Shown: positions 1-64,000 of the stretch, in pieces
Position numbering within the stretch: position 1 is the first letter of the stretch
How the letters are laid out: the number at the start of each line of letters is the position of its first letter
Source: Actinomycetota bacterium
Lineage (GTDB): Bacteria > Actinomycetota > UBA4738 > HRBIN12
Assembly (NCBI GenBank): GCA_035519495.1
Contig: DATIWE010000061.1
Coordinates: 1,832-65,831, forward strand
DNA: 64,000 bases
Direction: 5' to 3'
Notes under the pieces: model-generated
Told to the model about the DNA's origin: nothing
Seen by the model: only the letters and a program-made list of their open reading frames with translations
Database searches by the model: none
Made by a program: the position numbers and the translations under genes

Positions 1-337
1 TCAGGAGCGCCGGCCACAGGAGCAGCAGCTCGTACGCGATCTGCCACAGGCCGGTGGCCACGCCGGGCAAGTGCTGGACGAGATCGCCGACCCCGTTGTC
101 GGTCTGCGTGCTGTCCGGCGCCGGGATCAGGCACAACCACACGATCACGATCGAGACGACGAGCAGGACGACGTCCGTGGGGCGGCGCGAACGTGGGGCG
201 TCGCTCGCCGACGAGAACAGGCGAACGTGGAGGACCCGATGGACACGCGTGGGCCGAGGAGTCGGGTCGGCGGGAGCGTCGGGCAACGGAAGGTCGCTCT
301 CCGCCGCGGTCGGATCGCTGACCTCGGCACCGCTCAC
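1..337 (-). CDS. Partial (runs off left edge) flippase-like / lysylphosphatidylglycerol synthase TM family membrane protein, paralogue of 4713..7214
   Basis: Not in the ORF track. Minus-strand translation from GTG at 337 gives ...VRLFSSASDAPRSRRPTDVVLL...LPGVATGLWQIAYELLL, closely matching IRIFSSASDAPLARRPTDVVLL...LPGLAGWFWQISYNLLL in 4713..7214. In-frame ATGs at 385/388 are alternative starts. Confidence 0.85.
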   Translation of the reverse strand, partial: MSGAEVSDPTAAESDLPLPDAPADPTPRPTRVHRVLHVRLFSSASDAPRSRRPTDVVLLVVSIVIVWLCLIPAPDSTQTDNGVGDLVQHLPGVATGLWQIAYELLLLWPALL

Positions 338-455
338 GCGCGAAGCGTATACCGCCGAACCCGGGCCGAAGCGTCTCCGGCACATCATCCGAATCGGACG
401 ATGCCCGGGGACCGCGGACCCGAGAGGATAGGGCGCCCTTCGAGGAGGGGGAGCG

Positions 456-1259
456 ATGATGGTCGGAGCGGTCGCATCGCAGTCGGTCCACGTCGGCGGC
501 TTCGTGTGGGCCGGCGATTTCACGACGCTCGACCTGATCGCCGCCTCGACGAACGCGCTGAACGGTGCACTCCTCGCCCGGCGGCCGGACCACTTCAAGA
601 ACTTCACGGTCGTGGGCGTGATCCTGATGGCGGTGCTCGGGGGGATCGGCGGCGGGGTGACCCGCGATGTCCTGCTCAACACCATGCCCGCGGCACTCAC
701 CAACCCCGCCTACATCGTCCTGTGCCTCGCGTTCGGCGTGATCGGCTATCAGCTGGCCTACGCGAAGGGACAGCTCTTCCGAGAGGGGCTCTTCCAGTTC
801 ATGACGTCGTTCTCGCTTCCGATGTACGCGATCGTCGGTGCCCAGAAGGCGGAATCGACGGGGCTCCCGATCGCCGGGGTCCTCCTGATCGCCGTCATCG
901 GGCCGACCGCGGGACGGTGGTACATCGACATCTCGAGCGGGGTGACCCCGAAGCAGTTCATCCGGGGTGAGTGGTTCGTCGGCATCGCGATGCTGACGGG
1001 CGCGGTGTGGCTGATCTGCTTCTGGGCCGGGCTCAACACCTGGGCGTGCGCCGTGGTCGCGCTGCTGATCGGCTACACGGTCCGGGTGATGGCCCTGTAT
1101 CGCGCGTGGGAGGAACCGCTGGCGAGGGAGCCCGAAGGGGTCTACCTCCACAGCGACGGTCGGCCGATGCTCGGCCGGAAGCTCAAGGGCAAGTCGCAAC
1201 GCGAGCTGCGCGACCTCGGTCTGCTGGTCGAGGACGAGCCCTCGGGACGGGAAGGATAG
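456..1259 (+). CDS. TRIC (trimeric intracellular cation channel, UPF0126/YadS) family membrane protein
   Basis: Two internal repeats with GGIGGGVTRDVLL and GRWYIDISSG motifs, about 7 hydrophobic segments, RBS GGAG before the ATG. Confidence 0.8.
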   Translation: MMVGAVASQSVHVGGFVWAGDFTTLDLIAASTNALNGALLARRPDHFKNFTVVGVILMAVLGGIGGGVTRDVLLNTMPAALTNPAYIVLCLAFGVIGYQLAYAKGQLFREGLFQFMTSFSLPMYAIVGAQKAESTGLPIAGVLLIAVIGPTAGRWYIDISSGVTPKQFIRGEWFVGIAMLTGAVWLICFWAGLNTWACAVVALLIGYTVRVMALYRAWEEPLAREPEGVYLHSDGRPMLGRKLKGKSQRELRDLGLLVEDEPSGREG

Positions 1260-1311
1260 GAGGGGCGTGCAGCCGTTCGCGCCGCTCCTATCCGGATGAC
1301 CGGATCTCCCG

Positions 1312-2229
1312 GTGCTGTTCCTCCGAGCCTTCGCAGCACCAGCGGACGCCGCCGCCGCGGTGGGGGCGCTCGAAGGGATCCCTCAGGTCGCGCACGTGAT
1401 GCGGCAATCCACGGCCGACGGTCGAGAGGAGATGATCACCGCCGATCTCGAAACGGCGGGGGTCGATCGGGCGCTTGAGCTGCTCCTCGAGGTCGGTCTC
1501 GATCCCGACCTCATCACGGTGGAACGGACGATCACGATCGGCCCGGTCGAACGGCATCGCGGTCGGTGGCTGCATCACGGGTCCCAACCCGTGGTGTGGG
1601 CCGAGGTCGTGGAGGGCGCCCGCGACAACGCTGAGCTGCCGGCACGGTACCTCCTGTACATGTTCGTCGCTGGGGTCCTCGCGGCGTTCGCCGTCCTGTT
1701 GCAGAACACGACGTTGATCGTCGGCGCGATGGCGGTCAGCCCGGACCTCCTCCCGGTCACCGCGGCCTGCGTCGGCATCGTCGGGCGTCGACCCCGCTTG
1801 TTCGGACGGGCGATCGGAGCACTCGCGCTGGGTTTGACGGTCTCGACGGTCACCGCCTGGGCGCTCACCTGGATCCTCGACCGAACGGGCTACCTGGCCG
1901 CAAAGCTGCCTACCGTATCGGAGCTGATCGTGATCCCGAGCACGGAACTGCTCCTGCCGATCGTGCTGGTCGCGTTCGTCGCGGGGATCGCGGGGATGAT
2001 CGCCGTCGAGACCCGCGCCAGCGCCGCCGTCGGCGTGGCGATCTCCGTCACAACGATCCCGGCGGCCGCGTATACCGGTGTCGCCCTCGCGATCGGGACG
2101 AGCAGCGACTGGCTCGCCGGGATCGGCGTCTTGACCCTCAATGTCCTGTGCCTGCTGGTCGGCGGCTCGTTAACGCTGGCGGTCCAGCGGCTCTTGCGGA
2201 AGCGAGGCGGCCCCTCCGCACAGCTGTGA
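1312..2229 (+). CDS. DUF389 family membrane protein
   Basis: IVGAMAVSP, AGIAG and VGVAISVTTIPAA motifs typical of DUF389, with a soluble N-terminal domain. Start position uncertain. Confidence 0.8.
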   Translation: MLFLRAFAAPADAAAAVGALEGIPQVAHVMRQSTADGREEMITADLETAGVDRALELLLEVGLDPDLITVERTITIGPVERHRGRWLHHGSQPVVWAEVVEGARDNAELPARYLLYMFVAGVLAAFAVLLQNTTLIVGAMAVSPDLLPVTAACVGIVGRRPRLFGRAIGALALGLTVSTVTAWALTWILDRTGYLAAKLPTVSELIVIPSTELLLPIVLVAFVAGIAGMIAVETRASAAVGVAISVTTIPAAAYTGVALAIGTSSDWLAGIGVLTLNVLCLLVGGSLTLAVQRLLRKRGGPSAQL

Positions 2230-2248
2230 CCGCCCGTGCCGGGGTGGA

Positions 2249-4522
2249 CTAGCCCTCCAGGAGTCCGACCGTGCGCGCCTGGCGGATCGCGTCGCTCCTC
2301 GACGAGACGCCGAGCTTCCGGTAGATCGAGATGGCCTGGGACTTCACGGTGTTGGGCGAGAGGTAGAACTCTTCGCCGATCTCCCGGAACGACAGGTGGG
2401 TGGACAGATACGGGAGCAACCGCAGCTCCGCAGTGGTCAGCGTATGGAAGCCGCCGTTCGGATCCCGTTCCGACCCCAACTGTGACCGCAACTGGGCGGT
2501 CTGCTCGGCGAGGACCCCGAGGTCGGGCTGCCGTTGGAGCACCTCGGAGATCTCCCGCAGGAGCGTCCTGGCAGCGGCGAACTCGTCGAGCCCGACGTAG
2601 GCCCGAGCGAGCTCCAGCCGCGTCTGCACGGCCAGGTACGGGAGGGCATGGGTGAGCTGCCCCCGAAGACGTTGCGCATGCACGAGGTAGCCACGCGCGG
2701 CCTCCGCGTCTCCTCGGTGCACAGCGACCCGTGACGACGCAGCATCCACGAGGGCGGTCGTGGAGTACTCTCCCAGATGCGCGCTGTCGACGTGCGTGCG
2801 TGCCTCCTCGGCCAGCTCCTCGGCCTCCTCCCACGCTCCGCGCCACGCCGCGAGCAGCGACCGCTCGGCCAACGCGAGGACGAGGTCCACGCTCGTCCCC
2901 AACGCCTCGTTGACCTCGATCGCCTCCTCGAACGCGCGATCGGCCGCGTCGGCGTCTCCGGCGAGCATGATGGCGATCCCGCGGAGGAGGTACGGCGTCC
3001 CGAGTGCGCTACCGAACCGCGCGATCGCTTCCTCCGCATCGGCCCTCATGGCCTCGAACCCGCGGCGGCACATGGCGGCCTGCAGCTGAAGGGCGAGGGC
3101 CTCGGTCAGCGACGCCTCCTCTGGGGAGAGCCCATCGAGTTGCCGCCGATCGACGGCCTCAGCCCAGCGCTCGGCCGCCGCCGCCTGCCCGGTCAGGGCG
3201 AAGAGCCAGGACGCTTGGACCGCGACGAGCGGATACCGGTCGATCCCCCCTCGCTCCAGCAGCCATCCGAACCACCGCTGGACGGTCGACATCCGCCCTG
3301 CGCGGTGCATCGGGAGCGTGAGCATCCCGACGAGCCGTGCGACGGTGTCCTCGTCGGAGGCCGCGATCGCGTACTCCACCGCATCCTCCGGCCTCCCGTT
3401 GGCCTCGCACCACGCCGCCGCTCGACTCCGCAATGCGGCCGCGACGCCGGGCTCGGTCCGTTCCAGCTCCGTCTCGAGCATCTCGCGGAACAGATGGTGG
3501 TACCGGTACCACTCGCCCCGTCGATCGAGCGGGACCAGCAGGTGGTTGGTGCGCTGGATCTGCTCGAGCATCTGGGCCGACCCGGTGTCTTGCAGGACCG
3601 CATCGCACAGGGCGCCGGACATCCGCTCGAGCACGGCCGAGCGTGTGAGGAACGTGACCTGCTTCGCAGGTTGGTGCGACAGCACCTCGAAGGCGAGGTA
3701 CTCGCTGATGAATCGATCGTCCCCGCGGAACGCGCTGACGCCGGCACCCCCCGAGCCGCCGGCTCGCAGGGACATGGCCGCCAGATACAGCCCAACGGGC
3801 CAGCCCTCCGTCTTCTCGTAGAGCTCGGTCACGGCATCGGCGGGGAGCATGATGCCGGCATCCCGGAGGAGAGCCTCGGAGCCGGCGAGATCGAGCATCA
3901 GATCCTCGGGTCCGATCTCCTGGACGCGGCCCTCGGCGCGGAGCCGTGCCAAGCGGAGGGGTGGCTTCGCCCGGGACGCGAGTGCGATCCGAGACCCGGC
4001 GGGTACGTGGTCGGCCAGCACGGCGACCGCCGCTTGGCACTCCCGGGCATGGAGCAGATGCGCGTCGTCGAGCACCAGGACAACCGGGCGCGTCCTCGAG
4101 GAGAACGCCCTCGCGAGCCGAGGGATCACCATCGCCGCCGCGGAACTCCCCGACGAGGTCAGGGCCTCGAACACCGCCGGATCGACGGGCTCGATCCGAT
4201 CGAGCGCGGCAGCGACATACGTGAGCAGGACCATCGGATCGTTGTCTTGCTCGTCCAACGAAACCCACGCGAAGGCGTGGCCGTTGCGCTCCGCCCAGGC
4301 GGCGAGCAGCGTCGTCTTGCCGTACCCGGCCGGAGCGACGACGCTGACGATAGGTGCGCCGTCGGCGGCGGACAGCGCGTCGAGGAGGTCCGAGCGACCG
4401 ACGATCCTCGATCGCGGCCGCGGTGGAGCGAGTTTCGACGATAGGAGCTCGAACGACGTTTGCGGCGCTCGCTGGGCACGCTCAGGCCCCGAGCGCGTCC
4501 TGGAGCGAGTCCTCTCCCCCAC
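2249..4522 (-). CDS. MalT-like LuxR family transcriptional regulator (STAND NTPase + helical repeats + LuxR HTH)
   Basis: Walker A APAGYGKTT, Walker B LVLDDAH, TEGWPVGL and YRYHHLF motifs, C-terminal LTTAELRLL...SPNTVKSQAISIYRKLGVSSR HTH. Confidence 0.92.
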   Translation of the reverse strand: MGERTRSRTRSGPERAQRAPQTSFELLSSKLAPPRPRSRIVGRSDLLDALSAADGAPIVSVVAPAGYGKTTLLAAWAERNGHAFAWVSLDEQDNDPMVLLTYVAAALDRIEPVDPAVFEALTSSGSSAAAMVIPRLARAFSSRTRPVVLVLDDAHLLHARECQAAVAVLADHVPAGSRIALASRAKPPLRLARLRAEGRVQEIGPEDLMLDLAGSEALLRDAGIMLPADAVTELYEKTEGWPVGLYLAAMSLRAGGSGGAGVSAFRGDDRFISEYLAFEVLSHQPAKQVTFLTRSAVLERMSGALCDAVLQDTGSAQMLEQIQRTNHLLVPLDRRGEWYRYHHLFREMLETELERTEPGVAAALRSRAAAWCEANGRPEDAVEYAIAASDEDTVARLVGMLTLPMHRAGRMSTVQRWFGWLLERGGIDRYPLVAVQASWLFALTGQAAAAERWAEAVDRRQLDGLSPEEASLTEALALQLQAAMCRRGFEAMRADAEEAIARFGSALGTPYLLRGIAIMLAGDADAADRAFEEAIEVNEALGTSVDLVLALAERSLLAAWRGAWEEAEELAEEARTHVDSAHLGEYSTTALVDAASSRVAVHRGDAEAARGYLVHAQRLRGQLTHALPYLAVQTRLELARAYVGLDEFAAARTLLREISEVLQRQPDLGVLAEQTAQLRSQLGSERDPNGGFHTLTTAELRLLPYLSTHLSFREIGEEFYLSPNTVKSQAISIYRKLGVSSRSDAIRQARTVGLLEG

Positions 4523-4712
4523 CCGTTCCCCCCCCGGTCCTCGTCGCGGAGCATCATACGCACGTCCGTTCGGGCGTCAGGCTTGGCGTCACCGTCGGGC
4601 GATCCCCATCCTCGCCGGAGCAGCATCGAGCAGGCGCGTTGCGAGGGAACTAAGGTTTGCGTGTGGAAGACGTCGCCGGGCGAACGTCGCGCCGAACCGT
4701 GGGTGAACACCC

Positions 4713-7214
4713 GTGAAACAGGAGGAGGACACTTCGGCGGCTCGGGACGTGCCTGACCGTGGGTCGCCAGAGGCCGAACCGACTCGGAACGTCCACAAGC
4801 TCCGTCGCGCGGACATCCGCATCTTCTCCTCGGCGAGCGACGCCCCGCTCGCCCGCCGCCCGACCGACGTCGTCCTGCTTCTCCTCTGCGTCCTGGGCGT
4901 GCTGATCCTGGCGATCCCCGCCCCTGGTCCCACCGCGCTCGACATGACCGTGAGCAACCTGGTCAAGGAGCTCCCGGGCCTGGCCGGATGGTTCTGGCAG
5001 ATCTCGTACAACCTCCTGCTCGCGTGGGCCCTCGTGCTCCTCCTCGTCGCCTTGGTCACGCACGGGAGGAAACGGCTGCTGTTCCACGAACTGCTCGCCG
5101 GCGCCCTCGCGTTCGGCTTCGCGATGCTCGCCGGGCGAGCGTCGGGAACGGAGCTGACCGTCAGCGTCGGAGCCGTGGGCGCGTCGCAGCCGCCGGCGAT
5201 CTACCTCGCGGTGCGTCTCGCGATCGCGACGGCGATCGTCGTCATGGCCTCGCCGCACATGAGTCGCCCGCTGCGGTTCGTGGGGCGATGGGTCGTGTTG
5301 ACGGGGGCGGTGGCGGGGATCGCGCTCGGCGTCACGCTCCCGATCGGGATGATCGCCGGGGCGCTGATCGGACTGGGCTCTGCCGCGATCGTGCATCTGG
5401 CGTTCGGCTCGCCTGCCGGGCGCCTCACGCTGGATCAGATCGCACTCGCCCTCGAGGACCTCGACGTCGAAGCGACGGACCTCCGGCACGCACCCCTGGA
5501 ACCGCGCGGAGCCGGGTTGGCGACGGCGTCCGATCCGGACGGTCGCGCCCTCCAAGTGAAGGTCTACGGCCGCGACGCGAGGGACGGGCAGCTGCTGACG
5601 ACGACCTGGGCGTCGATCTGGCATCGAGGCGAGACGCCGCACCTCGGCGCGGGGCGGCTGCAGCAGGTCGAACACGAGGCGTTCATGACGCTGATGGCCG
5701 AGCGAGGCGGCGTCGCCGTGCTGCCGGTCGTCGCCGCCGGGATGGCCGACGGGCGTGACGCGCTGCTGGTCACGGAAGTCACCGGCCGCCCGCTGGATCT
5801 GTTGCGGCCGGAGGAGATCACCGACGGGGTGTTGGCCGAGACGTGGAGGGACATCGTCCTGCTCGGCGAGCTCGGGATCGCCCACGGCATGATCGACGTC
5901 GACACGATCGTGCTCCGCCCCGATGGCCACCCCGCGATGGGGGATTTCGGGAGGGCGAAGGTCGCCGCCACCGAAGCGGCGGTGATGACCGATCGCGCCC
6001 AGCTCCTCGTGTCGACCGCGATCCTCGTCGGCCCCGAGCGAGCCGTCTCGGCGGCCGCGGAGGTGCTGGACCCCGACGCCCTCGCACGCGTGATCCCGTT
6101 CGTCCAACCCGCCGTCCTCGACCGAGCCACACGTCGCGCCGTGCACGGGGGATCGTGGGACCTCGACGAGGTGCGCGACCTGGCGGCGGCCGCCGCCGGC
6201 GTGGAACCCCCGAAGCTCGAGCGGGTCCGACGGGTCACGGTGGGCTCGGTCGTGAAGGTCGTGCTGATCGGCCTGCTCGCGTACTGGCTGATCGCTTCGC
6301 TCGCCGGCGTCGATATCCAGCAGATCGTCGACGAGCTGAAGTCGGCCGACACCGTGTGGATCTGGGCGGCGCTCGCCATCGTGCCGTTCGTCCAAGTGGC
6401 GCAGGCCTTCTCGACGATCGGCGCCTCGATCCTCCCGGTCCGGTTCGTCCCGGTCCTCATGCTCGAATACGCGATCCAGTTCATCGCGCTCGCGGTGCCC
6501 AGCTCGGCAGCCCGGGTCGCGCTCGAGATCCGGTTCTTCCAGCGCCAGGGAGCCGACGTCGGCGGCGCCGCATCGATCGGGCTGATCGACAGCGTCAGCG
6601 GGTTCGCGATCCAGATGGTGCTGATCCTCGTGATCACGCTAACCGGCCTGGCCACCTTGACCCGGCCCTCGTCGAGCTCCAGTTCCTCGTCCAGCAGCTC
6701 GTCGAGCAGCGGACAGAACGCGTGGATCCTCCTGGTCGTGCTGCTCATCCTCGGGCTGATCCTCGCGCTGGCGATCCCTCGCTACCGGAAGATGCTGAAA
6801 GAGGCCGTGCCTCGGTATCGCGCGATGCTCAAGGAGCAGGCGTCGGCAGCCAGGACGGCGCTCCGTGTGCTCCGCCAGCCGACGAACGTCGCGATGCTGC
6901 TCGGCGGCAACCTCACGGCCCAGCTCCTGCTGGCGATCATCCTCGGGCTGTGCCTGAAGGCGTTCGGCTACAGCGCCACGCTCGCGCAGCTGATCCTCGT
7001 GAACACGATCGTGAGCCTGTTCGCCGGCTTCATGCCGGTGCCCGGCGGCATGGGCGTCGCGGAAGCCGGCTACACGGCGGGACTCGAAGCGATCGGGGTC
7101 CCGAGCGCCGCGGCCGTCTCGACTGCGATCGCGTTCCGCCTGGTCACGTTCTACCTCCCGCCACTCTGGGGGACGTTCTCGATGCGCTGGCTGCGCCGGC
7201 ATGAGTTCGTCTGA
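4713..7214 (+). CDS. Membrane protein: N-terminal TM region + kinase-like domain + lysylphosphatidylglycerol synthase TM (flippase-like, UPF0104) domain
   Basis: VKVYGRD and GDFG kinase-fold motifs in the middle; C-terminal PVPGGMGVAE...FRLVTFYLP flippase motif. Confidence 0.8.
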   Translation: MKQEEDTSAARDVPDRGSPEAEPTRNVHKLRRADIRIFSSASDAPLARRPTDVVLLLLCVLGVLILAIPAPGPTALDMTVSNLVKELPGLAGWFWQISYNLLLAWALVLLLVALVTHGRKRLLFHELLAGALAFGFAMLAGRASGTELTVSVGAVGASQPPAIYLAVRLAIATAIVVMASPHMSRPLRFVGRWVVLTGAVAGIALGVTLPIGMIAGALIGLGSAAIVHLAFGSPAGRLTLDQIALALEDLDVEATDLRHAPLEPRGAGLATASDPDGRALQVKVYGRDARDGQLLTTTWASIWHRGETPHLGAGRLQQVEHEAFMTLMAERGGVAVLPVVAAGMADGRDALLVTEVTGRPLDLLRPEEITDGVLAETWRDIVLLGELGIAHGMIDVDTIVLRPDGHPAMGDFGRAKVAATEAAVMTDRAQLLVSTAILVGPERAVSAAAEVLDPDALARVIPFVQPAVLDRATRRAVHGGSWDLDEVRDLAAAAAGVEPPKLERVRRVTVGSVVKVVLIGLLAYWLIASLAGVDIQQIVDELKSADTVWIWAALAIVPFVQVAQAFSTIGASILPVRFVPVLMLEYAIQFIALAVPSSAARVALEIRFFQRQGADVGGAASIGLIDSVSGFAIQMVLILVITLTGLATLTRPSSSSSSSSSSSSSSGQNAWILLVVLLILGLILALAIPRYRKMLKEAVPRYRAMLKEQASAARTALRVLRQPTNVAMLLGGNLTAQLLLAIILGLCLKAFGYSATLAQLILVNTIVSLFAGFMPVPGGMGVAEAGYTAGLEAIGVPSAAAVSTAIAFRLVTFYLPPLWGTFSMRWLRRHEFV

Positions 7215-7216
7215 CG

Positions 7217-7245
7217 GCGGTGACGCGGACTTTGCCGCTCACCGC
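7217..7245. terminator. Hairpin between convergent genes, probable bidirectional terminator
   Basis: GCGGTGA(C)GCGG-ACTTTG-CCGCTCACCGC: 11-bp stem with one bulge, between stops at 7214 and 7245. Confidence 0.6.
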
Positions 7246-7901
7246 TAGAAGGCGTTGATGGCGCGCGCGATGACGATGATCGCCGTGAGCAGCGACACGA
7301 CCGACTCCAGCATCATCGCCAGCTTCGCCCAGGTCTTCACCGGCAGGGTGTCCGTCGGGCTGAACGCGGTCGCGTTCGTGAACGAGAGGTAGAGGTAGTC
7401 CGGATACCTCGGGATCCAGCCGGCGTCGGCGAACTCCGGCATCGCGTTCTCGGGGAAGGCGAAGCTGAGGGGGATGTCGGAGCCGGCGGCCCGCTCCGCC
7501 GGCCCGCCACGGTCGAGCTCCCAGAACCACAGGCTGAACGCGATCACGTTCGTCAACCAGATCGCCCCGCCCCGGCCGAACAGGTTGTCGGCGCTGAGTC
7601 CGGGCCTCCCGGCGAGGATGTCGTAGATCAGCACGCTCAGGCCCGTCACCATGCCAACCGTCATGACGGTGATCAGCGCGAGCGTGATGCGGCGCGCCCG
7701 TGCGCTAACGTCGTCGACCCGGCCCGGATCGACGGCGACGAGGACCCCGAGCAACAACAGCTCCAACACCGGGACGATCCACCCTCCCGTGACACGCCCG
7801 GCCTTCGGCGTTCCCACCTGGAGCCCGATCGTGACGAGGACGGCCAGCGCCATCGGCCACCGCCGCTCGGCGCGTGTTGCGACGGCTTCCGGTTCGCTCA
7901 T
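7245..7901 (-). CDS. DUF1345 family membrane protein
   Basis: FWELDRGGP, F.FP and YPDYLYLSFTNATAFSPTDTLP motifs. RBS GGAGGGGGAG. Confidence 0.8.
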   Translation of the reverse strand: MSEPEAVATRAERRWPMALAVLVTIGLQVGTPKAGRVTGGWIVPVLELLLLGVLVAVDPGRVDDVSARARRITLALITVMTVGMVTGLSVLIYDILAGRPGLSADNLFGRGGAIWLTNVIAFSLWFWELDRGGPAERAAGSDIPLSFAFPENAMPEFADAGWIPRYPDYLYLSFTNATAFSPTDTLPVKTWAKLAMMLESVVSLLTAIIVIARAINAF

Positions 7902-8025
7902 CTCCCCCTCCGCTGCGCGGCATGCTACCCGTGCGCGGAACGTTCATCTCCGCCGGCGTCGCGGGCTCCGGTGTTGCCGGAACGTCCGTGTAGCATGCAC
8001 TTCCCGCGGCGAAAGGGAGGCACGG

Positions 8026-10374
8026 ATGAGCACGCCGTTCCGTGGCGTCGTCAACATCGACATCAAGGACTCGGTCCCGGACTGGGCCCCGTACACGCAG
8101 CCGACGGCTCCTGAGGGAGCGCCCAACATCCTGTACATCGTGCTCGACGACGTCGGCTTCTCTGCGATCGAGCCGTTCGGGGGTCTGATCGAGACGCCGA
8201 ACATCAAGCGGATCATCGACGCCGGCCTCACCTACACCAGCTTCCACACCACCGCGCTCTGCTCGCCGACGCGCTCGTGCCTGCTCACGGGGCGCAACCA
8301 CACCACGAACGGCATGGCGTGCATCACCGAGGCCACGTCCGGTTTCCCGAACGCGAATGGCCACATCCCGTTCGAGAACGCGAACCTCGCCGAGGTCCTG
8401 AGCGAGCGCGGCTGGAACACCTACATCGTCGGCAAGTGGCACCTGTGCGCCGAGGACGAGATGAACCTCGCGTCCTCGAAGCGCCAGTGGCCGCTCGGCC
8501 GCGGGTTCGAGCGCTACTACGGCTTCCTCGGGGGCGAGACGAACCAGTGGTACCCCGACCTGATCCACGACAACCACCCGGTCGCCCCGCCGGCGTCCCC
8601 CGAGGACGGCTACCACCTGTCGGTCGACGTCACGGACAAGGCGATCGAGTTCGTGCAGGACGCGAAGGCGATCGCGCCCGACAAGCCCTTCTTCCTCTAC
8701 TACTGCCCCGGCGCCGCCCACGCGCCGCACCACGTGCCAAGGGAGTGGGCCGATCGCTACAAGGGCGTGTTCGACATGGGCTACGAGGCCTATCGCGAGC
8801 TCGTGTTCAAGCGGCAGAAGGACATGGGGCTGCTCCCCGACAGCGCCGAGCTGTCGCCGATCAACCCGCTCGCGGGCGAGACCAGCCACGACGGCAAGCC
8901 CTGGTCCACGTTCGACGTCGTCCGGCCGTGGGACTCCCTGAGCGAGGACGAGAAGAAGCTGTTCCGTCGGATGGCCGAGGTTTACGCAGGCTTCCTGAGT
9001 CACTTCGACGACCAGCTCGGTCGGCTGCTCGATCACCTCAAGGACAGCGGGCAGCTCGAGAACACGATCGTCGTGCTGGTCTCCGACAACGGCGCGTCGG
9101 GAGAAGGCGGGCCGAACGGATCGGTCAACGAGAACAAGTTCTTCAACGGCATCCCCGACTCCACGGAGGAGAACCTCAAGCTGCTGGACGAGCTCGGCAG
9201 CACGAAGACCTACAACCACTACCCCACCGGGTGGGCCTGGGCGTTCAACACGCCGTTCAAGATGTGGAAGCGGTACGCGAACTTCGAGGGCGGCACGGCC
9301 GACCCGCTGATCGTGTCCTGGCCGGCGAAGATCAAGGAGGTCGGCACGTTCCGGCGGCAGTACACCCACGCGGTGGACATCGTGCCGACGCTCCTGGAGG
9401 CCGTGGGCGTCGAGATGCCCGACGTCGTGAACGGCTACACGCAACACCCGATCGAGGGGGTGAGCTTCGCGTACAGCTTCGACGACGCGGACGCGCCGTC
9501 GAGGAAGGAGACGCAGTTCTACTCGATGCTCGGGACGCGGGCGATATGGCACAAGGGCTGGAAGGCCGCCACGGCGGTGCCTGCGGCCCCAGAGTCCTGG
9601 GGCGACTTCCACCAGCAGCGGTGGGAGCTCTTCCACACCGACGCCGATCCGAGCGAGTGCACGGATCTGGCCGCCGAGCACCCAGAGAAGCTGGAGGAGC
9701 TGACCGCGCTCTGGTGGGCGGAGGCCGGCAGGCTGCAAGCGCTGCCGCTCGAGTCACGCGGGGCGATCGAGATCCTGGGAACGGAGCGGCCGCTGCTCGC
9801 GAAGCCGACGAGCCAGTACGTCTACTTCCCCGGCGGCGCCGAGATCCCGGAGTCGGTCGCGCCGAACATCCGCAACCGCTCCTACACGCTCGCGGCGGAG
9901 GTCGAGATCGACGACGCCGCGACGGCCGGCGGCGTCCTGATCTCGCAGGGATCGCGGTTCGGCGGCCACACCCTGTACGTGAAGGACGGCAAGCTGAAGT
10001 ACGCGTACAACTTCGTCGGCGAACTGGTGCAGGTGGTGGAGTCCGAGGAGAGGGTCCCGAGCGGCCACGTCGTGCTCTCGGCCTCGTTCGAGAAGGCCGG
10101 CGACGGGATGCCGACGCAGGGGACCCTCACCTTGCACATGCGGGACAAGGCGGTTGGCTCGGGGACGATCCGCACGCAGCCGGGCAAGTTCGGCCTGGGC
10201 GGCGGCGGCCTCGTCTTCGGCCGCTCCGGCGCCGAGCCGGTCACCGACGACTACCCCGGTAAGCGGCCCTGGGCGTTCACCGGCGGCACGATCACGCGGG
10301 TCGTGATCGACGTCAGCGGCGACGCGTTCATCGACCTCGCGAAGGAGGCCGCGGCGGCGTTCGCGCGCCAGTAG
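8026..10374 (+). CDS. Cys-type arylsulfatase (mycobacterial AtsA/AtsD-like)
   Basis: VLDDVG, LCSPTRSCLLTGRNH (CxPxR), GKWH and SDNG motifs. Start moved to ATG 8026, which has RBS GGGAGG. No signal peptide. Confidence 0.93.
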   Translation: MSTPFRGVVNIDIKDSVPDWAPYTQPTAPEGAPNILYIVLDDVGFSAIEPFGGLIETPNIKRIIDAGLTYTSFHTTALCSPTRSCLLTGRNHTTNGMACITEATSGFPNANGHIPFENANLAEVLSERGWNTYIVGKWHLCAEDEMNLASSKRQWPLGRGFERYYGFLGGETNQWYPDLIHDNHPVAPPASPEDGYHLSVDVTDKAIEFVQDAKAIAPDKPFFLYYCPGAAHAPHHVPREWADRYKGVFDMGYEAYRELVFKRQKDMGLLPDSAELSPINPLAGETSHDGKPWSTFDVVRPWDSLSEDEKKLFRRMAEVYAGFLSHFDDQLGRLLDHLKDSGQLENTIVVLVSDNGASGEGGPNGSVNENKFFNGIPDSTEENLKLLDELGSTKTYNHYPTGWAWAFNTPFKMWKRYANFEGGTADPLIVSWPAKIKEVGTFRRQYTHAVDIVPTLLEAVGVEMPDVVNGYTQHPIEGVSFAYSFDDADAPSRKETQFYSMLGTRAIWHKGWKAATAVPAAPESWGDFHQQRWELFHTDADPSECTDLAAEHPEKLEELTALWWAEAGRLQALPLESRGAIEILGTERPLLAKPTSQYVYFPGGAEIPESVAPNIRNRSYTLAAEVEIDDAATAGGVLISQGSRFGGHTLYVKDGKLKYAYNFVGELVQVVESEERVPSGHVVLSASFEKAGDGMPTQGTLTLHMRDKAVGSGTIRTQPGKFGLGGGGLVFGRSGAEPVTDDYPGKRPWAFTGGTITRVVIDVSGDAFIDLAKEAAAAFARQ

Positions 10375-10394
10375 CCCGACCCGGAGGAACGATC

Positions 10395-11783
10395 GTGATC
10401 CACGAGCACCGAGACGCCAGCGAAGCGGAGGAGATCTCCGTCAACCCGATGTTCGCTCGCAGCGGGGAGACGAAGATCCCCCGGTGGCGGATCCCCGAGG
10501 GGGAGATGCTCCCCGACTCGGCGTACCAGATCATCCACGACGAGATCCTCCTCGACGGGAACGCGCGCCAGAACCTGGCGACGTTCGTCACGACGTGGAT
10601 GGAGCCACAGGCCTCGCAGCTGTACGCGGAGGCGTTCGACAAGAACATGATCGACCGGGACGAGTACCCGCAGACGGCCGCGATCGAGGAGCGGTGCGTG
10701 CACATCCTGGCCGACCTGTGGAACTCCCCGGAGCCGCACACGACCATCGGCACCTCGACGATCGGCTCGTCCGAGGCATGCATGCTCGCCGGGCTCGCGT
10801 TCAAGCGCCGGTGGGAGGCACGGCGCCGGGACGAGGGCAAGGACATCGCCTCGCCGAACATCGTCGTCAGCGCATCGGTCCAGGTCGTGTGGGAGAAGTT
10901 CGCCGCCTACTGGGACGTCGAGCCTCGCTACGTCCCGGTCTCGAAGGAGCACCCGAACCTCTCCCCCGAGGGCATGCTCGGCGCGGTCGACGACCACACG
11001 ATCTGCGTGGTCGCGATCCTCGGCGTGACGTACACGGGGGATTACGAGCCCGTGAAAGAGCTCGCGCTCGCGCTCGACGATCTCCAGGCGCGGACGGGGC
11101 TCGACGTGCCGCTGCACGTCGACGGCGCCTCCGGCGCGTTCATCGCCCCGTTCCTGGACCCCGAACTCGAATGGGACTTCCGCGTGTCGCGCGTGCACTC
11201 GATCAACGCGTCGGGTCACAAGTTCGGGTTGGTCTATCCCGGGCTCGGCTGGGTGGTCTGGGCCAAGCGCGAGTATCTGCCGGACGAGTTGATCTTCACC
11301 GTGAGCTACCTCGGCGGCGCCATGCCGACCCTCGCGATCAACTTCTCCCGCCCCGGCGCCCAGGTGCTGCTCCAGTACTACAACTTCCTCCGCCTGGGCC
11401 GGGAGGGCTACCGGCGGGTCCACGCCGCGTGCCGCGACTCGGCGCAGCGGTTCGCGAACGAGATCGACGCCATGGAGCCGTTCGAGCTGGTCTCGAACGG
11501 TTCGATGATGCCGCTCGTCACCTGGACGTTGGCGAAGGAACGGCCGTGGGACCTGCACGATCTCTCGGCGAAGCTCCGGGAGCGTGGATGGCAGGTGCCG
11601 GCGTATCCGATGCCGGCCGATATGCAGGACGTCACCGTGATGCGCGTCGTGTTCCGCAACGGTGTGTCGATGGACCTCACCGACCTGCTGCTCGCCGACA
11701 TCCGGAGCTCCATGAAGGTCCTCGATGCGCTCCCGGCGCCGTTGCCGAAGACGGAGACCCCGAAGAGCGCGTTCCACCACTGA
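10395..11783 (+). CDS. gadB: Glutamate decarboxylase
   Basis: DGNARQNLATFVTTW, KNMIDRDEYPQT, HVDGASG and PLP-lysine motif SGHKFGLVYPG. Confidence 0.93.
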   Translation: MIHEHRDASEAEEISVNPMFARSGETKIPRWRIPEGEMLPDSAYQIIHDEILLDGNARQNLATFVTTWMEPQASQLYAEAFDKNMIDRDEYPQTAAIEERCVHILADLWNSPEPHTTIGTSTIGSSEACMLAGLAFKRRWEARRRDEGKDIASPNIVVSASVQVVWEKFAAYWDVEPRYVPVSKEHPNLSPEGMLGAVDDHTICVVAILGVTYTGDYEPVKELALALDDLQARTGLDVPLHVDGASGAFIAPFLDPELEWDFRVSRVHSINASGHKFGLVYPGLGWVVWAKREYLPDELIFTVSYLGGAMPTLAINFSRPGAQVLLQYYNFLRLGREGYRRVHAACRDSAQRFANEIDAMEPFELVSNGSMMPLVTWTLAKERPWDLHDLSAKLRERGWQVPAYPMPADMQDVTVMRVVFRNGVSMDLTDLLLADIRSSMKVLDALPAPLPKTETPKSAFHH

Positions 11784-11811
11784 CGTTCGACGTTCGCGAA
11801 CGCCGCCGCGC

Positions 11812-13461
11812 TCAAGCGATCCGGCCGCGGCGCAACGTCACCACCTGATCGACGAGGTCGAGGCCCTCGGTGCGGTGCGTGATGAGGAGCACCGAGCGAC
11901 CGTCGCCGGCCGCCAGCGCGTCCGCGATGATCGCGGTCGCGGTGGGCGGATCGAGATGCGCGGTCGGCTCGTCGAGGACCACCACCGGCGCGTCGGCGAG
12001 GAACGTCCGGGCGAGCGCGATCCGGCGGCGCTCACCGCCCGAGACGGCCGCGCCATCCTCCCCCACGAATGTGTGCCAGCCGTCGGGCAAGGACTCGACC
12101 CACTCCCAGATCTTCGCGCGTCGCAGGGCGACCTCGACCGCGGTGTCGTCGGCGCCCGCTCGCGCCAGGCGCACGTTCTCGAGGATCGTGGTCGCGAAGA
12201 GGAAGGCGTCCTGACGATCGAGCGTCACGCGGGACCGGACGTCGTACTGGCTGAGCGACCGGACGTCCGCACCGCCCAACGTCACGCGGCCTTGGTCGGG
12301 ATCGATGAACCGAACGAGCAAGGAGGCAACCGTGCTCTTGCCCGATCCCGACGCCCCCACGAGCGCGATCTTCCGTCCCTGCGGGACCAGGAGATCGACA
12401 TCGCGGAGCGCCCACGATCCCTCGGACGGGTAGGCGAAGTCGACGTCCTCGAGCGCGACCGGCGTGACGGACGGAAGCTCACCGGGCTCGGCCGGCTCGA
12501 GCACCGCCGGTCCTCGCCGGGTTACGTCCAGCAGCCGCTCGCCCGCTGCGAGCGTCTCGCGGAGCTCGAGCGCCGCGGCCGGGAGCGGAGCGACGCACTC
12601 GAACGAGGCCATCGCCAGCAGCGCGACCGATGCCACCAGCACGCGGTTCAATGCTCCGATCTCCGTCGCGTGGACGCAGACGGCGAGGACCCCGACCACG
12701 GTGAGCCAGGTGACGATCACGCTCATCGCCTCGACGACCCCCCCGACGAACGCGCTCCGCCGCCCGCGGCCCGCGAGCTCATCGTCGAGCGCATCGATGC
12801 GTGCGACGGCGTCATGATCGGCGCCCAGGACCAAGAGCTCGGGACCGCCTCGGAGGACGTCGACGAGCTCGGCCGTGAGCTCAGCGCGCACCGCCCCCCG
12901 ACCCCGTGCGGCCCGGCCGCCCGTTGCCACCGCGAGCGCCGGGATGCAGATACCGCCGACCAGCAGGCCGGCCGCGAGGATCGCACCCGCCGCGGGAACG
13001 AACAGCGCCGCGATCACGACCGAGATCACCCCGGCCGCCGCCGCGACGAGCGCCGGCGTGACGCCGCGCAGGAACAGGTTCTGCATCGCGTCGACGTCGC
13101 CCACCATGCGGGCCAGGAGGTCGCCGTGCCGGTAGCCCTCCACGCGGGCCGGGACCTGCGGTTCGAGGGCGCGGAAGAACGTGCCGCGCAGACGCGCGAG
13201 CACCCGGAACGCCAGGTCGTGCGACTCGAGCCGGTCGAAGTAGCGAGCGATCGGTCGCCCGATCCCGCACGCACGCACGAGGACCATGGCGACGGTGAGC
13301 TCGAGGATCGGCGGATGCTCGGCGGCGCGCGAGATCACGTAGCCGGCCAGCGACATCAGGCCGACCCCGAGCAGCACCGTCAGGGATCCCAGCGCGACGG
13401 TGAGTGCGACGCGGCCCTTGGGCGGCTTCCCCATCCTGATCAGCTCGGCGAGCGTGCTCAC
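11812..13461 (-). CDS. cydC: Thiol reductant ABC exporter CydC
   Basis: Starts at GTG 13461 overlapping the cydD stop (GTGA). RYFDRLESHDLAFR, Walker A GASGSGKS, SGGERRR signature. Confidence 0.9.
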   Translation of the reverse strand: MSTLAELIRMGKPPKGRVALTVALGSLTVLLGVGLMSLAGYVISRAAEHPPILELTVAMVLVRACGIGRPIARYFDRLESHDLAFRVLARLRGTFFRALEPQVPARVEGYRHGDLLARMVGDVDAMQNLFLRGVTPALVAAAAGVISVVIAALFVPAAGAILAAGLLVGGICIPALAVATGGRAARGRGAVRAELTAELVDVLRGGPELLVLGADHDAVARIDALDDELAGRGRRSAFVGGVVEAMSVIVTWLTVVGVLAVCVHATEIGALNRVLVASVALLAMASFECVAPLPAAALELRETLAAGERLLDVTRRGPAVLEPAEPGELPSVTPVALEDVDFAYPSEGSWALRDVDLLVPQGRKIALVGASGSGKSTVASLLVRFIDPDQGRVTLGGADVRSLSQYDVRSRVTLDRQDAFLFATTILENVRLARAGADDTAVEVALRRAKIWEWVESLPDGWHTFVGEDGAAVSGGERRRIALARTFLADAPVVVLDEPTAHLDPPTATAIIADALAAGDGRSVLLITHRTEGLDLVDQVVTLRRGRIA

Positions 13462-15122
13462 GGCAACATCGCCCGTTCCACCGCCTCGACGGCTTTCCCG
13501 TCCGCGAGCCGGACGACCCGGTCGGCCACGAGCGCCAGCTCGGGGTCGTGCGCGATCAGGAGGACGGCGCGCGAGGGGTCGATCGCCCGGATCGACGTCG
13601 CGATCGTGGCGGCGCTGTCCGCGTCCAGGTTCGCCGTCGGCTCGTCGAGGATGAGCAGCGGGGCCGCGCTCACCAGCGTCCGCGCGAGTGCGAGGCGCCG
13701 CGTCTCCCCCGCCGACAGCTCGCGCCCACCCTCTCCGACCACACTGTCGTAGCCCTCGGGGAGATCCTCGACGACCGACGCGAACCCAGCCCTTTCGGAC
13801 GCATCCCGGATCTCCGCGTCCGATGCTCGCGGGTTCCCGAGCGCGATGTTGTGGCGGACGCTGCCGCGGAAGATCGTCGGCCGTTGCGGCAGCCAGGCGA
13901 CCTGTCGCCTCCAGCGTCTGGGGTCGAGCGTGCCCAGATCCGCGCCGTCCACCACCACGCGTCCTCGGTCGGGGCTGCGCAGACCGAGCAGGAGGGACGC
14001 CACCGTCGACTTCCCGGCGCCGCTCGGACCGACGAGCGCGACCACCTCGCCCCGGTCGATCCGCAGATCGACGCCGCCCAGCACTGGAGCCCCTCGACCC
14101 GGGTTCGCGAGCATCACGTCTTCCAGCCCAACGTTCTGCCACGTGACCGCCGGGGCCGAAGACCCTTCCGCGACGCTCGGCGCCTCGATCAGATCGAAGA
14201 TCCGCTCGGCGGCCGCGAGGCCGTCGGCACTGACGTGGAACTGCGCCGCCAGGCTCCTGAGCGGCGCATAGAGCTCCGGCGTCAACAGCAGGACGGTGAG
14301 GGCGGGCCGAAGCCCGACCTCTCCATCGATCAGCCGCACGCCCAGCGTGACCGCCACGAGCGCGGTGGCCAGCGTGGCCGCCAGGTCCAGCACGGCGCCC
14401 GAGAGGAAGCTGACCCGGAGCGTCTCCATCGTGGTCCGGCGATAGGCTTCGCTCACCGCCTCGATCCGCTCCGCTTGCGCCGCACCCCGGTTGAACGCAC
14501 GGAGCGTCGGCAGGCCTCGCACGACGTCGAGGAAGTGGTTCGACAAGCGCGCGAGCGCGTCCCATCGAGCACGCGTCTTCGCCTCCGTGTACCTGCCGAT
14601 CAGCACCATGAACATCGGGATGAGCGGGAGGGTCACGAGCATGATCACGGCAGACGTCGGATCGATGTCCGCGGTCCACACCAGCACGGCGACCGGCACC
14701 AGCACCGCGAGCACCACCTGCGGGAGGTACCGTCCGAAGTAGGCCTCGAGGCCGTCGACGCCCGCGACGGCCGCCGTCGCCAGCTCACCCGCCTCAACCG
14801 GCTCGTCCGTCGCGGGCGCTGCATGCAGGCGCGAGGAGACGAGTGCCAAGCGGAGCTCTGACATCACCCGCGTCGCGGCGAGACGTCCGGTCGTCTCGAA
14901 CGCTCCCGCCAGGAGGCCGCGGACCACCACCACGGTGGCGAACAGCACGAGCGCGCGAGCCGGGAACGGCCGGCCGTCGAACGCGCGCGTGACGATCAGC
15001 GCGAACAGCGTCGCCTGGACGAGGAGCAGGACCGTCGCGAGGAACCCGAAGCAGATGTCGGCGACGAGCGTGCTTCGGACCGCGCCGGCACGGCGCAGCA
15101 ACCGGGGATCGAACGGGTGCAC
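13458..15122 (-). CDS. cydD: Thiol reductant ABC exporter CydD
   Basis: YFGRYLPQ, FLDVVRGLPTL, LLLTPELYAPLR, GPSGAGKS. Directly downstream of cydB. Confidence 0.92.
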   Translation of the reverse strand: MHPFDPRLLRRAGAVRSTLVADICFGFLATVLLLVQATLFALIVTRAFDGRPFPARALVLFATVVVVRGLLAGAFETTGRLAATRVMSELRLALVSSRLHAAPATDEPVEAGELATAAVAGVDGLEAYFGRYLPQVVLAVLVPVAVLVWTADIDPTSAVIMLVTLPLIPMFMVLIGRYTEAKTRARWDALARLSNHFLDVVRGLPTLRAFNRGAAQAERIEAVSEAYRRTTMETLRVSFLSGAVLDLAATLATALVAVTLGVRLIDGEVGLRPALTVLLLTPELYAPLRSLAAQFHVSADGLAAAERIFDLIEAPSVAEGSSAPAVTWQNVGLEDVMLANPGRGAPVLGGVDLRIDRGEVVALVGPSGAGKSTVASLLLGLRSPDRGRVVVDGADLGTLDPRRWRRQVAWLPQRPTIFRGSVRHNIALGNPRASDAEIRDASERAGFASVVEDLPEGYDSVVGEGGRELSAGETRRLALARTLVSAAPLLILDEPTANLDADSAATIATSIRAIDPSRAVLLIAHDPELALVADRVVRLADGKAVEAVERAMLP

Positions 15123-15126
15123 GGCC

Positions 15127-16146
15127 TCAGTGCGCCGCAGGCTCGGCTGCGGGTTCGAAGTCCGAGGTCCCGATCCGCTTGCGGAACACGTGGTACGTCC
15201 ACGCCTGGTAGATCAGCACGATCGGCAGGAAGATCACCGCGACCACGGTCATCACCTTCAACGCGTACGGCGACGACGAAGCGTTCGTGACCGTCAGGTT
15301 GTACGCGGCGTTCGTGCTGGACACCATGACGTTGGGATAGAGGTCGATGAAGATCGACAGAACGGTGGCGCCCATCGCGAACGTGGTCATCGTGAACGCC
15401 CATCCCTCCCGACGATCGCTCAGCAACCAGCCGGCTCCGAAGATCGCGAGCACCGCCGCGGTCGACAGCAGATCAGGGAAGGCGCCGTGGTGGATCGTGA
15501 CCTGCGTCCAGATGCCGAAGATCAGCACCGCGATCCCGGTCGCGAGCGTCTGGGTCCGGGCGATGCGGTGGGCGCGGTCGCTGAGATCGCCCGTGGTCTT
15601 CAGCGACAGGAACGTCGCGCCGTGGAGGAGACACAGCGAGACGAACGTGAGGCCGGCGAAGATGGAGTACGGACTGAGGAGGTCCCAGAACGTCCCCGTG
15701 TACTCCTGGTTCGCGTCGATGGGGAGGCCGTGCAGCAGGTCCGCGAGCGCGACCCCGATCAGGAAGGGCGCCAACAAGCTGCCGAACGTGAGCGCGAGCC
15801 CCCACCCCCGACGCCACCGGTCGCTCTCGCGCTTGCCCCGGAACTCGAACGAGACGCCCCGCCCGATCAGCGCGACGAGCAGGAGCACCATCGCGAGGTA
15901 CAGGCCCGAGAACATCGTCGCGTACCAGGGCGGGAACGCCGCGAAGATCGCCGCGCCGGCCGTGATCAGCCACACCTCGTTGCCGTCCCAGAACGGCCCG
16001 ATCGTGTTGATCAGTGCACGACGCTCCACGTCGTCCTTGCCGATCACGGAGTGCAGCATGCCGACGCCGAAGTCGAACCCCTCCAGCACGAAGAACCCGG
16101 TCCACAGGACCGCGATCGCGATGAACCAGAACACCTGGAGTCCCAT
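15127..16146 (-). CDS. cydB: Cytochrome bd ubiquinol oxidase subunit II
   Basis: LEGFDFGVG and IGPFWDGNEVWLI motifs. Confidence 0.96.
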   Translation of the reverse strand: MGLQVFWFIAIAVLWTGFFVLEGFDFGVGMLHSVIGKDDVERRALINTIGPFWDGNEVWLITAGAAIFAAFPPWYATMFSGLYLAMVLLLVALIGRGVSFEFRGKRESDRWRRGWGLALTFGSLLAPFLIGVALADLLHGLPIDANQEYTGTFWDLLSPYSIFAGLTFVSLCLLHGATFLSLKTTGDLSDRAHRIARTQTLATGIAVLIFGIWTQVTIHHGAFPDLLSTAAVLAIFGAGWLLSDRREGWAFTMTTFAMGATVLSIFIDLYPNVMVSSTNAAYNLTVTNASSSPYALKVMTVVAVIFLPIVLIYQAWTYHVFRKRIGTSDFEPAAEPAAH

Positions 16147-16156
16147 CCTGTCGCTC

Positions 16157-17548
16157 CTAGTAGGTCATCGCCGCGGCCTCCGACGCGCCGCTCTCGCCCA
16201 ACTCCGGCGCAGGTTCGATCTCCTTGCGCCCGAAGCGGAACATCAGTGTCCAGCACAGGATCGCCAGCCCCGCGTACAGGAGCACGAAGATCGTCAAGCT
16301 GATCCAGATCATCGTGGTGCTCACCGACGCAGACACGCCCTGGCTCGTGGTCTGCAACCCCTGCACGATCCACGGCTGTCGCCCGTTCTCGGTCAGCATC
16401 CAGCCAGCGGTATTGATCAGGAACGGGAGGATGACCGCCCACGGAGCCACGAGCAGGAACCACTTCGCCGTGCGGAGTTTCTTCCTCCGGACGAGCCAGA
16501 GACCCCAGGCAGCGAAGAGGAACACGATGCAGCCGAGGTAGGCCATGACCCGCATCGACCAGTACTGGATGAACACGTTCGGGATGTAGCTGAAGTCACC
16601 GCCGTACTGCTGCTGGTATTGCTGGTTGAGCTCGTTGAGACCGACCACCTGCCCGTCCCACGAGTCATCCGCAAGGAGCGACAGCAGGTGCGGGATCGCG
16701 AGGATCTTCGTCGGCGTCTCGTCGTTCTTCCCCCCGCCGATCTGGAAGACCGAGAACGAGCACGGCTGGCAGGTCTGCCACTGCGCCTCCATCGCCGAGA
16801 CCTTCATCGGTTGGTAGGTGGTCTCGATCACGCCGAGATGGCTCCCGACCAGCAGCGCGAACAGGATCGCCGGCAGCAGCACGGTCAGTGACAGCCTGGC
16901 CGTCCGATCGAACGCCTCGGGCTGCGAGCCGCGACGGAGGTGCCAGGTGGAGACGGCCAGCATCAGAACGCTGCCGGTGACCAGCGAGGCCAAGAGCACG
17001 TGGAGGTACCCCCACAGGAAGACCGGGTTCGTGAGCACGGCCCAGATGTTCGTGAGCTCGGCCCTGCCGTTGTTGAGGGTGTAGCCGACAGGGTGCTGCA
17101 TCCACGAGTTCGCGGCCATGATGAACGCGGCGGACAGCGCCGCCCCGAACGCCACGAGCCAGATCGTGGCCAGGTGGACCCGTTCGGGCAACCTGCCCCA
17201 TCCGAACAACCATAGGCCGAGGAAGGTCGACTCCAGGAAGAACGCCGCGAGTCCCTCCATCGCGAGCGGCGCGCCGAACACGTCACCTACGAACTTCGAG
17301 TACGCCGACCAGTTCATGCCGAACTGGAACTCCTGCACGAGTCCCGTCACGACGCCGACCGCGATGTTGATCACGAGGAGCGCGCCGAAGAAACGAGTCA
17401 GCCGAAGGTACTCGTCGTCACGCTTCCGGTACCAAGTCGTCTGGAGTAAGGCAACCAGGAAGGCCAGCCCGATGGTCACGGGAACGAACAGGAAGTGGTA
17501 GATGCTGGTCGTTGCGAACTGGAGCCGGGCCAGATCCAGGTTCGTCAC
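16157..17548 (-). CDS. cydA: Cytochrome bd ubiquinol oxidase subunit I
   Basis: YHFLFVP, GLVQEFQFGMNW, FFLEST, QPMK and GWMLTENGRQPW motifs. RBS GGGAGG. Confidence 0.96.
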   Translation of the reverse strand: MTNLDLARLQFATTSIYHFLFVPVTIGLAFLVALLQTTWYRKRDDEYLRLTRFFGALLVINIAVGVVTGLVQEFQFGMNWSAYSKFVGDVFGAPLAMEGLAAFFLESTFLGLWLFGWGRLPERVHLATIWLVAFGAALSAAFIMAANSWMQHPVGYTLNNGRAELTNIWAVLTNPVFLWGYLHVLLASLVTGSVLMLAVSTWHLRRGSQPEAFDRTARLSLTVLLPAILFALLVGSHLGVIETTYQPMKVSAMEAQWQTCQPCSFSVFQIGGGKNDETPTKILAIPHLLSLLADDSWDGQVVGLNELNQQYQQQYGGDFSYIPNVFIQYWSMRVMAYLGCIVFLFAAWGLWLVRRKKLRTAKWFLLVAPWAVILPFLINTAGWMLTENGRQPWIVQGLQTTSQGVSASVSTTMIWISLTIFVLLYAGLAILCWTLMFRFGRKEIEPAPELGESGASEAAAMTY

Positions 17549-17693
17549 ACCGCGCGCCCTCCCGTTCGCTCGGGCACCTTACCGCACACGCCGTCCAAGG
17601 CCTCCATCGAGGATCCAGAGGCCATCGTTCAGCGTCGGACGCTACCCAGGCATCATCCGAGGAGGATGATCCCCGCGTGTGGCCAGAACATGA

Positions 17694-17720
17694 ACGAGGC
17701 GCCCCGGAAGGACGCCTCGT
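17694..17720 (-). terminator. Probable intrinsic terminator of the acidic small protein gene
   Basis: Minus strand ACGAGGCG-11 nt-CGCCTCGT followed by TCATGTTCT, about 20 nt after the stop at 17740. Confidence 0.55.
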
Positions 17721-17739
17721 CCTGAAGCGCTTCGAGGGG

Positions 17740-17997
17740 TCAATCTTCCTCGTCGTCGTCCGCGCCCTCGGCGAGAACAACGGCGGCGGCCGCGTCGGCC
17801 TCCGCCCGATCCGCCAGATCCTCCGAGGCCACCTCCTCGACGAACGCCTCGTCCGCGAGTCGGTCGGCCGCGTCGCGGAGCATGGCCGACTCGGCGGCCT
17901 TCTCCACGGCGTCTTCGTGCAGCGCATCCGACGCAGCGGCCTCGGCCAGCGCGTCCTCGGCCGCCTCGGTCGCCGCGTCCTTCATCTCATCGCTCAT
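17740..17997 (-). CDS. Hypothetical 85-aa Ala/Asp/Glu-rich acidic protein
   Basis: MSDEMKDAATEAAEDALAE...GADDDEED. RBS GGAAGG upstream, terminator downstream. Confidence 0.75.
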   Translation of the reverse strand: MSDEMKDAATEAAEDALAEAAASDALHEDAVEKAAESAMLRDAADRLADEAFVEEVASEDLADRAEADAAAAVVLAEGADDDEED

Positions 17998-18029
17998 CCC
18001 CGGTCCCTTCCGTCGGTCGGTGTCGCAGC

Positions 18030-18497
18030 CTATCGCTCCGTCACCGGATGCGCGATGCGCTCGGCGCGCTCCCGCGCGCGGCGCGGCCGGATCATCGTCC
18101 GCTCGTTCGGCGACACGAACCCGAACTTCGCGTACAGGCCGTGTGCGTCGCGCGTCGCCAGGAACCACGCGCAATCGCGCATCTCGGGGTCCTCGACGGC
18201 CTCGCGGGTGAGCTCGACGCCGAGGCCCCGGCCGCGGTGCTCCGGGACGACGAACACATCGCCCAGCCACGCCATGTTCGAGCGATCCGACATCACCCGG
18301 CAGAATCCGGCCAGCGAACCGTCCGGCGCGTACGCCGCGATCACGCGCGTGGAGTCGCGCACGAGGCGCTCGATCGTCTCGCGCGACCGACCCGGCACCC
18401 AGTACGCCTCCTCCGCAAGGAACCGGTAGACCGCGTCGACGTCGACGCGGCCCCGATCGTCGTCCAGTTCGTACCCGCCGGGCAGCTCCCGTCGCAT
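18030..18497 (-). CDS. GNAT family N-acetyltransferase
   Basis: AWLGDVFVVPEHRGRGLG acetyl-CoA motif and LATRDAHGLYAKFGF. ATG overlaps the nitrilase stop. Confidence 0.88.
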   Translation of the reverse strand: MRRELPGGYELDDDRGRVDVDAVYRFLAEEAYWVPGRSRETIERLVRDSTRVIAAYAPDGSLAGFCRVMSDRSNMAWLGDVFVVPEHRGRGLGVELTREAVEDPEMRDCAWFLATRDAHGLYAKFGFVSPNERTMIRPRRARERAERIAHPVTER

Positions 18498-19318
18498 CAG
18501 CAGATCGACCCGAGCCGGCGGTGGGCGAGCGCCGGCAGGACGGCCCGCACGCGTCGAAGCTCGGCCGGGTCGAGGTCCGCGAACCAGACGCCATCGCCGT
18601 CGCCCGGCGCCTCGGCGAGCACGGCCCCCCAGGGATCGACGATCATCGAATGCCCGTGGGTCCGGCGGCCGTCCTCGGGCGGCCCCCACGCGCCCCACTG
18701 GGCCGGCGCGACGACGAAACACTGATCCTCGATCGCCCGGGCACGGAGCAGGACCTCCCAATGGGCCTCGCCCGTCGCGCGCGTGAACGCCGCCGGCACC
18801 AGCAGCACCTCGGCGCCGAGCGCCATGAGACCGCGGTACAGCTCGGGGAAGCGCAGGTCGTAGCAGATGGACAGGCCGACGCGGCCGACGTCGGTCTGGT
18901 GCGTGACGAGCTCGCTCCCCTCGGTGAACACCGAGGATTCCCGCAACGGCGGCTGATCGGGCAGGTCGACGTCGAACAGGTGGATCTTCCGGTAGCGGGC
19001 GACGAGCTCGCCGGCGCGGTCGAACAGGCACGAGGTGTTGAACACGCGTCCGTCCTCGTCCACCTCGGGGACCGAGCCGCCGAGGACCCACATCTCCTTC
19101 TCCCGCGCCACATCGGAGAGCGGCGCGGTCAGCTCGCCGGGGACGGATCCGGCGAGCTCGTGCATCCGGCGATGCGATCCGTAGAACGGCCAGAGCTCCG
19201 GCAGCGCGGCCAGGTCGGCGCCGCCCGCGGCCGCCTCCTCCAACAGCCGGACGGCGGTCGCGACGTTCCGCTCGACGTCGTCGCCGCCGGCGTTCATCTG
19301 GCATACCGCCGCGCGCAT
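18497..19318 (-). CDS. Carbon-nitrogen hydrolase (nitrilase superfamily, Nit1-like)
   Basis: Catalytic triad motifs LPE, YRKIHLFD, ICYDLRFPE. Confidence 0.92.
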   Translation of the reverse strand: MRAAVCQMNAGGDDVERNVATAVRLLEEAAAGGADLAALPELWPFYGSHRRMHELAGSVPGELTAPLSDVAREKEMWVLGGSVPEVDEDGRVFNTSCLFDRAGELVARYRKIHLFDVDLPDQPPLRESSVFTEGSELVTHQTDVGRVGLSICYDLRFPELYRGLMALGAEVLLVPAAFTRATGEAHWEVLLRARAIEDQCFVVAPAQWGAWGPPEDGRRTHGHSMIVDPWGAVLAEAPGDGDGVWFADLDPAELRRVRAVLPALAHRRLGSIC

Positions 19319-19330
19319 GGGGCCGCGAGC

Positions 19331-21259
19331 CTACACGCCCGCCGCCGCCCGGACCGCGTCGAGCGACCCCGGGTTCTCCACGCTCGAGAGGTCGCCGGGA
19401 TCCTCGCCGAGGGCAGCCGCCCGGATCGCGCGCCGCACGATCTTCGCGCTCCGCGTCTTCGGCAGCTCGGACACGAACACGACCCTGGCCGGCGTGAACG
19501 ACTTGCCGAGGTGCGCCGCGACCAGCGCGCGGAGTTCCTCGGCCGTCACCTGTGCGCCCGGCGCGCGCACGACGAAGCACCAGACCTGCTCGCCCTTGAC
19601 CGGATCGGGCACGCCGACCGCGGCCGACTCGGCTACGCCGGGATCGGACGCGAGCGCCGACTCGAGCTCGGCCGGACCGATGCGCTTCCCCGCGATGTTC
19701 AGCGTGTCGTCGCTGCGGCCGCGCAGGAACCAGAAGCCGTCCCGGTCGCGGATCGCCCAATCGCCGTGGACCCAGACCCCCGGCCACCGGCGCCAGTACG
19801 TGTCGAGGTACCGCTCGGGATCGCCCCAGATGCCGCGCGTCATCGACGGCCACGGCTGCGTACAGACCAGTTCGCCGACCTCGTCCGGGCCCGCGGGGGT
19901 GCCGTCGGGTCGCCAGACGTCCACGTCCATCCCGAGCGCCGGTCCGCGGAGCGTGCACGGCTTCAGCTCGGTGATCGGCAGCGGGGACAGGAAGCACGCG
20001 CCGATCTCGGTCCCGCCCGACAGGTTGATGATCGGACGGCGTCGCTCGCCCACATCGTCGAAGAGCCACCGGTACGACGCCGGGTCCCAAGGCTCGCCGG
20101 TCGCGGCGAGGATCCGCAACGTGGACAGGTCGTGTGCCCGCACCGGTCCCGTCCCGTCGGCGATGAGGGCTCGGATCAGCGTCGGCGAAACGCCGAGCGT
20201 CGTGACGCCGTGTCGCTCGACCAGGTCCCAGAGGCGATCCGGCCCGGGATGGGTGGGGGCTCCTTCGAACAGGAGCACGGTCGAGCCGAGCGCGAGCGCG
20301 CCGACGACCTCCCACGGCCCCATGATCCAGCCGAGGTCCGTCGCCCAGTGCAGGACCTCGCCCACGTGCAGGTCCACCTGGTAGGCGACCTCCTCCGCGA
20401 TCTTCACGAGGAAGCCGCCGTGGACGTGCACCACGCCTTTCGGCGTGCCCGTCGTCCCGCTCGTGTAGCCGATGAACAACGGCTGCTCCGCATCGAACGG
20501 CTCGGCGTCGAGCGGCGCGTCGTCGTCGAACCCGGACCAGTCGACGTCGCGCCCGGGATCCCACGGGGTCGCGACGTCCGGCAGGCGGCGCCACACCACG
20601 ATCCGCTCGACGCAGCCGGCGAGCTCGGCGGCCCGGTCGGCCGTCTCCTTCATGGGCACGGACTTCCCTTTGCGGAGCGACGCGTTCGCGGTCAGGAGCA
20701 CGCTCGCACCCGCGTCCGCCAGCCGCGCGCCGACCGCGTCGGCGCCGAACCCGCTGAAGATCGGCACCCAGATCGCGCCGAGCTTCGAGCACGCCATCAC
20801 GGCGGCGACCGTCTCCGGCGCCATCGGCAGGAAGATGCCGACCGTCGAGGAGGCGCGGACGCCGAGCGCCTGCAGCCCGCGGGCGAGCCGGTCGGTCTCC
20901 CGACGGAGCTCCGCGTACGTCCACACCCGGACCTCGCCGTCCTCGCCCTCCCACCGCACCGCGGTTGCGTCGGGGGTGCGGGCGGACCACCGGTCCACGC
21001 ACTGACCGGCGAGGTTGAGCGTGCCGCCGCGGAACCAGGTCGTCCACTCGACGCCGGCGCTCGTGTCGAGCACCTCGTCGTACGGGTCGACGAACCCGAT
21101 GTCGAGGTCGCGCACGACCGCGTCCCAGAACCACGCGATGTCCTCGATCGAGCGTCGCACCAGCTCGTCGTACGTGCCGATCCCGTGGGCCCGCATGAAG
21201 CGCGTGACGTTCGCGCGATCGACGTACGCCGCCGTCGGGGACCAGACCACGTCCTGCAC
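19331..21259 (-). CDS. AMP-forming acyl-CoA synthetase (acetate-CoA ligase-like)
   Basis: YTSGTTGTPKG, GGTE, GRSDDTLNIAGKRIG and LPKTRSAKIVRR motifs. Leaderless start. Confidence 0.9.
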   Translation of the reverse strand: MQDVVWSPTAAYVDRANVTRFMRAHGIGTYDELVRRSIEDIAWFWDAVVRDLDIGFVDPYDEVLDTSAGVEWTTWFRGGTLNLAGQCVDRWSARTPDATAVRWEGEDGEVRVWTYAELRRETDRLARGLQALGVRASSTVGIFLPMAPETVAAVMACSKLGAIWVPIFSGFGADAVGARLADAGASVLLTANASLRKGKSVPMKETADRAAELAGCVERIVVWRRLPDVATPWDPGRDVDWSGFDDDAPLDAEPFDAEQPLFIGYTSGTTGTPKGVVHVHGGFLVKIAEEVAYQVDLHVGEVLHWATDLGWIMGPWEVVGALALGSTVLLFEGAPTHPGPDRLWDLVERHGVTTLGVSPTLIRALIADGTGPVRAHDLSTLRILAATGEPWDPASYRWLFDDVGERRRPIINLSGGTEIGACFLSPLPITELKPCTLRGPALGMDVDVWRPDGTPAGPDEVGELVCTQPWPSMTRGIWGDPERYLDTYWRRWPGVWVHGDWAIRDRDGFWFLRGRSDDTLNIAGKRIGPAELESALASDPGVAESAAVGVPDPVKGEQVWCFVVRAPGAQVTAEELRALVAAHLGKSFTPARVVFVSELPKTRSAKIVRRAIRAAALGEDPGDLSSVENPGSLDAVRAAAGV

Positions 21260-21265
21260 GGGGGC

Positions 21266-21275
21266 ATGGTAGAAC
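21266..21275. promoter_or_regulatory. Overlapping divergent -10 elements (acyl-CoA synthetase / thiolase operon)
   Basis: ATGGTAGAAC: TACCAT on minus, 6 nt before GTG 21259; TAGAAC on plus, 7 nt before ATG 21283. Confidence 0.5.
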
Positions 21276-21282
21276 CCTCACG

Positions 21283-22344
21283 ATGGGCCCGCGGATCGGC
21301 ATCGTCGGCGTGGGGTGGTCGGGCTTCCGGCCCACGACCGCGGGACGCAGCTACAAGGAGCTCATGTTCGAGGCCGCCACCGCGGCCTACGTGGATGCCG
21401 GCGTCGACCCGAGGACCGACGTCGACTCGTTCGTATGTGCCTCCGAGGACGTCGAAGAGGGCACGAGCATCTTCGACGAGTACGTCCCCGACCAGCTCGG
21501 GGGGGTCCAGCGGCCGGTGCACACGGTCGCCGCCGACGGCCTGTTCGCGCTCGCGACCGCGGCCATGCTGCTCCGCAGCGGGATCGCGAACGTCGTCGCG
21601 GTCGAGGCGCACTCGAAGGCCTCCGACGTCCTCACGCCCGGCCGCGTCGACGCGTTCGCGATGGATCCCGTGCTGAACCGCCCGCTCGGCGTGCCCGCGC
21701 TCGCGCTCGCGGGCCTCGAGATGCGCCGGTTCCTGCACGAGACCGGCCGCAGCGTCGAGGACTGCGCCGCGGTGGCGGTCCGCAACCGGGAGCACGCCCG
21801 GTCGAACCGGCGCGCGTCCTACGCGGACGCGCCGCCGGATCCGACGCCCTTGTTCGATCCGCTCATCGCCGATCAGGCCGCCCGCAGCGCGGACGGCTGC
21901 ATCGTCGTGGTGCTGGCCGGAGCGCAGACCCGAGCCGACGCCTCGGTCTGGGTCGACGGCGTCGGCTGGAGCCAGGACGCGCCGTCGATCGAGAGCCGCG
22001 ACTGGGCGCGCGCGGTCGCCACCGAACGGGCGGCCGAGGGCGCATACGCGCAGGCCGATCTCGCGCAGGCCGACGTCGATCTGGCGGAGGTCGACGACGC
22101 GTTCGCGTACAAGCAACTGCAGCACCTCGACGCGCTCGGGCTTGCCTCGATCGATCCCGGACGGGTCAATCGCTCGGGCGGCGCGCTCGGCGAGGGCCAT
22201 CTCCACGAGGCGAACGGCCTCGCCCGGACGTTGGGCGCCGTCGAGCAGCTGCGCGCGGGTGCGGCCCGCACCGCGGTCGTCCAATCCTGGCGAGGCGTGC
22301 CCAGCACGAGCGCGGCCGTGGCGGTCCTTCGGGCGGCCGGGTGA
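21283..22344 (+). CDS. Thiolase-fold protein (SCP2/Ltp2-like), lacking the catalytic Cys
   Basis: IGIVGVGWS, ADGCIVVVL, EVDDAF and VNRSGGALGEGH motifs. VAADG stands where thiolases have CASG. Confidence 0.8.
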   Translation: MGPRIGIVGVGWSGFRPTTAGRSYKELMFEAATAAYVDAGVDPRTDVDSFVCASEDVEEGTSIFDEYVPDQLGGVQRPVHTVAADGLFALATAAMLLRSGIANVVAVEAHSKASDVLTPGRVDAFAMDPVLNRPLGVPALALAGLEMRRFLHETGRSVEDCAAVAVRNREHARSNRRASYADAPPDPTPLFDPLIADQAARSADGCIVVVLAGAQTRADASVWVDGVGWSQDAPSIESRDWARAVATERAAEGAYAQADLAQADVDLAEVDDAFAYKQLQHLDALGLASIDPGRVNRSGGALGEGHLHEANGLARTLGAVEQLRAGAARTAVVQSWRGVPSTSAAVAVLRAAG

Positions 22345-24047
22345 CGGGGCGCAGGGTCGCGGTGGTCGGCGCCGGGATGACCCGGTTCGTCCGCCGCGCG
22401 CAGGAGACCGGCAAGGAGCTCGCCTTCCAGGCCTCGAAGGCCGCTCTCGACGCGGCGGAGCTCCGGCTCGCCGACGTCGACGCCGTCTGCCTCACGAGCG
22501 CGCCCGACGCGTTCGACGGCGTGCACCGCAAGGGCGATTATCTCGCCGATGGCGCCGGCGCCTGGGGCAAGCCGTTCATCCGCACCTACGTCGGCGGCGG
22601 CAGCGGCGTCTTCACGGCGATCCAGGGGTGGTACACGGTCGCCTCCGGCCAGGCCGACGTCGTGCTGTGCGTCGCCGAGGAGAAGATGTCCTCCTGCCAG
22701 CCGCACCCGCAGGGCGCGTTCCTCACGATCTTCGACAACATCATCGAACGCCCGCTCGGGCCGAACCTCCTGTGGATCTTCGCGCTGGAGATGCAGCGCT
22801 ACATGGACCGCTACGGCCTGGACAAGCGGGACATCGCGAGCGTGGCGGTGAAGAACAAGCGCAACGCAGCCGGGCATCCCGCGGCGTTGCTCGGCCAGGC
22901 GGACATCACCGTCGAGGACGTCCTCGCCTCCGAGGTGCTCGCGTGGCCGGTGCAGCGCCTCGACGTCTCGCCGATCAGCGACGGCGCGGTCGCGCTCGTG
23001 CTGGCGTCGGAGGACGCGGCGCGGCGCCTCACCGATCGCCCGGTCTGGGTCCAGGGGGTCGGGTGGAACCTCGACTCGACGTACTGGACGAACCGCGACC
23101 TCGTCTATCCCGAGTACGTCGAGAACGCCGCGCGCATGGCGTACGCGATGGCCGGCGTCACCGAGCCACGCAAGCAGATCCACGTCGCCGAGCCGTACGA
23201 CCCGTTCGACTACAAGGAGCTGCACCACCTCGAGGGCCTCCTGTTGTTCGACAAGGGGAAGGCGCCGGAAGCAGCTGCGGCCGGCGTCACGGCGCGCGAC
23301 GGCGACCTCCCGTGCTGCCCGAGCGGCGGCCTGCTCGGGGTCGGCAACCCGATCGCCGCCGCCGGGTTGATGAAGATCGCCGAGCTCTTCTGGCAGCTGC
23401 GCGGCGAGGCCGGCGAGCGCCAGGTGCCCGGGACGCCGGAACGCGGCGTGGCGCAGGCGTGGGGCGACCTCATGCAGGTCGGCACGGTGGTCGTGATGGG
23501 GACGGAAGACGCCCGGACGGACGCCGCCGGCGCGACGGCGGACCAACCCGCGACGATGCTCGGGCCGACGCCGCTGTCCGACGCCGCGTTCCGGGCCGCC
23601 GCGGGCGCCGTCGAGACGGACCTCGACGTCCGCTACGCGTGGGACCCCGGCGAGGTGATGGGCGCGTTCCTGGACGCGCTCCGCGAGGGCAGGATCCTCG
23701 CGACGATCTGCACCGCGTGCGGGCGGACGCTCGTGCCGCCGCGCGCGTTCTGCGAACGGTGCTTCCGGCCGACCGACGGATGGACCGAGGTCGCGGCGAC
23801 CGGCACCGTCGAGACCTTCTCGATCTGCCACGTCACGTGGGACATGCGACCGCTCGAGGTGCCCGAGCTGCCGGCCGTGATCCGGCTGGAGGGCTCGAGC
23901 GACGGCGGGTTCCTGCACAAGCTCGGCGACGTCGAACCGTCCGCGATCCGCATCGGGATGCCGGTCGAGGCGGTGTGGCGACCGATCGCGGAGCGCACCG
24001 GCTCGATCCTCGACATCGCGCACTTCCGCCCCAGGGAGACGGCGTGA
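22341..24047 (+). CDS. Thiolase-fold protein fused to a C-terminal DUF35 (Zn-ribbon/OB-fold) domain
   Basis: GTG overlaps the previous stop. VAVVGAGMT, SPISDGA, YDPF, PSGGLLG, then in frame CTAC-x10-CERC plus an OB-fold. Confidence 0.85.
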   Translation: MTGRRVAVVGAGMTRFVRRAQETGKELAFQASKAALDAAELRLADVDAVCLTSAPDAFDGVHRKGDYLADGAGAWGKPFIRTYVGGGSGVFTAIQGWYTVASGQADVVLCVAEEKMSSCQPHPQGAFLTIFDNIIERPLGPNLLWIFALEMQRYMDRYGLDKRDIASVAVKNKRNAAGHPAALLGQADITVEDVLASEVLAWPVQRLDVSPISDGAVALVLASEDAARRLTDRPVWVQGVGWNLDSTYWTNRDLVYPEYVENAARMAYAMAGVTEPRKQIHVAEPYDPFDYKELHHLEGLLLFDKGKAPEAAAAGVTARDGDLPCCPSGGLLGVGNPIAAAGLMKIAELFWQLRGEAGERQVPGTPERGVAQAWGDLMQVGTVVVMGTEDARTDAAGATADQPATMLGPTPLSDAAFRAAAGAVETDLDVRYAWDPGEVMGAFLDALREGRILATICTACGRTLVPPRAFCERCFRPTDGWTEVAATGTVETFSICHVTWDMRPLEVPELPAVIRLEGSSDGGFLHKLGDVEPSAIRIGMPVEAVWRPIAERTGSILDIAHFRPRETA

Positions 24048-24469
24048 GCATCCGACGGATCGAGGGCGGGATGCCCGTGTCCTTCCGGTACACACCCGGG
24101 GTCGGCAACACCGCGTTCTTCGAGGCGCTCCGCGATCGCGGCGTGTTCCTCGGCTCGCGCTGCGCCGACTGCGCCGTGACGTACCTGCCCGCCCGGATCT
24201 TCTGCGAACGCTGCTTCGCGAGCCTCACCCCGGACATCGAGTGCGGACCCGAGGGGGTCGTCGTGTCCTGGACCGTCGCGCACGTCGGGATCGACGGCGA
24301 GCGGCTCGATCCGGCGGTGACCTACTGCCTGGTGCAGCTCGACGGCGCCGACTCGGTCCTGCTCCATCGCCTGCTGGGTCAGGCGGACATCGGCGCGCGC
24401 GTCCGGGCGATGCTGTCGGAAGACCGCACCGGGGCGATCGGCGATCTCCAGGGGTTCGCGCCCGCATGA
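24044..24469 (+). CDS. DUF35 Zn-ribbon/OB-fold protein
   Basis: CADC-x10-CERC, G.VVSWTV, overlapping GTGA start. Confidence 0.85.
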   Translation: MSIRRIEGGMPVSFRYTPGVGNTAFFEALRDRGVFLGSRCADCAVTYLPARIFCERCFASLTPDIECGPEGVVVSWTVAHVGIDGERLDPAVTYCLVQLDGADSVLLHRLLGQADIGARVRAMLSEDRTGAIGDLQGFAPA

Positions 24470-25617
24470 ACTTCGATCTCACCGACGAGCAGGAGCAGAT
24501 GCGGGCGCTCGTGCGGGAGTTCGCGGATGAGGTCGTGGCGCCCGGCGCCGCCGAGCGCGACGAGCACGAGACTTTCCCGCTCGAGATCGTGCGCGCCATG
24601 GGGGAGATCGGGCTGTTCGCGGTGCCGCTCCCCCCCGAGTACGGCGGTCTGGGCGCGGACGCGGTGACGTGGGCCCTCGTGATGGAGGAGCTCGGCCGGG
24701 TGGACTCGAGCGTCGCCGTGACGCTGTCGGTGGCCTCGGGCCTCGCGGCCGGCATGATCGCGCGGCACGGGACCGCCGAGCAGAAGCAGCGGTGGCTGCC
24801 GCGGGTCGCCGCCGGCGAGATCCTCGGCAGCTTCGGGCTCACCGAGCCCTCCGGCGGCTCCGACGTACGCGCCCTGCGCACGACCGCGCGCCTGGCCGAC
24901 GGCGCCTGGACGATCGACGGCTCGAAGTCCTTCATCACGAACAGCGGCACGCCGATCTCCGGGTTCGTCGTCGTCGCCTGCCGCACGGACGACCCGCCGC
25001 ACGACGTCTCGACCCTGATCGTGCCGTCGGGAAGCGAGGGCTTCGCGGTCGGCCCGCCGTACCGGAAGATGGGCTGGCGCTCGAGCGACACCCACGAGAT
25101 CTCGTTCCAGGGATGCCGCGTGCCGGAGGATCACCTCCTCGGCGAGCGCGGCCACGGACTCCGCCAATGCCTGTCCTCGCTCGACGACGGGCGGATCGCG
25201 ATCGCCGCGATGTCGGTCGGGCTCGCGCAGGCGTGCCTCGACGCGAGCCTCGCCTACGCGGGCGAGCGCGCGGCGTTCGGTCGCCCGATCGGCGCCTACG
25301 AGGCCGTCGCGTTCCCGATGGCCGACATGCAGGTGGCGATCGCCTCGGCGCGGCTGCTGACGTACCGCGCCGCGTGGCTGAAGGACCAGGGGCGCAGCTA
25401 CGCGGCAGAGGCCGCCGCCGCGAAGCTGTCCGCGAGCATCGTCGCGAACCGGTGCGCGCGCGACGCGGTCCAGATCCACGGCGGCTACGGGTTCACGGAG
25501 GACTTCCCCGTCGCGCGCTACTACCGCGACGCGAAGGTGCTGGAGATCGGCGAGGGGACGAACGAGATCCTCCGCCTGGTCCTCGCGCGGGACCTCGGGC
25601 TCCGGCCCGGGACGTGA
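24466..25617 (+). CDS. Acyl-CoA dehydrogenase
   Basis: SFGLTEPSGGSD, GSKSFITN, VQIHGGYGF and EIGEGTNEI motifs. ATGA overlap. Confidence 0.95.
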   Translation: MNFDLTDEQEQMRALVREFADEVVAPGAAERDEHETFPLEIVRAMGEIGLFAVPLPPEYGGLGADAVTWALVMEELGRVDSSVAVTLSVASGLAAGMIARHGTAEQKQRWLPRVAAGEILGSFGLTEPSGGSDVRALRTTARLADGAWTIDGSKSFITNSGTPISGFVVVACRTDDPPHDVSTLIVPSGSEGFAVGPPYRKMGWRSSDTHEISFQGCRVPEDHLLGERGHGLRQCLSSLDDGRIAIAAMSVGLAQACLDASLAYAGERAAFGRPIGAYEAVAFPMADMQVAIASARLLTYRAAWLKDQGRSYAAEAAAAKLSASIVANRCARDAVQIHGGYGFTEDFPVARYYRDAKVLEIGEGTNEILRLVLARDLGLRPGT

Positions 25618-25620
25618 AAC

Positions 25621-25650
25621 GGGGCGGGGCGCCTCCCGGCGCCCCGCCCC
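25621..25650. terminator. Bidirectional terminator hairpin
   Basis: Perfect 13-bp stem GGGGCGGGGCGCC-TCCC-GGCGCCCCGCCCC between convergent stops at 25617 and 25673. Confidence 0.8.
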
Positions 25651-25672
25651 GACGGTTCGGCGATGACTGGAC

Positions 25673-26242
25673 TCAGCCGACGAGCTGAAGCTCCGCGTCG
25701 ATCTCGATGTCGATCTTCTTGCTCACGAGGAACCCGCCGGTCTCCACGGCCATGTTCCAGGTCAGGTCCCAGTCCTCGCGGTCGATCGTGGTCTTCGCGG
25801 AGAACGCGGCCACCGTGCTGTCCTCCTGCATGCCCGGGCCCCACCCCTCGAAGCGGCCCTGCAGCGTCACGGGGTTCGCGATCCCCTTGATCGTGAGCGT
25901 CCCGTCCAGCTCGAACCCCTCGCCGCCGGTCGGGCGGACCGAGGTCGACTCGAACGTCATGGTCGGGAAGCGGTCGGTGTCGAAGAAGTCGCCGCTCCGC
26001 AGGTGACCGTCGCGCTGGTCGTTGTCGCTCGCGATCGACGCCGTCTCGATCTGGACCCGGACGGTCGAGTCCTCCGGACGCTCCGCGATCCGGATCTCGC
26101 CGTCGTACGCCGTGAAGCGGCCGCGGACCTTCGTGAGCATGTGCCGTGCGACGAACCCGACGACCGTGTGGGCCTTGTCGAACCCGTAGTTCCCGGCGGG
26201 CGGCAACGACACCCCGTACCCCTGAACCTCAACTGCCGACAT
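25673..26242 (-). CDS. YceI family protein
   Basis: DKAHTVVGF, RDGHLRSGDFFD, GTLTIKG and IDREDW motifs. RBS GGAGG. Confidence 0.93.
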   Translation of the reverse strand: MSAVEVQGYGVSLPPAGNYGFDKAHTVVGFVARHMLTKVRGRFTAYDGEIRIAERPEDSTVRVQIETASIASDNDQRDGHLRSGDFFDTDRFPTMTFESTSVRPTGGEGFELDGTLTIKGIANPVTLQGRFEGWGPGMQEDSTVAAFSAKTTIDREDWDLTWNMAVETGGFLVSKKIDIEIDAELQLVG

Positions 26243-26310
26243 GTGGAGCCTCCTCCGCTGTCCGGCCCTCCCGATGAGGGCCCCATATCCACACGAACCG
26301 GGGCCGTTCG

Positions 26311-26361
26311 CTCTGTATTCCAGAGTTCCTCCACACCTGGAAGAAAGTCTGGATTCCAGAG
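26311..26361. promoter_or_regulatory. Two imperfect palindromic operator-like sites between yceI and hxlR
   Basis: CTCTGTATTCCAGAG (about 26311-26325) and GTCTGGATTCCAGAG (26347-26361); -10 TAGGAT at 26373-26378. Confidence 0.55.
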
Positions 26362-26393
26362 CGTTGGAACGGTAGGATCAGGAAGAGGCGGTC

Positions 26394-26741
26394 ATGGAAC
26401 AGGTCGAACACGGCGAGAGCCCGGTCTGCCAGCACTTCCAGCGAGCCGCGGAGCTCGTGGCGCAGCGCTGGACGCCGCAGATCATCCGGGCCATGGACGC
26501 GGGCGCCGGCCGGTACACCGACCTGCGGGAGGCGGTCCCCGGCATCTCGCACGCCACCCTGTCCGACCGGCTCAAGGAGCTCGAGGCCCGCGGGATCGTC
26601 GTCCGCGAGGTCACGCCCTCGACCCCCGTTCGGGTCGAGTACCGCCTCACCCCGCAGGGACGCGATCTCGTCGGCGTCTTCGTCGAGCTGGCGGCCTGGG
26701 CGGAGCGCTGGCCCAGCGAACCGGAGCCGGCGCGCGCCTGA
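26394..26741 (+). CDS. HxlR family winged-helix transcriptional regulator
   Basis: RWTPQII, LSDRLKELEARGIVVR and PVRVEYRLT motifs. Confidence 0.9.
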   Translation: MEQVEHGESPVCQHFQRAAELVAQRWTPQIIRAMDAGAGRYTDLREAVPGISHATLSDRLKELEARGIVVREVTPSTPVRVEYRLTPQGRDLVGVFVELAAWAERWPSEPEPARA

Positions 26742-26744
26742 GCC

Positions 26745-28061
26745 CTAGGCGACGGCCGCGTCGGCGACGGCGAGCGCCTCGTCGATGATCGCGAACCCCT
26801 CGGCCAACTGCTCCTCGGTGATGCACAGCGGCGGGTTCGTCATGATCCCGTTCCAACGGACCATCGTGAAGAGCCCGCGATCGAGCAGCGCCCGGTTCAC
26901 GGCGACCATCGCCTCGTTCGTGACGTTGTAGGGCGACAGCGGCTCCATCGTGTCGCGGTCGCTCACCAGCTCGAGGATGCCGAACAGGCCGATGTTGCGA
27001 TGCAGCCCGACGCTCGGATGCTTCGCGGCCAGCTCCTCGTGGTGCCGTCGCATGACCGGCTCGAGCCGCTTCGCGTTGCCGATCAGGTCGTCCTCCTCCA
27101 GCACGCCGATCGCCGCGAGCGCCGCCGCGCACGAGAGGGGATGCGAGTTGTACGTCAGACCGCCGTAGAAGACGTTCTCCTCGAAGTGCGCCGCGATCGC
27201 CGGGGAGATCGCGACCGCCCCGAGGGGCAGGTAGGACGACGTCAGTCCCTTCGCCGCAGTAAGCAGATCCGGTACGACGTCCCAGTGGTTCACCGCGAAC
27301 CACTCCCCCGTGCGCCCGAAGCCGCACATGATCTCGTCCGCGATCAGCACGATCCCGTGGCGGGTGCACAGCTCGCGGACCCCTCGCAGGTACCCGTCCG
27401 GCGGGATCAGCACGCCGTTCGTGCCGGTGACGGTCTCGAGCATGAACGCCGCGATCGTGCCGGGGCCCTCGAGCATGATCTGCTCCTCGAGCCGGTCGAG
27501 CGCCTGCTCGGCGGTCTCCTCAGGACGGTGGGGACCGTGGTACGGATCGAGCACCCGCACGACACCGGGCACGGGCGGGTTCTCGTTCGCCCAGCGGCGC
27601 GGATCGCCGGTGAGGTTCGCCGTGAGGTACGTCGCGCCGTGGTACGAGCGGTAGCGGACCAGCACCTTCTGGCGGCCCGTGAACGCCTTCGCCATGCGCA
27701 CCGCGTTCTCGTTCGCCTCCGCGCCGCCCAGCGTGAAGAAGGACTTCTCCAGGTCGCCCGGCCACAGCTCCGCGAGCTTGCGGCCCAGGAGCGCGCGGGT
27801 CTCGTAGGCCGCGAACGGCGTGACGTAGGGCAGCGTGGCGCCCTGCTTCGCGATCGCGTCGATCACGCGCTTGTCGCCGTGCCCGATGTTGACGCCCATC
27901 AGCTGGCTGTTGAAGTCGAGGTAGCGCGTGCCGTCGGTCGTGAAGAAGTACACGCCCTCGGCGTGGTCGACCGGCATCGGCAGGATCTTCGACTGCGCCG
28001 ACCAGTCGTACAGGGTGTAACGCTTCGAGAGCTCGACGACCTCGTCCGCCGACAGCGGCAT
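26745..28061 (-). CDS. Class III (omega-amino acid) PLP-dependent aminotransferase
   Basis: YLDFNSQL, SYHG, LIADEIMCGFGRTG, AAKGLTS motifs. Start placed at ATG 28061 after RBS GGAAGGA. Confidence 0.92.
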   Translation of the reverse strand: MPLSADEVVELSKRYTLYDWSAQSKILPMPVDHAEGVYFFTTDGTRYLDFNSQLMGVNIGHGDKRVIDAIAKQGATLPYVTPFAAYETRALLGRKLAELWPGDLEKSFFTLGGAEANENAVRMAKAFTGRQKVLVRYRSYHGATYLTANLTGDPRRWANENPPVPGVVRVLDPYHGPHRPEETAEQALDRLEEQIMLEGPGTIAAFMLETVTGTNGVLIPPDGYLRGVRELCTRHGIVLIADEIMCGFGRTGEWFAVNHWDVVPDLLTAAKGLTSSYLPLGAVAISPAIAAHFEENVFYGGLTYNSHPLSCAAALAAIGVLEEDDLIGNAKRLEPVMRRHHEELAAKHPSVGLHRNIGLFGILELVSDRDTMEPLSPYNVTNEAMVAVNRALLDRGLFTMVRWNGIMTNPPLCITEEQLAEGFAIIDEALAVADAAVA

Positions 28062-28147
28062 CGTTCCCACGTCCTTCCGTTTCAGACTCGTTCGTGTATC
28101 GGGTTCGAGCGGCATGTTCCCAGACGGCGGATGGCCGGAGCCGCGCC

Positions 28148-28564
28148 TCAGCGCACGAGCAGCACGGGACAGGTCGCGTGCTCCACGACCTTGTTCGCGA
28201 CACCGCCCAGCAGGAGGCTCTTCCACTCGGACATACCGCGCGAGCCCATCACGATCAGGTCGACCGCGAACCTCGACGCCGCGTCGACGATCTGGTCGGG
28301 CGTGTCACCGGAGCTCGTCCGTCGGACCTCGCCTCGCGGATCGTCCACGCCAGCGGCCCGGAACGTCTCGACCACGTCGCGCACCAGCTGATCGGCCGGG
28401 ACCGGCGGACCCATGTCGACATCGGATCCCTCGTACCGCTCGTACTCCCGGACGTGCAGGACGGTGACGGCCGACCCGTAGCGCCGCGCCAGATCGACCG
28501 CCATGGCGACCGTCTTCTCGCTCCGTGGGGAGCCGTCGACCGCGACGAGGATCCGGTCGAACAT
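28148..28564 (-). CDS. Universal stress protein
   Basis: MFDRILVAVDGS...DLIVMGSRG...LGGVANKVVEHATCPVLLVR. Confidence 0.93.
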   Translation of the reverse strand: MFDRILVAVDGSPRSEKTVAMAVDLARRYGSAVTVLHVREYERYEGSDVDMGPPVPADQLVRDVVETFRAAGVDDPRGEVRRTSSGDTPDQIVDAASRFAVDLIVMGSRGMSEWKSLLLGGVANKVVEHATCPVLLVR

Positions 28565-29577
28565 CACGTGCCCTCCACGGCGAGGACCGCCGCGACGAGC
28601 TGCGGTCGCACGCGCGCGAAGTACGCCACGGCGACCGCGAACCCGATCCCGAACGGCGCGCCGAACGCCTGCCAACGAACCCACGTGGTGCGCGGCAAAC
28701 CGGTGAGCTCCCATGCACCGGCATGCTGCGTCGCCGCGTCGACGGCACCCCAAACCGCAAGCCCGACGAGGAGCACGCCCAACAGGAGGAACCCGAGCAG
28801 CTGCGTGCTGACGCCGAGCAGCTTCAAGGAGGAGGCGAGCAGCACGAACACGAGGACCGGCCGGATGATCGCGTCCGGCGCTCGCGACGACAGGCGCGCC
28901 CCGACGTATACGGCGGGAAGGGCCCCGATGAGGATCGACGTCGTGAGTCCCAGCTGGAAGTCACCGACCACGATGTGGGCGATCGCGGCCGACGTGACGA
29001 GCGGCACCGCTTGTACCAGATCCGTTCCCACGAGCTGTGCTCCGCGGAGCTGCGGATACGTGAGCATCAGGCACACGATGATGATCGAGCCCGAACCCAC
29101 CGACGTGAGTCCCACGAGGAGCCCGCCGACCGCGCCGATTACGATCGTGAGCAGGACACGGACGTGGATCGCTCCGTCGGTCGGCAGCGTGGCCCGCAGC
29201 CCGGCCCGCGCCTGCGCGCTCCGCCGGGCCTGGAGCCAGGCCCGGAACACCATCGCGATAGCGGCCAGCGTGAGCGTGACACCGAGGAAGATCTTCGTCG
29301 TGTTCTCGATCGCCTCGCTGTCACCGCTGGCGTGCAGGAGCAGGACGCCTGCGAACGCCGCCGGGATCGAGCCGAGGCAGAGCCACTTCACCAACTCCCA
29401 GCGGACGGTCCTGCGACGCACGTGGACGCCGCCCCCGACCGGCTTCATCACCATCGCGGCCACCAGGTCCGAGGACACCGCGGCGGTCGGACTGATGCCG
29501 AAGAAGATCAAGAGGATCGGGGTCATGAGCGCGCCGCCGCCCATCCCGGTCAACCCCACGGTGAAGCCGACGATCAC
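28564..29577 (-). CDS. Sulfite exporter TauE/SafE (TSUP) family transporter; true start may lie about 11 codons upstream
   Basis: GLTGMGGGALMTP, GLTSVGSGS and LVGTDL motifs. Confidence 0.88.
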   Translation of the reverse strand: MIVGFTVGLTGMGGGALMTPILLIFFGISPTAAVSSDLVAAMVMKPVGGGVHVRRRTVRWELVKWLCLGSIPAAFAGVLLLHASGDSEAIENTTKIFLGVTLTLAAIAMVFRAWLQARRSAQARAGLRATLPTDGAIHVRVLLTIVIGAVGGLLVGLTSVGSGSIIIVCLMLTYPQLRGAQLVGTDLVQAVPLVTSAAIAHIVVGDFQLGLTTSILIGALPAVYVGARLSSRAPDAIIRPVLVFVLLASSLKLLGVSTQLLGFLLLGVLLVGLAVWGAVDAATQHAGAWELTGLPRTTWVRWQAFGAPFGIGFAVAVAYFARVRPQLVAAVLAVEGT

Positions 29578-29616
29578 CGACGCGAGCGCGATCCACCAGT
29601 CGATATGCGTCCGGCT

Positions 29617-30870
29617 TCATCTCCCCCGCGGAAGGCGTTCGTCCTTGACGACGTCGCCACCGAGCATCACGAACGGCACGTCCTCGAGGATGCGGACGTC
29701 CTCGGTCGGGTCGCCGGGCACGGCGATCAGATCGGCGAGCAGCCCCGGCTCCACCGTGCCCACGCGGTCCTGCCACCCGAGCAGCTCCGCCGACCACCGC
29801 GTTGCGCTGCGGATCGCCTGCATCGGCGTGAGCCCGAACCGGACGTAGTACGCGAGGTTCCTCGCGTTCTCCCCGTGGGGGTAGATCCCGGAATCGGTCC
29901 CGTGCGCGATCCGCACGCCCGCCTCGACGCACTTCGCGAATCCTTCGCGCTGCGCGTCGTTCGTCATCACGGTCTTGCGGATCACCTCGTCGTCGTACCC
30001 GAGCGCGGGGCCCTCCTCCAGCATGTAGTCGCCGTCGTACATGTCGGCCACGAGGTACGTCCCGCGTTCGGCCATCAGCTCGATCGCCTCCTCGTCGAGC
30101 AGCGAGCCGTGCTCGATCGAGCGGACGCCGGCCCGGACCCCCCGCTTGATCCCCTCTGCGCCGTGCGCGTGCGCGGCGACGAACGTGCCGGCGAGCTCGC
30201 ACTCCTCGACCGCGGCGCGCAGCTCGTCCTCGGTGAACTCCGGCAACCCCGGGTTCGTGCCCGAGGTCAGCACGGCGCCGGTCGCGATCACCTTGATGAA
30301 GTCGGCGCCGTTGCCGAGGATCTTCCGGACGTTCGCGCGCATCTGGTCCACGCCCGAGGTGACGCCGAACCGCAACTCAAGGGGGACGACCGCGTCGACG
30401 TCCGGCGCCAGGCCGGTGAGGTCGCCGCCGCCGCCGGGACAGGTCACGTACGCTCCCGCGCACCGCATCCGGGGGCCGGCGACCCACCCGGCGTCGATGG
30501 CCTCACGGAGCGCCACGTCGGCGAAGGCGCGGAACGAGCCGACGTCGCGGACCGTGGTGAACCCCGCCATCAGCGTCGCCCGGGCGTTCGGCACGCCGGT
30601 CAGCGCCTCCTGCGCCCCGGAGCGCCTGATCAGCGCCGCGTACCCCTGCCCGGAGTCCTGCTGCCCGATCAGGTGGCTGTGCATGTCCATCAGCCCCGGC
30701 AGCAGCGTGTGCCCCGCAAGGTCGATCCGAGCGGGCCCCTCGGGGACGTCCTCGGGTGCGAGGATGGCGACGATCCGGTCCCCCTCGATCGCCACGGCCC
30801 GGCCGGCAAGGACCGCTCCGCGTTCGGTGTCGAGGACCCGGTCGGGCAACAGGACGGCGCGTTCGTGCAT
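29617..30870 (-). CDS. Metal-dependent amidohydrolase (Xaa-Pro dipeptidase-like)
   Basis: LLPGLMDMHSH, IKVIATG, AHAHG, IEHG and GTDSG motifs. Confidence 0.9.
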   Translation of the reverse strand: MHERAVLLPDRVLDTERGAVLAGRAVAIEGDRIVAILAPEDVPEGPARIDLAGHTLLPGLMDMHSHLIGQQDSGQGYAALIRRSGAQEALTGVPNARATLMAGFTTVRDVGSFRAFADVALREAIDAGWVAGPRMRCAGAYVTCPGGGGDLTGLAPDVDAVVPLELRFGVTSGVDQMRANVRKILGNGADFIKVIATGAVLTSGTNPGLPEFTEDELRAAVEECELAGTFVAAHAHGAEGIKRGVRAGVRSIEHGSLLDEEAIELMAERGTYLVADMYDGDYMLEEGPALGYDDEVIRKTVMTNDAQREGFAKCVEAGVRIAHGTDSGIYPHGENARNLAYYVRFGLTPMQAIRSATRWSAELLGWQDRVGTVEPGLLADLIAVPGDPTEDVRILEDVPFVMLGGDVVKDERLPRGR

Positions 30871-31078
30871 ACGGCGGCGAGCATAGCGACCTGTCCCCCG
30901 GACGGCCGAGCGGAAACCGACCATCGGTCCATGCGGGCGCGGTGTCGCGACGGCCGATACCGGGAGCGTGACCGTTCCGGCTCCCTCTCCAGCCGGACCC
31001 GTCACCGACCACACGTCGTGCCGTCCGGGAACGCTCCGGTCCCACCGCGAGAGCGGATGACCGGGGATGGGTCCGAGG

Positions 31079-31099
31079 CCGCCGGAGCGCAACCGGCGG
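31079..31099 (-). terminator. Hairpin downstream of the MBL hydrolase gene
   Basis: CCGCCGG-7 nt-CCGGCGG, about 27 nt after the stop; no U-tract. Confidence 0.4.
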
Positions 31100-31125
31100 C
31101 GCGGCGGGTCGATCTTCCGTCCCCC

Positions 31126-31893
31126 TCAGCCTGCGAGCGCGCGCAGCTGGGCGTCGATGGTCCGGACCAACTCCTCGCCGTCGAACGAGCGTTCGTGCCC
31201 CGCGTGGACGATCCGGGCATCCATCTCCCGCAGGCGCTGCAGCGATCCGGAGAATGCCTCGGCGTCGTCCCAGCTGAGCTTTGCATCGACGTAGACGGCG
31301 TCGCCGGAGAACAGCGTGCCGGTCGCCTCCTCGAACAGGCAGGCCGAGCCGGCCGTGTGGCCCGGCGTGTGCACGACCGCGAACACCCGGCCGCCCAGCT
31401 CGAGCACGTCCCCGTCGTCGAGCAGCATCGTCGCCTCGGCGTTCGGCGTGACCCACCCGGCGACATCGAATCCCGGCGCCGGCACCGCCGTGACGACGCA
31501 CTCAGGCACCGGCGCGTCGTAGTACGCGAACATCTCCTCTGCCTCGGCCGGGAAGTCTTCTCGCAGCAGGCGCATCGGGTACGGATCGCGCGCCATATCG
31601 TCGTCCGCACGGTGGATGCGTCGATCGGCGAACCCCTGCAGGCCGCCCATGTGATCGAAGTGGCCGTGGGTCGCGAACGCGATCACCGGCTTGCCCTCGG
31701 TGAGCGCGTCGATCGCCGGCGGCAACGGGGCGATCCCGTTCGCGGCGTCGACGACCAGGTCGACGTCGCGCCCCGGCACGTGCCACACGTTCGATCGCAG
31801 CAACGGATCGACGTGCGGTTCGGTCAGGCGCGTGACGCCGGCGCCCGCGTCCTCGGCCGCGAACCACGGATGCGCGACCGGGAGGCCCGCCAT
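31126..31893 (-). CDS. MBL-fold metallo-hydrolase
   Basis: THGHFDHMGG (HxHxDH), TPGHT and FSGD motifs. ATG overlaps the upstream stop. Confidence 0.9.
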   Translation of the reverse strand: MAGLPVAHPWFAAEDAGAGVTRLTEPHVDPLLRSNVWHVPGRDVDLVVDAANGIAPLPPAIDALTEGKPVIAFATHGHFDHMGGLQGFADRRIHRADDDMARDPYPMRLLREDFPAEAEEMFAYYDAPVPECVVTAVPAPGFDVAGWVTPNAEATMLLDDGDVLELGGRVFAVVHTPGHTAGSACLFEEATGTLFSGDAVYVDAKLSWDDAEAFSGSLQRLREMDARIVHAGHERSFDGEELVRTIDAQLRALAG

Positions 31894-33131
31894 CAGCGCC
31901 GCTCCGCGAACGCCACGGTCGCCGCCGGCGGACGCAGGCAATGTTCGGTGTACATCGAGGCGTTGTAGCTGCCGAGCCCGAGCACCGCGACGACGTCGCC
32001 CTCGCGCACCTCGGGGAACGGCAGGTCCTCGGCGAACAGGTCGTTGCCCTCGTTGATGTTCCCGGCGATCGTGGCCGGCGCGAGGGGGGCCGCGTCCGCC
32101 GCACGGCACAGCACCATCTGCAGGTCGCTGCGGTAGATGAAGCGTTCACACGCGATCGTCCAGCCCACGTCGAGCCCCACGAACCGGATACCCTCCCGCT
32201 CTTCGACCGAGACCACCTCCGCCAGCAGGACGCCGCACTCCTTCACCAGGAAGTCGCCGGGCTCGGTCCCCACCGCCACGCCGAACGATCCGAGGTGCTC
32301 GGCGAGGATCGCGGCCCATCGGTCGAGGTCGAGCGGTTCGTCGCCGGCGCGCTGCGGCACGCCCAGGCCGCCGCCCGTGTTCACCTCGGCGATCGGACAG
32401 CCCGCGTCCAGCAGCGTCCGCACCATCGCGGCCACGCGGCGGACGCTCTCTTCGAACACCGGGAGCTGCTCGGTCAGGTAGCCGTCGCCCACGTGCACGT
32501 GCACGGCGTCGATCGTGAGATCGTGCGCGCGCGCGACCGCGAGCGCGTCGTCGAGCTGTTCGGCGAAGACGCCGAACTTCGTCGGGCGCGCGCCCGCGTA
32601 GAGCGTCTCCCCGGCCCCACCCCACGACGCGCCGATCCTCGGGTTCACCCGCAGGCCGAGCGTCGTTCCCGGCGCCGTCCGCCCCACCCGCTCGAGCTGG
32701 CTCAGCAGGTCGACGTTCAGGTGCACCCCGGCCTCGAGGATCGCCCGGAGGTCCCGGTCGGAGAGGTTCGTGCCGGTGTACGAGATCTCCTCCGGAGCCC
32801 AGCCGTGCCGCCGGGCCCACTCGATCTCACCTGGCGAACACACGTCGAGGCCCACCCACGGCGTTCGGTCGCGGAGGAACGCGAGGATCGCCGGATCGCG
32901 TTGCGCCTTCAGCGCGAGCCGCACGCGCCCGTCGAGCCCGCCGTTCGCGAGCGCGTCGCGCAGCGCGGCCGCTTGTTCCTCGATGCGCGTCAGGTCGTAG
33001 GCGTACGCCGGCGTGCCGTGGCTGCCAGCGATCTCCTCCGCGTCGCAGCCCGCGATCGACAGACGCCCGCGCCGGACCTCGAGCCCGGGACGGGTCCACC
33101 AGGTGCGTTCGTCGACGGCGTGACCGTGCAC
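31893..33131 (-). CDS. Fold-type III PLP-dependent decarboxylase (diaminopimelate decarboxylase-like, divergent)
   Basis: TPAYAYD, LKA, LRVNP, KFG and GGGLG motifs. Start supported by -10 TAGACT 7 nt upstream. Confidence 0.8.
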   Translation of the reverse strand: MHGHAVDERTWWTRPGLEVRRGRLSIAGCDAEEIAGSHGTPAYAYDLTRIEEQAAALRDALANGGLDGRVRLALKAQRDPAILAFLRDRTPWVGLDVCSPGEIEWARRHGWAPEEISYTGTNLSDRDLRAILEAGVHLNVDLLSQLERVGRTAPGTTLGLRVNPRIGASWGGAGETLYAGARPTKFGVFAEQLDDALAVARAHDLTIDAVHVHVGDGYLTEQLPVFEESVRRVAAMVRTLLDAGCPIAEVNTGGGLGVPQRAGDEPLDLDRWAAILAEHLGSFGVAVGTEPGDFLVKECGVLLAEVVSVEEREGIRFVGLDVGWTIACERFIYRSDLQMVLCRAADAAPLAPATIAGNINEGNDLFAEDLPFPEVREGDVVAVLGLGSYNASMYTEHCLRPPAATVAFAERR

Positions 33132-33149
33132 GCCGCGAAGTCTACGGGC

Positions 33150-33656
33150 CTAGACGAGCCGGCCCTCGGGTCCCTGGTCGTGGAACGTCTCGGGCTCACC
33201 GGTGATGTTGCTCTCGGGCCGGAGCGTGGCCGCGCCGCCGACCAACGCGAAGATCGCGCCGGCGAGCGAGACGAACAGTCCGAGCGCGCGGCTCGCGCTG
33301 TAGGCGGCCGCATTCGGCACCTCGCCGTTCACGATGGCCGTCTGGACGGCGAAGTTGGCCCGCAGGAACCCCCAGATGCAGGCGACCAGCAGGACCATCG
33401 CGCAGACCGTCACCAGCCCGCCCATCGCCTTGCGGATCTTCGGATCGCTGAAGATGACGTACGCGGCGCCGAACGCGAACGTGGCCACCGATGCCCAGAG
33501 CGCGAGATCGCCGGCCGTGAAGACGGTGCCCTTCAGGGTGGTGTTGCCCGACGGCGTCTTCGCCACGTACCAGCCGGCGTAGATACCCAGCAGCGCAACG
33601 ATCCCGCCGACCGCGGCGAAGATGCCGGGATACTGAAGCTTGGCCTTGTTGTCCAT
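33150..33656 (-). CDS. Hypothetical 4-TM membrane protein
   Basis: Four hydrophobic segments, RBS-like GAGGGG, GC-rich third positions. Confidence 0.7.
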   Translation of the reverse strand: MDNKAKLQYPGIFAAVGGIVALLGIYAGWYVAKTPSGNTTLKGTVFTAGDLALWASVATFAFGAAYVIFSDPKIRKAMGGLVTVCAMVLLVACIWGFLRANFAVQTAIVNGEVPNAAAYSASRALGLFVSLAGAIFALVGGAATLRPESNITGEPETFHDQGPEGRLV

Positions 33657-33793
33657 GAAGGGCCCCTCTCGTGGGATGGGTCGAGCCGATGCTCCACCAT
33701 CCACCGCGTCCGTTCAACGACCCTTCGGCTACGGGGTTGCCACCGCTGCACGGGCGAGGTACTACGTCGAACGCACCTCAGGGGGGAGGGGAC

Positions 33794-34081
33794 ATGCTCG
33801 CGGAGATCAGCTTCTTCCACGCCGTCTGGTACATCATCGCCGGCCTCATCATCGGCGCGCTCGCGCGCCTGTTCCTGCCCGGGAAGCACGAGATGGGCAT
33901 CCTGTGGACGATCGTGCTCGGGGTGGTCGGCGCGATCGTCGGCGGCTACCTCTGGGAGCTGATCTTCTCGAACCACGGCATCGCGTGGATCGGGTCGGTG
34001 ATCGCGGCCGTCGTGATCCTCTGGGCGTACGAACGGTTCGTCTCGAGCAGGAAGGCGAAGCCTGCGTCGGGGCCGCGCTGA
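33794..34081 (+). CDS. GlsB/YeaQ/YmgE family stress-response membrane protein
   Basis: IIAGLIIGALARLFLPG...TIVLGVVGAIVGG...IGSVIAAVVIL. Strong RBS. Confidence 0.88.
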   Translation: MLAEISFFHAVWYIIAGLIIGALARLFLPGKHEMGILWTIVLGVVGAIVGGYLWELIFSNHGIAWIGSVIAAVVILWAYERFVSSRKAKPASGPR

Positions 34082-34095
34082 GGTCGGACGTTCCG

Positions 34096-34383
34096 TCAGC
34101 GCACGACCGGCACCGATCCACTGGTCGTCGCGACCGGCACGGTCGTCGTTCCCTTCGAACGGACCACCGTCACGCCGGAGGCACCCCCGGCGGCGCCGGT
34201 CTGCACGACCACCCGGCTTCCCGGCGGGACGACGACTACCTGCTGGCTTTGCGCCTGCGCGCCTGCACGGGGAGCCGGCACCAACCTGAACGCGGCCCAG
34301 GGGATCGCGAACGTGAGGGCGCCGGCACCCCAGGCGACCGCCCGAACGGTCCCCCGGCTCAGACGCTTCCGCTTCTCGGCCAT
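34096..34383 (-). CDS. Hypothetical 95-aa membrane-anchored protein
   Basis: Basic N-terminus, one TM helix, Val/Gly/Thr-rich tail; starts 5 nt after the upstream ORF's stop. Confidence 0.65.
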   Translation of the reverse strand: MAEKRKRLSRGTVRAVAWGAGALTFAIPWAAFRLVPAPRAGAQAQSQQVVVVPPGSRVVVQTGAAGGASGVTVVRSKGTTTVPVATTSGSVPVVR

Positions 34384-34388
34384 GTCGA

Positions 34389-34562
34389 TCAGTCCGTCTC
34401 GACGAAGGATGGCGGAGACGCTTGTTGTGCGGCCGCCTGCACCACGACGCGCACAGGAGCTGCGGCGGCCGTGGCGTGGAGCGTCAGGGCTCGTGACGCG
34501 GTTCCGGCAACGAGGGCGAAGGCGAGTCCCGCTGCGACGATGAAGGCTGACGAGCGGCTCAT
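34389..34562 (-). CDS. Hypothetical 57-aa secreted or membrane-anchored protein
   Basis: RBS GGAAAGGAA; MSRSSAFIVAAGLAFALVAG is signal-peptide-like. Confidence 0.6.
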   Translation of the reverse strand: MSRSSAFIVAAGLAFALVAGTASRALTLHATAAAAPVRVVVQAAAQQASPPSFVETD

Positions 34563-34747
34563 GTCGGTTCCTTTCCATCTCGAGATCCCGGAGGGATCCC
34601 TCCGCATCCAGTACAAGCCCCGACTCTCTAACCGCCGGCAAAGGTCAGCACTGGGTTCGGGTAACGGTGTATGCGGGTTCTGTGTCCTCGGGGCTCCTCC
34701 GGCCGCGCAGACTTCCGAGGGAGGAACACGCTTCCGAGGCACCAGAT

Positions 34748-34765
34748 GGGGCCGCTCGCGACCCC
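34748..34765 (-). terminator. Hairpin directly after the tRNA CCA end
   Basis: Minus strand GGGGTCG-CGAG-CGGCCCC. Confidence 0.5.
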
Positions 34766-34766
34766 C

Positions 34767-34843
34767 TGGTGGAGGTGAGGGGATTTGAACCCCTGACCCC
34801 TGCCGTGCGAAGGCAGTGCTCTACCGGGCTGAGCTACACCCCC
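34767..34843 (-). tRNA. tRNA-Ala (anticodon CGC)
   Basis: 77-nt cloverleaf GGGGGTG-TA-GCTC...GAGC-A-CTGCC-TTCGCAC-GGCAG...AGGGG-TTCAAAT-CCCCT-CACCTCC-A-CCA, with the G3:U70 alanine identity pair and encoded CCA. -10 TACGCT lies 12 nt upstream. Confidence 0.97.
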
Positions 34844-34906
34844 GTGGGACGCATCAGCGTAGCAGAGGCCCCCGACGCGACCGAGGCTCCGGCGTTGAGG
34901 CGTACG

Positions 34907-35092
34907 ATGGCCTTGATGAGGAGTCGTGGGGTACCGCCGGCCAACGCGTGGCGGGCGTTCGTGCTGCCGGGCGATCGGGATGACGAACGCGATGACGTGC
35001 CGACGTCGAGGTGGAGTTGGTTGATCATCGCTGCCGGAACGGTCGTGGCGGCCGCCCTCTTCGTCGCTTGGGTCGTCCTCGGCAACCGCTAG
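34907..35092 (+). CDS. Possible 61-aa single-TM membrane protein
   Basis: RBS GAGG 6 nt before the ATG; C-terminal helix WSWLIIAAGTVVAAALFVAWVVLG. Confidence 0.5.
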   Translation: MALMRSRGVPPANAWRAFVLPGDRDDERDDVPTSRWSWLIIAAGTVVAAALFVAWVVLGNR

Positions 35093-35120
35093 CGGACGCT
35101 CACGATCGCGGATACCGCTC

Positions 35121-35756
35121 TCACGCGTCCCCTTCGAGCGTCCGGGCATGCCTGTCGAGCGCATCGTGGAGGTCGCGTTGCACGAACGCGATCGAGAGGT
35201 CGCCGCGGGTCTTCTCGATGAGCGACCGCGCCACGTCCGTCGAGCGCCGCAGGTTCATCGTGATCGCGTCGGGGTAGTCGATCGTCACGAGGACCCCGTA
35301 CAGATCCTCGAGCACGGCGAGCGTCCGCTCCGCGGTCGCGACGTCGCCGCCGCGCAGGAGATCGAGGATATGCCGGCGGCCCTCGCCGATCGCCTCGGCC
35401 ATCCCGTTGAGGTACGGAGCGTCGCCGACGCCGAGCTCCTCGGGCGGCGGGAACGGCCGCTCGGCCACCAGCGCGTAGGTCAGGTTCGCCTCTGCGTACT
35501 CCTTCTCCGCGTCCAGGAGGTACCCGGCGAACCGGACGTCGGGATGCGAGCCGACCGCGTCGAGCCCCTCGTCGAGCGCGGTCCGCGACGCCGCGATCAG
35601 CTCGGTCGCGCCTTCGAGCTCGCCGCGATGGATCGCTCGGATGGCGTTGGCGGAGGCCCGGATCGAGCGCCGAGCCGCCGGCAAGGCCCGTTCGCGGGCC
35701 GCGGTCTTGGCGTCGAAGCGTTCGTGCAGGGCGTCGGAGAGCGGATCGAGGTCCAC
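35121..35756 (-). CDS. Translin/TRAX family protein
   Basis: All-helical pattern with KEYAEA, YLNGMAEAIGEGRR and LRRSTD motifs. Start moved to GTG 35756. Confidence 0.8.
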   Translation of the reverse strand: MDLDPLSDALHERFDAKTAARERALPAARRSIRASANAIRAIHRGELEGATELIAASRTALDEGLDAVGSHPDVRFAGYLLDAEKEYAEANLTYALVAERPFPPPEELGVGDAPYLNGMAEAIGEGRRHILDLLRGGDVATAERTLAVLEDLYGVLVTIDYPDAITMNLRRSTDVARSLIEKTRGDLSIAFVQRDLHDALDRHARTLEGDA

Positions 35757-35763
35757 GCCGGGG

Positions 35764-36345
35764 TCAGGCGCCGACGGAGGCGGCGGCCGACGCAGGCCGG
35801 ACCACGACGTGCACGGGATCGTGCTGGCCGATCGCGCTGAGCCCGTTGAAGGTCTGCCGCGGGACGGCCGCCGGGCCGTCCGCGACGAAGCGCGGCGCAT
35901 GGCCGGGCTTCGGTCGCTCGGGAACGGCTGCGGCGCGCACGTGCTCGTGCGGGCGCGTCTCGCGGGCCTTGATCGAGAGCAGCAGCCACATGTACAGGAG
36001 CAGGAGGCCGGCCAGCCCGGCGCTCACGTACCAGACGACGCGCAGAGGCGGCACGAGCCCGATCAGGAACGACAGGACGATCGCCTCGATCAGGACCACG
36101 AAGACCTTGCGCCGGCGCTCACGCGCCCGCGACCGTTGCCGCTCCTGGGGACCGAGGAACCGAACGCCTTTGCGGGGGGTGACGATCCACCGCCCGTTCG
36201 TTCCGTGTACCTCCGCTTGCGCCAACAGCTCCATCCTGTGTTCGAAGTCATCCACCGAGGTCTTGCCGGCGTGCCGCCGGCGCCCGGTCGGGATCAGGAA
36301 TGCGGCCCACATGATGCATAACCCGCCCAGGAGCAGCCAATCCAC
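35764..36345 (-). CDS. GlpR/SepX-like membrane protein
   Basis: N-terminal LCIMWAAFLIP, RARERRRKVF followed by two TM helices, conserved position between moeA and tRNA-Ala, RBS AGGAGG before GTG 36345. Confidence 0.7.
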   Translation of the reverse strand: MDWLLLGGLCIMWAAFLIPTGRRRHAGKTSVDDFEHRMELLAQAEVHGTNGRWIVTPRKGVRFLGPQERQRSRARERRRKVFVVLIEAIVLSFLIGLVPPLRVVWYVSAGLAGLLLLYMWLLLSIKARETRPHEHVRAAAVPERPKPGHAPRFVADGPAAVPRQTFNGLSAIGQHDPVHVVVRPASAAASVGA

Positions 36346-36469
36346 CCGGTACGGCCTCCTGTCCGTCGAACCCCGGTCGACACAACATCTAGGCTGGGTG
36401 GGGACGCTAGCACCACATATAGTGCCGGGAAAGTACATCCGTGTGATTCGATCGAGGCGCCGCAGAACC

Positions 36470-36934
36470 TCATGCCCGGTAGGCGCCGGACTTCCCGCCG
36501 GACTTCGCCAGCAGGCGCACGCCCTCGATCCGAGCCGCGCGATCGAAGGCCTTCGCGGTGTCGTACAGGGAAAGCGCGGCGACGGCCGCGGCGGTCAGCG
36601 CCTCCATCTCGACGCCGGTGCGATCGAACGCCCGGACCGTCGACTGCACGCGGATCCGGCCGCTCGCCTCGTCGGCCTCGATCGAAACCTCGGAGCCGGT
36701 CACCCGGATCGGGTGGCAGTGCGGCAGGAGCCGGGGGGTCTCCTTCACGCCGATCACGCCGGCGATCTTCGCGGTCTCGAGCGGCGAGCCCTTCTTCGTG
36801 CCCGCCAGGAGCTCGGCGACCGTGGCGGGCGTGGTCACGAGCCATGCCTCAGCGACCGCCTCGCGTTCGGTGTCGGGCTTCGCACCGACCTCGACCATGC
36901 GCGTGACGCCGTCGGCACCGGCCTGGTCGGACAC
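36470..36934 (-). CDS. moaC: Cyclic pyranopterin monophosphate synthase
   Basis: MVEVGAK, AKIAG, LLPHCHP, TGVEMEAL and LYDTAKA motifs. Confidence 0.93.
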   Translation of the reverse strand: MSDQAGADGVTRMVEVGAKPDTEREAVAEAWLVTTPATVAELLAGTKKGSPLETAKIAGVIGVKETPRLLPHCHPIRVTGSEVSIEADEASGRIRVQSTVRAFDRTGVEMEALTAAAVAALSLYDTAKAFDRAARIEGVRLLAKSGGKSGAYRA

Positions 36935-36935
36935 C

Positions 36936-38195
36936 TCAGTCCTCGGACGCGCGGAACAGCAGGACGCGGAGCTGATCGCCCGGTCCCGCCTCCTCTACCC
37001 CCGCCGGCAGCACCGCGAGGCCGTTCGCGCGGGCGATCGTCGAGAGCAGGTTCGACCCGCGGCCGCCGGTCGGCGTGGCCGTCCAGCCCTCCGGACCTCG
37101 CGCGACCTCGACCCGCGCGAAGACCGTCTTCCCCTTCGGGCCCTTGACCGGACCCGTCAGCGTGGCCCGGACCTCAGGACGGCCCAGCTGGGTGCGTCCC
37201 ATCATCCGCAGCATCGCCGGCCGGACGAACATCTCGAAGCTCACGAAGACGCTGACGGGGTTGCCCGGCAACCCGAAGAACGGCTTGCCCTCGATGAAGC
37301 CGAACCCCTGCGGCATGCCGGGCTGCATCGCGACCTTGGAGAACTCGATCTCGCCGCGGCGGAAGAACGCCGCCTTCACGACGTCGCGCTCCCCCACCGA
37401 GATCCCGCCGGAGGACACGAACGCGTCCGCCTGGATCTCGAAGCTGAAGACCGTTTCCTTGAGCGAGTCCGGATCGTCCTTCACGATCCCGGCGAGCACC
37501 GGGATCGCGCCGACCTCGCGCAGCGCGCCGAACAACGTGTACGCGTTCGCGTCGCGCACCTGACCGAACGATGGGTTCTCGGTCGGCGGGATCAGCTCGT
37601 CGCCGGTGGACAGGACGATCACCCGAGGACGCGGGTGCACGAGCGGGTGCGGGATGCCGGCGTTCGCGAGCAACCCGAGCTCGGCGCCGGCGAGCCGCCG
37701 GCCCCGCGGCACGAGCAGGTCGCCCTCCTGGACGTCTTCGCCGCGCGGGCGCACGTGGTGCCCCTCGCCCGCGGGCTCGAACAGGCGGACGAGTCCGTCG
37801 TCCTCCTCCGCGTTCTCGACCGCGACGACGGTGTCGGCGCCGCCGGGCATCGGGGCGCCGGTGGCGATCTTCACGGCCTCGCCCATCCCGACCGTGGCCT
37901 CGGGACGCTTGCCCATCTCGGATCGGCCGACGATCTTGAGCTCGGCCGGGCGCTCCGGCGTGGCCTCCGCCACGTCGTAGGCACGCACCGCGAAGCCGTC
38001 CATCGCCGAGGAGGCGAACTCCGGCAGCGCAACGCGCGCGATCATGTCCTCCGCCGCGACGCAGCCGTACGCATCGGTCAGGGGCATCTGGAGCGGCGGC
38101 AGGGGCTCGATCCGCGAGAGCACCGCGCGGCGCGCTTCGTCCACCGGCACGAGTCCGTCCGCCGAGTCGTGATCGTGGATCCGGCGCTCGGTCAT
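36936..38195 (-). CDS. moeA: Molybdopterin molybdotransferase (gephyrin-like)
   Basis: SAMDGFAV, IATGAPMP, STGDEL, SSGGISVG and GLPGNPVS motifs. Leaderless ATG 38195. Confidence 0.95.
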   Translation of the reverse strand: MTERRIHDHDSADGLVPVDEARRAVLSRIEPLPPLQMPLTDAYGCVAAEDMIARVALPEFASSAMDGFAVRAYDVAEATPERPAELKIVGRSEMGKRPEATVGMGEAVKIATGAPMPGGADTVVAVENAEEDDGLVRLFEPAGEGHHVRPRGEDVQEGDLLVPRGRRLAGAELGLLANAGIPHPLVHPRPRVIVLSTGDELIPPTENPSFGQVRDANAYTLFGALREVGAIPVLAGIVKDDPDSLKETVFSFEIQADAFVSSGGISVGERDVVKAAFFRRGEIEFSKVAMQPGMPQGFGFIEGKPFFGLPGNPVSVFVSFEMFVRPAMLRMMGRTQLGRPEVRATLTGPVKGPKGKTVFARVEVARGPEGWTATPTGGRGSNLLSTIARANGLAVLPAGVEEAGPGDQLRVLLFRASED

Positions 38196-38259
38196 GGACG
38201 GCAGTCTATCCATGACGCGCGCCGGAGCGGGAGGGTCGGTCGCGCCGTGGCGCGGATCG

Positions 38260-39156
38260 CTAGACGAGCTTCTCGCGGACCACGAACTCGGCGAGCCACG
38301 CGCGGAACTCGGGTCCCAGGTCGTCCCGGCCGGCGGCCAGCTCGACGCTCGCCCGGAGCGCGTCGCGCGGGTTCCCCACGTCGTAGCGGCCGGAGTCGAA
38401 CCGGTACGCGTAGACCGCCTGCTCCTGCGCGAGGGCGTTGATCGCATCGGTCAGCTGGATCTCGCCCCCCTTGCCCGGCGCCGTCCGACGGAGCGCGTCG
38501 AAGATCTCCGGCGTGAAGACGTAGCGGCCGATCGCGGCGAGGTTCGACGGGGCCTCCTTCTCCGACGGCTTCTCGACGATCGACAGGATGCGGACGAGGT
38601 GCTCGTCGACCGGTTCGGGATCGATGCACCCGTACATGGAGATCTCCTGGCGGCTGACCTCCATCGTCGCGACGACGCTTCGCCCGAACGTGTCGTGGGC
38701 GCGCAGCATCTCGGGCAGCAGCGGCACCGACGGATGGATCAGGTCGTCGCCGAGGAGGACCGCGAACGGCTCGTCGCCGACGTGCGCCTCCGCCACCGAC
38801 ACCGCATGGCCGAGCCCGAGCGCCTCCTTCTGCCGGACGGTGTGGATCTCGGCCATGTCCGAGATCTGACGGATCGTCTTGAGCTCCTCGAACTTCCCCT
38901 TCGATTCGAGGAACAGCTCGAGCTCGATGCTCCGATCGAAGTGGTCCTCGATCGCCTGCTGCCCGCGGCTGGTGACGATCAGGATGTCCTCGATGCCGGC
39001 GCGCACGGCCTCCTCGACGACGAGCTGGATCGCGGGCGTGTCGACGATCGGGATCATCGCCTTCGGCTGTGCCTTCGTTGCCGGCAGGAAGCGCGTGCCG
39101 AGGCCGGCCGCCGGGATGACGCCCTTGCGAACCTTCGCGTGCCCTCTGGTTCCCAC
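38260..39156 (-). CDS. galU: UTP--glucose-1-phosphate uridylyltransferase
   Basis: VIPAAGLGTRFLPATK, RQKEALGLGHAV, VEKP and GEIQLTDAI motifs. Confidence 0.96.
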   Translation of the reverse strand: MGTRGHAKVRKGVIPAAGLGTRFLPATKAQPKAMIPIVDTPAIQLVVEEAVRAGIEDILIVTSRGQQAIEDHFDRSIELELFLESKGKFEELKTIRQISDMAEIHTVRQKEALGLGHAVSVAEAHVGDEPFAVLLGDDLIHPSVPLLPEMLRAHDTFGRSVVATMEVSRQEISMYGCIDPEPVDEHLVRILSIVEKPSEKEAPSNLAAIGRYVFTPEIFDALRRTAPGKGGEIQLTDAINALAQEQAVYAYRFDSGRYDVGNPRDALRASVELAAGRDDLGPEFRAWLAEFVVREKLV

Positions 39157-39295
39157 GGGACGCGAACGATACGCATCGATGCGCGACCGCGCCAGCCCTC
39201 GGCCTGCCTAGGACGTGCGAACCACAACCGGCGCCGAACGACCGACACGGCAGCGTCGCAAGATCGGCCGGGGGCCTCGGTAGACTTGCCCGTCG

Positions 39296-39646
39296 ATGCC
39301 TACGTACGAGTACGTCTGTAAGGCGTGCGGCCACCGGTTCGAGGTCGTGCGGTCGATGCACGACGCTCCGCTGACCGAGTGTCCCGACTGCGGCGGTGAG
39401 CTCCGCAAGGTCTTCACGCCGCCGACGATCACGTTCAAGGGCTCGGGCTTCTACGCCACGGACCACAAGAAACGCTCGGGATCAAGCGCGAGGGAGGGCG
39501 ACAAGACCACGGCGAAGCGCGGGAAGAGCGACACGGGCGAGAAGAAGGAGAAGAAGGACGGCGGGAGCACCGGGGGGTCGACCTCGACGTCCGGATCCGA
39601 CGCCGGCTCGGGTGCGTCGAAGAAGGAGGGGGGGTCGGGCACGTGA
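39296..39646 (+). CDS. FmdB family zinc-ribbon protein with a low-complexity tail
   Basis: MPTYEYVCKACG...CPDCGG...FKGSGFYATD. Confidence 0.92.
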   Translation: MPTYEYVCKACGHRFEVVRSMHDAPLTECPDCGGELRKVFTPPTITFKGSGFYATDHKKRSGSSAREGDKTTAKRGKSDTGEKKEKKDGGSTGGSTSTSGSDAGSGASKKEGGSGT

Positions 39647-40437
39647 CCACGGCCGAGATCGGGGTGTTCGGCGGATCGGGCTTCTACGCGTTCCTCGAGG
39701 ACCCGGAGGAGATCGCGGTCGACACGCCCTACGGCGCGCCGGCCGCGCCGGTCACGGTCGGCACGGTCGAGGGCCGGCGCGTGGCGTTCATCCCGCGGCA
39801 CGGGCGCGACCACGAGTTCCCGCCCCACGAGGTCCCGTACCGCGCGAACGTGTGGGCGATGAAGGAGCTCGGCGTCACCAGGCTCTTCGGCCCCTCCGCC
39901 GCCGGATCGCTCCGCCGCGACATCGCGCCGCGGACGTTCGTCGTGTGCGATCAGGCGATCGACTTCACGAAGAGCCGCCCGAACACGTTCTTCGACGGGC
40001 CGACGACGACGCACGTGTCGTTCGCCGATCCGTACTGCCCCGTGCTGCGGCGCACGCTCGTCGACGTCGCGCGCGACCGGTCGATCCAGCACCGCGACGG
40101 TGGCACGATGGTCGTGATCGAGGGTCCGCGGTTCTCGACCCGCGCCGAGTCGAAGATGTTCGCGCAGGTCGGGGGCGACGTGATCGGGATGACGCAGTTC
40201 CCCGAGGCGACGCTCGCGAAGGAGGCGGAGATGTGCTTCGCGAACGTCGCACTCGTGACCGACTACGACGTGGGCGTCGACGATATCGCGCCGGTCTCGC
40301 ACGCCGAGGTGTTGAAGGTGTTCGGCGAGAACATCGACGCGCTGCGCGGGCTGCTCTTCGCGGCGATCCCGGCGGTGCCCGCGGACCGGACCGGGTGCTC
40401 GTGCGCGGATGCGCTCGGCGGCTCCGGGGGGGACTGA
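39643..40437 (+). CDS. mtnP: S-methyl-5'-thioadenosine phosphorylase
   Basis: IGVFGGSG, PRHG, EGPRFSTRAES, IGMT and VTDYD motifs. Confidence 0.92.
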   Translation: MTTAEIGVFGGSGFYAFLEDPEEIAVDTPYGAPAAPVTVGTVEGRRVAFIPRHGRDHEFPPHEVPYRANVWAMKELGVTRLFGPSAAGSLRRDIAPRTFVVCDQAIDFTKSRPNTFFDGPTTTHVSFADPYCPVLRRTLVDVARDRSIQHRDGGTMVVIEGPRFSTRAESKMFAQVGGDVIGMTQFPEATLAKEAEMCFANVALVTDYDVGVDDIAPVSHAEVLKVFGENIDALRGLLFAAIPAVPADRTGCSCADALGGSGGD

Positions 40438-40440
40438 CCG

Positions 40441-40620
40441 ATGGCACGCAGCCTCGTCCGGATCGAGCTGGCGTTCACGTCCGAAGAGGATCCCGACCAG
40501 ACCGCCGAGCGGATCCGCGAGGCCGTGTCGATGATCGTGGGGCGCGAGGCGCTCGAGGACTTCCGGGTCCGGACGATGCCGCTCGACAAGAAGCGCGATC
40601 ACCTGCGACCCGTCGACTGA
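40441..40620 (+). CDS. Hypothetical 59-aa protein (not in ORF track)
   Basis: MARSLVRIELAFTSEEDPDQTAERIREAVSMIVGREALEDFRVRTMPLDKKRDHLRPVD exactly fills the mtnP-SAF gap and has an RBS-like GGGGGA. Confidence 0.7.
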   Translation: MARSLVRIELAFTSEEDPDQTAERIREAVSMIVGREALEDFRVRTMPLDKKRDHLRPVD

Positions 40621-40671
40621 CGTGACCGCCGTCACGGCCCGTGGGCGGGTCGGGCGCGTACGTTCGCGCGG

Positions 40672-41376
40672 ATGCGCACGATCTGGCTCCGTCGGCGGCT
40701 CCCGCCGTCCTCGAAGGTGTGCCTCGGGCTGGCCGCCGGGTGCGCGCTCGCGGCGTTCGCCCTGGTGCACGCGCAGGGGGCCCGCGCGGCGGCCCAGGGC
40801 CGCGGCGACGTCACCGTCCAGGTCGTGGTCGCGGCGCACGACCTCGCCGCCGGGCTCGCCCTCGCGGAGGACGACGTGCGGCTGTGGCCCGTGCCGGAGG
40901 CCGGCGAGCCGCCGGGGGCCCTGACGTCGGTCGCGGCCGCGACGGGGCGCGTTCCGACGGGCCGGGTCGCGGCGGGCGAGGTGCTGACGCTCACGCGCGT
41001 CGCGACCAGTCTGCTCTCGGGAAGCGTCCCGTTCGGCGACGTCGCGGTGACGGTGACGTTCGCGTCGGTCCCCGACGGGCTCACCGTCGCCGACCGCGTC
41101 GACGCCTACGCCACCTTCGGCGGCGCCCGACCGTTCACGACGCTCGCGGGTGAGGACCTGCGCGTGCTGCGGATCGGGACGAGCGAGGGAGCGGGCCTCG
41201 GTCAGGACCGCGGCACGCGGATCACGCTCGATGTCGACCCGGCCACCGCGCGGCAGCTCGTGGAGGCCGACGCGACCGGTTCGCTCGCGCTCGTCGTGCG
41301 CGGCGCCGCTGTCGTCACAGCATCTCCATCCCCGTCGTCGTCCTCGGAGGTTCAACCACCGGAACCGTCCGGATAG
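40672..41376 (+). CDS. SAF domain / RcpC-CpaB-like protein
   Basis: N-terminal TM, VVVAAHDLAAG SAF motif, DRVDAYA. Conserved neighbour of fmdB in Actinomycetota. Confidence 0.75.
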   Translation: MRTIWLRRRLPPSSKVCLGLAAGCALAAFALVHAQGARAAAQGRGDVTVQVVVAAHDLAAGLALAEDDVRLWPVPEAGEPPGALTSVAAATGRVPTGRVAAGEVLTLTRVATSLLSGSVPFGDVAVTVTFASVPDGLTVADRVDAYATFGGARPFTTLAGEDLRVLRIGTSEGAGLGQDRGTRITLDVDPATARQLVEADATGSLALVVRGAAVVTASPSPSSSSEVQPPEPSG

Positions 41377-41408
41377 ACTCGCCGCGCCTCCGACCCGAAG
41401 GGAACCGC

Positions 41409-42248
41409 GTGACGATCCTCCAGGCGATCGTGCTCGGCCTGGTTCAGGGCATCACCGAATTCGCGCCGGTCTCCAGCAGCGGGCACCTGATCCTGGTCCC
41501 GTGGCTCTTCGGATGGACGATCGTCCAGGATCCGGCCCTCAACAAGACCTTCGACGTCGCGCTGCACATGGGGACGCTTCTCGGCGCGGTCATCTACTTC
41601 TGGAGCGACATCGTGCGCTACGTGAAGGCCTGGTTCCACTCGCTGCGCCGTCGCTCGATCGGCTCGGTCGACGAGAAGCTCGCGTGGGCGCTCGTGATCG
41701 GCACCATCCCCGGCGCGATCGCCGGCGCCCTGTTCGAGAGCACGATCGAGGACAAGCTTGGGCAGCCGTGGCTGATCGCCGTGATGCTCGCGGTGTTCGG
41801 CGTCGTCCTGTACGTCGTGGACCGGATCTGCCGCGACGACCGCAGCTTCGAGACGATCGGCCCCCGGACCGGGCTGTTCCTCGGCGCTGCGCAGGCGCTC
41901 GCGCTGCAGCCGGGGGTGTCGCGCTCGGGCGTCACGCTGACCGCCGCCCGGCTGATCGGGCTCGACCGCGAGTCGTCGGCGCGGTTCTCGTTCCTCCTCT
42001 CGCTACCGATCATCGCCGGCGCCGGGATCGCGAAGACGATCGACGCCGCGCACACCGGACTGCACGGCTACGGCCCGCAGTTCTTCTGGGGCTTCGTGGC
42101 GTCCGCGGTCAGCGGCTTCTTCGTGATCTGGTTCCTGCTGCGTTACCTGCGTCGGCATGACTTCCTGGTGTTCATGATCTATCGCCTCGCTGTGGCGGCG
42201 CTCGTGCTCGGGCTGATCGCAACCGGCGTGCGCTCGGCCTCGATCTGA
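41409..42248 (+). CDS. uppP: Undecaprenyl-diphosphate phosphatase
   Basis: QGITEFAPVSSSGH, ALQPGVSRSG and SFLLSLP motifs. Confidence 0.95.
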   Translation: MTILQAIVLGLVQGITEFAPVSSSGHLILVPWLFGWTIVQDPALNKTFDVALHMGTLLGAVIYFWSDIVRYVKAWFHSLRRRSIGSVDEKLAWALVIGTIPGAIAGALFESTIEDKLGQPWLIAVMLAVFGVVLYVVDRICRDDRSFETIGPRTGLFLGAAQALALQPGVSRSGVTLTAARLIGLDRESSARFSFLLSLPIIAGAGIAKTIDAAHTGLHGYGPQFFWGFVASAVSGFFVIWFLLRYLRRHDFLVFMIYRLAVAALVLGLIATGVRSASI

Positions 42249-42251
42249 ACC

Positions 42252-43595
42252 TCAGACGCCCGCCAGCGTCATCTCCCCGATCAACAGCGACGGCGTCCCG
42301 ACGCTGGAGAAGAACCGGAGGTCGTTGCCGACGGCGTCGACCGACCGCAGCATCTCGGGCAGCGTCGAGGCGATCGTCATCTCGCGGAGCGGCTCGCCGA
42401 GCGCCCCGCCCGCGATCCTTCTGCCGGTGGCGCCCACGCTGAATTCGCCGCTGATCGGGTTCGCGCCCGAATGGACGCCCGCCACGTCCATGATCAGCAC
42501 GCCGCCCTCGGCCTTCGTGAGGAGCTCGTCGAACGACGGCGTCCCCGGCTCGAAGTAGAAGTTCGACGTCCCGACGCCCGGCGTCGAGCGGTAGCCGGCC
42601 CGCTTCGCGTTGCCGGTCGAGCGCTGCGACCCGCCGGTGCGCCGCGCCGTGTACGTGTCGTGCAGGAACCCCGTCAACGTGCCGCTGCTGAGCAATTCGA
42701 TCCGGCCGCTGGGCACGCCCTCGTCGTCGAACGGACACGAGCCGGGCCCATCGGGGCGCCGGCCGTCGTCGACGAGCGTGACGACCTCGGAACCGACCGC
42801 CGTGCCCGTCATACCGGCGAACAACGAGCGGCCCTTCAGCACGTTCTCCGCGTTCAACGTCCCGGCGAGCACGCCGAGGAAGTTGGAGGCGGCGAACGGG
42901 TCCAGGATCACGGGGAGCTTCGCGGTCGACGGCTTCACGGCGCCGAGCATCTGGACGCCCCGGTCGACGGCCTCGTCGGCTATCGGCTGCCATGCCAGCC
43001 GGTCCAGCCCGCGCTCGATCGCGTATGAGAACCCGGTCTGCGTCTCCTCGCCCGAGACCGCGAGCGTCACGACCACGACCCACGCGTCGGTCCGCGCGTA
43101 CTCGGCGTCGACGCCCGTCGTCGAGGCGATCGCGACCGAGCCGACGGCGTCGCCGACCTGCGCCAGGTCCAGCTTCGACACGCGCGGATCGCGCGAGACG
43201 GCGTAGCGCTCAAGCTCGAGCGCGAGCCGAACCTTCTCCTCGACAGGCGTCGCCGCGCTCGAGGCGTCGAACAGCTCGGGCAGCGGCGTCGCGGCTTCTG
43301 CCTCGGGCAGGGCGTTGTGCTCGTCCGGCTCGGCGAGGGCCGCGTTGTCGCGCGCTCGAGCGACCGTCTCGGCGACCTCCGCGAGCGAGGGATCGGCTGC
43401 CCAGGCGTAGCCGAGCCGGCCGTCTCGGATCAGGCGGACGCCGACGCCGCGCGACTCCGCGAACGTCATGCCCTCGACCTCGCCGCGGAGGGCCTTGACT
43501 TCGGTGTGGCGGCTCTCCTCCGCGTACGCCTCGACCTGCTCGGCGGCCTGCGAGGCGCCGACGGCGGCCTGAACCAGCTCGCGGAGCTCAGGCAC
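42252..43595 (-). CDS. pmbA: TldE/PmbA family protein
   Basis: PFDDEG, GFLHD, GVHSGANPISGEFS; no HExxxH; coupled to tldD. Confidence 0.9.
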   Translation of the reverse strand: MPELRELVQAAVGASQAAEQVEAYAEESRHTEVKALRGEVEGMTFAESRGVGVRLIRDGRLGYAWAADPSLAEVAETVARARDNAALAEPDEHNALPEAEAATPLPELFDASSAATPVEEKVRLALELERYAVSRDPRVSKLDLAQVGDAVGSVAIASTTGVDAEYARTDAWVVVVTLAVSGEETQTGFSYAIERGLDRLAWQPIADEAVDRGVQMLGAVKPSTAKLPVILDPFAASNFLGVLAGTLNAENVLKGRSLFAGMTGTAVGSEVVTLVDDGRRPDGPGSCPFDDEGVPSGRIELLSSGTLTGFLHDTYTARRTGGSQRSTGNAKRAGYRSTPGVGTSNFYFEPGTPSFDELLTKAEGGVLIMDVAGVHSGANPISGEFSVGATGRRIAGGALGEPLREMTIASTLPEMLRSVDAVGNDLRFFSSVGTPSLLIGEMTLAGV

Positions 43596-44973
43596 CGGTC
43601 CCGCCCACCGTGATCCGGCCGATCCGCAAGGTCGGTGAGCCGCTCCCGACCGGCGCCCCCTGCCCGTCCTTGCCGCAGACGCCTTCCCAGGTCTCGAAGT
43701 CGCTGCCCACGGCGTCGACCGAGGACATCACCTCGATCGCGCGACCGATCAGGTTCGCGCCCCGCACGGGGGTCGTGACCGCGCCGCCCTCGATCAGGTA
43801 CCCCTCGGACACCCCGAACACGAAGTCGCCGGTCGCCGGGTTCACCTGTCCGCCGCCGAGCCCGCGGACGTAGATGCCGCGCTCCGTCGAGCGGACGATC
43901 TCCTCGGGATCCTCGCGGCCCGGCAGGATGTTCGTGTTCGTCATGCGGACGATCGGCGGGTGCGCGTAGGACTCGCGCCGCGCGTTGCCGGTCGGCGCGA
44001 CGCCCATCTTCGCGGCCAGCATCCGGTCCTGGAGGAACCCCTGGAGCACCCCTTGGGTGAACAGCACGGTGCGCTGCCCCGGCTCGCCCTCGTCGTCGAA
44101 GTCGAAGGACCCCCAGCCGTTGGGGATGGTGGCGTCGTCCACGCCGTCGATCAGCTCGCTGGCGCACCGCGTCCCGACGAGACCGCGGTACACCGACGCC
44201 TCCTTGTCCACGGCGTCGGCCTCGAGCGGATGGCCGACGGCCTCGTGGAACAGGACGCCGCCGCACCCGTTCGCGACGACGACCGGCATCTCGCCGGCCG
44301 GGGCCGGGATCGAATCGAGCATCGTCACGGCGCGGCTCGCCGCACGCTCCGCCGTCACCCTCGGCGGGTGCGCGTCCAGGAACTCCACGCCGGCGCACGC
44401 TGCGGGCCCGTCCCAGCCGGTCTGGATGACGTCGCCGCGCTTCGCGACGACCTGAGCCACCAGGCGGATGCGCGGGCGCAGCTCGTCGATCCACCGACCG
44501 TCGGAGGCCGCGATCAATCGTCGCTGCGCCGAGTCCATGTAGATGCCGGTGACCTGCACGACCTCGGGACTGATGCCGCGGGCCACCTCGTCGACCTCGC
44601 GTAACCACCGCACCTTGTCGGCGGCCGGCAGTCCGTCGGCCGGCCGCTCGGCGCGGTTCGTGCCGGGGCCGGTGCGCTCGGTGAGATCGACGATGGCGCC
44701 CGGCGCGTCGCCGCGGAGCGCGGCGCTCGCGGCCTCGGCCGCCGCGAGCAGGGCGTCGCGGTCGAGCCGGTTCGAGTAGGCGTAGCCGTACGTGGTCCCG
44801 AGGGTCACGCGGACGCCCGCGCCGCGGTCCAACCCGGTGGTGAGCTCCTCGATCGTGCCGTCGTCCAGCCGGATCGATGTCGAGGATCGTTCCTCGACGA
44901 ACACCTCCGCGACGTCACCGCCCTTGCGGCGGGCGGCGCGCAGGACTTCCTCGACGAGATCGCGGTCGAGCAC
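43588..44973 (-). CDS. tldD: TldD family metalloprotease
   Basis: FHEAVGHPLEAD, DDEG, RMTNT and GGGQV motifs. Leaderless GTG 44973. Confidence 0.93.
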   Translation of the reverse strand: MLDRDLVEEVLRAARRKGGDVAEVFVEERSSTSIRLDDGTIEELTTGLDRGAGVRVTLGTTYGYAYSNRLDRDALLAAAEAASAALRGDAPGAIVDLTERTGPGTNRAERPADGLPAADKVRWLREVDEVARGISPEVVQVTGIYMDSAQRRLIAASDGRWIDELRPRIRLVAQVVAKRGDVIQTGWDGPAACAGVEFLDAHPPRVTAERAASRAVTMLDSIPAPAGEMPVVVANGCGGVLFHEAVGHPLEADAVDKEASVYRGLVGTRCASELIDGVDDATIPNGWGSFDFDDEGEPGQRTVLFTQGVLQGFLQDRMLAAKMGVAPTGNARRESYAHPPIVRMTNTNILPGREDPEEIVRSTERGIYVRGLGGGQVNPATGDFVFGVSEGYLIEGGAVTTPVRGANLIGRAIEVMSSVDAVGSDFETWEGVCGKDGQGAPVGSGSPTLRIGRITVGGTGA

Positions 44974-45034
44974 GGCGGCGATGCTACCAGTGGCCTGGGG
45001 CGCGAACGCTCGGTGGTACGGTCGCTCGGCGGAC

Positions 45035-46939
45035 GTGGCGATCACCGACGAAGCGACGAGCGAGACGGCCCCGAGGCTCCGACCGAGCCAAGCCCGCGCG
45101 GCGATCGACCTCGCGTTGCTCGTCGCGCTCGGGGCGGTCGTGCTGCGCGTGGCACTGTGGCCGACGGAGATCCACGGGTACCCCTTCGCGGTCGGCCCCG
45201 ACATGCCCGTGTACCTGTGGTGGGCGCGCGTCGGTGCGGCCGGTGGGATCTCGCTGGTCGGCGAGCGCCCCGGAACGCCCGCGCTGATCCCGACACTCGC
45301 CGCGGCGCTCGGGACCGGCATCGTCCCGGCACTCGCCGGGCTTCAGTACGCGCTCGGACCGGCGATCGCGCTCGCCGTCGCCGCGCTCGTGCGCGGCCGC
45401 GGCGCGTTGCCCCGCGGTGGATGGCTCGCCGCGACGATCCTCAGTGCCGCCTGGGCGACCTTCATGGCCGGGGGGTACCTCGCGAACCTCGCCTTCGTGG
45501 CGGCGTTCCTCGCCGCGGCGGCGTTGCTCGCACGCCGCACGCGCCGGGGGGCGCTCGCCGCGGCCGTACTGCTCGGCGGCGGCGGGCTCGCCCACCCGGA
45601 GTTCTTCGCGTTCGGCGTGTTGGTGCTGCTGGTGACCGCGGCGTGGGCCTGGTGGCGCGACCGGCGCCTGTCGCTCGGCACCGACGCGGGCCGCGTGCTG
45701 GCGGCGACCGGCGGCGGCATCGCCCTGGTGCTATGCGGGCTGCTCGCGAGCCTGATCGGACCGGCGCGGCTCGGCGGCGACACCTCGATGGACGGCCTGC
45801 TCCGGCGGACCGGCCAACTCGACGCGCTGCGGCGCAGCTACGTCGACCGGCTCGTCCTGAACTGGCGCCGCTACGCGCCGTTCATGACGAGCGCGCTCGC
45901 GATCGCTGGGGCGTTCCGGGCCCGCGGGTTCACGCGGCGGTTCCTCGTCGCCTGGGTCGTCCTCACCGCGATCATGGTTCCGGTCGGCGCCGTCACGGGT
46001 TGGTTCCCGCCGGACCGGATCGTGATGTTCGCGTTCTGCCTCCCGGCGCTCGCGGGGTTCGGGCTGGTGTGGATCGGCGACCGGCTCGGCCGCTGGTGGC
46101 TCGCGTGGCCGGCCGGCATCGTCCTCGTGACGTTGATCGTGCTTCCCGCGCTGCGCGACTGGCGGGCGCAGGAGACGTACGTGTCGCCGGCCGAACTCGA
46201 GCAGGTGACGCTCGCCGGACGCATCGCCGCGACCACCCCGCCCGGCACCGCGCTCGTGTTCACCACCGACAGCCCGGACACGCAGGTGGCACTGTTCCGC
46301 CGCTCGCACCTGCTGAACGTGGCCCGCGCCGGCGTGCCGCCCGAACGCGCCGACGACGTCTTCACGTTCCTCGGCCGGCCGCACGACCTCCTGGCCGGCC
46401 GGCCGAGCGAGCGGAACGATGCCGCCTACGACGCGGCCTCGGCGGATTCGCTCGCCCAGATCCCACCGGGCCCGCGGGTCGTCTTCGTGATCGGCGAGGT
46501 GAACGATCCCGCGGCGCTCGGCGCCTCGGGTCTGACGCGCTGGTCGGCCGGCCTCGCGAGCACGGCGGCCGACCCGCGACGCCTGCCTGCCTCGGCCGGC
46601 GAGCTGCGCGCGTCGGACCCCTCGACGATCGAACGGACCACGGTGCTGACCTTCGCCATGCTGGTGACCCTCGGCCTCGGCTGGGGGTGGTGGGCGATGG
46701 GCGACCTCCCCGGCGGATTCGCCATCGCGCCCGCGTTCGGTGCGGCGACGCTGACGCTCGCGGCGCTCGGCCTAGAGCGGATCGGAGCCGACCTCGAGCG
46801 CGGGACGACCGCCGCCCTCGCGTGCGTGCTCGCGGGCGGCATCGGCTACGCGCTGCTCGTCGCCCGGCTGCTCGGGCGCCGACGCCGGCGCGCCGCCCCG
46901 GGGCTCGTCCTCGAAGGGCCATCCGAACGCGATGCGTGA
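45035..46939 (+). CDS. Multi-pass membrane protein, possible GT-C fold glycosyltransferase
   Basis: About 13 hydrophobic segments, first-loop motif GPDMPVYLWW, a soluble C-terminal domain and a final 3-TM extension. Confidence 0.6.
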   Translation: MAITDEATSETAPRLRPSQARAAIDLALLVALGAVVLRVALWPTEIHGYPFAVGPDMPVYLWWARVGAAGGISLVGERPGTPALIPTLAAALGTGIVPALAGLQYALGPAIALAVAALVRGRGALPRGGWLAATILSAAWATFMAGGYLANLAFVAAFLAAAALLARRTRRGALAAAVLLGGGGLAHPEFFAFGVLVLLVTAAWAWWRDRRLSLGTDAGRVLAATGGGIALVLCGLLASLIGPARLGGDTSMDGLLRRTGQLDALRRSYVDRLVLNWRRYAPFMTSALAIAGAFRARGFTRRFLVAWVVLTAIMVPVGAVTGWFPPDRIVMFAFCLPALAGFGLVWIGDRLGRWWLAWPAGIVLVTLIVLPALRDWRAQETYVSPAELEQVTLAGRIAATTPPGTALVFTTDSPDTQVALFRRSHLLNVARAGVPPERADDVFTFLGRPHDLLAGRPSERNDAAYDAASADSLAQIPPGPRVVFVIGEVNDPAALGASGLTRWSAGLASTAADPRRLPASAGELRASDPSTIERTTVLTFAMLVTLGLGWGWWAMGDLPGGFAIAPAFGAATLTLAALGLERIGADLERGTTAALACVLAGGIGYALLVARLLGRRRRRAAPGLVLEGPSERDA

Positions 46940-48406
46940 GCGCAGATCCGAGATCACGGCGATCACGAACACGATGAGCACCGGCACGACGAGCCAATCG
47001 CCGATCGCGACGTTCAACGCGAAGCCACCCGGATAGCGGTAGGCCTCGGCCGACCAGAGGGTCACGCCCAGCAGGGCGCCGGTCGCGATCAGGGCGGTGC
47101 GCGGCACCTTCGGGAGGACCCACACGAGCGGCATCGCCCACACCACGTACCAGGGCAGGAGCACCGGCCCGAGGAGCGTCAGGAGCACGAGCGCCCACCC
47201 CCACGCCGCGGCCTGTTCGCGCGGCGGCATCTCCCCTCCCGCGGCGCGACGCCACACCGCACGGGCCAGCATCGCCAGGCACGCGAACAGCAGCACCGCC
47301 GCCGCGACCCGGACCACCCAGCCGAGCGTGTGGAACGTCAGCGCGTCGAACCCCCGCGCGAGCACGCTCGCCGGAGCGAGCCAGCCCTCGTGCCCCGCCA
47401 GCTCGAGCATCCCGAGCGTCGGGTCATGCAGCTGGAAGTAGGGGAACGACAACACGACCGTGATCGCGGCCGGCACCCCGATCGCGGCCAACGCCGTCCG
47501 GATGCGCCGTTCGCGCGGGACACTCCCGATGCACCACACCAGGAGCAGCAGCAGCGGGAGCACGGCCGTCGCCTTCACGAGCGCGCCGAGCGTGAGGACC
47601 GCGATCGCGAGCAGCCGGTGGTCGGCGGCCACCAACGCGAACGCGCCCGCGATCGCGAGCGCGACCAGCAGGTCGTTGTGCCCGCTCGCGACCGAGTGGA
47701 ACAGGATCACCGGGTTCGCACCGAAGGCCACCAGCGCGAACACCGTGCGCTCCGGCCAGAGCCGCCGCACCGTCCACACGATCACGCCGCAGGTGGCGAG
47801 GCTCGCCGCGATCGCCAGGTAGCGGTACGCGTCGACGTGATCGGCCGGCAGCGGGAGGAACCTCGACAGGACGGCGGACAGCGACGTCCAGGCCGGTCCG
47901 TACACCGCCGGGGTGTCGACCCAGCGCGGGCCGACGTAGTTCCACAGGAGATCGCCCGTGTGATCGAGCGGCGTCTGCACGTAGGGGTTGCCGCCGTAGA
48001 TCGCGGCGATCCGGCCGTAGTACGCGTAGGAGTAGACGTCGTTGGAGAACAGGAGCGGCTCGAACAGCAGCAGCGCGTGGGCGCCGATCACGAGCACGGC
48101 GGCCGCGGCCAGGCGGATGGTGCCGCGGAACGCCTCGCGCAGCAGGACGAGGAACCCCGCCGTCGCGAGCAGCGCGACGACCACGCCGATCGCCAGCTGG
48201 GGATCGCCGTGCACCACATCGAGATGCAGCGCGGTCGCGAGCTGGCGCAGCGGACCCCTCGGCCGTCCGTTCGGCGTCAAGGTCGGCTGGTACGGGGAGC
48301 GGGGCGTGGCGCCGACGACCGCCATCACGAACAGCCCGGCCGCCGCGAACGCGAGGCTCCGCACCGCGGCCGAGGAGGTCCCGCGTGTGCGAGTGCCCGT
48401 TCCCAC
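46772..48406 (-). CDS. Polyprenol-phosphomannose-dependent alpha-1,6-mannosyltransferase-like (MptA/MptB, GT-C)
   Basis: LFSNDVYSYAYYGRI, PAVYGP, NPVIL...GHND and VLLPWY motifs. Confidence 0.8.
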   Translation of the reverse strand: MGTGTRTRGTSSAAVRSLAFAAAGLFVMAVVGATPRSPYQPTLTPNGRPRGPLRQLATALHLDVVHGDPQLAIGVVVALLATAGFLVLLREAFRGTIRLAAAAVLVIGAHALLLFEPLLFSNDVYSYAYYGRIAAIYGGNPYVQTPLDHTGDLLWNYVGPRWVDTPAVYGPAWTSLSAVLSRFLPLPADHVDAYRYLAIAASLATCGVIVWTVRRLWPERTVFALVAFGANPVILFHSVASGHNDLLVALAIAGAFALVAADHRLLAIAVLTLGALVKATAVLPLLLLLVWCIGSVPRERRIRTALAAIGVPAAITVVLSFPYFQLHDPTLGMLELAGHEGWLAPASVLARGFDALTFHTLGWVVRVAAAVLLFACLAMLARAVWRRAAGGEMPPREQAAAWGWALVLLTLLGPVLLPWYVVWAMPLVWVLPKVPRTALIATGALLGVTLWSAEAYRYPGGFALNVAIGDWLVVPVLIVFVIAVISDLRSRIAFGWPFEDEPRGGAPASAPEQPGDEQRVADAAREHAREGGGRPALEVGSDPL

Positions 48407-48455
48407 GATGCGTCCGACGGTAGCACCGGACCGCCGGCCGAGGAGGTCCCGCGTG
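48367..48455 (+). repeat. Perfect 21-bp direct repeat
   Basis: CGGCCGAGGAGGTCCCGCGTG at 48367-48387 and 48435-48455. Confidence 0.9.
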
Positions 48456-48468
48456 GGAGGATGCCCGC

Positions 48469-49212
48469 ATGCCGCGCGGCATGAAGCTCGGGCTCGGGAT
48501 CGCGCTCACGTTGATCGGTCTGTTCATGACGATCGGCGGCGTCGCGATCATGGCGTGGGTCGGGCTGGACGGGTCGTTCGCCCTGTCCGAGTCACGAGCC
48601 GTGAGCGACGGGAACGCTCTCGTGTTCGACGACATCGACATCGAGCGGCACCTGCCCTCCAGCGGCAACCTCGCCACGACGCTCGAGCTGCGTGTCCACG
48701 GGAGCCACAAGGACGTCTTCATCGGGGTCGGCCCGGCGGCCCTCGTCGCACGCTACCTGCGCGGCGTGCCCGTCGACCGGATCGTGCAGGTGAACTGGGC
48801 CGGCGGCGTCCGCACCGAATCGGTCCCCGGTTCGGCGGCGCCCCCGGGTCCGCCCGCGACGAGGAAGCTCTGGACCGTGCAGGCGCAGGGGTCCACGGCG
48901 TCGATCCACTGGACCCTCGCGAACGGCGATTGGATCGTCGTGATCATGAACGCGGACGCGTCGGCGGGGGTGGACGTCACCGGCTCGGCGTCGGTCACGC
49001 TGCCGCTGCTCGGACCCATCGGCGCCGTCGTCCTCGTGGTGGGTCTCGGGTTCCTCGTCGCGGGCATCGTGCTGACGATCAGCGGAACGAAGATGGCGCC
49101 GGCGTCGGCCTCCGGCACGGCGCCTCCCGACGTCGCCGGCCCGGAGGACGGGCGTCGGGACGTGCCCGCGGGCACGGCTGAGGCGCCGCCGCCGAGGCCG
49201 GACACGGGCTGA
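48469..49212 (+). CDS. Hypothetical membrane protein (TM - extracytoplasmic beta domain - TM)
   Basis: RBS GGAGG; DVFIGVG and WIVVIMNADAS segments between two hydrophobic helices. Confidence 0.75.
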   Translation: MPRGMKLGLGIALTLIGLFMTIGGVAIMAWVGLDGSFALSESRAVSDGNALVFDDIDIERHLPSSGNLATTLELRVHGSHKDVFIGVGPAALVARYLRGVPVDRIVQVNWAGGVRTESVPGSAAPPGPPATRKLWTVQAQGSTASIHWTLANGDWIVVIMNADASAGVDVTGSASVTLPLLGPIGAVVLVVGLGFLVAGIVLTISGTKMAPASASGTAPPDVAGPEDGRRDVPAGTAEAPPPRPDTG

Positions 49213-49244
49213 AGGACGCGCGGCTTCGCTGCTACGCTCCGAAG

Positions 49245-49544
49245 ATGGACGAGAACCGGGGGCCCGCGCTGGGGATCGCCGCTGTGGCGATCGTGTTCCT
49301 GGCGTTGCTGCCCTTCCTGATCCCGACGCTCATCTGGCTCGTCCTCACCGGGTACGCGATCACGAAGGCGATCGGCTCAGCGCCCGACTCGGCGGACGGC
49401 ACCGCCGTGCTCCTGGCCGTTGTCGCGATCGTGACGTTCTTCACGCTCGCGATCGCCGGCGCGATCTACGCGATCGGCCGCTCGATGACGCCGAAGAAGC
49501 GGCGCGACCGCGACGCCGGCATCCCGAGCCAGCTGCCCGCCTAA
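49245..49544 (+). CDS. Hypothetical 99-aa 2-TM protein
   Basis: Two hydrophobic helices; -10 TACGCT 6 nt before the ATG. Confidence 0.7.
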   Translation: MDENRGPALGIAAVAIVFLALLPFLIPTLIWLVLTGYAITKAIGSAPDSADGTAVLLAVVAIVTFFTLAIAGAIYAIGRSMTPKKRRDRDAGIPSQLPA

Positions 49545-50326
49545 CGGGCCCGGGCCGCCCAGCGCCCGTCCCGCCGCTCGACCGCGACGTCCATCTCGAA
49601 GCACGCCGAGAGGGCGCCCTCCGACACCACGTCGTCGACCGGTCCCGCCGCGAAGACCCGGCCCCGCCGGAGCAGCGCGCCGTGCGTGACGGTCGGCGGG
49701 ATCTCCTCGAGGTGGTGGGTCGCGAGGAGCGTGGTCGGCCCGTCGCGGCGTTCGGCGATCGACGACATCGCCGATAGCAGCCGTTCGCGGGCGGGCAGAT
49801 CGAGCCCGGCGGCCGGCTCGTCGAACAGCACGAGCGGGCGGGCGCCGAACAGCGCACGGGCGATCAGGATGCGCTGCCGCTCGCCGAGAGAACACGCCGC
49901 CAGCGGGCGAAGCGCGAGCTCGCCGCAGCCCATGTCCGTCAACGCGACCAGCGCCCGTTCCCGATCCGCGGAGCCGAGCTCCTGCGACCACGTCTCCAGG
50001 ACGGACGCCTTGCCGGTGAGCACGACGTCGATCGCCCTGGCCTGCGGACGAAGACGGTCCGCGACGGCGTGCGACACGTGCCCGATGCGCCGCCGGAGCC
50101 GGCGAACGTCCGTCCGGCCGAGCTCGACGCCCAGCACCTGCACGGCGCCGGCCGACGGCTGGCGCCACGCGCCGGCGAGCGACAGCAGCGTCGTCTTCCC
50201 GCTGCCGTTCGGTCCGAGGAACACCCACTGCTGTCCCGTTCGCACGCACAGATCGACCGGGCCGAGGATCGTGCGCCCGTCGACGCGCACGGTCGCACCC
50301 TCGAAGGCGACGGCCTCGCTGTTCAC
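49541..50326 (-). CDS. ABC ATP-binding protein (ModF/YlmA-like), no permease nearby
   Basis: GPNGSGKTT, SLGERQ, FDEP and THH motifs. GTGA overlap with the ABC-F gene. Confidence 0.85.
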   Translation of the reverse strand: MNSEAVAFEGATVRVDGRTILGPVDLCVRTGQQWVFLGPNGSGKTTLLSLAGAWRQPSAGAVQVLGVELGRTDVRRLRRRIGHVSHAVADRLRPQARAIDVVLTGKASVLETWSQELGSADRERALVALTDMGCGELALRPLAACSLGERQRILIARALFGARPLVLFDEPAAGLDLPARERLLSAMSSIAERRDGPTTLLATHHLEEIPPTVTHGALLRRGRVFAAGPVDDVVSEGALSACFEMDVAVERRDGRWAARAR

Positions 50327-51915
50327 CGGACGGCCACGCCGTACGGCGACTCGAGCAGTTCGGTGACCGTGCCGTCCTCGTCGAAGAACAGGAACCGGTC
50401 GAGCAGCCGCATGAACCACCGATCGTGCGTGACCGCCACCACCGTCCCTTCGTACCGACCCAGCGCCTCCTCCAGGGCGTCGGCGGACGCGACGTCGAGG
50501 TTGTCCGTCGGCTCGTCGAGCAGCAGCATCGTCGGCGAATCGATCTCCATCAGGAGGATCTGGAACCGCGCTTGTTGTCCGCCCGAGAGCAGGCTGTACG
50601 GGTTCTGAGCAACGTGATCGAGCTCGTACCGGCGGAGCGCGGACATCGCCCTCGTGCGGTCGAGGCCCTTCGACCGGAGGACATCGCCGATCGGTTTGTC
50701 GCCGACGTCGGCGCGCTCGTGCGATTGCGCGAAATGCCCGGGCGTCACGCGTGCACCGAGCGTCCACTCGCCGCCGTGGACGGTCTCCTCACCGGCGAGC
50801 AGCCGCAGGAAGTGCGTCTTCCCGGTTCCGTTCGGACCCACGACGCCGACGCGCTCGCCGAAACGCATCTCCGTATCGAACGGCTGCACGATGCCGGCGA
50901 TCGACAGCCCGCGCGCCCGGAACGCGACCTTGCCGGTCCGTCCGCCCGCCAGGCGCATGCGCACCTCCTGGTCGGCGGCTCGCTCCGGCGGCGTCTCCCG
51001 ATCCTCGAACCGCTCCAGCCGGTGCTCTGCGGAGCGGGCCTTCGAGGCCCAGCCGTCGTTGTACGCCGCCTTCCGCTTCATCTCCTTCACCATGTCGCTC
51101 AGTCGCCGGTGCTCCTCCTCGTAGCGACGATGCCGCTCGTCGAGCCGCTCCAGGCGAGCCTCCCGCGCGTCGGCGTACGTGGAGAAGCCGCCCACATGGG
51201 TCCACGCCGCTCGCCCTTCCAGCGTCACGATCCTCGTGGCGGCGCGATCGAGCACCGTCCGATCGTGCGAGACGAACAGGATCGCCCGAGGATCGTCGCG
51301 GATCGTGGTCTCGAGCCACTCCTTCCCCGCCATGTCCAGCGCGTTGTCGGGCTCGTCCAGCAGCAGCACGTCGAACGCCGAGGAGAACACGATCTCCAGC
51401 GCCAGCCGCTTGCGCTCGCCGCCGGACAGCGTGGTGATCGAGCGATCGGCGCTCTCGGGGAAGCCGCCGCCGAACGCCCGATGCGCGCAGCGGTCCCACA
51501 GGACCTCGGCGCGGTATCCGCCAGCCTGCTCCCACGCGGACAGCGCGGCCGCGTACGCCAGCTGGGCGTGCTCGTCGGGATCCGCGGCCAGCCGATCCTC
51601 CGCCGCACGCAGCCGCTCGGCCGCCTGACGGACCGGCTGCTCGCTGTAGGCGAGCAGGAACTCCCGCAGGGGGATCGGCCCGTCGGTCGATCCGATGAAT
51701 TGCCGCATCAGCCCGACGCGGCCGTCGACATGGATCGAGCCGGCGGCGGGCCGCTCCTCGGCGGCGATCAACCGCAGCAACGTGGTCTTGCCGATGCCGT
51801 TCGCGCCGATCAGGCCGACGTGCTCGCCGTCGGGCACGCGGAAGGACACCTCCTGGAAGAGGGTCCATCCGCCCGGCAGCGCGACGGTCACGTCCGTCAG
51901 TTCGACGAAGCCCAT
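50323..51915 (-). CDS. ABC-F family ATPase
   Basis: Two NBDs (GANGIGKTT/LSGGE/LLDEP/SHDR and GPNGTGKT/LSGGQ/LLDEP/THDR) joined by a helical linker, no TM segments. Confidence 0.93.
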   Translation of the reverse strand: MGFVELTDVTVALPGGWTLFQEVSFRVPDGEHVGLIGANGIGKTTLLRLIAAEERPAAGSIHVDGRVGLMRQFIGSTDGPIPLREFLLAYSEQPVRQAAERLRAAEDRLAADPDEHAQLAYAAALSAWEQAGGYRAEVLWDRCAHRAFGGGFPESADRSITTLSGGERKRLALEIVFSSAFDVLLLDEPDNALDMAGKEWLETTIRDDPRAILFVSHDRTVLDRAATRIVTLEGRAAWTHVGGFSTYADAREARLERLDERHRRYEEEHRRLSDMVKEMKRKAAYNDGWASKARSAEHRLERFEDRETPPERAADQEVRMRLAGGRTGKVAFRARGLSIAGIVQPFDTEMRFGERVGVVGPNGTGKTHFLRLLAGEETVHGGEWTLGARVTPGHFAQSHERADVGDKPIGDVLRSKGLDRTRAMSALRRYELDHVAQNPYSLLSGGQQARFQILLMEIDSPTMLLLDEPTDNLDVASADALEEALGRYEGTVVAVTHDRWFMRLLDRFLFFDEDGTVTELLESPYGVAVR

Positions 51916-52000
51916 CGCTGCAGCATACGAAGCCCGTTCGGAGCGGGTTGCAGCTTCGTTGGCCGACCGATAGCGTCGGGTACTAGGGAGGGACGCAGGC

Positions 52001-53746
52001 GTGGAGATACGGTTGCGGCGGTCCCCCGGGGTCGTTCTGGGAACTGCTGCGTTGGTCCCGTACGGTACGGTACGGGCACCCATGCGCTCTTCGCCGACCC
52101 GTTCACGTCCCTTGGCGCCCAGCACGAAGCGCGCGATCGCGGCGTCCGTCGCCAGCATGGCGTTCGTCGCGCTCGTCTCCGCGACGCCGAACTCGCCGTT
52201 CAATCCGATCCTGCCCGCGACCGAGCGCGCGTTCGGTCCGCTGCGGTGGATCTCGTCGCTACTCGGCCTCGGTCACCTCGACCCGGCCGGCCTCATGCTC
52301 GTCGGGCTGCTCGCGACCACGTCGGCCGCGATCGGCTTCCTGCTGATCCTCCGCGAAGCATGGAACCGGCGGATCTCGTTGAAGATGGTGGTACTGCTGG
52401 CGATCGGCTTCCACCTGCTGGTGCTGATGCTGCCGCTGCTGTTCTCCCGTGACGTCTACAGCTACGCCTACTACGGACGCATCGTCAGCACGTACGGCGG
52501 CAACCCCTACGTCCTGACGCCGCGCGACTTCCCGCTGAACTCGCTGTGGTCGCTCACGTGGCCCGGCTGGCGCGGCACGCCGTCGGTGTACGGCCCCCTG
52601 TTCACATGGATGTCCGCGGCGCTCACGGGGACCGCCAAGAGCCTCCGGAGCCTGATCACCGGCTTCCAGCTGCTCGCCGCGGTCGCGAGCCTCGGCACGA
52701 TCGCGATCGTGGCCCACACGGTCCGCAAGGTGCGGCCCGATCGTGCGACCTTCGCGGTCGCGATCATCGGGCTGAACCCGATCGTGATCTTCCACGTGGT
52801 CGGCGGCGGCCACAACGACATGCTCGTCGCCTTCTTCGTGGCCGCGGCCGTCGCGTTCCTGTTCTCCGAGCACGAGCTCCTGTCCGCGATCTCGCTCGCG
52901 CTCGGCATGTCGGTGAAGGCGAGCGCGATCGTGCCGCTCGCGTTGCTCATGGTCGCGATCATCGCGAGCGCCTCGCCGGAGCGGCGGCGGCGCGTGCTGG
53001 TCACGTACGGCGCCGTCGTCGGCGGGGTGTGGCTCGCGTTGGCGCTCCCCTTCCTCCAGGCGACGAACCCGACCCTCGGCCTGATGGAGGTCTCCGGCCA
53101 CGACTCGTGGATGGCGCCGGGCCAGCTCGTGGTTCGGGCCGCCTCCGGCCTCGGCGGCCTGCTGGGCGGCAACGCCTGGCGCGCCCCGGCCGCAACCGGC
53201 GCCCGGGTCGCGCTGTTCGGCATCTCGCTCGTCGCCGTGATCGCGATCGGCCGCCGCATCTGGCGGAGCCCCGAGGCGCGGACCCCGGTCGCGCTCACCG
53301 CCGCGTGGGGGTGGGCGTTCCTCGCGGTGATGCTGCCCTCGCCGGTCCTGTTCACCTGGTACCTCGTCTGGGCCCTCCCGCTCGCGTGGGCGCTGCCGAA
53401 GATCGCGCGCCGCGGGATGGTGATCCTCTCGGCGTTCTTCGTCGTGACGCAGCTCGTCACGGAGTCCTCGGAGCTGCCGGCGGTCCTGCGCTCGGTCAAG
53501 CTCCCGTTCGGGCACCCGATCGCGATCGCCGTGTGCCTGTGGATCGGCGCCGACCTCGTGCGCCGGTTGCGGCGCGGCACGCCGCTCGAGGCCGAGACCG
53601 GCGAGCCGCGGTTCGGCGACGACTTCGAAGCCGGGCCGACCAAGCCCGAGGAGACGGAACCCGCGCTGGAGAGCCCGACCCTCGTGCCGGTGCGGACGGG
53701 CGGCGTCGCCGCCGCGAGCCCGGCCTCGATGCTGCACTTCCGCTGA
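52001..53746 (+). CDS. Second MptA/MptB-like GT-C mannosyltransferase
   Basis: LFSRDVYSYAYYGRI, PSVYGP, NPIVI...GHND and VLFTWY motifs. RBS GGAGG before GTG 52001. Confidence 0.8.
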   Translation: MEIRLRRSPGVVLGTAALVPYGTVRAPMRSSPTRSRPLAPSTKRAIAASVASMAFVALVSATPNSPFNPILPATERAFGPLRWISSLLGLGHLDPAGLMLVGLLATTSAAIGFLLILREAWNRRISLKMVVLLAIGFHLLVLMLPLLFSRDVYSYAYYGRIVSTYGGNPYVLTPRDFPLNSLWSLTWPGWRGTPSVYGPLFTWMSAALTGTAKSLRSLITGFQLLAAVASLGTIAIVAHTVRKVRPDRATFAVAIIGLNPIVIFHVVGGGHNDMLVAFFVAAAVAFLFSEHELLSAISLALGMSVKASAIVPLALLMVAIIASASPERRRRVLVTYGAVVGGVWLALALPFLQATNPTLGLMEVSGHDSWMAPGQLVVRAASGLGGLLGGNAWRAPAATGARVALFGISLVAVIAIGRRIWRSPEARTPVALTAAWGWAFLAVMLPSPVLFTWYLVWALPLAWALPKIARRGMVILSAFFVVTQLVTESSELPAVLRSVKLPFGHPIAIAVCLWIGADLVRRLRRGTPLEAETGEPRFGDDFEAGPTKPEETEPALESPTLVPVRTGGVAAASPASMLHFR

Positions 53747-53773
53747 TCCCGGGGTGGCCCGGGAGGCGGCGGG

Positions 53774-54373
53774 ATGACGAGGACCGGGGCACGCACCGCA
53801 CTGATCGCGTGCGGCGCCGTCGCGCAGGACACGGCGACGCTGGTGCGGATGCACGGGTGGGACGCCGACGTGCACGGGATCTCCTCGGAGCTGCACATGA
53901 CGCCGCGGGACATCGGGCCCGCCGTCGAGGAGAAGCTGCAGGCGCTGCTGCCCGACTACGAGCGCGTGGTCGTCGTCTACGGCGACTGCGGCACGGGCGG
54001 CCGCCTCGACGAGGTGCTCGCTCGGTACCCGGCGGTGCGGCCGGCGGGCGCGCACTGCTTCGAGTGGTACGCAGGGGAGCTCTTCCGGCGGTTCGCCGAG
54101 GAGCCCGGGATCTACTTCCTGACGGACTGGCTCGTCCAGAACTGGGAGCGCGCCGTGATCAAGGGCCTCGGCATCGACCGCTACCCGTGGATGGCCGAGC
54201 GGTACTTCGGGAACCTCGAACGTGTGCTCTTCGTCCGCCAGCACCCGGACGCGGAGCGAGAGGAGAAGGCCCGCGCGATCGCCGCCTTCATGGGCAAGCC
54301 CCTCGAGATCCACGATCTGGGCATCCGCCCGCTCGAGGAGCTGCTCACGCCCCTGATGGAGGGAGCCGACTAG
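53774..54373 (+). CDS. DUF1638 domain protein
   Basis: IACGA, ELH..P, VYGDCGTGG, HC and YFLTDW motifs. Confidence 0.85.
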   Translation: MTRTGARTALIACGAVAQDTATLVRMHGWDADVHGISSELHMTPRDIGPAVEEKLQALLPDYERVVVVYGDCGTGGRLDEVLARYPAVRPAGAHCFEWYAGELFRRFAEEPGIYFLTDWLVQNWERAVIKGLGIDRYPWMAERYFGNLERVLFVRQHPDAEREEKARAIAAFMGKPLEIHDLGIRPLEELLTPLMEGAD

Positions 54374-55413
54374 GTCGCGGCCGCCGCGAGGGCGAGCTGG
54401 CCACACGCGGCATCGATCTCCCGCCCGCGCGTGTCGCGCACCGTCACGTTCACGCCGTTCGCCTCGAGCGCCGCGACGAAGCGGCGGATCCGGGCCGGCG
54501 GAGAGCCCACCACCGGGTAGCCCGGGGTCGGGTTCAGCGGGATCAGGTTGACGTGCGCGTGGAGGCGGCGCGCGATCGGCGCCAGGAGCGCGGCCTGCTC
54601 CTCCATGTCGTTCACGCGGTCGATCAGGGCCCACTCGATCGAGGGACGGCGACGGGTGGCCGTCCGCCACTCCTCGATCGCTCGTTCGAGCTCGGCGAGC
54701 GGCCAGCGGTCGTTCGGCGGCACCAGCTCCGAGCGGAGCTCGTCGGATGCGGCGTGGAAGCTGACCGCGAGCCCGACCTGGGGATGTGCGCTCGCGAGCC
54801 GCCGGATGCCCGGCGCAAGCCCGACCGTTGAAAGGGTGACGTGGCGGGCGCCCAGCCCGAAGGCGCCGGGGGCGGTGAGCGTCCCGAGCGCGGTGAACAC
54901 GTGCCGCTCGTTCGCGAGCGGCTCTCCCATCCCCATGAACACGATGTTCGTCAGCCGTCGCGGCGTGGTCTCGGGAAGGTTCGCGGCCTCGCGCCGCGCC
55001 CACACGGTCTGCGCCGCGATCTCGCCGGCGGTCAGGTTGTTCTTCAGGCCCATCTGGCCCGTCGCGCAGAAGGTGCACCCCATCGCACAGCCCGCCTGTG
55101 ACGACACGCAGACGGTCACGCGATCCGGATAGCCCATCAGCACGGCCTCGACCACGTGCGCGCCGCCGAGGCGGAGCAACACCTTCCGCGTCGCGCCGCG
55201 ATCGGCCATGCGCTCGTCGAGGACCTCGACGCCGAGCGGCAGGTCGGCCGCGAGCCGTTCCCGCAACGCCGGCGACAGGTCGGACATCGCGTCGTACGTC
55301 GCCGCTCGCTTCCACAGCTGGTTCCAGAGCTGTTTCGCGCGGAAGGCCGGCTCGCCCCACGCGACGAGCCGGTCGGTGAGCTGCTCGAGGGTCAGGTCGT
55401 AGACGGTCGGCAC
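54370..55413 (-). CDS. rlmN: 23S rRNA/tRNA adenine C2-methyltransferase (radical SAM)
   Basis: SSQAGCAMGCTFC, FMGMGEP, VNLIPLN and IDAACGQL motifs. Leaderless GTG 55413. Confidence 0.95.
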   Translation of the reverse strand: MPTVYDLTLEQLTDRLVAWGEPAFRAKQLWNQLWKRAATYDAMSDLSPALRERLAADLPLGVEVLDERMADRGATRKVLLRLGGAHVVEAVLMGYPDRVTVCVSSQAGCAMGCTFCATGQMGLKNNLTAGEIAAQTVWARREAANLPETTPRRLTNIVFMGMGEPLANERHVFTALGTLTAPGAFGLGARHVTLSTVGLAPGIRRLASAHPQVGLAVSFHAASDELRSELVPPNDRWPLAELERAIEEWRTATRRRPSIEWALIDRVNDMEEQAALLAPIARRLHAHVNLIPLNPTPGYPVVGSPPARIRRFVAALEANGVNVTVRDTRGREIDAACGQLALAAAAT

Positions 55414-55420
55414 GAGCTCG

Positions 55421-55430
55421 AGCGTACGCT
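55421..55430. promoter_or_regulatory. Palindromic bidirectional -10 element
   Basis: AGCGTACGCT gives TACGCT on both strands, 7 nt from the rlmN GTG and 9 nt from the alkA-like ATG. Confidence 0.7.
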
Positions 55431-55439
55431 GGGCGTGCG

Positions 55440-56318
55440 ATGGCGACCGCCACGATCCGCCTCCAGCACCCGGTGGATCTGCGACGCACCGTGTTCCCGC
55501 TGGTCCGGGGCGACGGCGATCCCACAACCCGCATCGACGGCCCGGCGGTGTGGCGCGCGATCCGCACCCCCGACGGCGCCGCGACGCTCCGGCTCACGCA
55601 GACCGCGACGTCGGTGGTCGAAGCAGAAGCCTGGGGTCCGGGCGCGGATCACGCGATCGAGGTCGCGGCGCCCGGCTTGGCCGGCGCGCTCGATCATCCC
55701 GACGCGTTCATGGAGCCGGTGCACCCCGCCGTGGCCACGGCCTGGCGTGAGCATCGCAACGTCCTGCTCACGCGCGCCGAGCCCTTCCCGGTGCTGATCG
55801 CCGCCATCCTGGAGCAGAAGGTGACCGGCATCGAAGCACGCCGGGCCTGGAGGGAGATCGTGCCGCGAACGTCCGACGCGGCGCCCGGCGACGTGGGCCT
55901 GTTCCTCCCTCCGGACCCCGAGCGCCTGGCCGCGATCCCCGGCTGGGAGCTGACCCGGCTCGGCGTCACCGGCCGGCGCGCCGAGACCCTCCGCGAAACA
56001 GCGCGTCACCCGAAGAAGATCGCCGCACTGACGGACGCGTCGTGGCTCGCGAAGCTCCCCGGCGTCGGCCCGTGGACGCTCGGCGAGGTCGGGCGGATCG
56101 CGTTCGGCGACCCCGACGCGATCTCGGTCGGCGACGCGCACCTTCCGAACATCGTGTGCTGGGCGCTCGCCGGGGAGCCGCGGGGCACCGACGAACGGAT
56201 GCTCGAGTTGGTGGAGCCGTACCGCGGTCAGCGCGGCCGCGTCGAGGTGCTGCTCGAGGTCTCCGGCATCACGCCGCCGGCGTTCGGCCCGAAGGTCGAG
56301 CCGCGCTCGTTCGTCTGA
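55440..56318 (+). CDS. DNA-3-methyladenine glycosylase 2 family (AlkA-like, HhH-GPD)
   Basis: AILEQKVT, HhH motif LPGVGPWT, VGDAHL, YRGQRGR. Confidence 0.85.
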   Translation: MATATIRLQHPVDLRRTVFPLVRGDGDPTTRIDGPAVWRAIRTPDGAATLRLTQTATSVVEAEAWGPGADHAIEVAAPGLAGALDHPDAFMEPVHPAVATAWREHRNVLLTRAEPFPVLIAAILEQKVTGIEARRAWREIVPRTSDAAPGDVGLFLPPDPERLAAIPGWELTRLGVTGRRAETLRETARHPKKIAALTDASWLAKLPGVGPWTLGEVGRIAFGDPDAISVGDAHLPNIVCWALAGEPRGTDERMLELVEPYRGQRGRVEVLLEVSGITPPAFGPKVEPRSFV

Positions 56319-56325
56319 TCGACGC

Positions 56326-59300
56326 TCAGCCGGCGCGTTCCAACACGTCGGCGACCGGCCGAGCGACGAGGTAGCCCGCCGCACGCTCCGGCGTAAGCGA
56401 GCCCGCGATCTCGTGGATCATGCCGACGGCCTCCTGGAGGGTGCGGTCCGATGCTGCCGCCCGATCCGGGACGCCCCGTTCGGCGTCGGCGAGCGCGGCG
56501 CGCGCCTGCCACCGGTACAGGGGCGAGCCGAGCGCGTCGGCCAGCACCACGGCTTCATCCAGCTGCGACACCGCGTCGGCGAACAACCCATCCGCCGTGA
56601 GCGTGCGGCCGAGCGTGATGATCGAGACCACCTCGTACTTCTTCCGCCCGACGGGGCGAGCGAGCTCGAGTGCGCGCCCCGACCACGTCACGGCGTCGTC
56701 GAGCCGGCCGCGCACGCGCTCCAGCTCCGCGCGAACGACCGCGAGCCGCCCGGTGATCAGCCAGTGCTCCCAGGCGGGACTCGCGATCGCGTCGTCCCAT
56801 GCCGCCGGCCAGTCCCGCTCGACCGCGCCCACGTCGTCGGCCAACAGTTGGGTGCTGATCAGATCGGCTCGGGCGTTCATCCATGGCATGTTGAAGTCGC
56901 TCGGTCCGAGTCGCTCAACCATCCGCTCGCTGCGTCGTCGTGCCTCCTCCAGCGCGTAGACGTCCCGCAGCGGGGCCGTGGAGTCGTTCGTCACGCGGAT
57001 GTCCCACGCGCCGAGCCGGTGGGCGGTCGCGATCGCCTCCTCGCCGCGAGCGATCGCCTCCTCGTAGCGCCCGAGCCCGGCCAGGTTGAGCCCGATCTGT
57101 CCGAAGCTCCCGATCACGTACTCCGCGCTGTTCGGACCGAGGCCGCGGATCTCCGATCCCTCCCGGGCGAGCTCGAGCCCCCGCTCGTAGCCGCCCATCC
57201 AATAGTTGACGGCGATGTGCAGGTGGTAGTGGTGGGACAGCTCGTAGGCGCGAGCGTCCGCCGGCCATCCGGCGAGGGCTCGATCGCCGATCTCGACCGC
57301 ACGGGCCAGGTCCCCGGCGTCCCCGCGCATCGAGTGCGCCGCGCTCAGCACGGCGAGCGCGCGCCCCTCGAGCTCGGGCGCCTCCGCCGCCGCCAGCTTC
57401 ACGGCTCGCCGCGCCCACATGAACATCTCCTGCGTGTTCTCGGTCCCGCTCATCGCGTGTCCGCATGCGATCAGCGCCTCGACCTCCTGGGCGCCGTGGA
57501 GCTCGGGCAGCAGCGCCGTGAGTTCATCAACCCCTCGACCCGTCTCCCACAGGTCCACGAGCGCGACCCCGCGCTCGAGGCGGATCGCGCGCCGTTGATC
57601 GTCGGAGCTGGCGAGCTCGAGCGCCTGGGTGTAGAGGTCCCATGTCTCCTCGGCCGCCATCGCGTCGCGAGCCCGCTCAGCGGCTACCAGGGAGTACCGA
57701 ACCGCGCGCTCGGGCTCCCCCGCCTCTCGACAGTGGTACGCCAAGATCCAGGCGACCTCGTCTGGGTCGTCGGCGCTCCGCTCGATGGCGTCGGCCGTCG
57801 CGGCGTGCAGCACACGCCGGGTACTCCGAGGCAGCATCTCGTAGGCGGCGTCCCGCACGAGCACGTGCTTGAAGAGGTATTCGACGTCGCCGGAGACCCT
57901 GCTCCGGTCCTGACGGCGCACGAGCCCGGTAGCCGTGAGGACGTCCAGCGCCCCGTCGACGTCGGCGAGTCCGGCGGTGGAGGCGACCACGCCACGCCAG
58001 AACGCCTGGCCCATGACGGAAGCGTGCAGCAACGCCGTCCGAGCGTCCGCCGGCAGCGCGTCGATCCTCGCGGCGGTCGCTGCGCGGATCGTCGGGGGAA
58101 GCACGCCGTGATCGGGATCGGCTACGGCCGCGAGCTCCTCGAGGAACAGCGGGTTACCCTCAGCGGTCCCGACGACCCGCTCGATCATCGTCCGACGATC
58201 CGGCGTTACCAGGCCGGCCGCCATCTCCGTGGCTTCCTCCACGGTCAGCGGCTCCAGCGACAGCGTGATCGGCGCCGTCGCGTCGACCCCCCACGTACTC
58301 CTTCGCTGGAGCAGTTCGGGACGAGCGAGCGCGAGGAACAGCACCGGACGGTCGTCCACGTGGCCGGCCAGATAGTCCACGAGATCGAGCAACGGCTCGT
58401 CGCCCCAATACACGTCCTCGAAGACGAGCACCAGAGGGGTCCGTGCGGCGAGCTCTTCGACGACGCGGCGCGCGGCGTACTGGAGATGGACGGGGTCTTC
58501 GGTCGGGTCGTCGAGCCCCAGCCCCATCAGCAACGAGAGATGCCTCGTCGTGTCGGTGGCCTCGTCGGCCAGGTGCAGGTCGGCGATCAGGCCCGCGAGC
58601 TTGCTCCGCGCCTGGGCGGGAGGATCGTCCTCGAAGATCCCAGCCGCCCGTCCCACCATCTCCGAGACGGCGCGGTACGGCGTCTGCTCCGCGTACGGGA
58701 GGCTGCGGCCCCACAGGACCCGCGCCCCGCTGCGCTCGAGCTCGTCGGTCACCACGCGGGCCAGACGCGACTTCCCGATGCCCGGCGGGCCGAGCAGCGT
58801 GATCAGGCGCGGCTCGTTCGTCGCGGCGACCTGGTCCCACAGCTCACGGATCGCCTGTAGCTCCGCCCGCCGCCCGACGAGCGGTGTCGCAGACGGCGGT
58901 CGGAACGCGGGCTCGAAGACGGCGCTCCCGACGAGCCACGCCGCGACCGGCTCGCGTTTCCCTTTCGCGTCGATGGGATCCAGCGGCTCGAACGTGAAGA
59001 CGTCCTTCGTGAACCCATGGGTCTCCTTGCCCACGACGACACGGCCGGGCGGCGCGGCCGACTGGAGGCGGGCCGCGGTGTTCACGATGTCGCCGGTCGC
59101 GAGCGGCTCCACCGGCCCCGCGTCGAGCGTGACGAGCGCTTCGCCGGTGCAGACCGCCGCGCGGACCTGGAGTCCGAGCCCGGGGTGCGTCCGGTTCAGC
59201 TCCTCGACCCCCTCGAGCGAGTCCAACGCCGCTCGCACGGCCCGCTCCGCATCGTCGTCCCGCGCCAGCGGCGCGCCGAACACTGCCATCACGGCATCGC

Positions 59301-59553
59301 CGATGAACTTCTCCACGACACCGCCGAACCGCTCGATCCGTTCGCGGAGCTCGTGCAGGTACAGCCGGTTCAGCTCGCGGACGTCTTCGGGGTCGGCGCC
59401 GTCGGCCCGTGCGGTCGACCCGACCATGTCGATGAACAGGACCGACACGACCTTGCGCTCCTCACGGCTGCCGCGAGCGCCAAGGTCAACGCCGCACGAC
59501 GGGCAGAACCGCGCGCCGGACGGAGCGTCCGATCCGCAGCGAGGACACGGCAC
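56326..59553 (-). CDS. Zn-ribbon + class III adenylate/guanylate cyclase + STAND AAA ATPase + TPR protein
   Basis: CPRC...FCPSC, LFIDMVGST, EKFIGDAVMAVFG, GDIVNTAARLQ, Walker A GPPGIGKS, GNPLFLEEL. Leaderless GTG 59553. Confidence 0.92.
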   Translation of the reverse strand: MPCPRCGSDAPSGARFCPSCGVDLGARGSREERKVVSVLFIDMVGSTARADGADPEDVRELNRLYLHELRERIERFGGVVEKFIGDAVMAVFGAPLARDDDAERAVRAALDSLEGVEELNRTHPGLGLQVRAAVCTGEALVTLDAGPVEPLATGDIVNTAARLQSAAPPGRVVVGKETHGFTKDVFTFEPLDPIDAKGKREPVAAWLVGSAVFEPAFRPPSATPLVGRRAELQAIRELWDQVAATNEPRLITLLGPPGIGKSRLARVVTDELERSGARVLWGRSLPYAEQTPYRAVSEMVGRAAGIFEDDPPAQARSKLAGLIADLHLADEATDTTRHLSLLMGLGLDDPTEDPVHLQYAARRVVEELAARTPLVLVFEDVYWGDEPLLDLVDYLAGHVDDRPVLFLALARPELLQRRSTWGVDATAPITLSLEPLTVEEATEMAAGLVTPDRRTMIERVVGTAEGNPLFLEELAAVADPDHGVLPPTIRAATAARIDALPADARTALLHASVMGQAFWRGVVASTAGLADVDGALDVLTATGLVRRQDRSRVSGDVEYLFKHVLVRDAAYEMLPRSTRRVLHAATADAIERSADDPDEVAWILAYHCREAGEPERAVRYSLVAAERARDAMAAEETWDLYTQALELASSDDQRRAIRLERGVALVDLWETGRGVDELTALLPELHGAQEVEALIACGHAMSGTENTQEMFMWARRAVKLAAAEAPELEGRALAVLSAAHSMRGDAGDLARAVEIGDRALAGWPADARAYELSHHYHLHIAVNYWMGGYERGLELAREGSEIRGLGPNSAEYVIGSFGQIGLNLAGLGRYEEAIARGEEAIATAHRLGAWDIRVTNDSTAPLRDVYALEEARRRSERMVERLGPSDFNMPWMNARADLISTQLLADDVGAVERDWPAAWDDAIASPAWEHWLITGRLAVVRAELERVRGRLDDAVTWSGRALELARPVGRKKYEVVSIITLGRTLTADGLFADAVSQLDEAVVLADALGSPLYRWQARAALADAERGVPDRAAASDRTLQEAVGMIHEIAGSLTPERAAGYLVARPVADVLERAG

Positions 59554-59623
59554 GCGTTCATGGTAGGCACGGGCGGGCACGCGGCGCCACCCGCGAGGGT
59601 CACGCCCAACTATCATCCGCCGC

Positions 59624-60184
59624 ATGCCGGGCCGGGTGATGGATCGTGACGAGGCCCACGCGTTCGCCCGCGAGCGGTGCCTGAAGGAGACGACGTTCCG
59701 GCACCTCGTCTCGGTCGAGGGGGTGATGCGCGCACTCGCGCGGCACTTCGACGAGGAGCAGGACCTGTGGGGCCTCACCGGCCTGTTCCACGACCTGGAT
59801 CAGGACCACACCGGCGACGACGGGGCGCAGCACGCGAGGCTCGCCGCCGAGTGGCTCGCGGAGGCCGACGTCGACGACCGCGTGATCAACGGGGTGCTCG
59901 CGCACGCGTACGCGGAGTACCGGACCGATCGGATGTCGCGGGCGGTGGTGCACGCCGACGCCGTGGCCGGGCTGTTGGTCGCATCCGCGCTCGTTCGGCC
60001 CGAGAAGGCGACCGGCATGAAGGTCTCGAGCGTGAAGAAGAAGCTCAAGGAGAAGGCGTTCGCGCCCGGCGTCAACCGCGACGAGGTCACCGACGTCGAG
60101 GAGCGGATCGGCCTGCCGCTCGACGAGTTCCTCGCTGTGTCGATCGAGGGACTGCAGGACGTCGCCCCCGAGATCGACCTCTGA
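59624..60184 (+). CDS. HD-domain metal-dependent hydrolase (COG2316-like)
   Basis: H...FHDLD...H...LAH...D and KKKLKEKAFAPGVNRD motifs. Confidence 0.85.
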   Translation: MPGRVMDRDEAHAFARERCLKETTFRHLVSVEGVMRALARHFDEEQDLWGLTGLFHDLDQDHTGDDGAQHARLAAEWLAEADVDDRVINGVLAHAYAEYRTDRMSRAVVHADAVAGLLVASALVRPEKATGMKVSSVKKKLKEKAFAPGVNRDEVTDVEERIGLPLDEFLAVSIEGLQDVAPEIDL

Positions 60185-60192
60185 GAGCGACC

Positions 60193-61569
60193 GTGAACGG
60201 GTTCCGGACGATCATCGAGCCGTTCCGGATCCACTCGGTGGAGCCGCTCCGGTTCCTCACCGAGGACGAGCGCCGGTCGAAGATCCGCGAGGCCGGCTAC
60301 AACCTGTTCAACGTGCACGCCGACGACGTGCTGATCGACCTGCTGACCGACTCGGGCACCGGCGCGATGAGCCGCGACCAGTGGGCCGCGATCCAGCACG
60401 GCGACGAGAGCTACGCGGGCTCGCCGTCGTGGTTCGTGTTCCTGAAGGCCGTGCAGGAGCTGTTCCCGTTCCCACACGTGATCCCGACGCATCAGGGACG
60501 CGCCGCGGAGAAGATCCTGTTCTCGGCGATCGCCGGGGCCGGCACGGTGGTGCCGAACAACACCCACTTCGACACGACGCGGGCCAACGTCGAGTCGACC
60601 GGCGCCGAGGCCGTCGACCTCGTGATCCCCGAGGGACGCGACCCGGCCGCGCTGCACCCGTTCAAGGGCAACATGGATCTCGCCGCGCTCGAGCGACTGC
60701 TGGCCGAGCGCGGCGCCGACGTGCCGGTCGTGGTGGTCACGATCACGAACAACTCCGGCGGCGGCCAGCCCGTCTCACTGGAGAACCTCCGCGGGGTCCG
60801 CGCGCTGTGCGACCGCTCCGGCGTGCCGTTGTTCCTCGACGCGTGCCGCTTCGCCGAGAACGCGTGGTTCGTGAAGACGCGCGAGCCGGGCTATGCGGAC
60901 GCCGCGGTGCCCGACATCGTGCGCGAGATGGCGTCGCTGGCCGACGGCATGACGATGTCCGCGAAGAAGGATCCGATGGCGAACATCGGCGGCTGGCTCG
61001 CGATGCGCGACGCCGCCTGGGCCGAGCGCTGCCGGAACCTGCTGATCCTGACCGAAGGGTTCCCGACGTATGGCGGGCTCGCCGGCCGCGACCTCGAGGC
61101 GATCGCGCAGGGACTGCGCGAATGCGTCGACGAGCAGTACCTCCGCTACCGGATCCGTTCGACCGAATACCTGGCCGATGCCCTCGTCGACGCCGGCGTG
61201 CCGATCGTGCGGCCGGCGGGCGGTCACGCGGTGTACGTGGACGCCCGCGCGCTGCTGCCGCACGTGCCGCCGCTCGCGTACCCGGGCCAGACGCTCGCGG
61301 TCGCGCTGTACGAGGCCGGCGGGATCCGCAGCTGCGAGATCGGCACGGTGATGTTCGGCATGAAGCCGGACGGTCGCGAGGAGCCTGCCGCGACCGACCT
61401 GGTCCGCCTGGCGATCCCGCGCCGGACGTACACGCAGAGCCACATCGACTACGTGATCGAGGTGGTCACCTCCGTGGCGGCGCGCGCCGCCGATCTCCCC
61501 GGGTACCGGATCGTGGAGCAGGCGCCGCAGCTCCGGCACTTCACCGCCCGGTTCGAGCCCCTGGCCTGA
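60193..61569 (+). CDS. tnaA: Tryptophanase
   Basis: EPFRI, DLLTDSGT, THQGR, SAKKD (PLP Lys). NTHFDTT and LRHFTARF carry the Asp and His found in tryptophanase where tyrosine phenol-lyase has Thr and Phe. Confidence 0.88.
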   Translation: MNGFRTIIEPFRIHSVEPLRFLTEDERRSKIREAGYNLFNVHADDVLIDLLTDSGTGAMSRDQWAAIQHGDESYAGSPSWFVFLKAVQELFPFPHVIPTHQGRAAEKILFSAIAGAGTVVPNNTHFDTTRANVESTGAEAVDLVIPEGRDPAALHPFKGNMDLAALERLLAERGADVPVVVVTITNNSGGGQPVSLENLRGVRALCDRSGVPLFLDACRFAENAWFVKTREPGYADAAVPDIVREMASLADGMTMSAKKDPMANIGGWLAMRDAAWAERCRNLLILTEGFPTYGGLAGRDLEAIAQGLRECVDEQYLRYRIRSTEYLADALVDAGVPIVRPAGGHAVYVDARALLPHVPPLAYPGQTLAVALYEAGGIRSCEIGTVMFGMKPDGREEPAATDLVRLAIPRRTYTQSHIDYVIEVVTSVAARAADLPGYRIVEQAPQLRHFTARFEPLA

Positions 61570-61585
61570 CGCCTCGCGAGGCGTC
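61568..61585. terminator. 18-bp perfect palindrome after tnaA
   Basis: GACGCCTCGCGAGGCGTC overlapping the stop codon. Confidence 0.55.
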
Positions 61586-61609
61586 CGGGTCGCCGGGTAC
61601 CCTGAGCCC

Positions 61610-64000
61610 ATGCGCATCGCGTTCGTCTCGACCTACCCGCCGCGCCGCTGCGGCATCGCGACGTTCACCTCGGACCTGATCCGAGCCGTCCGCGAGGCCG
61701 ACCCTCGGACCCAGGCCCGCGTGGCCGCGATCGACGAGCGGAACGCCGTGCGGGCCTACGGCTCGGAGGTCCGCTGGCGGATCCGCCAGGGCAGCGCGAT
61801 GCCCTACCGGGCGGCGGCGCACGAGATCGACCGGTCGAACGCCGACATCGTCTGCGTCCAGCACGAGTTCGGCCTCTACGGTCTATGGAAGGGCGGCGGG
61901 TTCGTCGGCGACCACTGGATCGAGGGCACGTACGAGGACCACCTCACGCCGTTCCTCGAGGAGCTGAAGCACAAGCCGGCGCTCGTGACGTTGCACACCG
62001 TGCTGCCCGATCCGTCCCCGGCGATCCGCGACGCGGTCCGGTCGATCGCCGATGCCGCACACGGGCTCGTGGTCATGGCCGAGACCGCGGTCACGATCCT
62101 CGACGAGGTCTACGGCGTCACCGCGAAGCCGACGGTGATCCCCCACGGGATGCCGCACATCGAGCCGCAGGGCCGCCGCCGGCTGAAGGCGAAGCTCGAC
62201 CTCGACGGGCGACAGATCATCTCGACCTTCGGGTTGGTGGGCCCCGGGAAGGGCCTCGAGTACGTGATCGAGGCGATGCCCGAGATCGCGGGGCGCCACC
62301 CGGACGCGCTCTACCTGATCGCCGGCCAGACCCACCCGGAACTGCTCCGCCAGCGCGGCGAGGAATACCGCAACAAGCTGATCCAGCTGGTCGAGGAGCT
62401 CGAACTGACGGACAACGTCCTGTTCGTGAACCAGTACCTCGAACAGAAGGACATCATCGAGTACCTGCTGGCGACCGACGTCTACGTGACGCCGTACCTC
62501 GACCCCAACCAGATCACGAGCGGCACGTTGTCGTACGCGCTCGGGGCCGGCAAGGCGGTGGTCTCCACGCCGTACCTGCACGCGCTCGAGGCGCTGGACA
62601 ACGACCGGGGGCTCCTCGTGGAGTTCCGCTCGCCGCAGAGCATCGCGGACGCCGTGATCCGGATCCTCGACGACCCGAAGCTGAAGGGGCGCCTGGAGAA
62701 GAACGCGTACCGCTACGCGAACCAGGCCACGTGGCCGAAGACCGGCGCTCGCTTCCTGTCCGCGATGGAAGAGCTGGTGGCCGAGCACGCGCCGGCGCCG
62801 AAGGCACGCCGTTCCGAGCGTGCGACGCTCAAGATCGCGCACCGGGTGCACGCGAACCCGCTCATCACGCCGGCGAGCGTGACGCCGTCGCAGCCGGGGT
62901 TCGAGGTGATCTCGACGATCAACCCCGGCGTGACGAAGCTCGGGGACGAGGTCGTGATGCTGGTGCGGGTGGCCGAGCGTCCACGACGTGATGCCCAGCC
63001 CGACCCGGACGCCCAGATGATCGACCTCTCCGGCTCGCGGCCGCGCCCCGTCCCGCTGCCGGGCGGCCTCCAGGCGGATCAGCTGATCGGGATGGCGTAC
63101 CTGGACACCGAGCTGGAGCCGCCGAGCGTCGTGATCGGCTACGTCCCGAAGGACCTGCCGGGGCTCGACCTGTCGGATCCTCGGACGATCCGCTACCGGA
63201 ACGCGGCCGGCGGGTTCACGCCGGGCCAGGACGAGTTCACCGACTACCTGTCGCACATCTCGCACCTGCGTCTGGCGCGGAGCACCGACGGGCTCACCTT
63301 CACCGTCGACCCGGATCCGACGGTCGTGCCCTCGACGGCGCTCGAGGAGTACGGGGTCGAGGACCCCCGGATCACGTTGCTCGACGGCGTGTATCAGATC
63401 ACCTACGTGGCCGCGAGCCGCCTGGGCATCTCGACGGCCCGGCTCAGCACCACCGACTTCGTGGCCTTCGAACGGCACGGCACGATGCTGCAGCCCGACC
63501 AGAAGGACGTGGTGCTGTTCCCCGAACGCGTGGGCGGCCGCTACCTGGCCTTCACGCGTCCGATGCCGGGCTCGTTCGGTCGTGTCCTGGGGCTCTGGCT
63601 GGCGGAGAGCGACGACCTGGTCCACTGGGGGAATCCGCGCCCGATCGCGACCCCGCGGCACGGGATGTGGGACGAGATGCGGATCGGCGCCTCGCTGGTG
63701 CCGATCCGCGTGGACGAGGGCTGGCTCGAGCTCTACCACGGGGTCGACCGCCAGAACCGCTACGGGATGGGCGCGATCCTCCTGGACGCCGGGGATCCCA
63801 CGAAGGTCCTCGCGCGGTCACCGAAGCCGCTGATGCTCCCCGAGGCCGACTACGAGCACGACGGGTTCCTCGAGGACGTCGTGTTCCCCTCCGGTCACAT
63901 CGACCTCGGCGGCGGGACGATCCGGGTCTACTACGGCGCCGCCGACGCCACGCTCTGCGCGGCGGACCTCGATCTGGCCGACGTCCTCGGAGCCCTGGTG
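61610..64000 (+). CDS. Partial (runs off right edge) GT4 glycosyltransferase - GH130 mannoside phosphorylase/hydrolase fusion
   Basis: Not in the ORF track. One open frame from ATG 61610: STYPPRRCGIATF, QHEFG, TLHT, TFGLVGPGKG, TPY, SGTLSYA (GT4), then NPG, YGVEDPRIT, KDVVLFP, TRP, YHG, VVFPSG, YYGAAD (GH130). Confidence 0.9.
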   Translation, partial: MRIAFVSTYPPRRCGIATFTSDLIRAVREADPRTQARVAAIDERNAVRAYGSEVRWRIRQGSAMPYRAAAHEIDRSNADIVCVQHEFGLYGLWKGGGFVGDHWIEGTYEDHLTPFLEELKHKPALVTLHTVLPDPSPAIRDAVRSIADAAHGLVVMAETAVTILDEVYGVTAKPTVIPHGMPHIEPQGRRRLKAKLDLDGRQIISTFGLVGPGKGLEYVIEAMPEIAGRHPDALYLIAGQTHPELLRQRGEEYRNKLIQLVEELELTDNVLFVNQYLEQKDIIEYLLATDVYVTPYLDPNQITSGTLSYALGAGKAVVSTPYLHALEALDNDRGLLVEFRSPQSIADAVIRILDDPKLKGRLEKNAYRYANQATWPKTGARFLSAMEELVAEHAPAPKARRSERATLKIAHRVHANPLITPASVTPSQPGFEVISTINPGVTKLGDEVVMLVRVAERPRRDAQPDPDAQMIDLSGSRPRPVPLPGGLQADQLIGMAYLDTELEPPSVVIGYVPKDLPGLDLSDPRTIRYRNAAGGFTPGQDEFTDYLSHISHLRLARSTDGLTFTVDPDPTVVPSTALEEYGVEDPRITLLDGVYQITYVAASRLGISTARLSTTDFVAFERHGTMLQPDQKDVVLFPERVGGRYLAFTRPMPGSFGRVLGLWLAESDDLVHWGNPRPIATPRHGMWDEMRIGASLVPIRVDEGWLELYHGVDRQNRYGMGAILLDAGDPTKVLARSPKPLMLPEADYEHDGFLEDVVFPSGHIDLGGGTIRVYYGAADATLCAADLDLADVLGALV

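Follow-up and report, generated by a model that had tools for sequence, protein, structure and literature searches.

Two adjacent genes, A and B, in a 64,000-nucleotide stretch of Actinomycetota DNA (the window) encode thiolase-fold proteins lacking the nucleophilic Cys, and lie beside two DUF35 domains, an acyl-CoA dehydrogenase (ACAD) and an acyl-CoA ligase. Which reaction, if any, could such an assembly catalyze? An earlier, sequence-only reading had proposed a new heteromeric acyl-CoA aldolase or transferase with non-thiolase chemistry. Here, we describe the cassette, the replaced active sites and the known relatives, and weigh the candidate reactions.

Organization of the cassette

GC3 frame analysis combined with ORF reading resolved four plus-strand genes, A, B, C and D, chained by 4-nt overlaps, and a ligase gene diverging from A across a 23-bp spacer (Table 1). 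The acyl-CoA synthetase described earlier as divergent is this ligase, which carries AMP-binding, AMP-binding_C and ACAS_N domains (Pfam). The sequence-only reading had also placed two DUF35 domains and an ACAD downstream with overlapping stop and start codons; the domains, the overlaps and the ACAD were all recovered, but the first DUF35 domain (D1) lacks its own start codon and is fused in frame to B via a disordered linker. As it had further stated, no hydratase is present: a Pfam domain search of the window from 13 to 33 kb returned no hydratase gene.

Table 1. Features of the cassette (positions in the window)
Feature	Positions	Strand	Length or residues	Basis and junctions
Acyl-CoA ligase, acetyl-CoA-synthetase family (leftmost gene)	19331-21259	-	642 aa	Pfam
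Gene A: subunit A, Cys-less thiolase fold, Ltp4-like / 'A-like' type	21283-22344	+	353 aa	Pfam, NCBIfam, motifs; A/B junction GTGA
Gene B, entire	22341-24047	+	568 aa	B/C junction GTGA
Subunit B thiolase-fold domain, Cys-less, Ltp3-like / 'B-like'	22341-23528	+	residues 1-396	NCBIfam, alignments
B linker, thiolase-like domain to DUF35	23529-23639	+	residues 397-433	low pLDDT, unconserved
DUF35 domain D1, Zn ribbon and OB fold, fused to B	23640-24047	+		Pfam
Gene C: free-standing DUF35 protein D2	24044-24469	+	141 aa	Pfam; C/D junction ATGA
Gene D: short-chain-type acyl-CoA dehydrogenase (rightmost gene)	24466-25617	+	383 aa	Pfam

In four congeners (G044, G004, G015 and G016), the site is empty: the CN-hydrolase gene adjoins yceI-hxlR, and the ligase, A, B, C and D are all absent. 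Thus, the ligase, A, B-DUF35, DUF35 and ACAD genes are a single unit of gain or loss. Paralogous cassettes in related genomes repeat the order ligase-DUF35-DUF35-A-like-B-like-ACAD(-ACAD). The module occurs in about 9% of sampled Actinomycetota species. In the majority of Actinomycetota loci, and in several from Chloroflexota, an ACAD adjoins it or lies within 1-3.5 kb; in low-GC lineages, ACAD and ligase are unlinked to it.

The ligase scored under the cut-off of every NCBIfam ACS, PrpE and acetoacetate-ligase equivalog. Its closest matches in the PDB are acetate-CoA ligases, with acetoacetate-CoA ligase 4wd1 matching as well. The acetate-pocket motif DTWWQTETG is replaced by NLSGGTEIG; with the Trp gate gone, the ligase is predicted not to be an acetate enzyme. 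The gene D product contains all three ACAD domains (Pfam), has SCAD and butyryl-CoA dehydrogenases as its nearest PDB entries, and bears GEGT at 362-365, which we take to be the catalytic-Glu motif of ACADs. It fell under the cut-off of all NCBIfam ACAD equivalogs, the AcrC-type model scoring best.

Both DUF35 domains consist of zf-ChsH2 and OB_ChsH2_C (Pfam; 445-477 and 481-547 in D1) and have CxxC...CxxC intact, with CTAC at 457 and CERC at 471 in D1, and CADC at 40 and CERC at 54 in D2. PDB matches of D1 were SSO2064 (3irb), ChsH2-DUF35 (6ok1_B) and 6esq_E. The linker has pLDDT values below 50 at 397-412 and 420-433, and it is missing where DUF35 has a gene to itself, as is the case for D1-type domains in Chloroflexota and other Actinomycetota families. 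D2 always directly follows D1 in the loci compared, the gene order A-[VOC]-B-D1-D2 recurs in about 100 loci, and natural B-D1-D2 fusions of 722-731 aa occur elsewhere (P0123, L073). A two-domain B-D1 model gave a pTM of 0.89 and a confident docking pose. The B-DUF35 and B-DUF35-DUF35 fusions and the strict synteny back a predicted physical four-part complex, in keeping with the heteromeric enzyme proposed earlier, and we infer that D2 is the partner of subunit A.

Replaced active sites of A and B

When A and B were aligned with solved thiolases by HMMER, Ala83 and Gly86, respectively, fell on the nucleophilic Cys of 6esq, 7yvy and BbsB. The motifs quoted in the sequence-only reading were all found again: in A, VAADG (82-86), VDDAF (270-274, for HDCF) and GHL (305-307, for GHP), and in B, VGGGSG (84-89), YDPF (286-289, Y286-D-P-F for HDCF) and GNP (335-337, with N336 for the His of GHP). 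The only Cys residues of A are at 52, 161 and 206, and those of the thiolase part of B at 50, 110, 119, 325 and 326. In the AlphaFold (AF2) model of B (pLDDT 90.7), G85-G86-G87 lie at the nucleophile elbow, where strand 79-82 leads into helix 85-101. Neither the alignments of both subunits nor the model of B place a Cys at the elbow, in agreement with the earlier claim that both proteins lack it. Pfam matches were Thiolase_C_1 / Thiolase_C for A and Thiolase_N, Thiolase_C_1, zf-ChsH2 and OB_ChsH2_C for B.

Across 81 orthologues, drawn from Actinomycetota and Chloroflexota, the active-site loops of B (VGGG, EPYDPFDYKE and C326-PSGGLLGVGNPI) show little or no variation: V84-G-G-G87, E284, Y286-E293 and P327-I338 are invariant, and the B thiolase domains of the two phyla are 64-93% identical. 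This strong constraint argues for a functional site rather than decay, and B is the probable catalytic subunit. Ordinary thiolysis by the A/B complex is very unlikely, as the proposal of non-thiolase chemistry had anticipated: both subunits have other residues for the nucleophilic Cys and for the His/Cys of HDCF, B also for the His of GHP, and the replacements in B do not vary across phyla. In 68 orthologues of A, 67 residues are invariant, including an acidic loop (E55-D56..E59-G-T-S-I..D65-E-Y..P69-D-Q), while the position of the nucleophile (A/G/S) and that of the GHP His (N/H/Y/D/S) are variable.

Relatives among thiolase-fold/DUF35 systems

The closest architectural relative of A/B/DUF35 is the mycobacterial-type double-DUF35/Ltp4/Ltp3 locus, and not Ltp2, BbsAB or PhlBC, the comparators named in the sequence-only reading. 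In Ltp3-Ltp4 systems with an Rv3521-type protein (Rv3521-Rv3523 of M. tuberculosis; ltp3/ltp4 of Rhodococcus rhodochrous, reportedly described by Wilbrink in 2012), adjacent paralogous Cys-less thiolase folds are combined with two DUF35 OB domains, as here. A small A/Ltp4-like subunit of ~353 aa is paired with a larger B/Ltp3-like one of ~390 aa, and the same cassette often includes an ACAD and a ligase. Like B, Ltp3-like proteins have a nucleophile loop of the GG type, a Tyr at the place of HDCF and NP(I) for GHP. By contrast, they are only about 35% identical to B, their genes are ordered DUF35-DUF35-A-B instead of A-B-DUF35-DUF35, the zinc Cys residues that both domains here retain have been lost from the N-terminal DUF35 in Rv3521-type proteins, and their context consists of steroid or P450 genes, of which none occur here. 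PRK07937 loci (A scored 85 bits against PRK07937) encode a double-DUF35 protein, a 354-aa Ltp4-like protein and a 393-aa Ltp3-like protein, in a gene order that agrees with Rv3520c-Rv3523 (PMC6429209). Constraining B and Ltp3-like proteins to one clade raised the likelihood by 19.2, in trees without firm deep branching order. We found no published biochemistry or structure in the literature on Ltp3-Ltp4, which a review describes, on genetic evidence only, as a heteromeric aldol-lyase (PMC6678751).

Ltp2-ChsH2(DUF35) (TcLtp2, 6ok1) and Sal-Shy(DUF35) (CtSal, 9myr) are steroid side-chain retro-aldolases of the SCP2-type fold that, like B, have Gly for the nucleophilic Cys; their DUF35 partner is obligatory, and an ACAD acts upstream in the pathway. 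In TcLtp2 (YDHF) and CtSal (YDCY), the Tyr of YDxF acts as catalytic base, and in Sal the nucleophile is replaced by Gly89 and the GHP His by Gln (PMC12329534); Gly86, Tyr286 and Asn336 occupy the corresponding positions in B. However, Ltp2 and Sal are homodimers whose DUF35 is supplied by a MaoC hydratase, and no MaoC hydratase gene was found in the present genome (88% complete). The second catalytic residue of these enzymes, Tyr344 or Cys304, is replaced as well: Pro288 of B stands for Cys304/His296 of the known aldolases and Asn336 for Tyr344. Trees placed A and B outside the Ltp2/Sal/4u4e clade, and the TM-score of the B model was 0.94 to archaeal thiolases versus 0.84-0.85 to Ltp2 or Sal. 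B was rejected as an Ltp2/Sal-type enzyme on the missing residue and the clade. Given the branching and the closer structural likeness to archaeal thiolases, the Tyr common to B and Ltp2/Sal could be a matter of convergence or coincidence.

The top fold matches of the B model were ST0096 (4yzo) and 6et9_C. ST0096, a 'thiolase-like protein' of Sulfolobus tokodaii, is also the second-best PDB sequence match of B and likewise lacks the nucleophilic Cys (TSGSG), but its HD and GHP are intact and our trees put it within the canonical Cys-thiolase group. PhlABC and the thiolase/HMGCS complex belong to the same fold subfamily and combine two different thiolase-superfamily subunits with a DUF35 zinc-ribbon/OB partner; in each of them at least one subunit uses an active-site Cys, whereas here neither subunit has one. 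B scored over the cut-off of NCBIfam PRK06065 (623 versus 455 bits) and A under that of PRK06066 (349-352 versus 516 bits); both models are uncharacterised equivalogs ('thiolase domain-containing protein') without a functional name, and in Sulfolobus acidocaldarius both subunit families are over cut-off. Since B falls in a very widespread family and Cys-less pairs of A-like and B-like proteins make up a large radiation, the description of the complex as new has to be qualified.

Candidate reactions of the complex

Our preferred reading, held tentatively and with somewhat less than even confidence, is that the A/B/D1/D2 complex acts as a Cys-independent retro-aldol-type lyase on a short acyl-CoA supplied by the ligase and the ACAD. 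A and B would form a heterodimer of paralogous Cys-less thiolase folds capped by D1 on B, because the two are fused, and by D2 on A, giving a putative alpha-beta-gamma-delta unit. The ligase, without the acetate-pocket Trp, would activate an acid bigger than acetate, the short-chain-type ACAD would yield a 2-enoyl-CoA, and hydration would be carried out by one of three crotonases encoded elsewhere in the genome or by the complex itself. The main active site would lie in B, whose GGG nucleophile loop is like those of Sal and Ltp2 and whose substitutions Pro288, Asn336 and Cys326 are fixed across phyla. Tyr286 may serve as the base, the equivalent Tyr abstracting the beta-hydroxyl proton in Ltp2 and Sal, and the 3-hydroxyacyl-CoA would undergo aldol-lyase cleavage to an aldehyde or ketone and acetyl- or propionyl-CoA. 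Retention of this Tyr gives the aldolase idea one real point. As the second catalytic residue of either known aldolase is missing from B, a proton donor must be postulated, which might be Cys326, Tyr291 or water.

A different Cys-independent chemistry on the same scaffold, such as decarboxylation of a (methyl)malonyl-type CoA ester, biosynthetic aldol/Claisen-type condensation, enoyl-CoA isomerisation/hydration or acyl transfer, is somewhat unlikely. TbSLP, a Cys-less YDCF relative, has weak malonyl-CoA decarboxylase activity (PMC12329534), the acid residue of the known aldolases is absent from B, and DUF35 complexes drive condensations too (the archaeal thiolase/HMGCS complex and archaeal FAS). 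About half of the loci have a VOC gene between A and B, and genes for acyl-CoA carboxylase alpha, BirA and methylmalonyl-CoA mutase neighbour the module in several lineages; however, NCBIfam did not match the VOC protein as a methylmalonyl-CoA epimerase, and the carboxylase/mutase neighbourhood resembles lineage synteny and is absent at the present locus. Thiolase-superfamily decarboxylases and condensing enzymes normally retain a His/His or His/Asn pair, whereas B has Tyr and Asn. A catabolic-looking cassette, with a ligase and an ACAD lost as a unit, suits cleavage more than synthesis. As for the transferase suggested earlier, there is no evidence specifically in its favour.

A self-contained hydratase-aldolase, in which A hydrates the ACAD-made enoyl-CoA and B cleaves the resulting 3-hydroxyacyl-CoA, would explain why neither the present cassette nor the paralogous ligase-DUF35-DUF35-A-B-ACAD cassettes contain a hydratase gene. 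It would also fit the lack of a MaoC hydratase in the genome and the tethering of hydratase to aldolase by DUF35 in the Ltp2 and Sal systems. Given its 67 invariant residues (among them E55, D56, E59, D65, E66 and D70 of the acidic loop, and H110, K112, E269, D271, D272 and H281), A may hold chemistry outside the retro-aldol model. We nevertheless regard this alternative as rather improbable: we know of no thiolase-fold hydratase, the conserved acidic residues are equally explicable as interface or DUF35-binding residues, and the crotonases elsewhere are able to hydrate.

The assembly might instead be a non-catalytic pseudoenzyme that binds acyl-CoA or lipid, or has a scaffold or regulatory role, without turnover. 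The canonical catalytic residues are all lost from A and B, relatives were historically named 'lipid-transfer protein', and DUF35 proteins are scaffolds recruitable to unrelated roles, such as Trf of S. solfataricus (PMC6996347). This is quite improbable, since the replaced loops of B are its most conserved parts across phyla, the genes are translationally coupled to the ACAD and lost along with it and the ligase, and the Cys-less relatives Ltp2 and Sal are true enzymes.

Finally, ordinary CoA-dependent thiolases with a relocated nucleophile are scarcely credible: Cys326 of B, which takes the place of the conserved Asn in the NxxGG signature of thiolases, ten residues ahead of the GHP position, is near-invariant (79 of 81 orthologues), but neither subunit has a Cys at the elbow, the acid/base Cys and both His are also gone from B, we know of no thiolase with a relocated nucleophile, and the other two orthologues have Ser or Thr at position 326, as does P0121, a full-length representative of the family from the 50%-identity library, with Ser.

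Gene content of the cassette and its gain and loss

Because the window has a G+C content of about 70%, genes were called from third-position GC together with ORF translations. The cassette consists of a divergent ligase, two thiolase-fold subunits (A, Ltp4-like; B, Ltp3-like), two DUF35 domains (D1 and D2), and an acyl-CoA dehydrogenase (ACAD, gene D). Along the A-B-C-D chain, every start codon lies inside the preceding stop (GTGA, GTGA, and ATGA). The sequence-only reading had described an ACAD coupled by overlapping stop and start codons, a divergent acyl-CoA synthetase, and a cluster devoid of hydratase, and these points held: D begins at the ATGA of the C stop, the ligase lies 23 bp from A, and no hydratase is encoded between 13 and 33 kb of the window, as judged by a Pfam and neighbourhood survey. 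Its two DUF35 domains are both present, but the first is not a separate gene; D1 (residues 445-547) is fused in frame to B by a linker with no stop codon, and only D2 is free-standing. Each domain is a four-Cys, rubredoxin-like zinc ribbon followed by an OB fold, with CxxC pairs at 457/471 in B and 40/54 in C, and both Pfam models are over their cut-offs in both proteins.

Features of the cassette and of the neighbouring oxidase operon, in window coordinates
Feature	Position	Strand	Description
Cytochrome bd oxidase operon	13458-17548	-	subunits I and II, with a CydDC-type ABC transporter; upstream of GNAT/CN-hydrolase
Ligase	19331-21259	-	acetyl-CoA-synthetase family; divergent from A
Spacer	21260-21282		23 bp between the ligase GTG (21259, -) and the A ATG (21283)
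A	21283-22344	+	353 aa; Pfam: thiolase C-terminal domain
B	22341-24047	+	568 aa; Pfam: Thiolase_N, Thiolase_C_1, DUF35 (zf-ChsH2, OB_ChsH2_C)
C (D2)	24044-24469	+	141 aa; Pfam: zf-ChsH2, OB_ChsH2_C
D	24466-25617	+	383 aa; three ACAD domains (PF02771, PF02770, PF00441)

On the minus strand, a TANNNT-like hexamer (TACCAT) stands 6 nt before the ligase start; no comparable hexamer was obvious for the A start in the spacer. This arrangement suggests leaderless, back-to-back transcription. The cassette is flanked on the left by GNAT, CN-hydrolase, cytochrome bd, and CydDC-type genes, and on the right by yceI, hxlR, class-III aminotransferase, TauE, amidohydrolase, and decarboxylase genes. The cytochrome bd operon is ordinary and bears no relation to the Cys-less thiolase module (A-B-D1-D2). 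No steroid or P450 genes were found in the window context.

The module is present in 7 of 18 congeneric genomes. We located the CN-hydrolase gene in four module-negative congeners (G044, G004, G015, and G016) and compared the surrounding DNA. In all four, CN-hydrolase directly adjoins yceI-hxlR, and none of the five cassette genes (ligase and A to D) is there. Since they are missing together at the empty site, 19331-25617 is a single presence/absence unit, and the ligase and ACAD are thus functionally tied to the thiolase-like module in the lineage of the window.

The ligase falls short of the cut-off of every named ACS, PrpE, or acetoacetate-ligase model, and reads NLSGGTEIG where acetate-CoA ligases have DTWWQTETG. 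The second Trp of the latter motif (Trp414 in S. enterica Acs) is the residue that we take to close the acetate pocket; because it is missing, the acid substrate of the ligase is expected to be larger than acetate. D carries GEGT at 362-365, presumably the catalytic Glu motif of ACADs, and its nearest solved relatives are short-chain (SCAD) and butyryl-CoA dehydrogenases; it reached no NCBIfam equivalog cut-off. The window genome (88% complete) has three crotonase genes, all elsewhere than in the cassette, and gave no MaoC_dehydratas match.

Active-site positions, conservation, and predicted structure of A and B

Catalytic positions were mapped by HMMER alignment to 6esq, 7yvy, and 7pxp (M. 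thermolithotrophicus thiolase, PFC_04095, and BbsB, respectively). The nucleophilic Cys at the N-terminus of helix N-alpha-3 (CASG) is replaced by Ala83 in A and Gly86 in B, the HDCF loop by VDDAF and YDPF, and GHP by GHL and GNP, in agreement with the motifs quoted earlier from the sequence alone. The thiolase fold itself is present in both proteins, neither the His nor the Cys of HDCF is kept, and the canonical site holds no Cys, in B by sequence and model and in A by sequence, so that the refuting condition named with the sequence-only reading did not arise. The observation of a Cys-less thiolase-fold pair with DUF35 domains is confirmed; its interpretation as a heteromeric enzyme with non-thiolase chemistry is partly supported.

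An AlphaFold2 model of B from 53 close orthologues (74-87% identical) had a pLDDT of 68 with disordered active-site loops and was set aside; the model used was built from 115 diverse sequences and had a pLDDT of 90.7 and a pTM of 0.89. This gain came from adding about 90 distant paralogues; model quality in the B family depended on how diverse the alignment was, not on how deep. In the model, strand 79-82 leads into helix 85-101 to form a classical nucleophile elbow bearing G85-G86-G87. Foldseek matched the model to SCP2/archaeal-type, DUF35-binding thiolase folds, with TM scores of 0.91-0.95 for ST0096 (4yzo), 6et9_C (0.94), and 7yvy, followed by PhlC (0.90), BbsB (0.89), Ltp2 (0.85), and Sal (0.84).

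Among 81 B orthologues, V84-G-G-G87, E284, Y286-D-P-F-D-Y-K-E293, and P327-S-G-G-L-L-G-V-G-N-P-I338 are invariant, so that Gly86 and Tyr286 occur in 81/81 and YDPF and GNP are both fixed; C326 is found in 79/81. These invariant stretches are exactly the loops that stand in for the thiolase catalytic loops. A, with 68 true orthologues at 46-80% identity, is less conserved than B overall: its nucleophile position is A, G, or S, and its GHP His is variable (N, H, Y, D, or S). It has 67 invariant residues, including an acidic loop (E55, D56, E59, D65, E66, and D70) as well as H110, K112, E269, D271, and D272. B may be read as the main catalytic subunit and A as a specialised partner, not a decayed copy.

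A word-indexed search returned more than 3,600 homologues of B, the best 120 of which are all at least 74% identical. At least 588 B loci were confirmed in a species-representative genome collection; the best 80 of these all come from uncultured MAGs, almost every one carrying an Actinomycetota or Chloroflexota label, and the Chloroflexota loci among the matches listed show 64-68% identity to B. B scores 623 bits against NCBIfam PRK06065, above the cut-off of 455, whereas A scores 349-352 bits against PRK06066, below its cut-off of 516. Of 301 Actinomycetota species sampled, 28 (about 9%; 23 of 198 genera) have a PRK06065 match over the cut-off, with one copy in each, and both models were over the cut-off in Sulfolobus acidocaldarius, the control genome. 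The module is real: enzyme-like, strongly conserved, and widespread. Sequence clusters supplied only the generic name 'acetyl-CoA C-acetyltransferase', and the database label acetyl-CoA acetyltransferase is almost certainly wrong for these Cys-less pairs; identification of the substrate would mend this widespread mis-annotation.

The order A-[VOC]-B-D1-D2 is kept in essentially every locus. Fusion of B to D1 is restricted to the family of the window. Outside it, separate genes encode B (385-394 aa), D1, and D2, and some lineages combine all three in proteins of 722-731 aa. VOC denotes a gene for a glyoxalase-fold protein of 117-121 aa, which separates A from B in roughly half of the loci from actinobacteria (including L008, L030, L060, L090, L092, L095, L100, and L103; L-numbers denote loci in other genomes) and is absent from the window. 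Assignment of this protein as a methylmalonyl-CoA epimerase was rejected, as it did not match the epimerase model and gave only generic glyoxalase-family matches.

Relationship to Ltp2, Sal, and Ltp3-Ltp4

To our knowledge, Ltp2 and Sal, both steroid aldolases, are the only Cys-less thiolase folds with biochemically demonstrated activity, and the idea of such an aldolase is by itself no longer surprising. TcLtp2 and CtSal are Cys-less SCP2-type folds in which the Tyr of YDxF/Y is the catalytic base and the catalytic acid is Tyr344 in Ltp2 and the motif Cys304 (YDCY) in Sal; where thiolases carry the nucleophile and the GHP His, Sal has Gly89 and Gln, respectively (PMC12329534). B shares with them the Tyr in a YDxF/Y motif and the Gly at the former nucleophile position. 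In place of the acids Tyr344 and Cys304, however, B has Asn336 and Pro288, both invariant, and therefore cannot use either known proton donor. A has neither the Tyr nor the Gly, D271 standing in place of the Tyr. The partner domains differ as well: the DUF35 of Ltp2 and Sal is supplied by a MaoC hydratase, whereas in the window it is fused to B or free-standing.

Maximum-likelihood trees combined orthologues of A and B with 92 representatives drawn from the nearest clusters at 50% identity and with 7 references from PDB alignments. A and B fall in a Cys-less clade of 102 tips (SH-aLRT 100), outside which Ltp2, Sal, and Sphaerobacter 4u4e form a clade of their own. PDB 4u4e, a structural-genomics entry deposited as a 'putative thiolase' of Sphaerobacter thermophilus, has a Cys-less AVGGSS and a YDSF motif and, from these motifs and its position, is probably an aldolase, not a thiolase. 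Two motif types recur in the 102-tip clade, one B-like (xTGGxTG, Tyr in the HDCF position, and NP(I)) and one A-like (xxDGxxA). One tree joins B to Ltp3-like and A to Ltp4-like proteins, as if A/Ltp4 and B/Ltp3 each went back to a single old duplication; in a second, the A and B groups are sisters (SH-aLRT 93), and constraining B-like and Ltp3-like proteins together improved lnL by 19.2, with p-AU 0.67.

Because A matches the NCBIfam model PRK07937 ('lipid-transfer protein') end to end, we searched the phylum for this model. The loci found encode a 342-aa double-DUF35-OB protein, a 354-aa A-like protein, and a 393-aa B-like protein with HTAGSVG, VYVPF, and SSNPI motifs, and a luciferase-like oxidoreductase gene adjoins them. 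Their order is that of M. tuberculosis Rv3520c/Rv3521 (conserved hypothetical)/ltp4/ltp3 (PMC6429209). The gene at L105:450-1478 (+) and its counterparts in L106-L110 show that the Rv3521-type protein consists of two tandem DUF35 OB domains.

These loci and the window share a short/long Cys-less pair (A, 353 aa, and the B thiolase domain, about 396 aa; 354 and 393 aa in L105) with two DUF35 OB domains beside it (D1 and D2 here; two OB_ChsH2_C stretches in the 342-aa protein of L105; likewise in L106-L111, L115, and L116). They differ in that the N-terminal DUF35 of the Rv3521 type lacks the zinc-ribbon Cys residues (GVRGSDGRVLVPPAEYDP), whereas D1 and D2 keep all four. BLAST scores between D1 or D2 and the two DUF35 copies of Ltp-type loci were mixed. 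B is about 35% identical to Ltp3-like proteins, and the context of the window is non-steroid. Because its architecture matches the PRK07937/Rv3521 loci, the window module is a distant paralogue of the Ltp3/Ltp4/double-DUF35 design, which is closer to it in architecture than Ltp2 or Sal.

A review presents Ltp3-Ltp4 as a heteromeric aldol-lyase by which plant sterols lose their C24 branch (PMC6678751). This activity on C24-branched sterol side chains is known from genetics only. The primary work (Wilbrink 2012) is reportedly genetic. Our literature search found no biochemical or structural study of the A/B family or of Ltp3-Ltp4 (including 4YZO and Rv3521-3523), and the published study of SSO2064 gives no locus detail.

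Related genomes contain paralogous cassettes of the form ligase-DUF35-DUF35-A-like-B-like-ACAD(-ACAD), sometimes with a P450. In L115 (G029:C15), L111 (G022:C1), and L116 (G028:C216), where G-numbers denote genomes of relatives, the order is AMP-ligase-DUF35-DUF35-Ltp4-like-Ltp3-like-ACAD-ACAD, followed by a cytochrome P450 in one case and an SDR in another, and no hydratase lies inside these three cassettes. In G022 alone, B has nine matches (E <= 1e-20), including one DUF35 match and A-like paralogues. The window module is part of a much larger radiation across domains of life, in which Cys-less thiolase folds come in pairs with two DUF35 partners; Ltp3-Ltp4 of sterol-degrading actinobacteria also belongs to it. 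The module would be best described as a variant of the DUF35-associated Cys-less thiolase-fold lyases.

Candidate reactions of the module

Our leading reading, which we hold tentatively, is that A and B would pair as a heterodimer in which B carries D1 and A carries D2, and that Tyr286 of B would act as the base in retro-aldol cleavage of a 3-hydroxyacyl-CoA. The substrate would be made from an acid bigger than acetate by the successive action of the ligase, the ACAD, and a hydration step. The observed basis is that thiolase residues are lost in both subunits, the replacements in B are fixed across phyla, the four domains occur as natural fusions, the module comes and goes together with the ligase and ACAD, and the design is common to the genetically defined aldol-lyase Ltp3-Ltp4. 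This reading is weakened mainly by the proton donor missing from B and the hydratase missing from the cassette, and it leaves the conservation of A and the VOC partner unexplained.

Some other Cys-independent chemistry on the same scaffold is less probable. We consider it unlikely that A-B-D1-D2 is a self-sufficient, Cys-free hydratase-aldolase that splits C-C bonds in short-chain acyl-CoA metabolism, in which A would hydrate the enoyl-CoA made by the ACAD and B would cleave the product by Tyr286-based retro-aldol chemistry. If true, this would be a thiolase- and NAD-independent shortcut of beta-oxidation for bacteria and archaea, for example for branched or tertiary-alcohol intermediates that are not oxidisable to a 3-keto ester, and it would provide a mechanism for all Ltp3/Ltp4-like pairs of the radiation. 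A non-catalytic assembly of pseudoenzymes ranks just as low in our list or slightly lower. No Cys lies near the nucleophile elbow in the sequence of either A or B, and ordinary thiolysis with a relocated Cys is very improbable.

The reaction question is directly testable, because the five genes form a gain/loss unit and both subunit families occur in a genetically tractable archaeon. Identification of the substrate would establish YDPF/Asn/Cys as a new active-site solution on the thiolase scaffold and could reveal a step so far missing from the short-chain acyl-CoA catabolism of abundant, uncultured soil bacteria.

Neighbours of the module elsewhere were considered as substrate clues and rejected: acyl-CoA carboxylase alpha, BirA, bPH_2, and F420-type oxidoreductase genes look like lineage synteny, as do methylmalonyl-CoA mutase and an adenylate-cyclase/AAA/TPR regulator. 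In low-GC lineages, the neighbours are unrelated. Two loci from lineages of moderate G+C (0.48 and 0.60) in the same phylum, L087:6037-8283 and L098:6100-8097, carry the module with no adjoining ACAD or ligase; beside D2 in both are two genes whose N-termini, by eye, resemble alpha/beta-hydrolase and metallo-beta-lactamase-fold proteins.

What the first reader, a model, noticed from the sequence alone, without database searches (positions are those of the whole stretch)
34767..35756. Bacterial translin/TRAX (C3PO-like) nuclease candidate next to a tRNA gene
Seen: motifs KEYAEA, YLNGMAEAIGEGRR and LRRSTD, and a start 7 nt after the glpR-like stop. The gene lies about 280 bp upstream of tRNA-Ala on the same strand. 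Established: TRAX carries QEYVEA and YLxGxxDxxGELxR acidic catalytic residues; C3PO is an RNase in eukaryotic RNA silencing and in tRNA processing in Neurospora; an Archaeoglobus homo-octamer is active. Bacterial members are poorly characterised. Inference: the acidic residues are largely retained (Asp to Glu at one site), so this may be an active RNase in tRNA or small-RNA turnover.
Basis: partly seen in the sequence, partly recalled or inferred. Interest (0 to 1): 0.65.

Follow-up and report, generated by a model that had tools for sequence, protein, structure and literature searches.

The report
Bacterial TRAX-like nuclease gene after glpR
This is a real bacterial relative of the archaeal/eukaryotic TRAX (C3PO) nucleic-acid-cutting enzyme with its active-site residues kept, common in uncultured Actinomycetota. 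Its position next to a tRNA gene is inherited gene order, not evidence that it processes tRNA.

Summary
Window 35121-35756 (-) encodes a 211-aa all-helical protein carrying KEYAEA, YLNGMAEAIGEGRR and LRRSTD. It starts 7 nt after the GlpR/SepX-like gene and ends 277 nt before tRNA-Ala(CGC) on the same strand.

It belongs to the translin superfamily, TRAX branch:
- AfTRAX matches at E 1.8e-20 with the single sequence and 3.8e-45 with a family profile.
- The AlphaFold model (pLDDT 97.6) superposes on AfC3PO at TM 0.82/0.91, rmsd 1.6 A.
- The four metal-binding acidic positions are conserved in 65 diverse relatives: E86 and E89 in 64/65, position 121 always E or D, E125 in 65/65.

The family is large: 1527 clusters at 50% identity, and 162 of 401 sampled Actinomycetota genomes. 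It is already catalogued, as "translin" by JGI and misnamed "haloacid dehalogenase" by NCBI.

The tRNA inference fails:
- Relatives that lost the gene (at least 3 losses) keep tRNA-Ala directly after glpR.
- The tRNA has its own conserved extended -10 element (101/105 loci).
- In deep-branching classes the gene sits elsewhere.

The tight, conserved link is to glpR, with a 4-25 nt gap in about 70 loci. The most likely function is a homo-oligomeric, Mg-dependent C3PO-type endonuclease; this is untested. It is a new member of a known kind, of modest interest.

The parts
35121..35756 (-). TRAX-like (translin superfamily) CDS, 211 aa plus stop, GTG start
   Evidence: AfTRAX E 1.8e-20. AF2 pLDDT 97.6. 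Foldseek AfC3PO TM 0.82/0.91. dN/dS 0.13-0.36.
35487..35504 (-). KEYAEA motif (residues 85-90), holding catalytic-position Glu86 and Glu89
   Evidence: Aligns to AfTRAX 'QELVEA' and NEQ131 'QEYVEA'. E86 is conserved in 64/65 and E89 in 64/65 (the other is D) in alignment A2.
35373..35414 (-). YLNGMAEAIGEGRR motif (residues 115-128), holding Glu121 (Asp in archaeal and eukaryotic TRAX), Glu125, Arg127 and Arg128
   Evidence: Aligns to AfTRAX 'FLNGFADAVGELRR'. Position 121 is E in 48 and D in 17 of 65 sequences. E125, R127 and R128 are invariant in 65/65.
35235..35252 (-). LRRSTD motif (residues 169-174) at the start of the last long helix
   Evidence: L169 60/65, R170 59/65, D174 65/65. Downstream R177 and E181 are invariant.
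35764..36438 (-). GlpR/SepX-like membrane divisome protein gene, directly upstream; stop 7 nt before the TRAX start
   Evidence: NCBIfam SepX_GlpR_2 E 2.3e-8, below the family cut-off. The glpR-to-TRAX gap is 4-25 nt in most of 80 related loci.
36470..38447 (-). moaC (36470-36934) and the MoeA-like glp gene (36936-38447) of the conserved galU-glp-moaC-glpR-TRAX cluster
   Evidence: Pfam MoaC and MoeA_N/MoCF/MoeA_C. NCBIfam Glp_gephyrin 423.6 bits, below the 475 cut-off. Synteny.
34767..34843 (-). tRNA-Ala(CGC)
   Evidence: ARAGORN. Present after the cluster in relatives with and without the TRAX gene.
34856..34864 (-). TGCTACGCT: extended -10-like element 12 nt upstream of the tRNA 5' end (the tRNA's own promoter, inferred)
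   Evidence: TANNNT lies at -26..-7 in 101/105 loci (96 with TGN), including 6/6 TRAX-less loci. A control window 40 nt further upstream has 1/105.
34890..35120 (.). Insertion of about 231 nt between the TRAX stop and the tRNA promoter, specific to this genome; holds a possible 61-aa + strand ORF (34907-35092)
   Evidence: Absent in G013 and G011, where the gap is about 43 nt. Single copy in the genome. No homologue of the ORF in the other loci.

Best explanation
The gene encodes a prokaryotic TRAX-type (C3PO-like) nuclease subunit. It is the only translin-family gene found in this 88%-complete genome. By analogy with Archaeoglobus and Nanoarchaeum C3PO, it most likely forms a hollow homo-octamer. 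Inside that shell, Glu86, Glu89, Glu121 and Glu125 would bind two Mg2+/Mn2+ ions and cleave short single-stranded, and possibly short duplex, RNA or DNA. Conserved basic residues (R29, R33, R40, H43, R44, R127, R128) would hold the backbone. The gene is expressed as the last cistron of the conserved glp-moaC-glpR unit, 7 nt after glpR. The downstream tRNA-Ala is a separate transcription unit with its own extended -10 promoter. Shown here: homology, fold, residue conservation, synteny, gene losses and the promoter motif. Inferred: oligomeric state, catalysis, substrate, and a general RNA-fragment clearing role.
For: Homology and fold:
- phmmer finds AfTRAX 3zc1 at E 1.8e-20 and NEQ131 at 1.3e-6.
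- The family profile finds AfTRAX at 3.8e-45, NEQ131 at 8.8e-22, human TRAX at 4.8e-15 and fly TRAX at 1e-10, with no translin at E<=0.01.
- 53/65 relatives touch Pfam Translin at a lenient E<=10, best 1.8e-16.
- The AF2 model has pLDDT 97.6 and pTM 0.91 and is all-helical.
- The top 13 Foldseek hits are AfC3PO or NeC3PO chains, followed by TRAX and then translin.

Active site and selection:
- The acidic tetrad and R127/R128 are conserved across 65 sequences of 32-50% identity.
- The NeTrax residues E82/E85/D117/E121 are shown to coordinate two cations and are needed for cleavage (PMC5100593).
- dN/dS is 0.13-0.36.
- There is a single copy in the genome.

Context:
- The glpR-to-TRAX gap is 4-25 nt in most of 80 loci.
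- The galU-glp-moaC-glpR-TRAX order holds in 25/25 loci of the order and in 12/20 phylum-wide loci.
Against: - No biochemical data exist for any bacterial member (searches found none).
- The window protein itself gets no Pfam Translin hit and scores below the NF011160 equivalog cut-off (238.9 vs 291 bits).
- The third acidic residue is Glu, not Asp, and the Leu of 'GELRR' is Gly here (2/65 in the family), with unknown effect on metal geometry.
- The gene was lost at least 3 times among close relatives, so it is dispensable.
- Octamer formation could not be tested.
Confidence: 0.72

Rival explanations
1. This is the first reader's reading: a tRNA-dedicated C3PO. The nuclease would process or clear fragments of the adjacent pre-tRNA-Ala (or tRNAs in general), as Neurospora C3PO removes 5' pre-tRNA fragments, and the gene-tRNA adjacency would reflect that function.
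For: - tRNA-Ala(CGC) lies downstream on the same strand in the window and in nearly all loci of the order, usually 27-65 nt after the stop.
- One unrelated-context locus (L154) has tRNA-Asp 170 nt downstream.
- Archaeal TRAX genes are often in an operon with SepRS, a tRNA-charging enzyme (PMC5424206).
Against: - Six relatives without the TRAX gene keep tRNA-Ala 10-51 nt after glpR.
- On the Glp tree the absences are nested losses, at least 3.
- The tRNA has its own conserved extended -10 element in 101/105 loci, including 6/6 TRAX-less ones.
- Seven of 8 loci outside the glp context have no tRNA within 4 kb.
- In the window itself a 231-nt insertion separates the two.
Confidence: 0.1
2. A division-coupled nuclease: the TRAX-like protein would be a functional accessory of the Glp-GlpR (gephyrin-like/SepX) divisome module, for example a nucleic-acid-cutting or -binding factor recruited to GlpR at the septum.
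For: - It lies directly after glpR with a 4-25 nt gap in about 70 of 80 loci, and in the same cluster in 12/20 phylum-wide loci.
- The glp-glpR context is known to be conserved (PMC10522489).
Against: - glpR persists without it after repeated losses.
- The gene occurs in unrelated contexts (cyclase/aminotransferase, Hsp33/HAD) in deep-branching classes.
- Conserved gene order in Actinomycetota often reflects ancestry, not function.
- There is no interaction evidence.
Confidence: 0.12
3. A non-catalytic, translin-like nucleic-acid-binding protein; or, as NCBI's product name says, a haloacid dehalogenase superfamily hydrolase.
For: - Translin, which shares the fold, binds but does not cut.
- NCBIfam NF011156-NF011161 are titled 'haloacid dehalogenase superfamily protein', and NCBI records carry that name.
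Against: - All four acidic positions that translin lacks are kept under strong constraint.
- The profile finds TRAX proteins, not translin.
- There is no HAD Pfam hit.
- The model is all-alpha with no Rossmann-like core, and there is no HAD structure among the Foldseek hits.
Confidence: 0.06

Closest known systems
AfTRAX / AfC3PO of Archaeoglobus fulgidus (PDB 3ZC0, 3ZC1)
   Same: - 34% identity over 189 aligned columns, TM 0.82/0.91, rmsd 1.6 A; E 1.8e-20.
- About 200 aa, with no N- or C-terminal extensions.
- Single gene per genome, which implies a homo-oligomer.
- Same ExxE and (D/E)xxxE motifs followed by RR.
   Different: - Bacterial, not archaeal.
- Glu in place of Asp114.
- Gly in place of the Leu of GELRR.
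- Sits after the actinobacterial glpR divisome gene.
- Oligomer and activity are untested.
NeTrax / NeC3PO of Nanoarchaeum equitans (PDB 5JR9, 5JRC, 5JRE)
   Same: Same fold (TM 0.74/0.83). The catalytic tetrad E82/E85/D117/E121 and Arg124 map to E86/E89/E121/E125 and R128 here.
   Different: Only 23% identity. The two-metal mechanism and the ssRNA preference over ssDNA are shown for NeC3PO only (PMC5100593).
Eukaryotic TRAX in translin-TRAX C3PO (human 3PJA, Drosophila 3AXJ/3RIU)
   Same: The family profile hits human TRAX at E 4.8e-15 and fly TRAX at 1e-10. Fold TM is about 0.8. The catalytic subunit type is the same.
   Different: There is no translin partner gene, no RNAi pathway, and none of the eukaryotic insertions. 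Identity is 14-16%.
Bacterial translin-superfamily proteins reported from Chloroflexi (Gupta et al. 2012, as cited in PMC5100593)
   Same: Single-gene bacterial homologues close to the archaeal proteins, and uncharacterised.
   Different: In the papers I could read, bacterial members are credited to Chloroflexi only. Here the family is in 162/401 sampled Actinomycetota genomes with a conserved position after glpR.

Membership tests
Translin superfamily, TRAX-like branch (prokaryotic C3PO) | All-alpha translin fold (long antiparallel helices) | tested here: met
   AF2 pLDDT 97.6 with only helices. Foldseek prob 1.00 to AfC3PO, NeC3PO, human and fly TRAX, and translin.
Translin superfamily, TRAX-like branch (prokaryotic C3PO) | Significant sequence similarity to TRAX proteins | tested here: met
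   AfTRAX at E 1.8e-20. Profile hits: AfTRAX 3.8e-45, NEQ131 8.8e-22, human TRAX 4.8e-15.
Translin superfamily, TRAX-like branch (prokaryotic C3PO) | Four metal-binding acidic residues (E, E, D, E of TRAX) that translin lacks | tested here: met
   E86, E89, E121 and E125 are present. Across 65 relatives the counts are 64/65, 64/65 (plus 1 D), E48/D17 and 65/65. Asp is replaced by Glu at the third site.
Translin superfamily, TRAX-like branch (prokaryotic C3PO) | Match to the curated family models (Pfam PF01997 Translin; NCBIfam NF011160 equivalog) | tested here: inconclusive
   The window protein has no PF01997 hit even at E<=10, while 53/65 relatives touch it at that lenient threshold (best 1.8e-16). 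NF011160 gives E 3.7e-71 but 238.9 bits, below the 291 cut-off.
Translin superfamily, TRAX-like branch (prokaryotic C3PO) | Octameric hollow assembly | not testable with these tools
   Only single-chain prediction is available. A single gene copy in the genome is compatible with a homo-oligomer.
Translin superfamily, TRAX-like branch (prokaryotic C3PO) | Mg2+/Mn2+-dependent endonuclease activity | not testable with these tools
   This needs a bench assay. It has been shown only for the archaeal and eukaryotic enzymes (PMC5100593).
tRNA-processing C3PO (Neurospora type role) | Specific association with tRNA genes or tRNA processing | tested here: not met
   The tRNA stays when the gene is lost. 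The tRNA has its own promoter motif. Seven of 8 loci outside the glp context have no tRNA.
Haloacid dehalogenase (HAD) superfamily (NCBI product name) | Rossmann-like alpha/beta core with DxD nucleophile motif; HAD Pfam models | tested here: not met
   No HAD Pfam hit, an all-helical model, and no HAD structure among the Foldseek matches.

The most novel reading that the evidence does not exclude
In a large part of Actinomycetota a C3PO-type nuclease has been built into the Glp-GlpR (gephyrin-like/SepX) cell-division gene unit and is translated right after the membrane receptor GlpR. It would act with the divisome, for example clearing RNA or DNA at the closing septum or tuning division-gene transcripts. 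That would be a role unknown for any translin-family protein.
Probability: 0.1. Interest if true: 0.7.

Novelty: new member of a known kind. Interest (0 to 1): 0.3.

Why it matters
No bacterial translin or TRAX protein has been studied at the bench. In the literature I could read, bacterial members are credited to Chloroflexi only. This family is in about 40% of sampled Actinomycetota genomes, keeps the catalytic tetrad, and folds with very high confidence. It is therefore an easy target for a first bacterial C3PO structure and activity study, and for asking what C3PO did before RNA interference existed. Three practical points follow. The NCBI name 'haloacid dehalogenase' for the family is wrong. 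The tRNA adjacency that keeps attracting attention in this scan is a synteny artefact. The real conserved partner is glpR.

Tried and rejected
- Pfam on the window protein alone: no hit.
- PADLOC defence models: no hit for the protein or the small ORF, and core synteny also argues against a defence island.
- Rfam with permissive thresholds over 34500-36500: only the tRNA and tRNA-like partial matches, with no riboswitch or leader.
- Sigma-70 consensus and terminator scan of 34600-36600: nothing. The actinobacterial TANNNT element was found only by comparing 105 loci.
- The 231-nt insertion as a repeat or mobile element: single copy in the genome.
- Gene neighbours outside the glp context as functional clues: cyclase, aminotransferase, Hsp33, HAD hydrolase, MEDS and a SpoIIE/GAF/PAS phosphatase, with no common RNA theme.
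- Literature searches for actinobacterial translin or COG2178: nothing relevant.

Full report
**1. Observation**

The six-frame ORF list shows an open frame at 35121..35900 on the minus strand. Translation from the GTG at 35756 gives 211 residues (P0001).

- The upstream GlpR/SepX-like ORF (35764..36438, -) ends with TGA at 35766-35764. Seven bases (ccccggc) separate it from the GTG.
- ARAGORN finds one tRNA in the whole window, tRNA-Ala(CGC) at 34767-34843 (-). It lies 277 nt after the stop codon on the same strand.
- The start is credible. Homologues are 210-213 aa and cover 98-100% of the query, and relatives begin at the same position with VDLD, VDPD, MDLE or MNLD.
- dN/dS against nine relatives is 0.13-0.36, so this is a real gene under constraint.

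**2. What the protein is**

Sequence evidence:
- Pfam finds nothing for this sequence alone.
- NCBIfam finds the six PRK14562 sub-models titled 'haloacid dehalogenase superfamily protein'. The best is NF011160, at E 3.7e-71 and 238.9 bits against a cut-off of 291.
- Against PDB sequences the best hits are AfTRAX (3ZC1/3ZC0, E 1.8e-20) and NEQ131, the Nanoarchaeum Trax (E 1.3e-6).
- A profile of 65 diverse relatives (alignment A2, 32-50% identical to the query) finds AfTRAX at 3.8e-45, NEQ131 at 8.8e-22, human TRAX at 4.8e-15 and Drosophila TRAX at 1e-10. It finds no translin at E<=0.01.
- 53 of those 65 relatives touch Pfam Translin PF01997 at a lenient E<=10 (best 1.8e-16).

Fold evidence:
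- AlphaFold2 with A2 gives mean pLDDT 97.6 and pTM 0.91, all helices.
- Foldseek against the PDB ranks AfC3PO chains first (TM 0.82/0.91, rmsd 1.6 A, 34% identity over 189 columns). NeC3PO, human and fly TRAX, and then translins follow.
- The fold and the branch (TRAX-like, not translin-like) are therefore settled. The HAD name is a misnomer.

**3. Active site**

For NeTrax, E82, E85, D117 and E121 bind two cations and are needed for cleavage, and R124 contacts the substrate (PMC5100593). The HMMER alignments map these to E86, E89, E121, E125 and R128 here.

In A2 the conservation is as follows:

| Position | Residues across 65 sequences |
|---|---|
| 86 | E in 64/65 |
| 89 | E in 64/65, D in 1 |
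| 121 | E in 48, D in 17 |
| 125 | E in 65/65 |
| R127, R128 | invariant |
| H43, D174, R177, E181 | invariant |
| R29, R44 | nearly invariant (64/65 and 61/65) |

The Gly in 'GEGRR' is rare (2/65).

Only one family member is found in the genome (the genome is 88% complete). That matches the homo-oligomeric archaeal C3POs. Oligomer state and activity are inferred, not shown.

**4. Distribution**

- The word-indexed search returned at least 6847 proteins among the 8000 candidates it scored. JGI names them 'translin' and NCBI names them 'haloacid dehalogenase'.
- The exhaustive search found 1527 clusters at 50% identity with E<=1e-3.
- 27 of 41 close relatives have the gene.
- 162 of 401 evenly drawn genomes of the phylum have it, covering 123 of 252 genera.
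- The 80 best named loci are all uncultured Actinomycetota MAGs. More distant carriers include Ca. Aquicultor and Ca. Solincola.
- In 14 control genomes the NF011160 model rings only in three archaea.
- The papers I could read credit bacterial members to Chloroflexi only (PMC5100593 citing Gupta 2012). I found none on Actinomycetota.

**5. Context, and the tRNA question**

Within the order:
- All 25 loci first examined share the order galU - glp (MoeA-like) - moaC - glpR - TRAX.
- tRNA-Ala(CGC) lies downstream in 24 of them.
- In the 80 named loci the glpR-to-TRAX gap is mostly 4-25 nt. The TRAX-to-tRNA gap is mostly 27-65 nt, with some insertions of 150-1550 nt.

Across the phylum:
- 12 of 20 diverse loci keep the cluster.
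- Eight lie elsewhere, and seven of those have no tRNA within 4 kb. One has tRNA-Asp 170 nt downstream.
- Neighbours in those loci are a putative cyclase with an aminotransferase-like ORF, Hsp33 and a HAD hydrolase, a MEDS protein, and a SpoIIE/GAF/PAS phosphatase.

The decisive test came from relatives that lack the gene:
- In five same-genus genomes and one of another family, tblastn finds no TRAX remnant. tRNA-Ala(CGC) follows glpR directly, with a gap of 10-51 nt where the glpR reading frame could be followed.
- On a Glp protein tree these absences are nested inside TRAX-bearing clades and need at least three changes, most simply losses.

The tRNA also has its own promoter element:
- TANNNT lies in positions -26 to -7 before the tRNA in 101 of 105 loci (96 with an upstream TGN), including 6/6 TRAX-less loci.
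- A control window 40 nt further upstream has 1 of 105.
- In the window this element is TGCTACGCT at 34856-34864 (-).

The tRNA is therefore an old landmark of the glp cluster and a separate transcription unit. Its adjacency says nothing specific about the nuclease. In this particular genome a 231-nt insertion (34890-35120) pushes the two apart. It is absent from G013, whose TRAX protein is identical or differs at a single residue.

**6. Mechanism I commit to**

This is a homo-octameric, two-metal-ion endonuclease of the C3PO type. It acts on short single-stranded RNA, and possibly on short duplex RNA or DNA, that enters the shell. It is produced together with GlpR as the last cistron of that unit. 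Its likely cellular role is general clearing of RNA fragments. I put this at about 0.72.

The rivals are:
- A tRNA-dedicated role (0.10).
- A functional tie to the Glp-GlpR divisome (0.12). This is the most novel reading still open, supported only by tight and widespread gene coupling, and weakened by the repeated losses and the other contexts.
- A non-catalytic binder or HAD enzyme (0.06).

**7. Comparison and novelty**

The closest known protein is AfTRAX/AfC3PO. This is a new (bacterial, actinobacterial) member of a known kind. It is already catalogued by NCBIfam and JGI, though misnamed by NCBI, and it has never been characterised.

Earlier follow-ups of this scan on other windows reached the same conclusions (e1-750808, e1-5104845). 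I read them after my own tests were done. They are not independent evidence, but they show that the finding recurs.

Interest is modest at 0.3.

Noticed in passing
window 34890-35120 (ORF 34907-35092, +): An insertion of about 231 nt lies between the TRAX stop and the tRNA-Ala promoter. It is absent in G013, whose TRAX protein is identical or differs at one residue, and in G011. It is single copy in the genome. It holds a possible 61-aa ORF with a C-terminal hydrophobic helix and no homologue in about 170 related loci.
   Followed up: partly
window 34856-34864 (-), and 105 related loci: A conserved extended -10-like element TG(C/T)TA(C/G)(G/C)CT lies 10-15 nt before tRNA-Ala(CGC) across an order and beyond (101/105 loci). 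It is a clean example of an actinobacterial tRNA promoter with almost no leader.
   Followed up: yes
window 35764-36438 (-): The GlpR/SepX-like ORF begins with a conserved Cys-rich stretch (M.F.GT.CGA.VP.QPRCC) before its membrane helix. In TRAX-less relatives its C-terminal tail is shorter and different (194-211 aa against 224 aa).
   Followed up: partly
L081 (JBLMXP010000010.1): The record is labelled 'Planctomycetaceae bacterium MAG253', but its Glp and TRAX genes nest inside the window's Actinomycetota genus on the tree. The bin or contig is probably mislabelled.
   Followed up: no
NCBIfam NF011156-NF011161; NCBI records of the family: The product name 'haloacid dehalogenase (superfamily protein)' is attached to an all-alpha translin-fold family, so the annotation error is being propagated. 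In one locus (L161) a true HAD hydrolase gene lies directly downstream of the TRAX-like gene.
   Followed up: partly
L104 (CAWFJH010000001.1): The TRAX reading frame runs through the tRNA promoter element and stops only 8 nt before tRNA-Ala, so the coding sequence and the tRNA promoter overlap there.
   Followed up: no
L152, L153, L154: In a deep-branching Actinomycetota lineage the TRAX-like gene follows a putative cyclase gene (Pfam Cyclase). In L152 and L154 an aminotransferase-like ORF, which I did not scan against Pfam, precedes the cyclase gene. In L152 the TRAX-like gene faces a GAF-PAS-SpoIIE phosphatase gene, and ORFs of similar size (about 900-960 aa) face it in L153 and L154. This is a second conserved context.
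   Followed up: partly

Follow-up and report, generated by a model that had tools for sequence, protein, structure and literature searches.

In a 64,000-nucleotide stretch of actinomycetotal DNA (referred to here as the window), we found a gene that joins a GT4-type glycosyltransferase (GT) domain to a GH130 domain in one polypeptide, and that appears to be one lineage's joined form of a module composed of this GT, a barrel protein (X) and GH130, which is spread over many bacterial and some archaeal phyla. For its function we favor, at roughly even confidence, a model in which the two halves would act sequentially on one small mixed glycoside, with a putative donor, acceptor and product deduced from the sequence comparisons described below.

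A single reading frame encodes both domains

The frame passes from the GT half into the GH130 half without interruption and stays open to the window end (Table 1), in agreement with the original prediction, which had noted both the continuous frame and the absence of a stop within the window. Extension along the parent contig placed a TAG two codons beyond the window end (window-equivalent positions 64007-64009). Because the frame ends at this TAG, 6 nt past the window, the fusion protein is complete and comprises 799 aa. From N- to C-terminus it consists of the GT4 domain, a variable linker of 17 aa and the GH130 domain. The linker, expected at about 62780-62825, was found at this location with the sequence AEHAPAPKARRSERATL. 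Pfam profiles matched in both halves, with Glycos_transf_1 (PF00534) at residues 192-368 (76 bits; cut-off 26.4) and Glyco_hydro_130 (PF04041) at residues 545-793 (171.8 bits; cut-off 26). The N-terminus, MRIAFVSTYPP, reads as the first strand of the GT domain and carries no signal peptide, and the gene is predicted to encode a cytoplasmic two-domain enzyme. Single-sequence AlphaFold modelling of the fusion reached a pLDDT of only 33.

Table 1. Features of the fusion gene in the window (residue numbers refer to the fusion protein).
Feature	Position	Strand	Basis
Fusion gene	61610..64000	+	3'-open ORF in the window (797 aa); complete on parent contig
GT4-type GT-B domain, residues 1-390	61610..62779	+	Pfam PF00534 and PF13692; subfamily profile against GT4 structures
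QITSGTLSY (Q301-Y309), Q-X7-Y in place of GT4 EX7E	62510..62536	+	Alignments to PimA, MshA and SPS
Interdomain linker, AEHAPAPKARRSERATL	62780..62830	+	Low conservation between two conserved domains
GH130 domain, residues 408-799	62831..64000	+	Pfam PF04041; PDB matches Lin0857 and Uhgb_MS; NCBIfam BtaManbiosPhlase
Lid insertion, about residues 458-530, with R525 (Uhgb_MS R88)	62981..63199	+	HMMER alignment; same place as GH130_4 lid of Lin0857 and Uhgb_MS
EDPR: E584, predicted beta-1,2 specificity (+1 subsite); D585, predicted catalytic proton donor	63359..63370	+	Mapped on Uhgb_MS E136/D137
Predicted phosphate-binding residues K632 (63503-63505), R650 (63557-63559), R691 (63680-63682)	63503..63682	+	Equivalents of Uhgb_MS K184, R202, R242

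The other genomes of this genus, as well as additional genera within the family, encode uninterrupted orthologues of 794-804 aa, and the fusion is thus not an assembly artefact. In an alignment of 119 full-length fusion orthologues, mean identity was 83% for the GT domain, 73% for the GH130 domain and 43% for the linker. The linker contained no conserved column at all, while half of the GT columns (50%) were at least 98% identical. Both domains are intact and under strong purifying selection. In the phylogenetic tree the fusions formed a single clade (support 99/93) nested among split forms, pointing to a single origin of the GT-GH130 fusion within one Actinomycetota family. Outside that family, the same GT occurs separately or fused to X. 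A survey of 401 genomes of the phylum revealed the fused form in at least 11 genomes and, in at least 21, separate GT and GH130 matches lying no more than 5 kb apart, both counts being lower bounds.

The gene upstream of the fusion encodes a lyase. The palindrome GACGCCTCGCGAGGCGTC, located between the two genes, showed no folding advantage over shuffled sequence (z = -0.25), and a promoter and terminator scan for operon signals yielded nothing usable.

The GH130 half is predicted to be a phosphorylase of the beta-1,2-mannoside kind

The PF04041 match places the C-terminal half in GH130, a family of five-bladed propellers. Comparison with the PDB gave 18 GH130 matches, among which Lin0857 (1.3e-76) and Uhgb_MS (8e-73) were the closest solved relatives. 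The best NCBIfam match was NF050092 (BtaManbiosPhlase, the beta-1,2-mannobiose phosphorylase equivalog), with 367.5 bits, below the cut-off of 550. Lin0857 from Listeria innocua and Uhgb_MS from a human gut metagenome are GH130_4 beta-1,2-mannobiose phosphorylases with reported weak GDP-Man transferase activity (PMC12814180). Both are single-domain proteins of about 350 aa, whereas the GH130 domain described here sits behind a GT4 domain.

Alignment to Uhgb_MS equated R453, R525, E584, D585, K632, R650 and R691 with R47, R88, E136, D137, K184, R202 and R242, respectively, and all of these residues were invariant in the 119 orthologues. Based on the catalytic, +1 subsite, lid and phosphate-binding roles described for Uhgb_MS (PMC12814180), the fusion has in common with the two solved enzymes the catalytic Asp, the +1 Arg/Glu pair, the Lys/Arg/Arg phosphate site and a lid bearing the same Arg. 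The catalytic Asp together with the basic Lys/Arg/Arg set and the lack of a signal peptide marks a phosphorylase rather than a hydrolase, and the +1 residues R453 and E584 together with R525 in the lid, an element of about 50 aa in this class, mark a GH130_4-like enzyme for beta-1,2-mannosides. We therefore predict that the GH130 half, which retains the full set of defining residues, is a phosphorylase acting on beta-1,2-mannosides. The phosphorylase assignment had been made originally from the motifs EDPR, QKD, TRP, MRIG and YHG; all of them are present, containing D585, K632, R650, R691 and H710, and the alignment of D585 and K632/R650/R691 to Uhgb_MS bears the assignment out. The loop-L2 residues P206/E207/N211 of Uhgb_MS, which have been tied to the use of GDP-Man, are replaced by G/S/V in the fusion.

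The GT half belongs to a GT4 subfamily with a modified EX7E motif

Besides PF00534, the N-terminal half matched PF13692 (60 bits), and a profile of its subfamily matched GT4 structures in the range of 1e-17 to 1e-24, with SPS 6kih at 2.5e-24 and with MshA, PimA and PimB' among the matches. PimA, PimB', MshA and cyanobacterial sucrose-phosphate synthase (SPS) thus belong to the same GT-B family by profile, and K214 of the GT half, which is conserved, matches the phosphate-binding K202 of PimA. In contrast to these enzymes, the subfamily has Q-X7-Y, no equivalent of R196 and motifs of its own (CGIATFT, QHEFG and GQTHPE); its signatures in the GT half are PPRRCGIATFT, QHEFGLYG, GPGKG (with K214) and GQTHPE. 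The glutamates E274 and E282 of PimA align to N300 (or Q301) and Y309, and this departure from EX7E is subfamily-wide: Q301 was invariant in eight of eight aligned members, the position of Y309 held Tyr in seven and Glu in one, and both residues were invariant across the 119 fusions. At the position of PimA R196 the GT half has Gly or Leu; R254, which is invariant, might stand in for it. Across phyla, K214, H85, H129, H179, E217, E251, R254, D290 and Q301 are invariant. By profile the GT half is a true GT4 member, but it belongs to a large Q-X7-Y subfamily and is not a textbook GT4. Of the original assignment as a retaining GT4 NDP-sugar transferase, the GT4-family GT-B fold held up, but canonical NDP-sugar chemistry is not assured because the EX7E glutamates and the R196 equivalent are replaced.

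The same replacements speak for a GT half that would not be an NDP-sugar transferase, a reading that we consider distinctly improbable. It could be (a) a retaining phosphorylase-like enzyme that uses alpha-Man1P directly, much as the trehalose phosphorylases of GT4 use Glc1P, with the fusion converting beta- to alpha-mannosides by channelled Man1P, or (b) a non-catalytic binding or scaffold domain. The fusion would then put a producer and a consumer of Man1P on one chain, and retaining phosphorylases do exist in GT4 (PMC8950772). Option (b) is opposed by the conservation pattern: no other part of the protein is as conserved as the GT, and many pocket-type residues are invariant across phyla. 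Transfer from an NDP-sugar is further favored by the acidic residue that always precedes Q301 by 1-3 positions in the eight-sequence subfamily alignment, by the Tyr at the second EX7E position, which also occurs in ADP-glucose-using glycogen synthases, and by the GDP-mannose genes that accompany the module in some phyla. The degree of conservation likewise gives no support to the GT half as a dead domain.

The fusion appears to be one form of a widespread GT/X/GH130 module

The gene directly downstream of the fusion is homologous to the C-terminal domain of GT-X proteins of ~760 aa; this gene, X, and the wider GT/X/GH130 module had been overlooked originally. X had no match in Pfam or NCBIfam. 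Its model was a confident six-hairpin (alpha/alpha)6 barrel (pLDDT 92.6), with the uncharacterised YPO2471 as nearest structure, followed by mannose isomerase, cellobiose 2-epimerase and GH76 folds (TM 0.6-0.7). Among 72 aligned X sequences D47-D48, R51, W287 and E322 were invariant, and there was no invariant His. X thus shares its barrel fold with AGE enzymes and GH76 alpha-mannanases. In mannan catabolism, GH130 phosphorylases work with an enzyme of the AGE fold, either cellobiose 2-epimerase or mannose isomerase, and X too is partnered with GH130. AGE catalysis, however, uses His, and X as a classical AGE epimerase is not supported, since the fold matches but the invariant His is missing.

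Using a three-sequence GT alignment as query, we gathered 80 named GT loci from more than 12 phyla. The GT was fused to X in 51 loci, fused to GH130 in 12 and alone in 17. X was present in 74 of the 80 loci, and a GH130 gene lay within the flanks of the GT in 56; for the other 24 no GH130 was found in the retrieved flank, partly owing to short contigs. GT, X and GH130 occur together in Actinomycetota, Chloroflexota, Planctomycetota, Verrucomicrobiota, Acidobacteriota, Bacillota, Cyanobacteriota, Patescibacteria, archaea and others, and one genome (G027) carries an operon with the order GT / X / GH130 / GH130 / GT4. Among cultured strains, Sphingomonas chungangi CGMCC 1.13654 and Poriferisphaera sp. 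WC338 carry the module as GT-X plus GH130. The GH130 domain of the window and two further module GH130 proteins (L055 and L083) were scanned, and all three had beta-1,2-mannobiose phosphorylase models as best match. ManC and phosphomannomutase genes lie beside the module in five Bacillota-type loci. The source genome contains three NTP_transferase genes, and no ManC-type gene adjoins the module there.

An alternative is a salvage relay patterned on the model of Chiku et al. for Thermoanaerobacter: the GH130 half would turn imported or recycled beta-1,2-mannosides into Man1P, a separate guanylyltransferase would convert this to GDP-Man, and the GT half would spend the GDP-Man on an unrelated glycoconjugate. 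Thermoanaerobacter sp. X-514 has a similar gene set (Teth514_1785-1789), in which two genes for GH130 beta-1,2-mannoside phosphorylases are accompanied by mpg, coding for a Man1P guanylyltransferase, and by genes for a GT4 and a hypothetical protein (PMC4264767), and the adjacency of ManC and phosphomannomutase in Bacillota-type loci is in line with this model. The likeness lies in the gene set as described: a beta-1,2-type GH130, a GT4, a hypothetical protein of about 340 aa and a GDP-mannose enzyme. In the Thermoanaerobacter cluster, however, the genes are separate, the GH130 proteins are of the lid-less GH130_6 type, and an ABC transporter and a GH5 enzyme lend a catabolic flavour. Salvage of this kind seems unlikely for the fusion. 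Neither a transporter, nor a secreted mannanase, nor ManC was found near the fusion in this genome or in relatives, and the module is retained in genomes of 1.3-1.9 Mb. Moreover, that the parts are covalently joined, and that GT-X and GT-GH130 fusions recur, speaks for a common substrate.

The two halves may act in turn on one small mannoside

GT4 enzymes retain configuration and thus form alpha products from alpha-linked NDP-sugars, while GH130 enzymes interconvert alpha-Man1P and beta-mannosides. This bears on the build-and-break function proposed originally, in which the GT half would draw on GDP-Man to assemble a mannoside or storage oligomer and this same compound would be phosphorolysed to Man1P by the GH130 half, in a self-contained, mannogen-like cycle. 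By established family chemistry, the bond made by the GT4 domain would be alpha, whereas the substrates of GH130 are beta-mannosides, so that one half cannot break what the other has made; what stands of the proposal is the fused architecture, the phosphorylase-type GH130 and the GT4 fold. In Leishmania, the GH130-like MTPs (GT108) suffice for both synthesis and degradation of mannogen, without a GT-B partner. The resemblance to those enzymes is conceptual and lies in cytoplasmic synthesis and phosphorolysis of beta-1,2-mannosides on a GH130-like five-bladed propeller; there a single propeller family carries out both reactions and yields oligomers, with neither a GT-B domain nor a barrel partner. 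The GH130_4 lid, furthermore, restricts products to DP 2-3 in Lin0857 and Uhgb_MS (PMC12814180), and the presence of such a lid with its conserved Arg (R525) argues against a storage polymer, an argument carried over from homologues of 35-45% identity. The same-compound cycle as a whole appears improbable, even though both halves are intact, GDP-mannose genes adjoin the module in some phyla, and GH130 phosphorylases of the beta-1,2 type are reversible, some of them weakly using GDP-Man (PMC12814180).

In the sequential model that we favor, the GT and GH130 halves would work in turn on different bonds of one small cytoplasmic glycoside. The GT half would use an NDP-sugar, most likely GDP-mannose, to supply the acceptor or primer in the form of an alpha-linked mannoside. 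The GH130 half would then reversibly add or remove beta-1,2-mannose on that mannose via alpha-Man1P and phosphate, with the lid keeping the product short (DP 2-3), and X might trim, rearrange or recycle this product. The net effect would be the synthesis and energy-conserving turnover of a mixed alpha/beta mannoside, a solute or small reserve. More tentatively, and with somewhat less than even confidence, we suggest that Q-X7-Y GT4, X and GH130 constitute a widespread, undescribed cytoplasmic machine that makes, sizes and phosphorolytically recycles such a mannoside as stress solute or small reserve. Such a machine would amount to a prokaryotic equivalent of mannogen metabolism assembled from other components, and in the actinobacterial fusion both glycosyl-transfer steps would be physically coupled.

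A GT4 partner is not listed among the GH130 architectures described

Literature searches returned no description of a GT4-GH130 fusion or of a GT/X/GH130 module, and nothing relevant on YPO2471. The mannosylglucosylglycerate pathway was considered and rejected: its GT4, MggA, has 530 aa and is rare, with about 12 homologues, and the paper makes no mention of GH130. Taken with the GT-X fusion, which is far more frequent, the GT-GH130 fusion is Rosetta-stone evidence for a common substrate of three protein families that are uncharacterised or poorly characterised. As one arrangement of a module found in many phyla, it is a good handle on what is probably a new intracellular mannose compound. Once the product is identified, a new intracellular mannoside could come to light, and thousands of proteins annotated as "hypothetical" or "glycosyl transferase family 1" could be given a function. 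The fusion could also become a single-chain catalyst that makes alpha/beta-mannosides from inexpensive Man1P.

GH130 phosphorylases are held to be almost always single-module, more than 99% of the (predicted) ones being monomodular, and the multimodular GH130 proteins in CAZy in November 2018 were GH130-GT81 and GH130-GH130 only, with no GT4 partner listed (PMC7660257). In these proteins GH130 is likewise joined to a carbohydrate-active module, the partner there being a GT-A domain of the glucosyl-3-phosphoglycerate-synthase type or a second GH130.

Gene and domain architecture

On the parent contig (C61; assembly of 2.63 Mb in 88 contigs, 88% complete), the frame left open in the ORF listing ends at a TAG stop two codons beyond the window, and the fusion is thus complete at 799 amino acids. 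By Pfam, residues 192-368 match Glycos_transf_1 and Glyco_trans_1_4, and residues 545-793 match Glyco_hydro_130. The original prediction of a GT4 glycosyltransferase joined to a GH130 domain in one polypeptide is thereby confirmed; its linker was located, and the ORF track had indeed missed the gene because no stop falls inside the window. The palindrome ahead of the gene does not stand out in fold energy from shuffled sequence (z = -0.25) and hence is no evidence for a terminator. The position of the upstream Beta_elim_lyase gene is kept in at least seven loci of the fusion clade.

Coordinates of the fusion gene, its neighbours and related frames
Feature	Coordinates	Strand	Remarks
Window	C61:1832-65831
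MptA/MptB-family GT-C membrane glycosyltransferases	window 45035-53746		a few genes upstream; from relatives' gene calls
HD-domain gene and Beta_elim_lyase gene (tryptophanase / threonine-aldolase family)	window 59624-61569	that of the fusion	directly upstream of the fusion
18-nt perfect palindrome GACGCCTCGCGAGGCGTC	window 61570-61590		between lyase stop and fusion start
Fusion gene	window 61610 to window end	+	3'-open in the ORF listing
Linker	window 62780-62830
Gene X	C61 65885-66937 (window-equivalent 64054-65106)		351 aa; just outside the window; starts 44 nt past the fusion stop
ManC and phosphomannomutase-like frame	L052:10266-13421		1052 aa, stop-free; directly after a GT-X gene, Bacillota MAG
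Broken fusion frame	G004:C1:154256-156635		at least two pieces
Broken fusion frame	G408:C9:189982-192025		at least two pieces
Broken fusion frame	L020:7992-11460		at least two pieces

Distribution and origin of the fusion

The fusion is confined to one lineage. Thousands of database proteins match it, but among representatives clustered at 50% identity just one more (65% identity) matches over both halves, the remaining strong matches being GT-only (~400 or ~760 aa) or GH130-only. Each of the 24 remaining genomes in the genus has the gene, in most cases matching over its full length without a break; one carries the frame in two pieces, and in a few the match runs off a contig end or falls in two reading frames. 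The gene is also present in four or five more genera of the same family; the genome survey did not find it in the order's other families. When 80 GT domains were placed in a maximum-likelihood tree, the 12 fusions grouped as a single clade (support 99/93, found in 100% of the bootstrap trees). The clade sits within split forms of Chloroflexota, Armatimonadota and a contig labelled Nitrosotalea, whose GT, GH130 and X are three separate genes lying side by side. The fusion therefore arose once and fairly recently, when the stop separating two adjacent genes was lost. In three relatives the frame is interrupted, by a TGA codon or a frameshift close to the linker or within the GH130 half; natural re-splitting, pseudogenisation or assembly error could each account for this.

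According to a 2020 survey, more than 99% of (predicted) GH130 phosphorylases are monomodular, and the multimodular CAZy entries were GH130-GT81 and GH130-GH130 only (PMC7660257). A GT4 fusion is absent from both a 2022 phosphorylase review and a 2025 paper on dual activity, and the fusion's database names are automatic ("glycosyltransferase", "GH130 family protein", "GH43/DUF377 ... glycosyltransferase"). Our representatives search also returned a 971-aa protein with three tandem GH130 domains, seen as three Pfam stretches (P0192).

Conserved residues of the two halves

The solved structures nearest to the GH130 half are the beta-1,2-mannobiose phosphorylases Lin0857 (1.3e-76) and Uhgb_MS (8e-73), then Teth514_1788 and Teth514_1789, with the beta-1,4 enzymes ranking only after these. 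Residue roles described for Uhgb_MS (PMC12814180) were transferred through a HMMER alignment: R47, R88 (lid), E136, D137, K184, R202 and R242 correspond to R453, R525, E584, D585, K632, R650 and R691 of the fusion, all invariant across 119 full-length orthologues, and the EDPR, QKD, TRP and MRIG motifs first noticed in the sequence map to these functional residues. An insertion at about 458-530 occupies the position of the GH130_4 lid, which restricts products to DP 2-3 (PMC12814180). Three Uhgb_MS residues in loop L2 that are tied to GDP-Man use (P206, E207 and N211; PMC12814180) are replaced here by G, S and V, so that a GDP-Man side activity is not inferable for this half. We classify it by sequence as a putative phosphorylase of beta-1,2-mannoside type, a GH130_4 relative whose equivalog status is unproven, its top NCBIfam model (beta-1,2-mannobiose phosphorylase) scoring 367 bits, below the cut-off of 550.

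Searched singly, the GT half matched structures weakly (PimA, MshA and PimB' at ~1e-7); its subfamily profile matched cyanobacterial sucrose-phosphate synthase (2.5e-24), MshA, PimA and PimB', which makes GT4 membership secure. Concordant alignments place Y309 at the second glutamate of the EX7E motif and N300 or Q301 at the first; the position of PimA R196 holds Gly or Leu, and K202 is retained as K214. The eight aligned subfamily members, which diverge to as little as 33% identity, all share Q301, S304, L307, K214, H85, H129, H179, E217, E251, R254 and D290; seven have Tyr at position 309 and one has Glu, and every one has an acidic residue 1-3 positions ahead of Q301. This invariance rules out decay as the cause of the EX7E loss. 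Mean identity to the window protein among 119 fusions is 83% for the GT half, 73% for the GH130 half and 43% for the linker. From the invariant residues and the 83% identity we conclude that the GT half is probably functional and belongs to a GT4 subfamily of its own, marked by the Q-X7-Y motif. Given the altered motif, a less likely rival reading is that it takes Man1P directly or lacks catalytic activity.

The GT/X/GH130 module

The C-terminal domain of the ~760-aa GT homologues, which matches no Pfam or NCBIfam family, is homologous to the product of gene X beside the fusion. Scanning 80 named loci, retrieved by GT alignment, with GT, X and GH130 HMMs gave 12 GT-GH130 fusions (X follows directly in ten; two contigs are too short to tell), 51 GT-X fusions (37 flanked by a GH130 gene) and 17 GT genes standing alone (X adjacent in 13, GH130 in the flank of seven), with X present in 74 and GH130 in 56 loci overall. 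Among 401 genomes surveyed across the phylum, with two candidates scored per genome so that counts are lower bounds, at least 11 had the fused form and at least 21 had GT and GH130 matches within 5 kb, many of the latter being genomes of 1.3-1.9 Mb. Although confined to one lineage, the fusion points clearly to a mannoside module that is widespread and unstudied.

A genome of the same order carries the operon GT / X / GH130 / GH130 / canonical GT4, and a canonical EX7E GT4 recurs as module neighbour in 21 loci. The best matches of the GH130 genes of loci L055 and L083, as of the window's domain, are beta-1,2-mannobiose phosphorylase models. Beside GT-X genes of many phyla lies a second GH130-like type (L036, L038, L040, L043, L048, L051, L056, L059, L066, L077, L083, L087, L088 and others), with ORFs of ~450-580 aa whose GH130 match (scores 135-160) is confined to the C-terminal 230-250 residues, indicating an N-terminal extension. 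ManC, a GMP/PMI enzyme, and a phosphomannomutase neighbour the module in five Bacillota-type loci (TIGR01479, 501 bits). In L052 the two share one frame, which may be a fusion or else two genes read through as one, and ORFs of this kind are also present in L037, L046, L049 and L063.

Protein X and a proposed pathway

X belongs to no Pfam or NCBIfam family, and its very numerous homologues are annotated merely 'hypothetical' or 'glycosyl transferase family 1, partial'. A confident AlphaFold model (72-sequence alignment; pLDDT 92.6, pTM 0.92) is an (alpha/alpha)6 barrel. Foldseek ranked first the uncharacterised Yersinia pestis YPO2471 (PDB 7tem, TM 0.86), also recovered by the X profile (4e-27), then AGE-fold enzymes (GlcNAc 2-epimerase, mannose isomerase, cellobiose 2-epimerase and YihS; TM 0.6-0.7) and GH76 alpha-mannanases (TM 0.6). 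No His is among the invariant or near-invariant residues (D47-D48, R51, W287 and E322), which speaks against an epimerase mechanism of the AGE type. GH76 enzymes use two adjacent Asp residues for catalysis.

GT4 enzymes retain configuration and yield alpha products, whereas GH130 enzymes interconvert alpha-Man1P and beta-mannosides. The two halves therefore cannot make and break the same bond: the earlier build-and-break interpretation, in which the fusion both builds and breaks one compound, is supported in part, for its fused architecture but not for a shared bond. The repeated pairwise fusions, the conserved lid and the fact that no transporters or secreted mannanases were seen around the fusion suggest that the parts act one after the other on a single small glycoside in the cytoplasm. 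We favour, at roughly even probability, a three-step scheme, all of which we infer beyond the intact and genetically linked domains: the GT half would use an NDP-sugar, probably GDP-Man, to form a mannoside with an alpha linkage, the GH130 half would reversibly cap it with beta-1,2-mannose from Man1P, and X would trim or recycle the capped product. Less likely competing readings are the earlier cycler acting on one compound and a salvage relay from Man1P to GDP-Man as in Thermoanaerobacter (PMC4264767). Apart from this three-step scheme, the MptA/MptB-family genes suggest a further capacity of the organism, to make a surface mannan that depends on polyprenol-phosphomannose.
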